Shown one piece after another: positions 1 to 32,000 of a stretch of 32,000 nt of DNA. The position numbers and the translations under genes are program-made. Under the pieces are notes generated by a model, which saw only the letters and a program-made list of their open reading frames with translations, was not told where the DNA came from and did not search any database. The stretch is taken from the NCBI RefSeq assembly GCF_900182835.1, contig NZ_FXUB01000001.1, positions 676,945 to 708,944 of the forward strand. The letters run 5' to 3'. Numbering within the stretch: position 1 is the first letter of the stretch; every line of letters begins with the position of its first letter. This stretch comes from Desulfurobacterium pacificum. GTDB lineage: Bacteria; Aquificota; Aquificia; Desulfurobacteriales; Desulfurobacteriaceae.

Positions 1-46
1 TTCATTAAATTCTATTCTCAACCTGAAACACATTCAAGCACCTTAA

Positions 47-1693
47 TCAAGAATTTTCACTGTCAGAATCTTCTATCCATTTAAAAAATTTTTCCCATTC
101 TTCTTCGCTTAAATTGATGTCTAAATCATATTCATCAGCAGAGCTTTCTTTAGAATTCTTTTCTGGCTCTTCTAGAATTTTAATTTTTATTTTCCCTAAA
201 ATCTCTTTTCCTAACGCATTCTTTAAAAGCTTTAAATTCCGACGATTCAGACTCAGAGAAGATATAGTCCCATCTTCCACCAGATATTCAAGCACGCTTT
301 TTCCGGTAGAATCTGTTAATAAAAGGTAGTCTATCAGTTTGTCCTGCAGTATAAAGTTGGCAGGATTTCCTGACCGGATTTTTTTAAGCTCCTTCCTGAG
401 AAACAGGACTCTTGCCTTAACCATATTATCTTTAGAAACTCTACTTTTACGACGTATTTCTTTTATTTTTTCCTTTTTTTCCTGACTTAATTCTGGAAGC
501 ATAGGTATCTGAAAATTAAAGTCTGCTTCAAGCGCCCATCTCACGAAAGAAGCATTCACAACCACAGGTAAAACACTGCCGTGCATAAGATCCCATTCAA
601 CCGCCTCTCTAATTTTGGATAAAAGGCTTTCCAGCCTCCTTACACCTAAGTATTCTTTTTCGTTTTCTTTTTCACATATCTTCGCTAACTCTATTTTTGC
701 GTCGTTTTCCACAACAACTACGTCAGGAATGGAATTAGTTGAATCTCCTGAAGGCAGGTATTCCTGCATTTTAGAACTGATGATAGCCAGATAGTCTTCG
801 TATCCCAGCTTTCTGACATTTATGCGGACGTTAAGCCTTCCTTTCAGTTCCGGTGCAAACTCTTCCGGTGAAGTTTCAGTGAAAGCTCCAGCTAAAATGA
901 AAGTTATGTGAGAAGTGTCGATAGAATCAGAAGACTTCTCTGCCCTTACCCAACCACCTTCGATAAGCTCTAAAAGGTGATACTGGAGGCTGCGGTAGAA
1001 ACCCTCTTCATCGTCTCCCCTTTCTTTTATTAAAAGCTTATCTGCTTCATCTATAAAGATTAAACCAAAGGGACGTTTTTGAAAGCTCATCAAGACAGGG
1101 AAATCTTTATCCTTTTTCTCTTCAAAACCTGGAAAAGACAGTATTTCACCGGCTATTTCTTCAATCAAAGAAGCAGTTTCTAAAGCATCTTCTGAACCAT
1201 TAAATCTGTCATACATGAACTCTAAAACCCGTGTGTGTCTGAGAAAGACTCGGGCAGCTGCGTATTCGAGAGCAGCCTTTAATTTCTCAGGTGAGCTTTC
1301 AGATTCGCAAAAAGCAGCAAGAGCTTGCTTGTATAAATAATAGTTTTTTGCCAGATCTTTAATTCCGTGATAACTATTCTTAACCGCAGACGCAAATTCT
1401 GCAGTAACTATTTCGTGCGGATCTTTTCCCTTATAGCCTGTCAAAGTATACTCAGTTATGGATACTTTAGTAAAAGGAACCTTGAGTTTCTGCGATAGGG
1501 CTCTTGCAATCTCCGTTTTACCGTTTCCGGTAGGACCTACAATCAGGCAGTTGTTCTTCTTCCTGGAACGTCCTTCAAGGTAAGCTTCCAGATTTTCGCA
1601 GATAGCATTTGACAGCTTAAAAAGAGCTTCAAGCTGCCCTACTACTTTTTCGCTGAGTTCACGAGCCAAGTAGTAGCTTGCAAATTCCAGCAT
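47..1693 (-). CDS. HslU/ClpX-family AAA+ ATPase (unfoldase-like) with a divergent ~150-aa C-terminal extension; no HslV-docking tail
   Basis: 548-aa ORF with RBS AAGGAG 7 nt upstream of the ATG. It is collinear with E. coli HslU motifs recalled from memory. These are Walker A GPTGNGKTEIARALSQKL (res 53-), pore-loop GYKG (86-89, HslU GYVG), an I-domain-like insertion (~95-205) and Walker B LIFIDEADKL (211-220). Also present are sensor-1 HITFILAGAF, Arg-finger region PELKGRLNVR and sensor-2 LGVRRLES. Residues ~396-548 have no HslU counterpart. They comprise a K/E-rich linker, a possible small helical domain and an acidic tail (SEEEWEKFFKWIEDSDSENS). Confidence 0.85.
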   Translation of the reverse strand: MLEFASYYLARELSEKVVGQLEALFKLSNAICENLEAYLEGRSRKKNNCLIVGPTGNGKTEIARALSQKLKVPFTKVSITEYTLTGYKGKDPHEIVTAEFASAVKNSYHGIKDLAKNYYLYKQALAAFCESESSPEKLKAALEYAAARVFLRHTRVLEFMYDRFNGSEDALETASLIEEIAGEILSFPGFEEKKDKDFPVLMSFQKRPFGLIFIDEADKLLIKERGDDEEGFYRSLQYHLLELIEGGWVRAEKSSDSIDTSHITFILAGAFTETSPEEFAPELKGRLNVRINVRKLGYEDYLAIISSKMQEYLPSGDSTNSIPDVVVVENDAKIELAKICEKENEKEYLGVRRLESLLSKIREAVEWDLMHGSVLPVVVNASFVRWALEADFNFQIPMLPELSQEKKEKIKEIRRKSRVSKDNMVKARVLFLRKELKKIRSGNPANFILQDKLIDYLLLTDSTGKSVLEYLVEDGTISSLSLNRRNLKLLKNALGKEILGKIKIKILEEPEKNSKESSADEYDLDINLSEEEWEKFFKWIEDSDSENS

Positions 1694-1809
1694 GACAAAC
1701 TCCTTACAATAAGGTTAATTGATTGTTGTTCTTCCCAGATACTTTTTTATTCAAAACATCAGCTACGGTAACTTCAGAAACTGATAGATTCGGCAGGAGC
1801 TGCTGGACT

Positions 1810-2046
1810 TCACGGCTTTTCTCGGCTGGAGTTTTCACTTCTGGTGGAAGGCGGTAAACGGTTGTCCCTTTCTAAAATTTTTCTGATAACTTCATTTATG
1901 TGCTGGTTAATAGACCTATATCCGTTATCTATCAACCACTTTTTGTATTCCTTGAGTATTTCCCTTCTTACCCTGATGGTGGTCTGAACGAATTTTTTTT
2001 CCTTCTTTCTTTTATCGCTTTTCATATCATGACACCTTGACGTCAT
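1810..2046 (-). CDS. Ribbon-helix-helix (CopG/Arc/MetJ-like) DNA-binding protein
   Basis: 78-aa ORF. It shows the RHH pattern: a basic N-terminus, beta-strand VQTTIRVRREI, helix LKEYKKWLIDNG and helix SINQHINEVIRKILER. An alternative and better-supported start is the ATG at 2025 (MKSDKRKK...), which has AAGGTG 7 nt upstream. Confidence 0.65.
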   Translation of the reverse strand: MTSRCHDMKSDKRKKEKKFVQTTIRVRREILKEYKKWLIDNGYRSINQHINEVIRKILERDNRLPPSTRSENSSREKP

Positions 2047-2061
2047 TTCTTTCTATTTATG

Positions 2062-2089
2062 AAGATAATCCCCATTCCCCGACAGTCAA
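2062..2089 (-). promoter_or_regulatory. Putative sigma70-type promoter for the RHH/AAA+ unit
   Basis: On the minus strand, TTGACT (2089-2084) is followed by a 16-nt spacer and TATCTT (2067-2062). It lies in the 130-nt gap between the DUF2283-like gene and the RHH gene. The call rests on sequence pattern only. Confidence 0.3.
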
Positions 2090-2174
2090 GGGGGAAAGAA
2101 AAAGTAAAAATCAGACCAGTAGGAGGAAGAAAGATTCCAGAAATCCCTCTTTCAGAATTAGGAACGTGGATTTC

Positions 2175-2474
2175 TCAGATATCAAAAAATTTCTTCCAGC
2201 CGAATATTTCTAAACCTGCTGGTTCGCCATCCTCGTCAAAATCAACTATAAAACCGCCGCTGAAATATTCGCCCTCGCATCTTCCTTTATCGGAAATCGT
2301 GACCCAGAGGATATCGTCTTTAGGAAAATACTTTGATTTTTCTTTGAGTTTCTCTATGGTAAGAGATATCCATTTTCCTTTTTCAGTGTCATAGAAAGAT
2401 ACATAAAGAATGTCGCTACTCTTATCATATTTAAGTTTTCCTTCTTCAGGCTTAAAAATGTCTATTTCTTCCAT
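2175..2474 (-). CDS. DUF2283-like small protein, probably translationally coupled to pAgo
   Basis: 99-aa ORF. The N-terminal KLKYDKSSDILYVSF and C-terminal GGFIVDFDEDGEPAGLEIFGWKKF match the remembered DUF2283 consensus (YD..aD.lYi ... vvDyd.dG.ivGiEil). The start lies 9 nt after the pAgo stop, and a GAGGA RBS sits across the pAgo stop codon. Confidence 0.6.
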   Translation of the reverse strand: MEEIDIFKPEEGKLKYDKSSDILYVSFYDTEKGKWISLTIEKLKEKSKYFPKDDILWVTISDKGRCEGEYFSGGFIVDFDEDGEPAGLEIFGWKKFFDI

Positions 2475-2483
2475 CAGTTCCTC

Positions 2484-4547
2484 TCATAGAAAATAAAGCG
2501 CTCCCATTTCAAGAAGGTATTGGTCAACTATCCAGTTTCTTCTTAAAGCGTTCACGTAAAGGTGAGAATAGTGAATTGGTGCGGGCAACCTCAGTTTGTT
2601 TTCATCATTGAATATGGTAGAAAAGTTAAGCTTGGTTAGTAAAAAGAGTGTTCTTATGAGTTCAGAGGTAATTGAATTAGGAGAGTATTGCCCGTAACTT
2701 ATTTCCCAGAAACTGTCTATCAGAATGCTTCTGGCACCTTTGCAAGAGTGAGGTAAGAGAACGGCCAAATCCTTTCTTAAGACAACGCCTTTCTTTCCTT
2801 CGTCGGATAATATGCGGAAAGAATGCCCTTTCTTAATATTGGCGGTAAACACTTTTAATTTTCTATCTTTTACAACATAAGATTCAGATAAAGAACCTAC
2901 TTCATCTTTATATAGATTCCCGTCTTTTAGCAGTAAAACTCTGCTGCCGTAAACGTTTATTTTCTCCACAACTATTTCAAGTATCCAGTTAAGGTTATCT
3001 ATTTTCTCTCCTCCTGTATCGATAGAAACAGGATAAAGACCTTTTATAGTGCCATCAGATAGAAATACAGTTATCCCTCCTGCACGAGTTCTACGGTTAA
3101 AAGGATCGTTACCGCAATCAACGCCTATGATAAGGTCGTAATTGAACTTTTCTGACAGAGAGAATGGTCTTATACCGAGCTTGGCGTATATGTTATAGAC
3201 TAAAGTTCTAGAAATATTTAAAGGATTAGAGTTTCTTATCCATTTATCATAAATGACAAACTGGCTTATTATGTTTTTGGCAAACAACCTTCTTTTAAGA
3301 GAATCGTATTTTTCTTTGTTCATTTCAGGAATAAGGCAAAGAGCAGAAGAAAATTTGTATTTACTAATTTCTTCCTGAATTTTTTTAGGTAAAGAAAAAT
3401 CGTCGAAATCAACTATAAACACAAGTTTGCCTTTAGCAGGACGTATCGTCTTAAATAGTTCTTTGTAACCTTCTATTCTGTTTAGTTTTAAAGCTTTCTT
3501 ATCTTTAAGTTGACTACGTAAAAACGCATTTACGCTGCTTTCATTAAATCTTTTGTCTACCAAGACGAAAAATGGCATTCCTCCCTGTTCTTCTATGTAT
3601 TGTGGAATAGAAAACGGAGGGTAATTCAATACTTCTTTAAGTGAAAAAACCTTTTTCTCTGTTCCATCTATGGTTTTAACTACATAAACTGGCTTTGAAA
3701 AAAGTTTTCCATCTATGCTACAGGGAGTATCAGCTAAAAACGGAATCTTCCTGACAGTTTCTTTCAGGATTTCTTTTCTCTCGAAATTTGAAATTACGAG
3801 TTTATTAGGGGATAAAGTTTTAGTTCGGTAGCAAGTGTCAGGATGAAATGGATAAACCCTGCCTTTTCTACCGAATTTAGCTTTCAAAATGGGAAATTCT
3901 TTCGGGAAATCTGTTACGCCGTATTTTTTCTCTAGAAGTTTTAAAATGCTTTCTCTCTCTTCTTCAGAAGGACTTTTAATCACTTCTTCTACGTTTATAA
4001 GGTCGCCCTTACCAGGACTATTTCCAGGAGGATAATAGAGCAATCTTTCTCCAACTATATCTTCTAAGGTAATCTCATTCCGTTTAAGCATCTGGTAAAT
4101 ACTTCTGTACCATTTAACCCTGTGCTTTAGGTCAAAGAATAAATAGAATTTTTCTCTGATTTTTCTTACGGTGAAGTTTCCGATAGTGAGTATTACAGAA
4201 TAGGAAGAATGAATTTCTTTCTTTTTAGGAAGGTTTTCTTTAAGCAGTTTTTTTATTCCTTTTTCGTTCAAAATTTTTATAAGTATCTTCTCTTGAATGA
4301 AGTCTTGAAGTTTTTGAAATGGTATTTCCTCTAACAATTCTGCATCGCTGCACGGTAATGATTTTCTGTGAGATACCACTTCAACTTCTGCATCTTCCAC
4401 AGGAGTAATAGGGACACCTATAGAGCGAACTTCTCCGTTTCTCTCATCTAAATCTTCTGATTGAGGAATAAGACGAAATCTATAAACAACATCAGGAATA
4501 ATTGACGGTACTATTTCAAAACCATTGAGTTCCACTTTGGTTTCCAT
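2484..4547 (-). CDS. ago: Long prokaryotic Argonaute (pAgo), PIWI domain with an apparently intact DEDH catalytic tetrad
   Basis: 687-aa ORF with RBS GAGGGGG upstream. PIWI motifs are IIGVD(477)CGND, TGGE(514)KI, VLLLKD(542)GNLY and LPAPIHYSH(662)LYV. The last aligns with the hAgo2 PAPAYYAH and AaAgo PATVHYSD motifs. The MID 5'-end binding motif is Y414-K418-Q429-K456 (KYDSLK...SQF...YAKLG). Length and C-terminus (GALYFL) resemble Aquifex/Thermus-type long pAgos. Confidence 0.9.
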   Translation of the reverse strand: METKVELNGFEIVPSIIPDVVYRFRLIPQSEDLDERNGEVRSIGVPITPVEDAEVEVVSHRKSLPCSDAELLEEIPFQKLQDFIQEKILIKILNEKGIKKLLKENLPKKKEIHSSYSVILTIGNFTVRKIREKFYLFFDLKHRVKWYRSIYQMLKRNEITLEDIVGERLLYYPPGNSPGKGDLINVEEVIKSPSEEERESILKLLEKKYGVTDFPKEFPILKAKFGRKGRVYPFHPDTCYRTKTLSPNKLVISNFERKEILKETVRKIPFLADTPCSIDGKLFSKPVYVVKTIDGTEKKVFSLKEVLNYPPFSIPQYIEEQGGMPFFVLVDKRFNESSVNAFLRSQLKDKKALKLNRIEGYKELFKTIRPAKGKLVFIVDFDDFSLPKKIQEEISKYKFSSALCLIPEMNKEKYDSLKRRLFAKNIISQFVIYDKWIRNSNPLNISRTLVYNIYAKLGIRPFSLSEKFNYDLIIGVDCGNDPFNRRTRAGGITVFLSDGTIKGLYPVSIDTGGEKIDNLNWILEIVVEKINVYGSRVLLLKDGNLYKDEVGSLSESYVVKDRKLKVFTANIKKGHSFRILSDEGKKGVVLRKDLAVLLPHSCKGARSILIDSFWEISYGQYSPNSITSELIRTLFLLTKLNFSTIFNDENKLRLPAPIHYSHLYVNALRRNWIVDQYLLEMGALYFL

Positions 4548-4986
4548 TACTTTTACCCCCTCTTCTTGTTTTCTTTGAGAATTTTAAAATTTTTCTTAAA
4601 AAGAATAAAACAAGTTCCTCTCACGCCTGAATCAACTTTTTCAAAAAGATCAATACCTCTCTTAGACATATTAAGCCATCAGCTCAGATAGGAAAAGCTG
4701 GCTTGTGGTAATCAACCGTGTGGAACGCACTGCACTACACACAACTTGAGTTTTAAACAGGCTTTTTGATTCACCCGTAAACGAGGGGATACGGAAGCTA
4801 TTGATAACATTATTGAGAGAAATTTATGATAGTTGTTCCAACCCCTAAACCGCTGAAAAGAGACTGAGAAATGTCAAAGAATTGTATTATAAAAGCTATG
4901 GAAAAAGAGTAACCGTCAAAAAGTTGCACACCTTAAAATAGAAAACAGGAAGGGAAAGTAATACTCAATTTTTGTGGGAGAAGGAA

Positions 4987-5568
4987 ATGAACACTTCGCT
5001 TACGCCGATGACAATTGTAATCGGAACTTGTGCTGTTGCGATTATGGTCCTATTTATCACCTATCTTGCTATTTTTGTATTGAACTATGATGTTAATAGG
5101 AAGGAAAAAGAAATCATCCTTTCTGAGATTACTCCTGAAACGTTAAAGGAAGCTGGGAAAAAAGCAGAAAAGATACGTATTCCTGCCAATGCGCTTACCC
5201 CAGAGCAGAGAAGAAGATTAAGGGAAATGGGGGCAGTAACAGCTTCAACGGATGATTTCCTTCTAAAAGCAGGTATGCTGTATCTACTGTATGAAACTCT
5301 TTTTGACAATGATGACGCTAAAACAAACGAAATCCTGTCTAATCAAGAAGAAACATACACATCTGATATAAATTCAAGCACTGACGATACCGATGCAAAT
5401 GAGCAGACAACAGATATTTTTCAAAGTCAAGAAGAAAACATAGAGCAATCTAACGACTCTTTGGATTACGTTCCCTCTTTAGACGATAATAATGCTGCAA
5501 ATGATTGGGATAGTAGAAGTGAAAGTAGTTGGGATTATGCTGATGACAGTTGGGATAGTGATTGGTAG
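4987..5568 (+). CDS. Single-pass membrane protein with a long acidic low-complexity tail ending in four Trp within an acidic, Ser/Asp-rich stretch
   Basis: The track ORF starts at TTG 4972. The ATG at 4987 is preceded by GGAGAAGG and is the likelier start (193 aa). The N-terminal TM segment is TIVIGTCAVAIMVLFITYLAIFVL. The C-terminal ~90 aa are D/E/S/T/N/Q-rich and end NDWDSRSESSWDYADDSWDSDW. Confidence 0.6.
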   Translation: MNTSLTPMTIVIGTCAVAIMVLFITYLAIFVLNYDVNRKEKEIILSEITPETLKEAGKKAEKIRIPANALTPEQRRRLREMGAVTASTDDFLLKAGMLYLLYETLFDNDDAKTNEILSNQEETYTSDINSSTDDTDANEQTTDIFQSQEENIEQSNDSLDYVPSLDDNNAANDWDSRSESSWDYADDSWDSDW

Positions 5569-5708
5569 TGAAGTTCAAGAGGTTTAAACTTGCATATAGT
5601 CTAAACAATAAAAAAACGCTTTTAGAAACATGGATTGTCAGATGTTTTATAGAGAAAAAAATAAAACCAGAACAGGCTGCTATATAGGGAAAACTTTGTA
5701 TACCGGGC

Positions 5709-5804
5709 TCACCCTACTTTTTTCTTCCCTAAATAGTCAATTACTTCAAAACCGATAAGTGAAGTAAGTATCAGCGCTATAAAAATCCACATTCCTACTA
5801 CCAT
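5709..5804 (-). CDS. Small hydrophobic peptide (31 aa), paralog 1 of a tandem family
   Basis: My own translation gives MVVGMWIFIALILTSLIGFEVIDYLGKKKVG. The ATG lies 2 nt after the stop of the upstream paralog. It is too short for the ORF track. Confidence 0.4.
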   Translation of the reverse strand: MVVGMWIFIALILTSLIGFEVIDYLGKKKVG

Positions 5805-5806
5805 TG

Positions 5807-5917
5807 TTACTTCGTTTTCTCCTTCTTCTCTAATTCTTTTTCATCTATGTAGTAGATTATTTCAAAGCCAATAGTCATTAAAATAAACATTATTCCGAGA
5901 ATTATTGCTGCAATCAC
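5807..5917 (-). CDS. Small hydrophobic peptide (36 aa), paralog 2
   Basis: A GTG start is preceded by AAAGGAGGG. Translation gives (M)IAAIILGIMFILMTIGFEIIYYIDEKELEKKEKTK. It shares the GFE(V/I)I.Y core with paralog 1. Confidence 0.4.
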   Translation of the reverse strand: MIAAIILGIMFILMTIGFEIIYYIDEKELEKKEKTK

Positions 5918-5927
5918 TTTCCCTCCT

Positions 5928-6015
5928 TTAAAGGCTTCTCAGTTCTTTCTTGCTCTGATAATTTACCGTCTCAAATATAATAGTTATTGACGCCAGCATT
6001 ATTCCAATGAATCAT
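5928..6015 (-). pseudogene. Third copy of the small-peptide family, either 5'-frameshifted or truncated
   Basis: The in-frame ORF from ATG 5999 gives MLASITIIFETVNYQSKKELRSL (23 aa). An upstream ATG at 6015 (MI...) is out of frame by 1 nt. Removing one C restores MIIGIMLASITIIFETVNY..., which aligns with paralog 2 (MI..GIM...FE..Y..KEL). Confidence 0.3.
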
Positions 6016-6094
6016 TGCAATAACCAACTTTTCCTCTGAAAATTGCGAATTCTTCTCCAACCTTATTTTAAAATTACTATCGGAGGTAAGCAGC

Positions 6095-6541
6095 ATGGCA
6101 TTACTGAAAATACACACCATAGAGGCAAAGATTTACAGTCGCAAGAGTCCAGCGTTCTTAATCGGCAGAGTAAGTTATGACACGAAAACGCCAGAAGACT
6201 ATGAAATCAAGCCAGTTGCTAAAGGTAAAACCAAAATTCTCATTGGGACTAAAGGGATATACATACTCAACGACAAGATAACTGAAGAAATCATTAGTAG
6301 AGTTTGGGAAAACTACCTAAAAGAGAGGAAAGGAAACAGAAACAGGAAAGAGGGAATAGTAGAACACCCCGTAGAAGTAATTGAAGATGAGGTAAGAAAC
6401 TACTTCTGCGAAAAAGGAATTGTTCCTATGCCCGAAACAGGCTGGATTAACTTCTCCTATGAAATCCCAGACTTTGAAAAGATGAGGAGAAGTATTCTGG
6501 AAATTGTTAAGGAAGTAAAAAGAAAGGTAGTAAAAGAGTAA
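6095..6541 (+). CDS. Hypothetical protein (148 aa), no recognisable family
   Basis: Clean ORF with a GGAGGT RBS 7 nt upstream of the ATG. Its K/E-rich composition matches its neighbours. Confidence 0.55.
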   Translation: MALLKIHTIEAKIYSRKSPAFLIGRVSYDTKTPEDYEIKPVAKGKTKILIGTKGIYILNDKITEEIISRVWENYLKERKGNRNRKEGIVEHPVEVIEDEVRNYFCEKGIVPMPETGWINFSYEIPDFEKMRRSILEIVKEVKRKVVKE

Positions 6542-6576
6542 GATTAAAACTTACATGCAAGTTACAAATCGCAATT

Positions 6577-6723
6577 ATGAGAAAGGACAAAATGAACACG
6601 AAAGAAGTCCTTAAAACAAAATCTATTTATAACAGAGAAGACTTATTGAAAATTAGGGTTTTCCTATCAGCCATCTTGAATGTTGCAAAATGCAAAGTCC
6701 CGAAAGATTCCGTAAAAGCTTAA
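6577..6723 (+). CDS. Possible small ORF (48 aa; alternative start 6592, 43 aa)
   Basis: My own translation gives MRKDKMNTKEVLKTKSIYNREDLLKIRVFLSAILNVAKCKVPKDSVKA. It has only a weak RBS (AAAGGA before the second ATG). It fills the gap between the 148-aa and 77-aa genes on the same strand. Confidence 0.2.
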   Translation: MRKDKMNTKEVLKTKSIYNREDLLKIRVFLSAILNVAKCKVPKDSVKA

Positions 6724-6770
6724 CTACGATTTCCTGAAGAGAATATCACTTTCAAAAGCAAGGAGGAAGC

Positions 6771-7004
6771 ATGCCAATAGCGGTTGAAGATAGAGAATTG
6801 ATAGAAAAGGCTTGCGAAGTTCTTGTAAAGGAACTCGGACTTATAGGATTTGTGAGGTTTGTAAAGCTTATGGGCTGGGCAAAAAGAAACTGGACAGAAG
6901 AGAGAAAAGAAGTTCTTAAAGAACTGGAAGAAAAGCTGATGAAAATGACTACCGAGGAAGTCGTCGAATACTTTGCTGAGGGAAGAAAAGTAAGACCGGG
7001 ATAG
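6771..7004 (+). CDS. Hypothetical small helical protein (77 aa)
   Basis: A strong RBS AAGGAGG lies 5 nt upstream of the ATG. The protein is predicted all-helical and K/E-rich. I recognise no family. Confidence 0.5.
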   Translation: MPIAVEDRELIEKACEVLVKELGLIGFVRFVKLMGWAKRNWTEERKEVLKELEEKLMKMTTEEVVEYFAEGRKVRPG

Positions 7005-7138
7005 GTTGTTGTGTAGGTTCATTCAAAAAGAGAAGAATATTGCTTAAGACAGGATTGCTAGGTAGGATTACAAACCTGTTCTTTTTGGGTAAAGAAGCAT
7101 TTACGGGGTAAAAATGCCGAAAATAAACGAATATGTAA

Positions 7139-7240
7139 CTACCTATCAACCTTCTTAGGAGTGTAGGTAGCACCCCAAAAGATAATCCCTATTAGGATGA
7201 AGATTCCGAGAAAAATCAAGAGCCCCGCTATCGTATCCAT
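7139..7240 (-). CDS. Small hydrophobic peptide (33 aa), same architecture as the 5709-6015 family
   Basis: My own translation gives MDTIAGLLIFLGIFILIGIIFWGATYTPKKVDR, with AGAGG before the ATG. A TM helix is followed by a basic tail (Y.PKKV here, YLGKKKV in paralog 1). Confidence 0.35.
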   Translation of the reverse strand: MDTIAGLLIFLGIFILIGIIFWGATYTPKKVDR

Positions 7241-7446
7241 CCTCTAATTCCCTCTTTAAAGAGATGTTACAGAAAAGAATAATTTCTTTCAACATTTCTA
7301 AAAACTGCTCTAGCGGAACAAAACAACTCTCGGGTTCAGGAAAACTTTTCCGTCAACGTTTAAAACATATTTTTATCTTATGCAAGAATTTCATCACCCT
7401 TGCTGCATATCAATAGAATTCAGACTCAGGAGGGCTCACTAAACCA

Positions 7447-10257
7447 ATGAAAGACAAAATCATCATTAAAGGTGCAAGGCAGCACAACTTAAAAAACATA
7501 GACCTTGAAATACCAAAAAATAAGTTAGTAGTCATTACGGGAGTTTCCGGTTCTGGAAAATCCTCCCTCGCCTTCGACACCCTCTACGCCGAAGGGCAGC
7601 GCCGCTACGTAGAAAGCCTTTCAGCCTACGCAAGACAGTTCTTGGAACTGATGGAAAAACCGGACGTTGACCTCATAGAAGGACTTTCCCCTGCCATTTC
7701 AATAGAACAGAAAACCGTTTCAAAAAATCCCCGCTCCACCGTCGGCACCACCACAGAAATCCACGATTACCTGAGAGTCCTCTTTGCAAGGGCAGGAACG
7801 CCCTACTGCCCCAACTGCAACGTCCCCATCCAGCCCCAAACGGTGCAGGAAATCGTTGACAGAATTCTTGAAAAAGAAGGCAAAAGAGTAATACTGCTTT
7901 CCCCTATCGTCAGAGAAAGAAAAGGCGAACACAAAGACCTTTTAGAAAAAATCGCAAGGCAGGGCTTTAGAAGGGTAAGAATAGACGGCAAAGAATACAG
8001 AATAGAAGAAGCCCTTGAACTGAAGTTAGAGAAGAAAGTTAAACACACGATAGAAGTTATCGTTGACAGGATAAAAGTTTCCGCAAAAAACAAAAACAGA
8101 ATAGCAGACTCGGTAGAAATAGCCGTAAAACTCTCAGACGGCTTGGTTATAGTTCAGGACTACGAAACAAAAGAGGAAGAAACCTTTTCCACCAAAGGCG
8201 CTTGCCCGATATGCGGATTTTCCTTCAAGGAAATCTCACCCCGCCTATTCTCTTTCAACAGTCCTTTAGGCGCCTGTCCCGAATGCAGCGGCTTAGGCTT
8301 TAAGTTAGCAATAGACCCAGACCTCTTAATAGACTGGGACAAGCCGATAATAGAAGCCGTAGAACTTTCCCAAAAGGCAAAGTTTGAATACCTGCAGGAC
8401 ATGATAGAAACAGCCTGCGAATACTTGGGAATTTCCTCTCTCACGCCGGCAGGAGAAATAAACAAAGACGACCTGAACTTTATCCTCTACTCACCGAAAC
8501 AGCCGATAAGAATTTTTAACACCGTTCCTTTTAGCAGAGGTAACTACAAACCATACTACTTTGAAGGAATAATCAAACACCTTGAAAGGCGCTACTTTGA
8601 ATCGGAATCGGACTACGTAAAAGAGCTGATAGAACCCTACTTGAGAGAAGTCACCTGCAAAGCCTGCGGTGGCAAAAGGCTTAACAGAGAAGCGCTGTCG
8701 GTAAAAATAGCAGATAAAAACATAGCTGAAGTTGAAGCTTTAACGGTAGAAAAGTGCTACGAGTTCTTTGAAAACCTTCAGTTGGAAGGAAAGAAAAAGC
8801 TAATAGCAGAACGAGTTTTAAAGGAAATCAGAAACAGGTTAAAGTTCCTCATAGACGTCGGACTTACCTACCTGACTCTTGACAGGCGAACGGCAACCCT
8901 TTCCGGCGGAGAATCTCAAAGGATAAGGCTTGCAACACAAATAGGCTCAAGGCTGACGGGCGTTCTCTACGTTTTAGACGAACCGAGCATAGGCTTACAC
9001 CAGAGGGACAACAGAAAACTCATTGAAACCCTGAAAGGACTGAGAGATTTAGGAAACACCGTAATAGTGGTAGAGCACGACACCGAAACGATAGAAAGCG
9101 CAGACCACGTAATAGACATGGGACCGGGCGCAGGAATTCACGGCGGCGAAGTCGTTGCCTGCGGAACGCCGGAAGAGATAAAGAAAAACGAAAATTCCCT
9201 AACCGGAAAGTACTTGAGCGGAAAACTGAAAATAGAAGTACCGAAAGAAAGAAGGAAGCCGGGTGACAAGTGGCTTAAAATCATCGGCGCTTCAGAGCAC
9301 AACCTAAAAAACGTTGACGTTGAAATACCTTTAGGCTTGTTCGTCTGCGTCACAGGCGTTTCCGGCTCTGGAAAATCCACCCTCATCAACGAAATCCTCT
9401 ACAAAGCATTAGCCCGCGAAATTTACAACTCAAAAGTAATCCCCGGAAAACACGAAAGAATAGAAGGTTTAGAACACGTTGACAAAGTAGTAAGGGTTGA
9501 CCAGTCTCCCATAGGCAGAACGCCCCGCTCAAACCCTGCCACCTACGTTGACGTCTTTACCCCCATAAGAGAGCTTTTCGCCGCAACGCCGGAAGCAAGA
9601 GCAAGGGGCTACAAAAAGGGAAGGTTCTCCTTTAACGTTCCCGGCGGAAGGTGCGAAGCCTGCAAAGGCGACGGGCTGATAAAGGTTGAAATGCACTTTC
9701 TACCCGACGTTTACGTAACCTGCGACGTGTGCGGAGGAAAGCGCTATAACAGAGAAACTTTAGAAATTACCTACAAAGGCAAAAACATCTACGAAGTCCT
9801 TGAAATGACCGTTGAAGAAGCGATGGAGTTTTTCAAAAACCACCCGCGGATATTCAACAAGCTGAAAACCCTCTACGACGTGGGACTCGGCTACATCAAG
9901 TTGGGGCAACCGGCAACGACCCTTTCAGGCGGCGAAGCTCAAAGAATAAAGTTAGCAAGAGAACTCTCAAAGAAAGGAACGGGAAAAACCGTTTACATAT
10001 TGGACGAACCAACGACAGGACTTCACATCCATGACATTAAAAAGCTCATAGATGTCCTTCAAAGATTAGTTGATAAGGGTAACACCGTAATAGTTATAGA
10101 ACACAACCTTGACTTTGTAAAGTGCGCCGACTGGATAATAGACTTAGGACCAGAAGGCGGAGAAAGAGGTGGACAGGTAGTAGCGACAGGAACGCCAGAA
10201 GACATAGCAAAAACAAACACATGGACAGGAAAGTTCTTAAAAGAAGTCCTTTCTTAA
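7447..10257 (+). CDS. uvrA: Excinuclease ABC subunit A
   Basis: 936 aa with two ABC ATPase modules ([14 protein letters not shown] and [10 protein letters not shown], each with LSGGE.QR signatures). Zinc-finger Cys pairs are present (CPNC, CPICG...[12 protein letters not shown]...CDVCGG). Confidence 0.97.
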
Positions 10258-10285
10258 CAATTCCTTAACACTTTATAAATACACT

Positions 10286-10316
10286 TACCTCCGAAGAAAC
10301 AAAAACTTCGGAGGTA
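10286..10316 (+). promoter_or_regulatory. Perfect 11-bp hairpin sequestering the Shine-Dalgarno of the porin gene (or the uvrA terminator)
   Basis: TACCTCCGAAG (10286-10296) pairs perfectly with CTTCGGAGGTA (10306-10316), with loop AAACAAAAA. The 3' arm contains GGAGG, 5 nt upstream of the ATG at 10320. No U-tract follows. Confidence 0.45.
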
Positions 10317-10319
10317 GGA

Positions 10320-11456
10320 ATGAGAAAAAAACTTCTACTCGCCGGACTGCTGTTAATCGGAACATCATCACATGCACTTGCACAACAGGCAACAATTCTC
10401 ATCAACGGAGTTCCCGTAAAACAGCTCTACGTTGACAGCGAAGGAAGGCTTTATCTAACACCTGGAGAAGGTAGAAAACCGGTAAAAATTGAAATCCCAA
10501 CAACTTCCAAAACAGCTCTCTCATCAAAAGAAAAGAAGATAAAAATCAGTGGAAAAGCTTTCATCCACTACGACGTTGACCTTAAAAATCCCTCCCACCC
10601 AAACGCCTTCAAACTCACCAGAAACTACGTTGAATTGAGAGGATACTTCAACAAAAAAGATTACTTCAGAACAACCCTTGACGCTCATCAGGATGACGAC
10701 GGCTCATACAGAACAAGACTCAAATACGCATACGTCTACTTTTCAGACGTTCTACCCTATACAGGCGTTGAGTTAGGACTTGCCCACAGACCCTGGATAG
10801 ACTGGGAAGAACACCACGGCTGGCTCCACAGAGACGTTGAAGAAACGTTTATAGAAAACCACTCCGGCGCAGGACTAATAAACTCAGCAGATACAGGAAT
10901 TGACTTTAAAGGAAAGCACGGCATCGCTTCCTGGGAATTCGGAATTTTCAACGGAGAAGGCTACCACGGCGAAGAAGAAAGCAAACATTTCGGGAAATCT
11001 TTAGAAGGAAGACTATCCCTCAATCTTTTCAAAGGATTTATCCTTTCCGGACACACGACACACATATTTGACCTTAAAGGTGAAAACATGGATAGACATA
11101 TCTATCAAATTCACGCCGTCTATAATAACCCCTATCTCTTAGTTGCCGCTCAGTATATCTGGGATAAAGACGACTACCACAACGCCACTGACGTTAAACA
11201 GAAAGGTTATTCAATCAACGGAGACCTGAAACTAAAAACTCTAACAGGATATCCCATAACCCTTTTTGCAAGATACGATAGCTGGAATCCCAATACGGGC
11301 AGGCCTGATGATTCCAGAAAACACTTCGTTTACGGCGCAAGCTACACACTGAACCCTTTTGTGAAGTTCTCACTGGCTCAGGACAGGAAAATAGTAAAAA
11401 GCAACGGTGGAAACGACTCTAACACCTTTATGGCAGTAACAAATGTTAAATGGTAA
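10320..11456 (+). CDS. Outer-membrane beta-barrel porin, possibly phosphate-selective (from context)
   Basis: The signal peptide is MRKKLLLAGLLLIGTSSHALA. The sequence has an alternating amphipathic pattern rich in Y/G/D/N, and a C-terminal aromatic residue (...VTNVKW). It lies directly upstream of pstS. Confidence 0.6.
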   Translation: MRKKLLLAGLLLIGTSSHALAQQATILINGVPVKQLYVDSEGRLYLTPGEGRKPVKIEIPTTSKTALSSKEKKIKISGKAFIHYDVDLKNPSHPNAFKLTRNYVELRGYFNKKDYFRTTLDAHQDDDGSYRTRLKYAYVYFSDVLPYTGVELGLAHRPWIDWEEHHGWLHRDVEETFIENHSGAGLINSADTGIDFKGKHGIASWEFGIFNGEGYHGEEESKHFGKSLEGRLSLNLFKGFILSGHTTHIFDLKGENMDRHIYQIHAVYNNPYLLVAAQYIWDKDDYHNATDVKQKGYSINGDLKLKTLTGYPITLFARYDSWNPNTGRPDDSRKHFVYGASYTLNPFVKFSLAQDRKIVKSNGGNDSNTFMAVTNVKW

Positions 11457-11507
11457 AAAGATTTTTCCGCTTTTTATAAAATAAAGTCAGAAATTTTTCA
11501 GGAGGAC

Positions 11508-12578
11508 TTGATGAAAAGAAAACTTGCAGTTGCAGCAACACTTCCGGCTGTTTTACTACTTGCAGGATGTTTTGGTGGAAATGGAAATAGCCAGAAAACT
11601 TCCTCAGCAGGAGGAAATAGAAAAAGCACAACGGTAATAAATGGTGCAGGTGCCACTTTCCCCTATCCCGTTTACGTTAACTGGGCTAAAGAGTATTACA
11701 GAGCAACCGGCATAAAAGTTAACTATCAGGGAATCGGTTCTGGCGGTGGTATCAGACAGGTAACAGAAAGAACCGTTGATTTCGGCGGTTCAGACAAGAT
11801 GCTCTCACCTCAGGAATTAGATAAAAGAAGGCTCTACCAATTTCCTGCTGTAATAGGCTCAATCGTAGTTGTTTACAACCTTCCAGGTATCGGAGATACA
11901 GAATTAAAGCTCTCAAACAAATCGGTTTGCGACCTGTTCATGGGCAAAATTAAATACTGGGATAACCCAGAAATTAAAAACGACAATCCAGGCATTAAAC
12001 TACCCCACCAGAGGGTAACGGTAATTCACAGAGCTGAAGGTTCAGGAACTACCTGGAACTTTACATACTGGCTCAGCGCCATATGTCCTGCCTGGAAAGA
12101 AAAGGTGGGTTACGGTAAAGTAGTGGACTGGCCTACCGGCATCGGTGCAAAAGGTAATGCAGGCGTGACAAACTACGTCAAACAAACGCCCGGTGCAATC
12201 GGTTACGTCGAATACGCCTACAAGCTACAAAACCACTTAACAGCAGCCCAGCTTCAATCTAAAGATGGTGACTTCGTCAAGCCTACCATGAAAAACTTTA
12301 AGGCTGCCGCCTCCCATGCCAGATGGAGTATGAAATCTCACTTCTACTTAAAAGGAAACCTAATACTCCAGCCTGGAAGCAACAGCTGGCCCCTCACCGC
12401 TGCAACGATGATTTTACTTCCAAGAGAAAAGAAAGAGAGAAACAAGTTGGTAATAGACTTCTTTGATTGGTCATTCAAAAACGGCGATGCTATAGCTACA
12501 AAGTTAGGTTACGTTCCACTTCCAGAAGACTTAAAGCAAAAGATAAGAACCTACTGGAAAGAAGTGGTTTTAAAATAG
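11508..12578 (+). CDS. pstS: Phosphate ABC transporter substrate-binding lipoprotein
   Basis: It has a lipobox (LLLAGC), the motif GAGATFPYPVY.NWAKEY, and the elements GSGGG, AEGSGTT and IGYVEYAY typical of PstS. Confidence 0.9.
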   Translation: MMKRKLAVAATLPAVLLLAGCFGGNGNSQKTSSAGGNRKSTTVINGAGATFPYPVYVNWAKEYYRATGIKVNYQGIGSGGGIRQVTERTVDFGGSDKMLSPQELDKRRLYQFPAVIGSIVVVYNLPGIGDTELKLSNKSVCDLFMGKIKYWDNPEIKNDNPGIKLPHQRVTVIHRAEGSGTTWNFTYWLSAICPAWKEKVGYGKVVDWPTGIGAKGNAGVTNYVKQTPGAIGYVEYAYKLQNHLTAAQLQSKDGDFVKPTMKNFKAAASHARWSMKSHFYLKGNLILQPGSNSWPLTAATMILLPREKKERNKLVIDFFDWSFKNGDAIATKLGYVPLPEDLKQKIRTYWKEVVLK

Positions 12579-12582
12579 AAAT

Positions 12583-12600
12583 GGGGGGCTTACGCCCCCT
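12583..12600. terminator. Bidirectional GC hairpin between convergent pstS and purH
   Basis: GGGGGC (12584-12589) pairs with GCCCCC (12594-12599), loop TTAC. It sits between the two stop codons. Confidence 0.55.
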
Positions 12601-12601
12601 A

Positions 12602-14197
12602 TTAATGCCTAAAATGTCTTATTCCAGTAAACACCATAGCCATATTATGTTCGTTGGCAGCCTGAATAACCTCTGAATCCCTTATAGAACCACCCGGCTG
12701 GATTATCGCCGTAACTCCCACCTTTGCTGCTTCATCTACGCTATCCCTAAACGGGAAGAAAGCTTCAGAAGCTAAAACAGAACCTTCCAAATCCATTCCC
12801 ATCATCTTTGCCTTTTCGGCAGCACAACGGGCAGAATCTATACGGGAAGTCTGACCAACACCTATACCGATAGCAACTTTATTCTTGGCGTAAACAACAG
12901 AGTTGGATTTTACCCATTTAACTACTTTAAAGGCAAAAATCATGTCCTCCCATTCCCTTTCGGTAGGCTCTCTGTCTGTAACCACCTTCACCTTTTCAGG
13001 GTCAAAAACGACCAAATCCCTATCCTGAACTAACAACCCTCCCGTTATGCGGCGGTAGTCAAAAGGCGACTTCTGTCCTCTCCTTTCAAGTCCCGAAAGT
13101 CCGTTAGTAGTCAAAACTCTTAAGTTCTTTTTCGTCTTGAGAATTTCTAGAGCTTCTTCGTCATACTCAGGCGCTATTATGCATTCGTAAAACCTCTGAG
13201 TAATCAGTTTTGCCACCTCAGCGTTAACCTTTGAGTTAAAAGCAATTATTCCGCCAAAAGCGGAAACAGGGTCAACGTTTAAAGCTTTTTCGTAAGCTTC
13301 TTCTGGAGTCTTTCCGAGAGCAACACCACAAGGATTGGCGTGTTTAATAATAGCGCAGGCAACACCCTCTTTTTCAGGGTCAAACTCCAAAACTAAGTTG
13401 AAAGCACCATCAAGGTCGTAAAGGTTGTTGAAGGAAAGCTCTTTTTCGCCAGCTAACTTCTCTGCTGAAGAAACACAAGGCTCATCAATGAAAACTTCTT
13501 TGTAGAAGGCGCCGCGTTGGTGGGGATTTTCGCCGTATCTCAAATCCTGCACTTTCTCAAACGTTATAGTAAGCGGATTTCTCATCTCTCTGACGGCAAC
13601 AGGATTGCCTTCCTCATCTATGGAATAGAGAAAATCGGATATCAAGGCATCGTAATGGGCTGTTAAATTAAACGCCTTTTTAGCAAGGTAAAACCTCGTT
13701 TTAAGAGAAATCTTCCCAGTTTCTTCCAATTCTTTCACTACAAGGTCGTAGTCTTTCGGGTCAGTAACTATTGCAACATCTCTGTAGTTCTTAGCAGCAG
13801 CCCTTACCATCGTAGGACCACCAATATCTATGTTTTCAATTATCTCTTCTAAAGATGCCCCCCTTTTAACCGTCTCTTTAAAGGGATAGAGATTAACTAC
13901 AACCATATCTATTCTCTCTATCCCGAGTTCCTCCATGGCTTTTAAGTGGTCTTCCTTATCTCTTCTTGCCAGTATTCCACCATGAACCTTAGGATGAAGC
14001 GTCTTTACCCTACCTTCCATTATCTCCGGGAAACCCGTAAGGTCAGAAATCTCTCTAACTGGAATACCAGCTTCTTTCAGAAGTTTAGCAGTGCCACCGG
14101 TAGAAATTATCTCTATTCCTAAGTCAACAAGTTTCTTAACGAAATCTACAATTCCCGTCTTATCTGAAACAGAAACAATAGCTCTAACAGGTTTCAT
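12602..14197 (-). CDS. purH: Bifunctional AICAR transformylase / IMP cyclohydrolase
   Basis: The MGS-like N-terminus reads RAIVSVSDKTG...STGGTAK. Other PurH elements are HPKVHGGIL, NLYPF and a C-terminus QPGGSIRD...MVFTGIRHFRH. The track start is GTG 14212. The ATG at 14197 follows GGGAGGA and is the likelier start (531 aa). Confidence 0.95.
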   Translation of the reverse strand: MKPVRAIVSVSDKTGIVDFVKKLVDLGIEIISTGGTAKLLKEAGIPVREISDLTGFPEIMEGRVKTLHPKVHGGILARRDKEDHLKAMEELGIERIDMVVVNLYPFKETVKRGASLEEIIENIDIGGPTMVRAAAKNYRDVAIVTDPKDYDLVVKELEETGKISLKTRFYLAKKAFNLTAHYDALISDFLYSIDEEGNPVAVREMRNPLTITFEKVQDLRYGENPHQRGAFYKEVFIDEPCVSSAEKLAGEKELSFNNLYDLDGAFNLVLEFDPEKEGVACAIIKHANPCGVALGKTPEEAYEKALNVDPVSAFGGIIAFNSKVNAEVAKLITQRFYECIIAPEYDEEALEILKTKKNLRVLTTNGLSGLERRGQKSPFDYRRITGGLLVQDRDLVVFDPEKVKVVTDREPTEREWEDMIFAFKVVKWVKSNSVVYAKNKVAIGIGVGQTSRIDSARCAAEKAKMMGMDLEGSVLASEAFFPFRDSVDEAAKVGVTAIIQPGGSIRDSEVIQAANEHNMAMVFTGIRHFRH

Positions 14198-14287
14198 AAA
14201 ATCCTCCCACACCTCATCTTTTTCGCAACCTAATTATACCTACTACCTTGATGTAGAATTTCGTATTCCCATTTAAAGGAGAAACCG

Positions 14288-15352
14288 GTGCTCCGCTGGG
14301 CAGAAATTCATTTAGACAGACTAGTAGAAAACTACAAGCAAATAAAAAATTTGTCAGCCGGGAAAAAAATAATCGCCGTAGTTAAAGCAAACGCCTACGG
14401 TCACGGCATAAAAGAAGTCGCGCAAACGCTGGCAAAGCACACCGACGTATCCGCATTTGCAGTAGCAACTTTTGACGAAGCCGAAGAATTAAGAAACATT
14501 GGAATCGCAAGAGATATTTTAGTAATGGCTTCTCCTCTATCTGAAGGTTTGGATAAAATCAAAGAACTCAATGCTGTTCCCGTAATTTTTGACTTTGAAG
14601 ACCTGAAATTAGCAAAAGAGCTGAAAATCCCCTTCCACATCAAAATAGACACCGGAATGGGACGCCTTGGATTTTTAGAAAATCAGTGGAACAAACTTTT
14701 AGAAGAACTAAAAGGAACAAACCTCAAAGGAATTATGACCCACTTCTGCTGTGCAGATGAAGACAAAAATTTCACTGAGTATCAATTTAAAGAGTTTCTC
14801 TCGTTCTTTCAAAAACTCAAAAGCCTCAACTTCAAGAACCTTACCATCCACGCAGACAATTCCTCTGCCATACCTTTTAAACTCAACAAAATCCTCACCC
14901 ACTCCCGCGTCGGCATAGCACTATACGGCACAAAACCTTACGAAAATTACCCGGCAGAGCTAAAGCAGGTAATGGAAGTAAAAGCGAAAGTCATAACAAC
15001 CAAAGAACTCCCGGCAAACTTCCCCGTCTCCTACTCTGCAACATACAAAACAAAACAGAAAGAAAAAGTAGCCGTAATCTCCTTCGGCTATGCAGACGGA
15101 TATTTGCGGAGTTTCTCAAACAAAGGATACGTCCTCATAAACGATGAAAAGTGTCCCGTTCGCGGAAGAGTCTGCATGGACATGACGATAGTTTCCTCAA
15201 AAACGGCGAAAAAAGGAGATACGGTAACGATATTCGGCGAAAAAATCACATTTGAAGAAACAGCAAAAGTAGCAGGAACAATTTCCTACGAACTCATGTG
15301 CGACATCAGTCCCAGAGTTAAAAGGATTTACTTTTACCCATCACAAACATAA
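14288..15352 (+). CDS. alr: Alanine racemase
   Basis: The PLP-lysine motif [11 protein letters not shown] is present, along with [10 protein letters not shown] and a C-terminal ISYELMC...R. It has a GTG start after AAAGGAGA. Confidence 0.9.
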
Positions 15353-15387
15353 AATTACCAGTTAACAGATTTCAGGGAGGCAGTTTA

Positions 15388-16608
15388 ATGGCTCTTGTAG
15401 TTCAAAAATTCGGCGGAACATCTATGGGTTCAATTGAAAGGATAAAACACGTTGCAACAAGAGTTTTGGAAGAGAAAGAAAAGGGCAACGACGTAGTTGT
15501 AGTAGTCTCCGCAATGGCGGGAGAAACCGATAGACTCATCAATTTAGTCAAAGAGATAACCGCAGAACCCAACGAAAGAGATATGGACTTTGTCGTCTCA
15601 ACCGGCGAACAGGTATCGGCTGGTCTCCTTTCAATAACCTTAAACCACATGGGACACAGCGCAGTATCGTTAACAGGCTGGCAGGCAGGTATAAAAACGG
15701 ACGACGCCTTCACAAAGGCAAGAATACTTTCAATAGATACAGACAGGATAAAAAACTACTTGAAGCAAGGCAAAATCGTTGTAATCACAGGTTTTCAGGG
15801 CATTACAGAAAGCGGCGACATAACAACTTTAGGAAGGGGCGGTTCAGACACTTCAGCTGTTGCCTTAGCGGCTGCTCTCAACGCCGACAGGTGTGACATC
15901 TATACCGACGTTGACGGTGTTTACACGGCAGACCCGCGAATCGTCCCCGAAGCAAGAAAAATAGACGTTCTTTCTTATGAAGAAATGTTAGAACTCGCAT
16001 CTTTAGGCGCCAAAGTGCTTCAAATCAGGTCCGTTGAATTTGCAATGAAGTATAAGGTGCCGTTAAGAGTCAGATGCACCTTTACAAGCGATGAGGGAAC
16101 CCTGATTAAGGAGGAAGACGAGACTATGGAAAGAGTAGTTGTCAGAGGCATAGCTCACAATAAGAATGAAGCGAGAATAACTGTTGAAAGAGTTCCAGAT
16201 AAACCGGGAATTGCAGCCAAGCTCTTTGATGCCTTAGCAGAAGCTAACATTCCTGTTGACATGATAGTTCAAAACGTTTCCGTTGACGGATACACCGATA
16301 TCTCCTTTACCGTTGAGAAGAACGACGCTCCAAAAGCCGAAAAAATCACAAGAAAGGTAGCCGAAGAAATAGGGGCAAAAGGCGTAATAAGAGACGACCG
16401 CATAGCAAAAGTTTCCATAGTTGGATTAGGAATGAGAAGTCACGCAGGCGTTGCCGGAAAGGTGTTTGACACGCTGGCTAAATACGGCATAAATATAATA
16501 ATGATATCCACTTCCGAAATTAAGATATCCTGCATCGTTGATGAAAAGTTCACTGAGTTAGCGGTAAGAGTTCTCCACGAAGCGTTTGGATTGGATAAAA
16601 ATGAGTGA
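15388..16608 (+). CDS. lysC: Aspartate kinase
   Basis: The N-terminus is VVQKFGGTS. Other motifs are [23 protein letters not shown] and two C-terminal ACT-like repeats. Confidence 0.95.
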
Positions 16609-16825
16609 CAGAATTAAGGAACAGATAGGAATATATAAGGAAATTTTTAAAAGTTTATTTACTCTGATGATAATCGTAGGTGGTGCTTCATTCGCCTCGC
16701 TAATACACGGAAAAGTAACTCTGTGGAACATATTAGGAGCTGGACTGTCAATTTGGTTATCAATATCTTTAGTATTACTCTGGCGTTACATGATTAACTT
16801 AACCGAGGAGATAAAAAATGAATGA
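16601..16825 (+). CDS. Small two-TM membrane protein (74 aa)
   Basis: The ATG at 16601 overlaps the lysC stop (ATGAGTGA). Two hydrophobic segments are present. The track lists a longer TTG-start version beginning at 16586. Confidence 0.45.
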
Positions 16826-16922
16826 AAAAATAATCGCTAATCTCTTAATGTTCTTAATATTTCTATCTTTCGTTTTCGTAACCGGTTTCATTGTTTTCTA
16901 CCGCGGAAAAGAAGCAAAGTAA
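16818..16922 (+). CDS. Small TM peptide (34 aa)
   Basis: My own translation gives [34 protein letters not shown]. Its ATG overlaps the stop of the preceding ORF (ATGAATGA), which suggests coupling. Confidence 0.3.
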
Positions 16923-16935
16923 AGAGGTTTCAAAA

Positions 16936-18546
16936 ATGGTTTACATCTACGATACAACATTAAGAGATGGCGCTCAGACAAGAGGAGTTTCATTCTCTTT
17001 AGAGGATAAACTGAGAATCACCCAAGCCCTTGATGATTTAGGAATTCACTACATAGAAGGCGGCTGGCCTGGCTCTAATCCCAAAGATTTAGCCTACTTT
17101 GATAAGGTTAAAAAACTAAACCTCAAAAATTCCAAAATTGTTGCGTTTTCTTCAACAAAAAGGAAAAAGATAAAAGTAGAAGAAGACCCTAACATCCAGC
17201 AATTAATAAAAACAGAAGTTCCGGCAGTGACGATATTCGGCAAATCTTGGGATTTACACGCAACAGAAGGTCTAAACATCACGTTAGAAGAAAACTTAGA
17301 GCTGATTTTTGAAACGATTAAATATCTGAAGAACTATTTTGACGAAGTATTTTTTGATGCAGAACACTTCTTTGACGGATACAAATCAAACCCAGAATAC
17401 GCAATAAAAACGTTAAAAGCAGCAGAAGAAGCAGGTGCTGACTGTTTGGTTCTATGCGATACAAACGGCGGAACGCTCTGGTACGAAACAGAAGAGATAA
17501 TAGACAACGTTTTAAAAGAAGTAAACACACCTTTAGGTATACACGCCCACAACGATGCAGATATGGCAGTGGTTAATTCTCTTATAGCTGTAAAAAAAGG
17601 AGCAATTCAGGTTCAAGGAACAATAAACGGTCTGGGAGAAAGAACCGGAAACGCCAACCTCTGCTCCATAATTCCAAACTTAGTCTTAAAAATGGGGATA
17701 AAGACAATCCCCGAAGAAAAACTCAAAAAACTATACGAAGTTTCAAGACTTGTATCCGAACTCTCTAACAGACCTCATCCTGTTAATTTGCCATACGTCG
17801 GCGATAACGCCTTTGCCCATAAAGCAGGCGTTCACGTTTCGGCAGTTGAGAAAAATCCAAAGATGTACGAACACATAGAACCCGAAAAGGTAGGCAACAG
17901 AAGAAAAATTATGATTTCAGAACTTTCAGGAAGAAGCAACGTAATAAGCAAAGCAAGAGAATTAGGAATAGAACTTTCAAAAGACGCTCCAGAAGTTAAG
18001 AAAATCCTCTCCCGCATCAAAGAATTGGAAGCAAAAGGCTACCACTTTGAAGGAGCAGAAGCTTCATTTGAACTTCTCTTAAAAGAAACTATGGGACTAA
18101 CGAAAAAATACTTTGAACTAAAAGGTTTCCGCGTTCTAACCGAAAAACGCTCCGAAAACGAAGAAGCCTACGCAGAAGCAACAATAAAGGTTGAAATACC
18201 GGAAGATGTTGCAAAAGAAAGGAACATAGAAGAAAGAGTAGAACACACAGCTGCAGAAGGCAGAGGTCCCGTTGAAGCTTTGGATAAAGCCCTGCGTAAA
18301 GCTTTAGAAAAGTTTTATCCATCAATAAAAGAAGTAAAACTTACAGACTATAAGGTGCGCATTCTCAACGAAGCAGCAGGAACAGAAGCATCGCCGAGAG
18401 TCCTTATAGAATCAACCGACGGCAAGAAAAAGTGGGGAACTGTAGGAGTATCACCGAACATCATAGAAGCCTCATGGCTCGCTTTAGTTGATGCGCTAAA
18501 ATACAAGCTAATGAAAGACGAAGAAGGGGAGGAATCTAATGGATGA
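16936..18546 (+). CDS. cimA: (R)-citramalate synthase (LeuA/CimA family, long form with C-terminal regulatory domain)
   Basis: The N-terminus is [14 protein letters not shown]...[12 protein letters not shown], which I recall as characteristic of bacterial citramalate synthases. The motif HAHND is present, and there is a LeuA-dimer-like C-terminus. The track start at TTG 16891 overlaps the upstream peptide. The ATG at 16936 after AAAGAGG is the likelier start. Confidence 0.8.
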
Positions 18547-19096
18547 AAAAACCAAAATATTGGGGGGAATAGGTTCTATATTATTAGTCTTGGGAATAAT
18601 CCCCTACATTGGCTTACTTTTTAGCTTAGTAGGTTTTATCTCGCTACTGATAGCCGTAAAGCAGATATCCAACCAATACAAAGATGAAAACATATTTCGC
18701 AACTTCTTAACCGGTTTCATCATAAATATAGCAGGGATGATAATAGCCATAGTAGCTGCAGTATCAACGTTCATCCCTTTTGCTTCACTTTCAAACATAG
18801 ACAAAGATACTGCCTTAGGGCTTGGCGCTATAGTAGGCATTTCAGTAGCTCTTTTAGTGTTTTATATAACTGCTGTAATTTCCGGACTACTCTTTAAAAA
18901 GGCTTTTGACTCTATAAGCAAAATCACTAACAACGACCTATTTGGATGGGCGGGGAACTTAATATTCTGGGGAAGTATAGCAATGATAATTCTTTTAGGG
19001 GGAATACTCATCTGGATTGGGTGGATTTTAGCTGCAATAGCCTTTTTTACCACAGAAACCAACAAGGATATAACCGAAACAGCAATAACACTTTAA
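18539..19096 (+). CDS. Polytopic membrane protein, DUF996-like
   Basis: 185 aa with 4-5 TM segments. The N-terminal pattern [19 protein letters not shown]...[16 protein letters not shown]...IFRNF resembles DUF996 as I remember it. The start overlaps the cimA stop by 8 nt. Confidence 0.5.
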
Positions 19097-19101
19097 TAAA
19101 A

Positions 19102-19118
19102 GCCCCGCCAAGCGGGGC
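19102..19118. terminator. Bidirectional GC hairpin between convergent genes
   Basis: GCCCCGC (19102-19108) pairs with GCGGGGC (19112-19118), loop CAA. It is flanked by A-rich and T-rich runs. Confidence 0.6.
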
Positions 19119-19124
19119 GCAAAT

Positions 19125-20177
19125 TTAAGTAGTTGAACTTTCTGCATCGTTGTAAATATCGCCAACTATAGGCTCGTTAAACCCTTTAAATCCTCTAACA
19201 GTTTCAACTCTAAACTGTGTTGACCTATACCAGATATCTTCAGGCGCTTTCTTAACAGGTGTAAGCTGCCAGCCTCTCATCTCTTCGTAGTAATCCCAGT
19301 TAACGTATTCGTTGAAGTTGTGAATCAAGTCTGTAATCACGAGTCCCATATCAAGGAGAACCTTCTGAATTTTTCTCCACTTATCAAGAGAAGATTCCCT
19401 TCTCGTCACGCCAAAGTAACCTGCACACCTTTCAGCCTTTAACGTAGCAACGCCTCTACCTACAAAAGCCTTTATAGCTTCTACCGTTTCAGGAGGGTCA
19501 GTGAAGAAGGTATCGTAAGCACCTACAACATCTTCTGGTAAAGGCTGTCTCAAATCGTGAACTCTTGCATCAATTCCAAGGTTATACTTATCGGAAACCT
19601 CTTTAATGAAGTTTACAAGTCTTTCATCAATCTCAAGAATCGTAACCTTAGCTGGAAGTCCAGAAAGTGCAAGGGCAATACTCATAAGGTCATCATCACC
19701 TAAAACAACAACCTTCTTGCCTCTTAAATCTCCTCTACTATCGGCTAAAGCAACTCTTGCAAAGGTGTTTTCAGGCGTAACGTAACCTTGGTCAAACTGG
19801 TGAATAGCTGGCGGTCTCTCTTCTTGAATTTTCAAAAACTTTTCGTAAGCTTCTCTTAAATTGTCAATTACTACCCCTCTACCTTTACATCTTGGACAAA
19901 CGTGAGAAGCAAAAGCTTCTATCTTGGCTTTACGAGCAAGTTCTGCTCCAGCTTCTGTAAGGAGAATCTGGTCACCTTCAAAAGCCACAAGGTCATGCTT
20001 ATTAAGGAGCTTTAAAATTTCCGCTACCAACGGAAGTGGCTCATCAGAAAGGTCAACAATCTTCCAAAAATCGGAAGACGACATTACCGCTGCAATCACC
20101 TTCTCAACGCTTCTTGGATAGGCAGGAACTTGCGTGTTCTTCTCTGCCTCTCTTGCAATCTGCTCAAGTATCTCCAT
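19125..20177 (-). CDS. bpsA: N4-bis(aminopropyl)spermidine synthase (branched-chain polyamine synthase, DUF43 family)
   Basis: The 350-aa product matches remembered T. kodakarensis BpsA motifs along its whole length. These are W.IVDLS.EPLPLV, a CxxC pair (CPRCKG), HQFDQ.YVTPE, LGDDDL and FTDPPETVEAI.AFVGRG. Further matches are GYFG.TRRESSLDKW..IQ, NFNEYVNW and the C-terminal ESSTT. Confidence 0.85.
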   Translation of the reverse strand: MEILEQIAREAEKNTQVPAYPRSVEKVIAAVMSSSDFWKIVDLSDEPLPLVAEILKLLNKHDLVAFEGDQILLTEAGAELARKAKIEAFASHVCPRCKGRGVVIDNLREAYEKFLKIQEERPPAIHQFDQGYVTPENTFARVALADSRGDLRGKKVVVLGDDDLMSIALALSGLPAKVTILEIDERLVNFIKEVSDKYNLGIDARVHDLRQPLPEDVVGAYDTFFTDPPETVEAIKAFVGRGVATLKAERCAGYFGVTRRESSLDKWRKIQKVLLDMGLVITDLIHNFNEYVNWDYYEEMRGWQLTPVKKAPEDIWYRSTQFRVETVRGFKGFNEPIVGDIYNDAESSTT

Positions 20178-20179
20178 TT

Positions 20180-21043
20180 TTACTCCTCCTCATATACAAA
20201 GTTTGGTATCGCAAAAGCGCCATAATGGATTTCAGGATTGTAATACTTTAATTTCCCGTTCTCCTTAACAAACTTCCCGTAAGCCTCTCCTAAAGCTCCT
20301 GGGTTAACTCCCAGTGGGTCTAAAGAATTAGAAGCAAACGTAAAGCTCCACATACCAGAAGGGTATGTAGGGATAAATGCAAGGTAAGGTCTTACAACTT
20401 CAAAAACTTTTCTCAATTCATTAACAACCTGTTTATGAACTTTCCTCTGTGCAAAAGGCGATTCAGATTGAGTAACGAAAACTCCGTTTTCTTTCAAAGC
20501 TTTCAAACAATCTCTATAAAATTCTTCCTCATACAAAACTTTTGAAGGTCCTATAGGGTCAGAACAATCAACAATTATGGCATCATATTCGTTTTCCTTA
20601 CCCTTAACAAACTCCCTGCCATCGTCAAAAATTAAATTAACCCTCTCATCTTCAAGTTTATTAGCTATAGAAGGAAACTCCTTCTTTGCAACTTCTACAA
20701 CTTCCCTGTCTATCTCCACCATATCAATCTGCTTAACTCCATGCTTCAAGGCTTCTCTAACAGTCCCACCATCTCCTCCACCTATAATCAACACTTTTTC
20801 AGGAGAAGAGTTCATCGTAAAAAACGCAGGATGAACTATCATTTCGTGATATATAAATTCATCTCTCTCCGTAGTCTGAACTGCACCATCCAACACCAAC
20901 ATCTTCCCAAAATCCACAGTATTTAAAACCAATACTTCCTGAAAAGGAGTTCTAAAAGAAAAAGCCTCTGTAACTTTAAACGTCAGTCCCGTTCCTTGAA
21001 GCTCCATACCTTCACCGCTGTAATATTCCGTAAACCAAAGCAT
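20180..21043 (-). CDS. speE: Spermidine synthase / aminopropyltransferase
   Basis: Motifs include LVLDG..Q.TERDEF.YHEM, VLIIGGGDGG..RE and DAIIVDCSDP.GP. The track start is TTG 21055. The ATG at 21043 (MLWFTEYY) lies 2 nt after the speB stop and is the likelier start. Confidence 0.9.
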   Translation of the reverse strand: MLWFTEYYSGEGMELQGTGLTFKVTEAFSFRTPFQEVLVLNTVDFGKMLVLDGAVQTTERDEFIYHEMIVHPAFFTMNSSPEKVLIIGGGDGGTVREALKHGVKQIDMVEIDREVVEVAKKEFPSIANKLEDERVNLIFDDGREFVKGKENEYDAIIVDCSDPIGPSKVLYEEEFYRDCLKALKENGVFVTQSESPFAQRKVHKQVVNELRKVFEVVRPYLAFIPTYPSGMWSFTFASNSLDPLGVNPGALGEAYGKFVKENGKLKYYNPEIHYGAFAIPNFVYEEE

Positions 21044-21045
21044 CT

Positions 21046-21849
21046 TTACCCCCAAAATTTCAGAATAAGCTCTCTAACAACCTTAGCAGCCAAAGCTTGC
21101 GTAATTCCAGAAGGGTCGTAAGGAGGAGAAACTTCTACAACATCAAAACCAACAAACTTTACGGCAGGTAATTTATAAATAGCTTCAAAGAATTCAAGCG
21201 GAGAAAATCCCCCCACCTCCGGCGTCCCCGTTCCAGGCGCAAAAGCAGGGTCAAAAAAGTCAATATCAACAGTAAAATAAACAGGTAATCTTTCATTTAT
21301 CAACACGTCAGCAAGCTCTTTAGGAGTTTTAAGGTAAGTAATCCTTTCACAACTTCTCATAAGCTCAAATTCCTCCTTAGTTCCGCTCCTTATCCCCACC
21401 TGAATCAACTTACACCCAAGCTCCAAAATCCTTCTCATAACGCAAGCATGAGAAAACTTCGTCCCCAAATACTCATCTCTCAAATCAGCATGCGCATCAA
21501 ACTGAACAACACAAAGCTCTCCATACCTTTCAACTAAAGATTTCACAACAGGATAGGTAACGGAATGCTCTCCCCCAAGCATAACCGGATACTTAACGTC
21601 CTTCATAAAAGCCGTAACAGACTCAACCATACCCTCAACAGTAACGCCGCACTCAACGTTACCTGCATCAACGAAATCAAGGTCTTCAAGACTCTTATCA
21701 AGCTCGGGGCTATAATCCTCTAAATTCTCCGAAAAAAACCTTATACCATCAGGAGCAAAGCGCGCCCCCGGTCTAAAGCAAGTTGTAGAATCAAAAGGAA
21801 TACCGAACAAAACAATATCTCCCCCTTTAGAAGCACACAAAAACTTCAT
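21046..21849 (-). CDS. speB: Agmatinase / aminopropylagmatine ureohydrolase (arginase family)
   Basis: Ureohydrolase Mn-binding motifs are present: GGEHSVTYP, FDAHADLR, DIDFFDPAFAPG and GTPEVGG. Confidence 0.9.
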   Translation of the reverse strand: MKFLCASKGGDIVLFGIPFDSTTCFRPGARFAPDGIRFFSENLEDYSPELDKSLEDLDFVDAGNVECGVTVEGMVESVTAFMKDVKYPVMLGGEHSVTYPVVKSLVERYGELCVVQFDAHADLRDEYLGTKFSHACVMRRILELGCKLIQVGIRSGTKEEFELMRSCERITYLKTPKELADVLINERLPVYFTVDIDFFDPAFAPGTGTPEVGGFSPLEFFEAIYKLPAVKFVGFDVVEVSPPYDPSGITQALAAKVVRELILKFWG

Positions 21850-21897
21850 GAATCGCTCCTTAATGGTAGAATTACAAAAATCGTATTGGATTAAAGG

Positions 21898-22560
21898 ATG
21901 GAATTCAAGCTTAGAGGAACAAACGTAATAGCAATAGAGCTCATAGCAGATAACATCAATTTCAATGTAGAAAGAATAAAACAGTTCATATCAGAGAAAA
22001 AACAACTCCTCAAAGGAAGCAGATTTGTAATTTCAATAGAAGACTACGTTTTAACCGAAGCAGAACTTGACTCCCTAATAAACTTCCTCAAGCAAACTGA
22101 AGAAATCACATTTTGCGGGTTTAAAACAAACAAAAAAGAAAACAGAGAACTCTGCATAAAGAAAGGAATTCCCTGCGATATGTCCAGTATGGAATTGGAA
22201 AAACTCAAAGAGCGTTCCCCAACAGAAGAAATTAAATTCATCAGAAAAACATTACGTTCAGGTGATAAAATATCATCATCAGGTGATATTGTTATAATGG
22301 GAAATGTAAATCCGGGGGCGGAGGTAGAAGCAGGAGGAAACGTTTACGTTATGGGTGACCTGAGGGGGACAGTAAAAGCTGGAATAGGAAAAACTGAGGG
22401 AGAGGTTAAAGCCCTATTTTTCCAAGCGCCCAGGCTGGAAATCTGCGGTAAGGAATTTACCTTTGATAGAAAAGAAAAATATCTAAACTTTAAAGCAAAA
22501 GTTAAAGGAAATCAGCAAAGTATAAACTACTACAAAGATAGGAAGGGGAAAAATGGCTGA
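21898..22560 (+). CDS. minC: Septum site-determining protein MinC
   Basis: The C-terminal beta-helix motif reads RSGDKISSSGDIVIMGNVNPGAEVEAGGNVYVMGDLRG. It lies upstream of, and overlaps, minD. Confidence 0.85.
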   Translation: MEFKLRGTNVIAIELIADNINFNVERIKQFISEKKQLLKGSRFVISIEDYVLTEAELDSLINFLKQTEEITFCGFKTNKKENRELCIKKGIPCDMSSMELEKLKERSPTEEIKFIRKTLRSGDKISSSGDIVIMGNVNPGAEVEAGGNVYVMGDLRGTVKAGIGKTEGEVKALFFQAPRLEICGKEFTFDRKEKYLNFKAKVKGNQQSINYYKDRKGKNG

Positions 22561-23353
22561 TAAAGTAATCTGCATTACATCAGGAAAGGGAGGAGTTGGC
22601 AAAAGTACAGTAACAGGAAACTTAGCGACAGCTTTAGCAGCAAAAGGTTATAAAGTAGTTGCAATAGACGCAGATATCGGTTTGAGAAACCTTGACCTTA
22701 TATTAGGACTTGAAAACAGAATAGTTTACGACATCGTCCACGTTATAGAAGGGGTCTGCCCCGTTGAAAAAGCGCTGGTAAAAGATAAAAGAACGAAAAA
22801 TCTTTACCTGCTTCCAGCAGCTCAAACAAAAGATAAAAGCGCAGTCAAACCTGAAGACTTAGTTGCAATCGTCGAAGCTTTAAGGGACAAATTTGACTTC
22901 ATATTTATAGATTCCCCGGCAGGTATAGAAGAAGGATTTAAAACAGCAGTCACGCCTGCAGACACAGTAATAGTAGTTGCAAACCCAGAAATGGCGTCAA
23001 TAAGAGACGCAGACAGAGTAACCGGTCTTTGCAGTGCAATGGGAAAACCGGAACCCAAGTTAATAGTAAACAGGCTTGACCCCAAAAAAGTAGAAAAAGG
23101 AGACATGTTAGATGCAGAAGACGTCGTTCAAATATTAGGACTTGAACTTATAGGTATTGTTCCAGAAGATAAAGATATGGTTTCATACATAAACAGAGGA
23201 GAACCTGCCGTCTTATCCGAAACTTCAATAGCAGGAAAAGCCCTAAGAAATATAGCTGAAAGACTTTTGGGCAAAGAAGTTCCCTTCCTTGAACTGAAAG
23301 CAGAAGGAGAAGGATTCTTTAACAAATTGAAGAAACTCTTCGGGGGAGATTAA
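22553..23353 (+). CDS. minD: Septum site-determining ATPase MinD
   Basis: It has the deviant Walker A SGKGGVGKST, the motif DADIGLRNLD and a C-terminal amphipathic helix FFNKLKKLFG. Confidence 0.97.
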   Translation: MADKVICITSGKGGVGKSTVTGNLATALAAKGYKVVAIDADIGLRNLDLILGLENRIVYDIVHVIEGVCPVEKALVKDKRTKNLYLLPAAQTKDKSAVKPEDLVAIVEALRDKFDFIFIDSPAGIEEGFKTAVTPADTVIVVANPEMASIRDADRVTGLCSAMGKPEPKLIVNRLDPKKVEKGDMLDAEDVVQILGLELIGIVPEDKDMVSYINRGEPAVLSETSIAGKALRNIAERLLGKEVPFLELKAEGEGFFNKLKKLFGGD

Positions 23354-23356
23354 AGA

Positions 23357-23614
23357 ATGGGGTTTATGGATAGATTAAAAGAAGCTTTCGGGAAGCCACC
23401 AGCAAAGGAAGTTGCAAGGCAAAGACTTCAACTAATCCTAAAGTACGATAGAGCTGGTCTACCTCCAAACGCCATTAATGCAGTAAAAGATGCCATACTC
23501 AACGCATTAAAGGATTTCCCTTTCATAGACGCCTCAGGAGTAACAATCAATATATCTGAAGGGGATACAGACAGAGAAAAAATAGAGATAGAAGTCCCCG
23601 TAAAAAACAGCTAA
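23357..23614 (+). CDS. minE: Cell division topological specificity factor MinE
   Basis: 85 aa. The N-terminus is F.DRLKEAFG, followed by A..RLQLIL..DR. It lies immediately after minD. Confidence 0.9.
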   Translation: MGFMDRLKEAFGKPPAKEVARQRLQLILKYDRAGLPPNAINAVKDAILNALKDFPFIDASGVTINISEGDTDREKIEIEVPVKNS

Positions 23615-23620
23615 AAATAA

Positions 23621-23642
23621 AAAGCCCCCAAACGGGGGCTTT
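23621..23642. terminator. Bidirectional intrinsic terminator between minE and rplQ
   Basis: AAAGCCCCC (23621-23629) pairs with GGGGGCTTT (23634-23642), loop AAAC. An A-run lies upstream and a T-run downstream. Confidence 0.75.
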
Positions 23643-23666
23643 AATTCCTACATACATTCTCAATAA

Positions 23667-24044
23667 TTATTCAGCAGCTTCCTCTTTTTCCTCAACCAAC
23701 ATAACGATAGCTGTAGGAGCAGCATCACCCTTTCTGTAATCGTAGTGGAAGAACCTCGTATATCCACCGTTTCTGTTTTTATACCTTGGCGCTATTTCGT
23801 TAACAACTTTGTAAGCAACGTCCTTTCTCGTAACAATTCTTAACACTTCTCTTATCGCTTTTACCTTATCTTCCTGCTTACCCTTAGTTATTACCTTATC
23901 TGCAAGCCTCCTGAGCTCCTTAGCCCTTGCAACAGTAGTAACTACCTTCCCATGCTCCATAAGGTCTGTAACCAAGTTTCTAAGCATCAACATTCTATGT
24001 TCAGTAGGTCTTCCTAACTTCTTTCCTTTCACTCTATGTCTCAT
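23667..24044 (-). CDS. rplQ: 50S ribosomal protein L17
   Basis: The N-terminus is MRH...K.KLGR...HR..MLRNL. It lies downstream of rpoA. Confidence 0.95.
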   Translation of the reverse strand: MRHRVKGKKLGRPTEHRMLMLRNLVTDLMEHGKVVTTVARAKELRRLADKVITKGKQEDKVKAIREVLRIVTRKDVAYKVVNEIAPRYKNRNGGYTRFFHYDYRKGDAAPTAIVMLVEEKEEAAE

Positions 24045-24997
24045 TCTTTCCCACCTCCAAGCTCAAATCCGAGAGAAGCTAAGAATTTCTCTATCTCTGC
24101 AAGAGATTTCTTACCAAGACCCTTCATGCTTTCAAGCTCTTTCTTGGTAAGCTTGAGAAGGTCCCCTACGGTCTCTATACCGTTATCCATAAGCACTTTA
24201 AGCGCTCTCCCTTTAAGTCCAGCTTCTTCAAGCGTTTGAGAATAAACTTCTGGTTTTTCTTCCTCTTTCGCTTCTTCAACCTGAACTGTAGCAAATATAG
24301 CCTCAACCAATTTATCTCTAATAGTAGAGAAGTGTTCTATAAGTATGTTAGATGCCCTAACAACAGCATCTTTCGGAGAAATACTGCCGTCGGTCCAGAT
24401 TTCCATAGTAAGTTTGTTATAGTCGGTTCTTCTTCCAACCCTCGTATCCTCTACCTTAAAGGCAACCTTTTTTATAGGAGAAAAGTCTGCATCTAAAGGT
24501 ATCCAGCCTATTGTAGAGATATCAAAAATCTCCTGAATATCTTCAGAAAGGACAAAACCCTTCCCTTTGTCTATCCTGAGATGTATCTCTATCTCTGAAT
24601 TCTCATTGTCAAGAGTAGCTATCTCAATATCGGGCGTTAAAAGTTCAACTTGAGATGGAAGTTCAAAATCTTTAGCGTAAACCTTTCCTGGTCCTTTCTT
24701 TTTCAACTCAATAAACACAGGACCTTCTCCATGAAGAACAAACCTTAACTGCTTGAGATTAATAACTATCTCTGTTACATCTTCCACAACGCCAGGAAGA
24801 GTGGTAAATTCGTGGTAAGCACCCTCAAACTTTACCGCAGTAGGAGCTGCCCCTTCAATAGAAGAGAGAAGAACTCTCCTGAGAGCGTTACCGATGGTAG
24901 TTCCGTAGCCCTTCTCAAGAGGTTCAACTACGAATCTACCGTAGGTATTGGAATGTTCCTCCCAGACGAACTTCTCAGGAGTTATAAACTCAACCAT
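24041..24997 (-). CDS. rpoA: DNA-directed RNA polymerase subunit alpha
   Basis: The motif GYG.T.GNALRRVLLSS is present, and the C-terminal domain carries an HhH (ELS.R...CL....I.TVGDL-like) element. The ATG at 24997 after GGAGGA is preferred over the track's TTG at 25009. Confidence 0.95.
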   Translation of the reverse strand: MVEFITPEKFVWEEHSNTYGRFVVEPLEKGYGTTIGNALRRVLLSSIEGAAPTAVKFEGAYHEFTTLPGVVEDVTEIVINLKQLRFVLHGEGPVFIELKKKGPGKVYAKDFELPSQVELLTPDIEIATLDNENSEIEIHLRIDKGKGFVLSEDIQEIFDISTIGWIPLDADFSPIKKVAFKVEDTRVGRRTDYNKLTMEIWTDGSISPKDAVVRASNILIEHFSTIRDKLVEAIFATVQVEEAKEEEKPEVYSQTLEEAGLKGRALKVLMDNGIETVGDLLKLTKKELESMKGLGKKSLAEIEKFLASLGFELGGGKE

Positions 24998-25023
24998 TAT
25001 TTCCTCCAATTTACAGTTAGCTA

Positions 25024-25650
25024 TTACTTGGAGTAAAGCTCAACGATTAGGTGTTCTTGAACAGGAATCTCTACTTCATCCCTTGTAGGTTCTGCCTTGA
25101 CAACTCCTTTAAAGTTTTCAGCGTCAAGTTCAAGCCAGGATGGAATACCTCTCCTCTGAGCAAGTTCAATACCTTCCTTAATTTGAGGAATATCTCTACT
25201 CTTTTCCTTTACTTCAATCACATCTCCAGGCTTTACAAGATAAGAAGGTCTATCAACTTTCTGCCCGTTAACCAAAATGTGACCGTGAACAACAAGCTGA
25301 CGGGCATGGCGGTGAGACTTACCAAAACCAAGCCTGTAAACCACGTTATCAAGTCTACTTTCAAGAAGTTTCAACAGGTTTTCACCTGTCTGTCCTCTCA
25401 TGCGCTCAGCCATTTCGTAGAAACGTCTAAACTGCCTTTCCCTTACGCCGTAGTAATACTTAACTTTCTGCTTCTCCATAAGCTGACGGGCGTAGTAGGA
25501 AATCTTTCTACGAGAACGACCGTGCTGCCCAGGAGGATAAGGTCTTCTATCGGTAATCGCCTTACCTTTTTGTGACTTTTCTTCACCAACGTATATGTTA
25601 ACGCCAAGACGCCTTGCAATACGCCACTTAGGACCTGTATATCTTCCCAT
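25024..25650 (-). CDS. rpsD: 30S ribosomal protein S4
   Basis: The N-terminus is MGRY.GP..R..RRLG, and an S4 domain [14 protein letters not shown] is present. Confidence 0.97.
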
Positions 25651-25662
25651 TTACTACCTCCA

Positions 25663-26055
25663 TTACACTCTTCTTCTTTTTGGTGGTCTACAGCCATCGT
25701 GAGGAATAGGAGTAACGTCCTTAATAGCTTTCACGTTAAGTCCTGTAGCAGCAATAGCTTTTATGGCTGTTTCTCTACCACCACCGTTACCCTTAATTCT
25801 TATCTCTACGTCTTTAACTCCAAACTCTTTCATGGCTCTCTCTGCAGCCTTTGTAGCAGCAAGCTGTGCAGCGTAAGGTGTACTCTTTCTCGTTCCCTTA
25901 AAGCCCACAGTACCGCCGCTTTCCCAGCAGAGAGTATTTCCTTCCTTATCTGTAAAGGTAACAATAGTATTGTTAAAAGTCGTCTGGATGTGTGCTATCG
26001 CAAAACCAACCGTTCTTTTCTGCTTCTTTTTGGAACCTTTTCTGGCTCTTGCCAT
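25663..26055 (-). CDS. rpsK: 30S ribosomal protein S11
   Basis: Motifs include [15 protein letters not shown] and a C-terminus [16 protein letters not shown]. Confidence 0.97.
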
Positions 26056-26072
26056 TAATTACCTCCTAATAA

Positions 26073-26453
26073 TTACTTCTTAGGTGCTTTTTTCTTACCA
26101 GCAACAGTCTTCCTCGGACCTTTACGCGTTCTTGCGTTCGTTCTCGTTCTCTGACCTCTCACAGGAAGTCCAAGTCTGTGGCGTACTCCTCTATAACATC
26201 CAATTTCAATAAGTCTTTTGATATTCATAGCAATTTCTTTCCTGAGGTCACCCTCAACCTTGTACTCAGTTTCTATAATTTTCCTTATTTTGGCTATCTC
26301 TTCTTCCGTAAGGTCTTTAACCCTTTTTTCAGGGTCAATACCGGCTTTTTCGCAAATCTTAAAACCGGACTTAATACCAATACCGTAAATGTAAGCCAAA
26401 GAGTAAGGAACCTTTTTGTTATCAGGAATATCTACTCCTGCTATCCTTGCCAC
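26073..26453 (-). CDS. rpsM: 30S ribosomal protein S13
   Basis: Motifs include [10 protein letters not shown], the conserved YIYGIG, and [23 protein letters not shown]. Confidence 0.97.
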
Positions 26454-26464
26454 CTCTTTCCTCC

Positions 26465-26581
26465 TTATTTACCCTGTCTTTGTTTGTGCTTTGGGTTTTC
26501 ACAAATAACTCTTACAACACCTTTCCTCTTGATAATTTTGCACTTTGGACAAATCTTCTTCACAGATGGTCTTACCTTCAT
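26465..26581 (-). CDS. rpmJ: 50S ribosomal protein L36
   Basis: My own translation (below the track's size cutoff) gives [38 protein letters not shown]. It occupies the canonical position between infA and rpsM. Confidence 0.95.
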
Positions 26582-26639
26582 CTGTTACCTCTCTAAACGT
26601 TTTTTCGTGTGCCTTCAGCCGCGGTATATAAAGGGACGG

Positions 26640-26858
26640 TTAGCCTTTCCTAAATACTATTCTTCCTCTCGTCAAGTCGTAAGGACTTAGCTCAACGACC
26701 ACACGGTCGCCTGGCAAAATTCTAATAAAATGAACCCTCATTTTCCCTGAAGCGTGAGCCAGAACCTGATGACCGTTATCAAGCTCAACCTTAAAATAGG
26801 CGTTGGGAAGTGCTTCTACTACTTTACCTTCAACCTGTATTCCTTTTTCTTTAGCCAT
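26640..26858 (-). CDS. infA: Translation initiation factor IF-1
   Basis: 72 aa, reading [35 protein letters not shown]...[21 protein letters not shown]. Confidence 0.97.
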
Positions 26859-26884
26859 AAATACAACTCCGTAAAACGTTCTTT

Positions 26885-27667
26885 TTAAATTGCGGACATA
26901 ATTATAGTCCCTTCTTCAGTAATAGCAACATCGTGTTCAAAGTGAGCAGATAACTTCCCATCTTTAGTCACGACAGTCCATTTATCTCTTTTTACCTTTA
27001 CTTTACCTGTTCCTTCATTTACCATAGGCTCAATGGCAAACGTCATACCAGGCTCTAAAGTAATATCCGGATAACCTCTATAAACGTAATTCGTTATCTG
27101 AGGCTCTTCATGAAGAGAACGACCTATGCCGTGACCAGCATACCCTCTTGTAACGTTAAAACCATGAGATTCCACAAACTTCTGAATTGTTCTGGATATA
27201 TCTATAAGTTTCCCACCAGCCTTTGCTGCTTCAATACCTTTATATAGGGCTTCCCTCGTTACATCAATAAGCTTCTGGGCAGTTTCACTTATCTTTCCTA
27301 CAGGAACTGTTACAGCTACATCACCTATCCAACCATTAACAACAGCTCCAAAATCAAGACTAACTATGTCACCTTCTTTAAAAACCTTCTTTTTAGTCGG
27401 CAATCCATGTACTACTTCTTCATTAACCGAAACACAGATAGCACCGGGAAATCCACCGTATCCCAAAAAGGCAGGTTTAACTCCATACTCTTTGCAATAA
27501 CTACGGGTAAGTTTATCTATATCCAAAGCTGTTATTCCAGGAGCAACCTGCTCTGCAACTCTTAGGAGAATTTCCATAGTAGTAGCCGCTGCTGTTCTTA
27601 AAGCGGCTATCTCCTCAGGAGATTTTAGAATAATCCCATGCTTATTTTTCTTTAACGTCTTAACCAT
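26885..27667 (-). CDS. map: Methionine aminopeptidase type I
   Basis: Metal-ligand motifs are present: [13 protein letters not shown]...DFG, GHGIG...HE and FAIEPM. Confidence 0.95.
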
Positions 27668-28223
27668 TTAATCCCAAATTCTCCTCAATCTTCTTTGTTA
27701 TCTCATCAATATCACCAACGCCGTTTATCTCAACTAACAATCCTTTCTTGGTATAGTAATCTATCAACGGAGATGTCTGCTCTCTGTAAACCTTTAAGCG
27801 ATTTCTTATTACATCCTCAGTATCGTCAGCCCTACCGCGAGCTAACAACCTTTTTACTATCTCCTCGTCGTCAACGTTAAGATAGATAACCTTATCCAAA
27901 GGCATTCCCAACTCTTCAAGCATCTTGTCTAAAGCTTCAGCTTGAGGCAAAGTCCTCGGAAAACCGTCAAGAATAAATCCATTTTCTTTTACGTCTTCTT
28001 GAGAAAGCCTATCTTTTATTATTCCAATAATAATTTCATCGGGGACAAGTTCACCTTTATCCATATACTCTTTAGCTATTTTCCCCAATTCTGTTCCTTC
28101 TTTTACTGCTGCTCTTAAAATATCACCGGTTGATATATGGGGAACGTTATACTTCTCTGCTATTCTCACCGCCTGAGTACCCTTTCCAGCACCTGGAGGA
28201 CCTAAAAATACCACTCTTATCAT
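27660..28223 (-). CDS. adk: Adenylate kinase (short-LID form)
   Basis: Motifs include GPPGAGKGTQ, HISTGD.LR and LDGFPRT..QA. The LID region is reduced to RGRADDTED with no Cys4/zinc insertion, giving 187 aa. Confidence 0.95.
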   Translation of the reverse strand: MIRVVFLGPPGAGKGTQAVRIAEKYNVPHISTGDILRAAVKEGTELGKIAKEYMDKGELVPDEIIIGIIKDRLSQEDVKENGFILDGFPRTLPQAEALDKMLEELGMPLDKVIYLNVDDEEIVKRLLARGRADDTEDVIRNRLKVYREQTSPLIDYYTKKGLLVEINGVGDIDEITKKIEENLGLNG

Positions 28224-29557
28224 CTTATACCTCCCAAACCAGCGCGAAGCTTTCCTCTTCTCCTTCTGCCCAAAAATCCTTCATAAGAAAACGAAAGCGC
28301 ATACGCTTCCATTCTCCTTAACGTATCAAGAGCAACACCTACAACAATCAGAATGGCTGTTCCACCAAAATAAAAAGGTAACTGCATTTGACGAGTTATT
28401 ATGATAGGAATAACCGCAACAAGCGTTAAGAAAACAGCACCAGCAAAAGTCAACCTGGAAACTATTCTATCTAAATATTTAGCTGTATCTGTTCCTGCTC
28501 TAACTCCAGGAATAAAACCACCTGCTTTATTTAAGTTCTCCGCTATATCTTCAGGATTAAAGATGATAGCAGTGTAAAAGTAGGTAAAGAAGAAAATCAA
28601 AATTGCATAAATAACCAAGTATGCAGTAGAACCCGGTTGTAGAAAATCGTAAATAGCCTGAGCAATGGGATTATGGACAAACCGTGCAATAGTCGCCGGG
28701 AACATTAAAACAGAAGCAGCAAAAATGATAGGTATAACGCCGGCAGGGTTCAACTTTATAGGAAGGTAACTTGAGTAACTTCCTAAAGCCTGAGAACCAG
28801 CAGTTCTTCTTGCATAGTGAAGGGGCACTCTCCTTTCCGCTTCCTGAATATACACAATTGCCGCTATCATTGCTAAAATAATAACGGTTATACCTATCAC
28901 TTTAAACAGAGAGATATCTCCGTTCTTCAACTCTGTAAACAGGGCAATAACAGCATTGGGTATCCTTGAGACTATACCTGCAAAAATCAGAATGGACATT
29001 CCGTTACCGATACCTTTAGCTGTAATCTTCTCTCCAAGCCACATAAGGAAAGTAGCACCAGCCGTTAAACAGGAAACACAAACAAATATGAACGTAAAAC
29101 CATAGTCAGGGACTACTGGTAATCCTGACGGGCTGGTCATTCCTTTTAAACCTATGGCTATACCCAAAGATTGAATAAAAGCTAAAAGAACCGCTCCATA
29201 GCGAGTATACTGGTTAATCTTTTTACGTCCGTACTCTCCTTCCTCTTTAGCCAATTTTTCTAAAGAGGGAAAAGCAACAGTAAGAACCTGCATTATGATT
29301 GCAGCACTGATATAAGGCATAACTCCTAAAGCAAAAATGGTCAACCTACTTAATGCACCACCAGAGAAAACGTCCATAAATCCTAAAACTGTTCCCTGTG
29401 CCTGCTGAAAGAACTCGGAAAGTGCCTGAACGTTGATACCAGGAGTAGGAATGTGCGCTCCCAGCCTGTAAACAGCCAGGAGCAGCATAGTGAAGATAAA
29501 ACGTTTCTTTAATTCCGGAACTTCTTTAACGTTAAGAATTATCTTAGAAAGGTTCAT
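28220..29557 (-). CDS. secY: Preprotein translocase subunit SecY
   Basis: 445 aa with 10 TM segments. Motifs include GIMPYISA.II.Q and GIGNG.S..IF.GI. Confidence 0.97.
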   Translation of the reverse strand: MNLSKIILNVKEVPELKKRFIFTMLLLAVYRLGAHIPTPGINVQALSEFFQQAQGTVLGFMDVFSGGALSRLTIFALGVMPYISAAIIMQVLTVAFPSLEKLAKEEGEYGRKKINQYTRYGAVLLAFIQSLGIAIGLKGMTSPSGLPVVPDYGFTFIFVCVSCLTAGATFLMWLGEKITAKGIGNGMSILIFAGIVSRIPNAVIALFTELKNGDISLFKVIGITVIILAMIAAIVYIQEAERRVPLHYARRTAGSQALGSYSSYLPIKLNPAGVIPIIFAASVLMFPATIARFVHNPIAQAIYDFLQPGSTAYLVIYAILIFFFTYFYTAIIFNPEDIAENLNKAGGFIPGVRAGTDTAKYLDRIVSRLTFAGAVFLTLVAVIPIIITRQMQLPFYFGGTAILIVVGVALDTLRRMEAYALSFSYEGFLGRRRRGKLRAGLGGIR

Positions 29558-29568
29558 TGTTTAGCTCC

Positions 29569-30027
29569 TTAAGCTATCTCCTCACAAACACCGCCAGCAG
29601 CTTCAATCTTCTCCTTAGCTGAAGCAGAAAACTTATGAGCCTTAACGGTAAACTTCTTTGTAACTTCACCGTCTCCTAAAATTTTCACAGGAAGATTTTT
29701 CTTAACCAATCCTACTTCCTCTAAAACTTCAGGAGTAATAACAGCCCCTTCTTCAAACCTATCGTTTAAATCCTTTACGTTAACTATGGCATACTCCTTC
29801 TTAAATGGAGCGTTAGAGAAACCTCTCTTAGGAAATCTCATATATAAAGGTGTCTGTCCACCTTCAAAACCAGGTCTTGTTCCACCTTTCCAGCCAGACC
29901 TTGCCGTTTGTCCTTTTTGACCTCTACCAGAGGTTTTACCGTGTCCGGAACCGTGACCTCTACCAAGCCTCTTCTTCTCTCTAACTGCTCCAGGATTTGG
30001 TTTTAGATTATGTAATTCCAATCCCAT
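29569..30027 (-). CDS. rplO: 50S ribosomal protein L15
   Basis: The sequence reads L..LKP..GA...KKR.GRG.GSG.GKT.GRG.KGQ. The ATG at 30027 lies 1 nt after the rpmD stop and is preferred over the track start at 30048. Confidence 0.95.
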
Positions 30028-30028
30028 C

Positions 30029-30214
30029 TTACTCCTCCACAGGTTCAACTTTTATGAGTTCTCTAACTTTATCTATCATACCTTCAATAGCAGGGTTGAG
30101 TTCTTTTACAGTTACAGCACCTCTTTTGTGAAGACCAAGAGCAGCCAATGTGGCTTTTTTTCTCTTGCTCTTACCTGCCAAACCTCTTACGAGAGTTATC
30201 TTAACCTTAGCCAT
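30029..30214 (-). CDS. rpmD: 50S ribosomal protein L30
   Basis: 61 aa, reading [10 protein letters not shown]......TL.ALGL.K. It lies between rpsE and rplO. Confidence 0.95.
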
Positions 30215-30216
30215 TA

Positions 30217-30777
30217 TTACCTCCTGATAATTTCACCTTCCTTAGTAATCCTTCTACCAGGTAACTTCCAGCGCTTGCGTAATTCTTCTACTGGAACGCC
30301 GCGGAGCCTTGCAAACTCTTCAGGAGTCTTAAGTTGCTCAAGTCCTTTTAAAACCGCTCTAACAACAGTATGAGGGTTTGTTGAACCGATAACCTTTGTC
30401 AAAACGTCGGTTACACCGGCAGACTCAAGAACGGCACGAACAGGAGCTGAAGCGATAACTCCGGTACCAGGAGCAGCTGGTCTCATTATAACTTTCGAAC
30501 CACCAAACTTGGCTTCAATCTCAAAAGGAATAGTTCCGTCAACAACAGGAACTTTCATTAAGTTCTTCTTTGCATCTTCAACAGCTTTTCTTATAGCATC
30601 TGGTACTTCAGCAGCCTTTCCTCTACCGAAACCGACAACGCCTTTTCCGTCACCTACAACAACAAAAGCTGTAAAGCTAAACTTCCTACCGCCAGTAACG
30701 ACCTTCGCGTTTCTGTTAATATGAACAAGTCTTTCTTTTAATTCAAGTCCTTCAGGTTTTACTCTCTCAGCCATCAA
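30217..30777 (-). CDS. rpsE: 30S ribosomal protein S5
   Basis: Motifs include V.INR..KVV.GGR.F.F.A.VVVGD..G.VG.G.GKA.EV..AI.KA. Confidence 0.97.
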
Positions 30778-30785
30778 TACCTCCT

Positions 30786-31157
30786 TTAAAATTCAAGTCC
30801 ACCTTCTCTTGCCCCTTCGGCAAGCGCTTTAATTCTGCCGTGGTAGATGAAACCACCACGGTCAAATACTACCTTTTTAATGCCTTTTTCTAAAGCTCTC
30901 TGAGCTATGAGCTTTCCTACTTCACGAGCTTCTTCCGTCTTTGTAAGTTCAGCAAGCTTCGGTCTTAACTCCTTATCCAAAGTTGAAGCAGCTACTAAAG
31001 TTACTCCGTTTACATCATCTATTATCTGAGCGTATATGTGCTTAAGGCTTTTATAAACAGCTAATCTCGGTCTTTCCGGTGTGCCGAAAACTTTCTTTCT
31101 CACCCTTCTATGTTTTTTAGCTATCCTTTCACGCCTTGTTAACTTTGCCATCTTCAC
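30786..31157 (-). CDS. rplR: 50S ribosomal protein L18
   Basis: Motifs include R.RR..R.RKK..GT.ERPRL.V..S.KHIYAQ.IDD and [22 protein letters not shown]. The start could be the third codon (ATG at 31151). Confidence 0.95.
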
Positions 31158-31172
31158 TCTCCTTATTTAGTG

Positions 31173-31715
31173 TTACTTCTTAGCAGACTTACCAGCTTTG
31201 AGAATGATTCTCTCGCCTCTGTATCTGATACCTTTACCCTTGTAAGGCTCAGGTGGTCTGAAGGAACGAATTTCAGCAGCTACCTGTCCAACTTTTTGCT
31301 TATCTATACCGCGAACGAAGATGTTGTTATCCCTATCAACTTCAATCTGAATACCTTCAGGTATCTTGTAGAGAACAGGATGGGAAAAACCAAGGTGAAG
31401 CTCAAGAGTATCGCCTTTAACGAAGGCTCTATAACCAAGACCCTTTACTTCAAGAACTTTCTCAAATCCTTTAGAAACTCCAATAACCATGTTGTTAATT
31501 AAAGCCCTCGTTGTTCCGTGCAAAGCTCTCATTTGCTTCTCATCGTTAGGCCTTTCAACGATAACTTTGTTATCTTCAACTTTAATAGTGAGTTTAGGGT
31601 TAAACGTGTATTCAAGCTGTCCCTTAGGACCTTTAACTATTACGTGGTTTCCAGGTTTAACTTCAACAGTTACTCCTTGCGGTATCTCAACTGGCAACCT
31701 TCCAATTCTTGACAT
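31173..31715 (-). CDS. rplF: 50S ribosomal protein L6
   Basis: The N-terminus is MSRIG..P..IP.GV.V, and the motif PEPYKGKGIRY is present. Confidence 0.97.
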   Translation of the reverse strand: MSRIGRLPVEIPQGVTVEVKPGNHVIVKGPKGQLEYTFNPKLTIKVEDNKVIVERPNDEKQMRALHGTTRALINNMVIGVSKGFEKVLEVKGLGYRAFVKGDTLELHLGFSHPVLYKIPEGIQIEVDRDNNIFVRGIDKQKVGQVAAEIRSFRPPEPYKGKGIRYRGERIILKAGKSAKK

Positions 31716-31736
31716 CTTTCCACTCCTTCAATGGTT

Positions 31737-32000
31737 TTACCATACGTAGCAAAGAACTTCTCCACCAACGCCCATCTTCCTGGCTTTATAACCAGGGATA
31801 ATACCTTTGTTGGTAGAAAGAATAGCTACTCCAAGTCCTGCTTTTACAAGAGGAATTTCATCCTTTCCAACGTAAATTCTTCTACCAGGCTTAGAAACTC
31901 TCTTAATTTCGTTGATTACTCTTTCTCTATTAGGACCGTACTTGAGATGAACGCGAATAAGCTTCTTCTTGTTGTTAGGGTCTTTAGCCTTCTTAAAAGG
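31737..32000 (-). CDS. rpsH: 30S ribosomal protein S8 (3' part; the gene runs off the right edge of the window)
   Basis: My own translation of the minus strand ends ...[20 protein letters not shown], the typical S8 C-terminus. There is no start codon within the window. Confidence 0.9.

Follow-up and report, generated by a model that had tools for sequence, protein, structure and literature searches.

A catalytic Argonaute and an HslU-like ATPase side by side in Desulfurobacterium pacificum: probably two separate modules

A four-gene locus in a variable region

In the window, a 32,000-nucleotide stretch of DNA from the heat-loving vent bacterium Desulfurobacterium pacificum, four minus-strand genes encode a catalytic prokaryotic Argonaute (pAgo), a DUF2283 protein, a probable ribbon-helix-helix (RHH) protein and an HslU-like AAA+ ATPase. 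These genes probably make up two separate modules that adjoin each other in a variable part of the chromosome with slightly raised AT content, rather than a new Argonaute system. The system reading is disfavoured because the arrangement has a single independent occurrence, the nearest other pAgo orthologue is solitary, other ATPase loci lack a pAgo, and divergence steps up between the two gene pairs. We infer that there is no functional coupling between the modules, adjacency being the one observation that would argue for a lineage-specific link between pAgo and ATPase. The original prediction is thus partly supported: its identification of four co-oriented genes agrees with the ORF listing, coordinates included, and with profile searches (the RHH assignment being only probable), whereas its claim that they form a functional system finds no support in the comparison.

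The locus had been described as an AT-richer island, and GC content is indeed lower across positions 1-7000 (0.34-0.40) than in the remaining window (0.39-0.48), although the AT-richness is mild. No terminator-like sites were predicted between the four genes in a scan of the window. The ATPase had been called HslV-less, and no hslV was found beyond the left edge on L001, a contig from this genome that extends further. That contig has there a conserved gene for a 149-aa protein predicted to contain membrane segments, and then two small genes. On the other side, a 424-nt intergenic region 5' of pAgo (4548-4971), without an Rfam match, separates it from a divergent plus-strand gene (4972-5568) found in the ORF listing. 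Its 198-aa product is predicted to be membrane-anchored, with a hydrophobic stretch spanning residues 8-42, and ends in a conserved C-terminal tail rich in Trp and acidic residues; it gave no match in Pfam, PADLOC or NCBIfam-type family searches.

The Argonaute and DUF2283 genes

The pAgo gene (2484-4547, minus strand) encodes a 687-aa protein that matches Piwi (PF02171, E 4e-16) and has PprPIWI as its top PADLOC model (E 5e-46, residues 80-687). MjAgo, PfAgo and the 8jsi Argonaute are long-A DNA-guided DNA endonucleases of hyperthermophiles. The D. pacificum protein, also from a thermophile, aligns full-length with these structures (8jsi, MjAgo 5g5s/5g5t and PfAgo 1u04; E 1e-37 to 1e-42), the MjAgo alignment covering residues 69-687. 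Like them, it has the D-E-D-H/D residues, a Y-K-Q-K 5'-phosphate pocket and a C-terminal LPAPIHY motif; alignment to MjAgo and the 8jsi Argonaute places the catalytic DEDH tetrad at D476/E513/D541/H661 and the MID pocket at Y413/K417/Q428/K455, and these columns are conserved in an alignment of pAgo relatives (A4). Unlike them, it has a bacterial (Aquificota) host, it shares little sequence identity with the solved proteins, and a probably coupled DUF2283 gene follows. An N-terminal extension annotated on the copy in a related locus, L011, is out of frame in the window, and dN/dS against that copy is 0.14. Judged by its sequence, this is a long, catalytic, normal-looking pAgo of the MjAgo/PfAgo-like long-A clade. 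It would bind 5'-phosphorylated small DNA guides in the intact MID pocket and then cut complementary invader DNA with the DEDH PIWI site at high temperature.

The next gene (2175-2474, minus strand) encodes a 99-aa DUF2283 protein (PF10049, E 1.3e-12, 48 bits against a cut-off of 23) that is 89% identical to its L011 counterpart at the amino acid level (dN/dS 0.14). Its ATG lies 9 nt past the pAgo stop codon, which is overlapped by a GAGAGG, confirming the spacing and ribosome-binding site originally noted; the two genes are likely co-transcribed and probably translationally coupled. Such tight spacing is not diagnostic here, since the solitary pAgo at another locus (L016) is followed after 8 nt by an unrelated solute-binding protein gene. 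DUF4258/DUF2283 genes form putative toxin-antitoxin pairs. The small DUF2283 protein in a two-gene arrangement resembles these, but D. pacificum has no DUF4258 gene at this position and pAgo stands upstream instead. Outside L011, DUF2283 was not found beside any pAgo relative examined. The first module is probably a long-A Argonaute that acts autonomously, as the MjAgo/PfAgo type would, with DUF2283 as an accessory or regulator acquired in the D. pacificum lineage.

The RHH gene and its spacers

The 78-aa product of the third gene (1810-2046, minus strand) is a probable RHH DNA-binding protein, as suggested by weak matches to the NikR N-terminal domain (E 0.02; NCBIfam NikR, E 0.027), Arc (E 0.9) and a phage Arc-like repressor family (E 0.002); it has no Pfam match. 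Gene callers place its start at 2025, giving 71 aa rather than 78. The protein is 75% identical to the L011 copy (dN/dS 0.15). A gap of about 130 nt containing a plausible promoter had been reported before this gene. The gap (2047-2174, 128 nt) is there, but the promoter is weak: the candidate (2089-2062, minus strand) reads TTGACT-16-TATCTT, a 9/12 match, and such matches are not enriched (10 found against 11.4 expected in shuffled sequence). Across the 149 nt between the DUF2283 stop and the ATG at 2025, L001 and L011 are only 51% identical, compared with 86-90% in the neighbouring pAgo and DUF2283 genes.

The RHH and ATPase genes are in turn separated by 116 nt (1694-1809), a gap that the original description does not mention. 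It holds an AAGGAG 7 nt before the ATPase ATG and is 42% identical to L011. The second module would consist of a probable RHH repressor, possibly autoregulatory, with diverged spacers on both sides, followed by the HslU paralogue.

The HslU-like ATPase

The 548-aa ATPase (47-1693, minus strand) matches the Pfam families AAA_2/AAA, and its best NCBIfam match is hslU (TIGR00390) at 122.5 bits, far under the equivalog cut-off of 362. PDB HslU structures align to residues 10-96 and 207-390 (E 1e-28 to 1e-29), and the top Foldseek PDB matches of its AF2 model (pLDDT 73.8) are all HslU. By these measures the protein belongs to the HslU clade: as in HslU (ClpY), there is an HslU/ClpX-clade AAA+ core with a GYxG pore loop, Arg finger and sensor-2, and, at the I-domain position, an insertion (about residues 93-206) that separates the two Walker motifs. 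It differs in that the pore loop reads GY(K/R)G and not GYVG, the insertion is modelled as all-helical, about 150 aa are added at the C-terminus (396-548), no hslV is nearby, and its relatives are paired with a 397-524 aa protein. Across 14 homologues, both Walker motifs, the pore loop (TLTGY[KRH]G[KR]D), the Arg finger and sensor-2 range from conserved to invariant, and G464/E469/L471/E473 in the C-terminal region do not vary; dN/dS against L011 is 0.115. All 14 family members share the extension, pAgo-linked or not, so it is no adaptation specific to pAgo.

The ATPase may form a hexameric ring in which the GY(K/R)G pore loops thread substrates. As the extension would bury the HslU-type C-terminus, the protein would be HslV-independent, acting as a stand-alone remodeller or through another docking partner. 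In sister lineages that partner could be the adjacent upstream 397-524 aa protein, whose gene is missing in D. pacificum.

Comparison with related loci

The only other copy of the four-gene cassette found is in L011, which stays collinear with this genome for 5.6 kb, flanks included, with nucleotide identity of about 81%. It also keeps the downstream 149-aa predicted membrane protein gene; collinearity stops at about window position 5575, and the homologue of the 198-aa protein (L011 638-1114) marks the right end of the shared block. Being a collinear orthologous locus, L011 does not count as a second, independent case. Divergence rises abruptly at the boundary between DUF2283 and RHH. On the pAgo side, identity is 89% for the intergenic region, which is better conserved than the pAgo coding sequence (85.6%), and 90% for DUF2283; on the RHH side it falls to 51% for the spacer, 77% for RHH, 42% for the next spacer and 71.5% for the ATPase. 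Correspondingly, dS is 0.57 for pAgo and 0.37 for DUF2283 against 1.12 for RHH and 1.68 for the ATPase, a difference that could partly reflect codon-usage constraints and not separate histories. All four genes have dN/dS of 0.12-0.15.

The next-closest pAgo (75%, L016) is solitary between gyrB and an SBP_bac_5 gene, and nucleotide homology to the window begins 11 nt ahead of the ATG and breaks off within 4 nt of where the stop codon ends. A clade at 48% has different neighbours together with serine recombinase, IS605 OrfB-type transposase and HEPN genes, a relative at 27% is followed after 14 nt by a BrxL-like ring AAA+ gene, and one at 25% has metabolic neighbours. DUF2283, RHH or the ATPase was found near none of these, contrary to the expected co-occurrence. 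The pattern suggests that this pAgo travels and is maintained on its own. Where labelled, the four relatives at 48% or more all come from Desulfurobacteriaceae (protein search and metagenome scan). The comparison sample, 4 pAgo clades and 14 ATPase clusters, is thin, and a genome-collection scan for ATPase homologues was dominated by canonical HslU and contributed nothing further.

Outside L011, Piwi is absent within 10 kb or to the contig end at all seven distinct loci of ATPase homologues (37-43% by BLASTP). Each of the seven carries the conserved partner gene upstream, overlapping the ATPase start or 2-21 nt before it, compared with the 116-nt gap in the window. No partner remnant was found in the D. 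pacificum window, and the partner family comprises only 7 clusters, none named D. pacificum.

Alternative explanations

Known pAgo accessory modules include SPARTA/SPARSA (TIR/SIR2-APAZ), SiAgo-Aga1-Aga2, long-B pAgos with nuclease, SIR2 or membrane effectors, and neighbourhoods with Cas4-like or helicase genes (see Ryazansky 2018, PMC6299218). Their partners recur in many unrelated pAgo operons, usually with catalytically inactive or short pAgos. The D. pacificum genes likewise lie directly downstream of pAgo on the same strand, but this pAgo is catalytic, its neighbours do not recur, and none matches a PADLOC effector model. It is rather unlikely that the locus is an integrated Argonaute system of four to five genes, in which the unfoldase would recycle pAgo-guide-target complexes or be a target-triggered effector, with DUF2283 and RHH as adaptor and regulator. 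The genes are co-oriented without terminator-like sites and are kept together, with the 149-aa gene, in two diverged genomes; all four are under purifying selection, and the ATPase retains intact motifs. The ATPase also lacks its usual partner, so that it would need a substitute or work alone, and pAgo, DUF2283 and RHH stand exactly at the partner position. These points count against two modules, as could the BrxL-like neighbour of the 27% relative, a hint of a recurrent pAgo and ring-ATPase theme. The literature searched yielded no paper on an HslU/ClpX-type or DUF2283 partner of pAgo, in line with the original view that an unfoldase neighbour is undescribed. Against integration stand the single evolutionary occurrence, the solitary nearest orthologue, the seven pAgo-less ATPase loci, the family-wide extension, and the divergence step and diverged spacers between the gene pairs. 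The original prediction was to fail if homologues of the ATPase or RHH were never found near pAgo genes elsewhere, and apart from L011 this is largely what the comparison shows. To our knowledge, the related long-A pAgos MjAgo and PfAgo function without accessory ATPases.

Two further readings concern the ATPase. One, unlikely though conceivable, makes it the fixed motor of a mobile, modular conflict or defence unit whose sensor or effector genes can be exchanged, these being the partner elsewhere and pAgo/DUF2283/RHH, which replace it at the same position, in Desulfurobacterium. The ATPase and partner pairs do occur in variable contexts, near MazEF, an integrase fragment and RmuC (L101), AbiEii (L012), a transposase and an ankyrin protein (L008) or a type ISP restriction enzyme (L002), and the downstream genes change from locus to locus. 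However, neither protein has a meaningful PADLOC match (those of the ATPase are limited to the Walker A region), there are no viral-contig matches, and L002, L014 and L100 share one chromosomal site beside a NIF3 gene, compatible with vertical inheritance. That the ATPase is simply the HslU of D. pacificum, working with an HslV encoded elsewhere, is very improbable. HslU is its nearest characterised family by sequence and fold, and NCBI and JGI records use that name; yet its score lies far under the cut-off, the 14-member family (E below 1e-83) is sharply set apart from canonical HslUs of about 435 aa (E about 1e-25), the extension lies beyond the position at which the C-terminus of HslU docks on HslV, and none of nine distinct loci has an hslV or proteasome-family gene. 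Under the two-module reading, the small ATPase and partner family of Desulfurobacteriaceae and vent metagenomes would be a modestly new element.

Cassette composition

Four minus-strand open reading frames are found at positions 47–4547 of the window, exactly where the original prediction had placed them, and its parts list is right: an Argonaute protein (pAgo, 2484–4547), a DUF2283 protein (2175–2474), a probable RHH protein (1810–2046) and an HslU-like AAA+ ATPase (47–1693). The 99-aa DUF2283 protein is clearly assigned (PF10049, 48.1 bits against the Pfam gathering cut-off of 23). The RHH signals of the 78-aa protein are weak and mutually consistent. They comprise matches to the NikR N-domain (E 0.02) and Arc (E 0.9), to NikR in NCBIfam (E 0.027), and to a phage Arc-like repressor family (E 0.002); a Pfam search returned no match.

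The pAgo stop codon and the DUF2283 start are separated by 9 nt, as had been claimed, with a GAGAGG sequence overlapping the stop. A gap before the RHH gene is likewise present (128 nt), but the promoter proposed within it is a 9/12 site of a kind that occurs no more often than in shuffled sequence. There is a second spacer, 116 nt long, between the RHH and ATPase genes, which the original prediction did not mention. The description of the region as an AT-richer island also holds, if mildly, with a GC content of 0.34–0.40 over window positions 1–7000 versus 0.39–0.48 elsewhere. The uvrA gene (936 aa, 7447–10257) lies about 1.9 kb past the end (~5575) of the block shared with a collinear orthologous locus, L011, and near it the GC content climbs from about 0.36 to 0.46, marking a return to the core genome. 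Rfam had no match over positions 1–7500, and a tRNA scan of the window found none.

The Argonaute protein

The 687-aa pAgo carries a Piwi domain (PF02171, E 4e-16, 59.5 bits against a cut-off of 28.9) and is matched by PADLOC pAgo models, the best of which is PprPIWI (E 5e-46), a name of which no origin was found in the literature. The closest relatives of solved structure are the 8jsi Argonaute, MjAgo (5g5s/5g5t) and PfAgo (1u04), with E values of 1e-37 to 1e-42. The MjAgo alignment takes in residues 69–687 of 687, corresponding to the full N-PAZ-MID-PIWI length. The DEDX tetrad is present, D476/E513/D541/H661 aligning to D504/E541/D570/D688 of MjAgo; the first three residues are invariant in a four-sequence pAgo alignment, and the fourth position, H661 here, is D in a clade of pAgos that are 48% identical. 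In the MID 5'-phosphate pocket, Y413/K417/Q428/K455 fall on the Y/K/Q/K positions of MjAgo in the sequence alignment. With PIWI domain, tetrad, full length and pocket all in place, the label of catalytic long pAgo is correct. MjAgo and PfAgo are known to perform DNA-guided DNA cleavage, and from their properties we infer that the pAgo of the window would do the same.

The HslU-paralogue ATPase

The 548-aa ATPase is 100% identical to a D. pacificum protein at NCBI, which places the window in that species. Its best curated family is hslU (TIGR00390), at 122.5 bits, short of the equivalog cut-off of 362.45. Residues 10–96 and 207–390 align to HslU. In an AlphaFold2 model (pLDDT 73.8), for which a Foldseek search of the PDB placed only HslU chains on top, a helical insertion of about 110 residues separates Walker A from Walker B, in the place where HslU has its I-domain. 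The HslU alignment stops near residue 390, and a 150-residue extension follows the small AAA+ subdomain. In HslU a free C-terminal tail docks into HslV, whereas the window ATPase has these 150 residues past the aligned region.

The ATPase belongs to a family of 14 homologue clusters (494–555 aa) that is sharply set apart from the canonical HslUs of about 435 aa (E < 1e-83 versus about 1e-25). Across an alignment of the 14 clusters, little or nothing varies in Walker A, Walker B, the Arg finger and sensor-2. The pore loop is of the form TLTGY(K/R)G(K/R)D, with H in one member, and not the GYVG type of HslU. Four residues of the C-terminal extension (G464, E469, L471 and E473) are invariant in every family member. 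The extension thus characterises the ATPase family as a whole and is not an adaptation to pAgo. A phmmer search of 1.84 billion representative proteins with the extension alone (residues 396–548) returned nothing but the query itself.

Scans of viral contigs for the ATPase and its pore-loop motif found nothing. When a genome collection was scanned with the ATPase alignment, the Walker B pattern drew 590 canonical HslUs, and none of the 80 loci kept held a family member. The family has so far been seen only in Desulfurobacteriaceae and vent metagenomes.

ATPase neighbourhoods and the upstream partner

A 68% identical ATPase in L011 belongs to the same set of four genes, after which begins the 149-aa gene also seen beyond the left edge of the window. 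However, L011 and D. pacificum are collinear over 5.6 kb, with a nucleotide identity of about 81%, and the collinear stretch takes in the divergently oriented predicted membrane protein gene upstream. L011 represents the orthologue of this locus in a related strain or species and does not add an independent occurrence.

At all seven distinct loci of more distant homologues (37–43% identical by BLASTP), no Piwi gene was present within 10 kb or to the contig end. Instead, all seven have an upstream gene encoding a 397–524 aa protein, whose stop codon overlaps the ATPase start or lies 2–21 nt ahead of it. These partner and ATPase pairs are located at L002:8720-11485, L005:8460-11575, L008:8709-11518, L012:838-3996, L014:4874-7607, L100:5345-8076 and L101:5501-8271. 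The partners of L002, L005, L008, L012 and L014, the five extracted and compared, form one family (26–38% identity), and that of L101 (412 aa) was assigned to family member P0061 by protein length and contig. The family numbers only seven clusters, none labelled D. pacificum; where an organism is labelled, it is Thermovibrio or Desulfurobacteriaceae. Conserved motifs include PLIILPEL, VIxSPL, KVGMNEL, GDILIPIKRKG, NVAIICEE and IAIIRL, the last three of which, in that order, may resemble HsdS/TRD domains, a likeness to which Pfam lends no support. The family has no match in Pfam, PADLOC or PHROG, its AlphaFold2 model reaches a pLDDT of only 52.6, and the best Foldseek match has an E value no lower than 0.27. 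A tblastn search detected no remnant of the partner in the window, and profile-profile comparison found no similarity between partner and pAgo. Together, partner and ATPase constitute an undescribed two-gene module of Desulfurobacteriaceae and vent metagenomes.

The genes downstream of these pairs vary (ankyrin, 367 + 338 aa, 106 + 298 aa), and toxin–antitoxin, transposase and restriction genes are often close by. Just upstream of the L014 pair (L014:2677-4590) are four tandem paralogues of about 91–104 aa, with 26–35% mutual identity and no match in family searches; their site, between rplM-rpsI-asd and NIF3, carries other cargo in L002 and L100. L005 and L008 hold different ATPase paralogues (P0011 and P0004), and because they come from the same metagenome (ERZ27262631) with a tetranucleotide correlation of 0.98, one organism may carry two copies of the module. 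The corresponding value between L008 and L016, a locus of the same metagenome with a solitary pAgo, is 0.91; the two halves of the window give 0.89.

pAgo neighbourhoods

The solitary pAgo of L016 is a 75% identical orthologue located between gyrB and an SBP_bac_5 gene. At the nucleotide level it is homologous to the window from 11 nt ahead of the ATG up to a point no more than 4 nt from the stop codon's end, and the unrelated solute-binding gene begins 8 nt past that stop. Tight spacing in these compact genomes is therefore no sign of shared function.

More distant relatives were sought in metagenomes. A first scan with automatically chosen N-terminal patterns gave chance matches only, and eight loci were recovered with a 45-nt degenerate pattern, made by hand for the C-terminal PIWI motif LPAPxHY[SA][HD]x[YF]VxAL. 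At the loci recovered by pattern, tblastn (E ≤ 1e-3) detected no DUF2283, RHH or HslU-like ATPase gene. Neighbours in the 48% clade are unknown proteins, a serine recombinase, an IS605 OrfB-type transposase and HEPN genes; a 25% relative is surrounded by metabolic genes. The setting of the 48% clade (L106:246-8759 and L109:174-4468) is a mobile one, in which the transposase has a Cas12f1-like TNB domain. A conserved unknown gene of 209–240 aa lies upstream of these pAgos, and a 149–171 aa gene with only weak, coiled-coil-type Pfam matches lies downstream. Another contig (L102:263-3307) encodes a 27% identical long pAgo (708 aa) with a BrxL-like, Lon-like AAA+ gene 14 nt on (BrxL_N E 7e-30, BrxL_ATPase E 2e-55; the reading frame runs off the contig end). 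It makes a second ring ATPase lying directly downstream of a pAgo in this broad clade, and one unrelated to the first. A literature search found no paper tying BrxL to pAgo operons.

Divergence within the cassette

Comparison with L011 indicates that purifying selection acts on each of the four genes (dN/dS 0.12–0.15), and hence that they are real and functional. The dS values fall into two classes, with pAgo (0.57) and DUF2283 (0.37) on one side and RHH (1.12) and the ATPase (1.68) on the other. Nucleotide identity is 89% over the 424 nt upstream of pAgo, 85.6% in pAgo and 90% in DUF2283; beyond these, RHH and the ATPase are 77% and 71.5% identical, and the spacers that precede them 51% and 42%, respectively. 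The two blocks meet at the DUF2283/RHH spacer, and the pattern is consistent with two units that differ in history or in constraint, each with regulatory sequences of its own. The 424-nt stretch (window 4548–4971) is more conserved than the pAgo coding sequence and matches no Rfam family; it could have a regulatory role or encode an RNA that is not annotated.

One system or two modules

The original prediction saw in these genes a candidate Argonaute-linked system, and this the comparisons do not support. Beyond the window the adjacency occurs only in the collinear L011; the other seven ATPase loci and the 75%, 48%, 27% and 25% pAgo loci lack it. Since the adjacency thus represents a single evolutionary origin, homologues of the ATPase are essentially never found near pAgo genes elsewhere, and two juxtaposed modules, a pAgo side and an ATPase side, are the probable arrangement. 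An integrated pAgo system is unlikely when set beside that single origin and the two dS classes. The ATPase may instead be a modular conflict ATPase with swappable partners, given the different genes next to it here and at the seven distant loci; this has a small but real chance of being correct. None of the PADLOC defence-ATPase models matches it at full length; the strongest matches (IetA, E 2e-7; PDC-M37B; DolB) cover only about 35–60 residues around Walker A, and mad8 (E 3e-6, residues 45–222) scores just 25 bits.

That last reading overlaps with another, in which an HslU-paralogue ring ATPase was recruited to a catalytic pAgo in the Desulfurobacterium lineage, with DUF2283 and RHH in place of its usual partner, and would serve Argonaute complexes as an ATP-driven remodeller or effector; on this view the BrxL-like gene of L102 would be another case of a pAgo paired with a ring ATPase. 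In its favour, the ATPase here lacks the partner found everywhere else and has pAgo, DUF2283 and RHH in that position, the cassette has been kept together under selection, and a distant pAgo is followed at 14 nt by a different ring AAA+ protein. These are leads, not evidence of coupling, and recruitment is unlikely. It is highly improbable that the ATPase is a plain HslU teamed with a distant HslV. Its modelled fold is closest to that of HslU. In keeping with the earlier description of an HslV-less unfoldase, a further 1.3 kb to the left of the window (in L001, a longer contig of the same genome) holds a 149-aa gene whose product has predicted membrane segments, together with two small unknown genes, with no hslV, and no hslV or proteasome-family gene was present in nine distinct ATPase-family loci examined.

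If the favoured two modules are independent, the pAgo would be one more thermophilic DNA-guided nuclease, not new in concept, that could serve as a high-temperature tool. The more original element is the small family of HslU paralogues: its pore loop is charged, its extension conserved, a partner adjoins it and HslV is missing from its surroundings. Its substrate, once found, would widen the roles of HslU/ClpX-clade motors beyond proteolysis. As the original prediction had supposed for the unfoldase, a literature search turned up no account of a pAgo neighbour of the HslU/ClpX type, nor of a DUF2283 one; should the ATPase work for the pAgo after all, Argonautes would have their first reported accessory factor of the unfoldase type.

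Three proteins of the block have acidic, aromatic-rich C-terminal tails. The 198-aa predicted membrane protein (window 4972–5568) ends …NDWDSRSESSWDYADDSWDSDW, a tail that is kept in L011; the ATPase itself ends …EEEWEKFFKWIEDSDSENS (window 47–140); and the tail of the 149-aa predicted membrane protein (L001 11703–12152) is …DDDELFDFDTNTGD. It is pure speculation that the ATPase, with its positively charged GY(K/R)G pore loop, might recognise such tails.

Follow-up and report, generated by a model that had tools for sequence, protein, structure and literature searches.

A rare HslU-derived AAA+ ATPase with an extended C-terminus in an Argonaute-containing locus of Desulfurobacterium pacificum

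Introduction

HslU is understood almost wholly through its part in activating the HslV protease. ClpX is a polypeptide unfoldase that is able to act without a protease, as in MuA remodelling, and the AAA+ rings found in defence operons, such as TRIP13/Pch2-like proteins (CBASS), IetA, RdrA and BrxL, remodel a partner without proteolysis. A 32,000-nucleotide stretch of Desulfurobacterium pacificum DNA (hereafter the window) carries at its left end a gene for an HslU-like ATPase, close to a gene for a prokaryotic Argonaute (pAgo). This raises the question of how the protein is related to HslU, and what its motor would act on. The original prediction, made from the sequence, was of an HslU paralog that cannot dock HslV, has a conserved unfoldase core and a replaced C-terminus, and is implied to be a partner of the pAgo.

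The ATPase core

The gene and the landmarks of its ATPase core are as follows.

47..1693, minus strand: HslU-derived AAA+ ATPase gene; ORF with ATG start, 548 aa, stop codon at 47-49
1508..1537, minus strand: Walker A / P-loop, residues 53-62, GPTGNGKTEI, aligning with E. coli HslU residues 57-66
1415..1450, minus strand: pore-1 loop region, residues 82-93, YTLTGYKGKDPH; TGYKG at 85-89, its GYKG corresponding to GYVG of HslU
1079..1393, minus strand: helical insertion at the I-domain position, residues ~101-205
1037..1063, minus strand: Walker B, residues 211-219, LIFIDEADK
821..904, minus strand: sensor-1, Pro315-equivalent loop and Arg finger, residues 264-291
623..655, minus strand: sensor-2, residues 347-357, EYLGVRRLESL, with GVRRL at 350-354

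The ORF product is 100% identical to the D. pacificum protein SMP09064.1 / WP_283400179.1, which RefSeq names only 'AAA family ATPase', and the ORF is preceded, at a distance of 7 nt, by the ribosome-binding site AAGGAG. Mapping of the motifs onto E. coli HslU confirmed that the 548-aa ORF encodes an HslU-like protein with an altered end, as had been claimed from the sequence. Walker A, Walker B, sensor-1 (FILAGAF, residues 265-271), the Arg finger (ELKGRL, residues 282-287, within PELKGRLNVRI) and sensor-2 all align with E. coli HslU and are invariant or near-invariant. In Walker A, G53, P54, G56, G58, K59 and T60 are invariant across both the family described below and canonical HslU; in the pore-1 region, none of the 19 family members departs from T83, L84, T85, G86, Y87, G89 or D91. 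The equivalent of Pro315 is also kept, as SP at residues 275-276 within a TSPEEF loop; PMC4106860 describes what P315 and F441 do in canonical HslU. The best match of the ATPase in the PDB is HslU (E 1.6e-29), and the ClpX match there is confined to the P-loop region (E 1e-11). The predicted HslU-type unfoldase core is thus borne out by the motif alignment and the best PDB match and, as judged from the sequence, its ATPase site is intact, as is the aromatic pore loop.

At the place expected for the I-domain there is an insertion, but it is not of I-domain size as had been proposed: the I-domain columns hold 97 aa in the ATPase and 126-149 aa in canonical HslU, and no sequence alignment with the HslU I-domain is possible. 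The insertion shares 65% amino acid identity with that of the ortholog at L012, the one other locus with the same gene block.

Relation to canonical HslU

The HslU model TIGR00390 matches the ATPase with E 2e-35, scoring 122.5 bits in two partial stretches. This is about one third of its curated whole-protein cut-off of 362.45 bits. Identity to canonical HslU is ~25%. A family of 19 sequences, all extended at the C-terminus, emerged when 5.8 billion clusters and 1.84 billion representatives were searched; it is separated in the search from canonical HslU by a step in E value from 1e-83 to 1e-25 and in identity from 36% or more to ~26%. In a neighbour-joining tree the family is monophyletic and stands apart from canonical HslU, and it has sequence patterns of its own (YTLTGY[RK]G[RK]DP, DTSHITFILAGAF and GK[ST]VLEYL). 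Scans of genome and metagenome contigs with the family alignments, which include the universal Walker-B pattern, gave only canonical HslU loci among the matches listed, and no match was found in viral contigs with the C-terminal profile or the profile of UP, a partner protein described below.

The family lies in variable islands, and the GC content of the island in the window is lower than that of the remaining window. Given the low TIGR00390 score, the 19 sequences and the island location, the extended form is not simply the standard HslU of the clade. We conclude that the ATPase belongs to a very rare, undescribed, HslU-derived family in bacterial defence islands. Its clade, in our best explanation, resides in defence islands of the Desulfurobacteriaceae, a family of hydrothermal-vent Aquificota.

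The earlier statement that no hslV is visible holds for the window, for the DNA just downstream of the gene and for all other family loci examined: PF00227 found no hslV either in those loci or in the window and the 1.3 kb past its left end. Outward from position 1, the next gene encodes a 149-aa membrane protein. As a control, the canonical HslU P0034 from the same search directly follows hslV.

The C-terminal extension

The protein continues well beyond the HslU-like region.

50..520, minus strand: C-terminal extension, residues 392-548, 157 aa; K/E-rich linker helix, small alpha/beta domain and acidic aromatic tail
269..313, minus strand: ankyrin-like hairpin-helix motif, residues 461-475, DSTGKSVLEYLVEDG
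50..178, minus strand: clade-specific tail, residues 506-548, ending in EEEWEKFFKWIEDSDSENS, without the terminal Phe of relatives

All 19 family members have the extension and canonical HslU is without it; among the 1.84 billion representatives the C-terminal module is limited to this ATPase family. The end of the protein does differ from that of canonical HslU, but 'replaced', as the C-terminus had been called, is not the right word. The homologous counterpart of the HslU end (..FVRWALEADFNFQIPML) is kept to about residue 400 and is followed by ~150 aa more, so that the HslU end is extended or interrupted.

An AF2 model of the extension has a pLDDT of 74 overall and of 82-92 in a core (residues ~421-506) with the order H-E-H-H-E. 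A possible wHTH-like module had been suggested at residues ~445-505, and neither Foldseek nor Pfam bore this reading out. Foldseek of the model against PDB and BFVD gave no match at E < 0.5 and no wHTH among the top 50, and in Pfam HTH_52 matched just 2 of 14 members, at E 0.05 or weaker. A Lon protease domain was rejected: the top Foldseek matches are Lon fragments of 35-57 columns (E 0.55 or weaker, TM ~0.2), Pfam Lon_C does not match, no Ser-Lys dyad was seen, and the domain in the extension spans ~85 aa as against ~180 aa.

The conserved core of the extension, DSxGKSVLEYLVExG, resembles a single ankyrin hairpin-helix when compared with the consensus of stacked Ank repeats (D-x-x-G-x-T-P-L-H-x-A-x-x-x-G); G464, E469 and L471 are invariant. 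Positions 60-107 of the family profile match many-repeat ankyrin proteins with E 2e-7 to 8e-4, in 4-9 stretches each, and Pfam confirmed these proteins as Ank. The repeats of AnkX are also matched by the profile at this motif. Pfam Ank models run on the single motif stay below threshold, just one ankyrin-like unit is present in the extension, and the AF2 model leaves the repeat fold after the first helix. The C-terminal domain also has a basic helix with the family consensus RRIKK.

The tail is the fastest-evolving part of the protein (23% identity and dN/dS 0.33 relative to L012), and AF2 predicts a terminal helix in it with low or moderate confidence. It ends in ...EDSDSENS, with no terminal hydrophobic residue; the free [F/Y]-x-[L/I]-COOH tail that marks HslU soon after the small subdomain is absent. 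Insertion of the C-terminal tail into HslV, and the role of this in HslU, are described in PMC4106860. That the protein cannot dock HslV, as originally proposed, is a reasonable expectation for the ATPase of the window, but it does not extend to the family, most members of which end in an acidic stretch and F-COOH. Of 17 relatives, 15 have an acidic tail in which Phe is the last residue or close to it, and three family members have the F-x-[IL]-COOH end of canonical HslU. Across the family, the type of tail co-varies with the set of partners.

Partners in the loci of relatives

Eleven loci were compared by context. In seven (L002, L005, L008, L010, L013, L101 and L103) the ATPase is coupled to UP, a protein of 400-520 aa, the two genes either overlapping at start and stop or lying no more than 22 nt apart. 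Four of the seven have additional genes, X and Y, and Y is homologous across those four. In L099 a PF10108 (PolB-exo-like) exonuclease replaces UP, and two loci have the pAgo block. The family thus occurs with exchangeable partners: UP by itself or together with X and Y, the exonuclease, or the pAgo block. In these islands the neighbouring genes encode transposases and a further pAgo, along with a Type ISP restriction-modification enzyme, AbiEii, TumE and a PLD/DUF87 protein. Recurrent co-location is suggested by L101, where the UP-AAA+ module has a pAgo of the same clade as that of the window ~4 kb away.

UP has no Pfam, PADLOC or PDB-profile match. Its AF2 model is poor (pLDDT 63), and its fold neighbours are weak Rossmann or DNA-methyltransferase-like structures (E 0.016 or weaker, TM ~0.2) that are not significant; BLAST showed no relation to pAgo. 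To our eye, its C-terminal half presumably resembles an HsdS target-recognition domain. X and Y have no recognisable motifs, and UP, X and Y gave no PADLOC match whatever. All three are absent from the clade of the window.

The pAgo block

In D. pacificum and in L012 the same genes follow one another in the order pAgo, DUF2283, RHH, AAA+ and small membrane protein. Those flanking the ATPase gene in D. pacificum are listed here.

2484..4547, minus strand: long prokaryotic Argonaute, 687 aa; Piwi E 4e-16; PADLOC PprPIWI E 5e-46
2175..2474, minus strand: DUF2283 protein, 99 aa; PF10049 E 1.3e-12; start 10 nt after the pAgo stop
1810..2025, minus strand: small RHH-like protein, 71 aa from the ATG at 2025; an alternative start at 2046 gives 78 aa
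beyond position 1: membrane protein downstream of the ATPase, 149 aa, no Pfam domain

The nearest solved structures to the pAgo are 8jsi, MjAgo (5g5s/5g5t) and PfAgo (1u04), with E 1e-42 to 1e-37, and a homologue (P0079) with 75% identity is encoded on a 196-kb contig. GVDCG, GGEKI, LKDG and HYSH of the window's pAgo align with conserved motifs of homologues at positions that we take, from MjAgo, to be the catalytic D-E-D-H tetrad. The tetrad is apparently intact in the aligned sequence, and the pAgo looks catalytically self-sufficient, which counts against the reading preferred in the Discussion. The immediate upstream partner of the ATPase had been named as an RHH protein; an ORF of 71-78 aa is indeed present, but its assignment is weak, with matches to the RHH domain of NikR at E 0.02-0.04 and to Arc at E ~1. 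Among the accessory genes of the block, PADLOC gave no match to a pAgo-system accessory. The ATPase has P-loop-level matches only (IetA, mad8 and DolB), the DUF2283 protein has none, and the RHH protein has one weak match (SIR2, E 0.0048).

The RHH-AAA+ segment has diverged from L012 to a different extent than its neighbours. Protein identity is 85% for pAgo, 88% for DUF2283, 88% for the membrane protein, 75% for RHH (over 60 aa) and 68% for AAA+; DNA identity is ~60-83% over RHH-AAA+ and ~90% over most of the pAgo-DUF2283 stretch; and dS is 1.66 for the RHH-AAA+ segment as against 0.37-0.57 for pAgo and DUF2283 (DUF2283 0.37). The dN/dS of the ATPase gene, ~0.12, is approximate because dS is saturated; in the core it is 0.05-0.12. 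These ratios place the gene under purifying selection. The divergence pattern fits an independently exchanged cassette. The gap between DUF2283 and RHH (128-149 nt) is also wider than that between pAgo and DUF2283 (10 nt), and the RHH gene is preceded by a promoter-like site (2089-2062). The region has no excess of promoter-like sites over shuffled sequence, no terminator-like site was found between the block genes, and operator-like repeats upstream of the RHH gene amount to just 8-9-nt matches, which are unconvincing.

Synteny is weak evidence of a functional link here because it is seen in just two closely related loci (pAgo 85% identical). The implied partnership with the pAgo is poorly supported, both by the contexts (two closely related loci of 11 with the pAgo block, seven with UP and one with the exonuclease) and by the differing divergence histories of RHH-AAA+ and pAgo-DUF2283. 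A functional link between ATPase and pAgo is plausible but unproven.

Discussion

Our preferred reading, to which we give about an even chance, is that the gene encodes a functional, HslV-independent remodelling motor of a small undescribed HslU-derived AAA+ clade, in a modular defence locus. The ATPase would form a hexameric ring and, like HslU and ClpX, thread polypeptide through the pore, remodelling or unfolding a client protein rather than feeding a protease. Its C-terminal module (linker helix, tail and a small alpha/beta domain whose ankyrin-like motif would bind protein) may select or anchor the partner or client. In the relatives, the Phe-ended acidic tail would have the co-translated UP, or else Y, as its docking partner. 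In the clade of the window, this tail and the UP, X and Y partners were probably lost together and the ATPase now sits in a five-gene pAgo block; the likeliest client would therefore be a component of the block, for example in turnover or activation of a pAgo complex. The RHH protein may be the transcriptional regulator. A dedicated accessory of an active long Argonaute is a narrower proposal that we consider unlikely. Here the ankyrin-like module would grip a pAgo-DUF2283 complex, and the ring would free or recycle this complex from the guide/target DNA that it binds tightly, or couple target recognition to the downstream membrane protein.

A possible though doubtful alternative is that RHH and AAA+ form an independent cassette with no coupling to pAgo, the RHH protein autoregulating a two-gene unit of toxin-antitoxin-like, abortive-infection-like or stand-alone stress type. 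This would account for the greater divergence of RHH-AAA+ than of both flanks (dS 1.66 vs 0.37-0.57), the promoter-like site at 2089-2062 and the wide DUF2283-RHH gap (128-149 nt, against 10 nt between pAgo and DUF2283). Such sites occur at shuffled-sequence frequency, however, and the genes have no terminator-like site between them. The gene order is conserved in L012, the sole other locus, and a pAgo of the same clade lies ~4 kb from UP-AAA+ in L101, although all other family members do without an adjacent pAgo. It is improbable that the ring is instead a nucleic-acid motor, translocating or remodelling DNA or RNA for nuclease partners (pAgo, PolB-exo-like exonuclease). The partners that can be identified are nucleic-acid enzymes (pAgo and, in L099, the PF10108 exonuclease) and the C-terminal domain has the basic RRIKK-consensus helix, but the nearest homologues, HslU and ClpX, are all polypeptide translocases, the aromatic G-Y-x-G pore loop is invariant, and we know of no member of the HslU/ClpX/Lon/ClpAB clade that threads nucleic acid. 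The weak Rossmann and DNA-methyltransferase-like fold matches of UP point the same way as the basic helix, yet fall short of significance (E 0.016 at best, TM ~0.2).

The remaining two readings are harder to credit. An alternative HslU that activates an HslV encoded elsewhere, docking through another surface or after processing of the extension, would explain the retention of the Pro315 equivalent and of the HslU C-terminal-region segment. It would also accommodate the family members that end in F-x-[IL]-COOH, and has a precedent in eukaryotes, where two HslU paralogs serve one HslV (PMC4106860). Such a role is very improbable for a protein that ends in ...EDSDSENS without a terminal hydrophobic residue, reaches a third of the TIGR00390 cut-off, is named 'AAA family ATPase' in RefSeq, and belongs to an island-borne family with variable partners and no hslV in the loci examined. 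The least probable reading, with only a slight chance, is an orphan remnant of a UP-AAA+-X-Y system that has lost both partners and function. The clade of the window has no UP, X or Y, the terminal Phe is lost and the tail evolves fastest (dN/dS 0.33), but the frame is intact in two lineages with saturated synonymous divergence, the core has dN/dS 0.05-0.12, and all catalytic motifs are kept.

Among known proteins, HslU (ClpY; TIGR00390; PDB 1DO0, 1G4A and 6KWW) is the nearest homologue by sequence. The ATPase shares with it Walker A, the G-Y-x-G loop, an insertion in the large subdomain, Walker B, sensor-1, Arg finger and sensor-2, in this order. It differs in the 97-aa insertion, the ~150 extra C-terminal residues beyond the small subdomain and the lack of a terminal F-x-L, and in that its gene is island-borne with variable partners and, in the loci examined, not adjacent to hslV. 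ClpX matches the P-loop region (E 9e-18 in NCBIfam, 1.6e-11 in PDB), but over residues ~10-98 only, and Pfam found no ClpX-type zinc-binding N-domain. The likeness to TRIP13/Pch2-like proteins, IetA, RdrA and BrxL is one of principle only, as the AAA+ clade differs; in PADLOC, IetA matches with 28 bits over 34 residues and TRIP13 with E 0.02, both at the P-loop only. The order of the block, an Argonaute followed by small accessory genes with a membrane protein last, recalls known pAgo operons (short pAgo with SIR2, TIR or Mrr; SiAgo-Aga1-Aga2, which has a membrane effector; long-B pAgo with their effectors). Unlike in those operons, the pAgo of the window is long, MjAgo/PfAgo-like and apparently catalytically active, and its accessory genes match no PADLOC pAgo-system component. 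The literature searched connected neither HslU nor HslU-like proteins with Argonaute or defence, nor pAgo with DUF2283, nor Desulfurobacterium with Argonaute, and the mentions of AAA+ in Ryazansky et al. 2018 are confined to helicase and nuclease orthogroups.

If the preferred reading is right, the family represents a natural lineage in which an HslU motor has been freed from HslV, has acquired a new partner-binding C-terminal module and has been recruited to defence islands with exchangeable partners. A true link to the pAgo would add a protein-remodelling step to Argonaute immunity and bear on the turnover of thermophilic pAgo on tightly bound DNA; as a dedicated accessory, the ring would make this the first unfoldase-assisted Argonaute system. 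Should that link not be real, the UP-AAA+-X-Y module would still be a candidate new defence system of four uncharacterised protein families. With a protease-less HslU at its centre, the module may illustrate the co-evolution of AAA+ unfoldase tails with their docking partners. For the 548-aa ATPase, 'HslU' is a misleading database label, and it should not spread.

An HslU-type core with additional C-terminal residues

The translation of the AAA+ ORF is identical to Desulfurobacterium pacificum SMP09064.1/WP_283400179.1, which JGI names "HslU" and RefSeq only "AAA family ATPase". Its HslU-type elements, located by alignment to E. coli HslU, are as follows:

47..1693, minus strand: AAA+ ORF, ATG start, 548 aa
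Residues 53-61: Walker A, GPTGNGKTE
Residues 85-89: pore loop, TGYKG
Residues 211-219: Walker B, LIFIDEADK
Residues 265-271: sensor-1, FILAGAF
Residues 282-287: Arg finger, ELKGRL
Residues 350-354: sensor-2, GVRRL

All of the elements listed in the original prediction could thus be aligned. The Pro315 equivalent of HslU, a residue co-conserved there with the HslV-activating tail (PMC4106860), is also retained. The top PDB match was HslU (E 1.6e-29), while a match to ClpX was confined to the P-loop region. An insertion said to be I-domain-sized is smaller than that (97 aa vs 126-149 aa) and has no sequence relation to the I-domain. The C-terminus does differ from that of HslU, but it was not replaced, as had been proposed: homology to the HslU end is kept to about residue 400, and ~150 extra residues follow.

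A family separate from canonical HslU

Against the HslU equivalog model TIGR00390 the protein scored 122.5 bits, with a cut-off of 362.45 bits. Among 5.8 billion protein clusters, 14 relatives were found (494-555 aa, 36-68% identity); the next matches, after a sharp fall, were canonical HslU (~26% identity, E ~1e-25). When 1.84 billion cluster representatives were searched with a profile built on the C-terminal extension alone, only this same family came up (eight full-length sequences and two fragments). The searches gave 19 members in total, forming one clade apart from canonical HslU, within which the window protein and its homologue P0002 (68% identity) make up a branch sister to all others. 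The AAA+ protein belongs to the HslU clade by descent, but differs from the equivalog in score, tail and hslV adjacency. Canonical HslU is present in other Aquificota (list in PMC4106860). PADLOC models recognised only the P-loop of the protein, and a literature search found no link of HslU-like ATPases to Argonaute or defence.

The C-terminal extension is present in all 19 members. An AlphaFold2 model of residues 392-548 consists of a long linker helix and then a small alpha/beta unit, with a confident core (pLDDT 82-92 at residues ~421-506). Its single strongly conserved motif, DSxGKSVLEYLVExG (residues 461-475; G464, E469 and L471 invariant), lines up in register with the consensus of ankyrin repeats. 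At this position the family profile matched many-repeat ankyrin proteins, with 4-9 stretches in each, as well as the repeats of AnkX. We read the motif as one ankyrin-like hairpin-helix, a likeness rather than ankyrin membership, and this likeness suggests a protein-binding element.

Outside the window clade, 12 of 17 members end in an acidic stretch and a terminal Phe (...IDF, ...MEF, ...VEF, ...PEF, ...IPF), and three of 17 end in F-x-[IL], as canonical HslU does. The window protein ends ...EDSDSENS and P0002 ...FNDESS. Given this spread of ends, the proposal that the protein cannot dock HslV is a fair one for the window protein but does not extend to the family.

The pAgo block in the window

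The neighbours of the AAA+ gene are the following:

2484-4547, minus strand: pAgo, a long Argonaute; nearest solved structures 8jsi, MjAgo and PfAgo (E 1e-42 to 1e-37)
2175-2474, minus strand: DUF2283 gene, starting 10 nt past the pAgo stop
1810-2025, minus strand: small ORF with a weak match to the NikR and Arc RHH domains
L001 (the window's own locus) 11703-12152, AAA+ strand, just past window position 1: membrane protein, 149 aa

The D-E-D-H tetrad of pAgo is apparently intact. Its relatives are very rare, with only three clusters in the protein collection (85%, 75% and 49% identity). The protein is bacterial (Aquificota), and its nearest solved relatives are archaeal thermophile enzymes. 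A literature search found no paper pairing pAgo with DUF2283. The reading of the upstream neighbour as an RHH protein agrees with the NikR and Arc matches, weak as these are. To the left, where a protease or nuclease partner had been considered, the next gene encodes neither HslV, a protease nor a recognisable nuclease, but the membrane protein. The latter has a clear transmembrane segment (~residues 50-75) and an acidic C-terminal half, and neither Pfam nor PADLOC models match it; the 49 aa that can be read in the metagenomic locus L012 are 88% identical, and this protein could be part of the pAgo block. A divergently oriented 198-aa ORF (4972-5568, plus strand), partly conserved in L012 and without a domain match, carries a transmembrane segment at its N-terminus and a long acidic tail rich in D, S and W (...SWDYADDSWDSDW); acidic aromatic tails are also seen in the AAA+ and 149-aa membrane proteins.

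The remainder of the window carries housekeeping genes, among them uvrA, purH, alr, aspartokinase, a LeuA-like synthase and secY. The pAgo island (1-7000) has a GC content of 0.34-0.40, as opposed to mostly 0.39-0.48 in the housekeeping part (7000-32000), consistent with acquired DNA.

Among 11 readable loci, the arrangement pAgo, DUF2283, RHH, AAA+ was found only in the window and L012.

Divergence of the block between the window and L012
pAgo: protein identity 85%, dS 0.57, dN/dS 0.14
DUF2283: protein identity 88%, dS 0.37, dN/dS 0.14
RHH: protein identity 75%
AAA+: protein identity 68%, dS 1.66, dN/dS 0.12

DUF2283 is thus conserved to the same degree as pAgo. DNA identity was ~90% over most of pAgo-DUF2283 (2150-5590) and 60-83% over RHH-AAA+ (47-2150). 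Judged from these sequences, the RHH-AAA+ segment was either exchanged as a cassette or is evolving much faster than its flanks; its divergence between conserved flanks (pAgo-DUF2283 and the membrane gene) suggests exchange. Within the AAA+ gene, dN/dS stayed at 0.05-0.12 through the ATPase core but reached 0.33 in the tail. The low overall ratio shows purifying selection and hence a functional ATPase.

Partners of the relatives

Neighbourhoods were readable for 11 family members. As already noted for the window, hslV adjoins the AAA+ gene in none of them, while a canonical HslU returned by the same search and used as a control (P0034) lies directly after hslV. In seven members an upstream gene, UP (397-524 aa, homologous between loci), is tightly coupled to the AAA+ gene, its stop overlapping the AAA+ start or lying at most 22 nt away. 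In L005, L010, L101 and L103 this becomes a four-gene module, UP, AAA+, X and Y (for example L101 4663-8823), in which X is short or long and Y conserved. None of UP, X and Y has a Pfam or PADLOC annotation. Foldseek matched UP weakly to DNA methyltransferases and BsaXI (E 0.016-0.08), the sole, weak hints of a target-recognition domain. A conserved stretch of UP (e.g. L008 5709-7007, residues ~290-340: KGDILIPIKRKG..NVA.ICEE...FIPK.DIAIIRLNP) may resemble the target-recognition domains found in specificity subunits of Type I restriction-modification systems.

Proposed role and alternatives

In the AAA+ protein the HslU-type ATPase and the pore loop are both intact, and a C-terminal module specific to the family is present; its gene has no HslV neighbour, has exchangeable partners and is under purifying selection. 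The protein would act as a hexamer that translocates polypeptide and remodels a client instead of feeding a protease, with partner specificity conferred by the C-terminal module and tail. The window clade has lost the terminal Phe along with UP, X and Y, a pattern that points to one of these three as the docking partner of the tail. In the window, the clients or partners would most plausibly be encoded by the conserved block itself, with RHH in the role of regulator.

We hold the general picture, a protease-independent hexameric HslU-derived remodeller with specificity set by its C-terminal module or tail, with about even confidence. A dedicated pAgo-accessory role is rather unlikely; the shared block in L012 and the presence of UP, X and Y in relatives both bear on it. 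An independent RHH-AAA+ cassette, to which the mosaic divergence is relevant, is doubtful but a little easier to entertain. That the protein is a nucleic-acid motor seems improbable, and residual HslV activation, to be set beside both the retained Pro315 equivalent and the missing hslV, still more so. A decaying orphan, for which the faster-evolving tail and the constrained core are the pertinent data, is very hard to credit.

Islands around the relatives

Islands with UP-AAA+-X-Y modules also hold AbiEii, PLD/DUF87, N6-MTase and TumE, and the defence-type neighbours of family loci include a Type ISP restriction enzyme, AbiEii, a PLD/DUF87 protein, TumE and transposases. We regard UP-AAA+-X-Y as a candidate undescribed defence system; the module around the AAA+ gene may be new. 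L101 also has a pAgo, from the window's clade (54% identity over the C-terminal 262 aa), ~4 kb upstream of the module. L099 (271-2723) carries a divergent member, P0067, and then a PolB-exo-like 3'-5' exonuclease (PF10108); P0067 has no upstream UP, because stop codons occur in all three frames. L002 and L013 have their housekeeping flanks in common but differ in alleles and cargo. At L013 2677-4590, four tandem paralogous ORFs (91-104 aa, mutually 26-35% identical, ~550 nt apart) immediately precede UP-AAA+, and L002 has unrelated genes at the equivalent chromosomal site. In L008 (8534-9130), the AAA+ gene is directly followed by a 198-aa protein with zero precomputed Pfam matches and then by transposase fragments; by sequence this protein is ankyrin-repeat-like, which is notable because the C-terminal motif of the AAA+ protein is ankyrin-like too.
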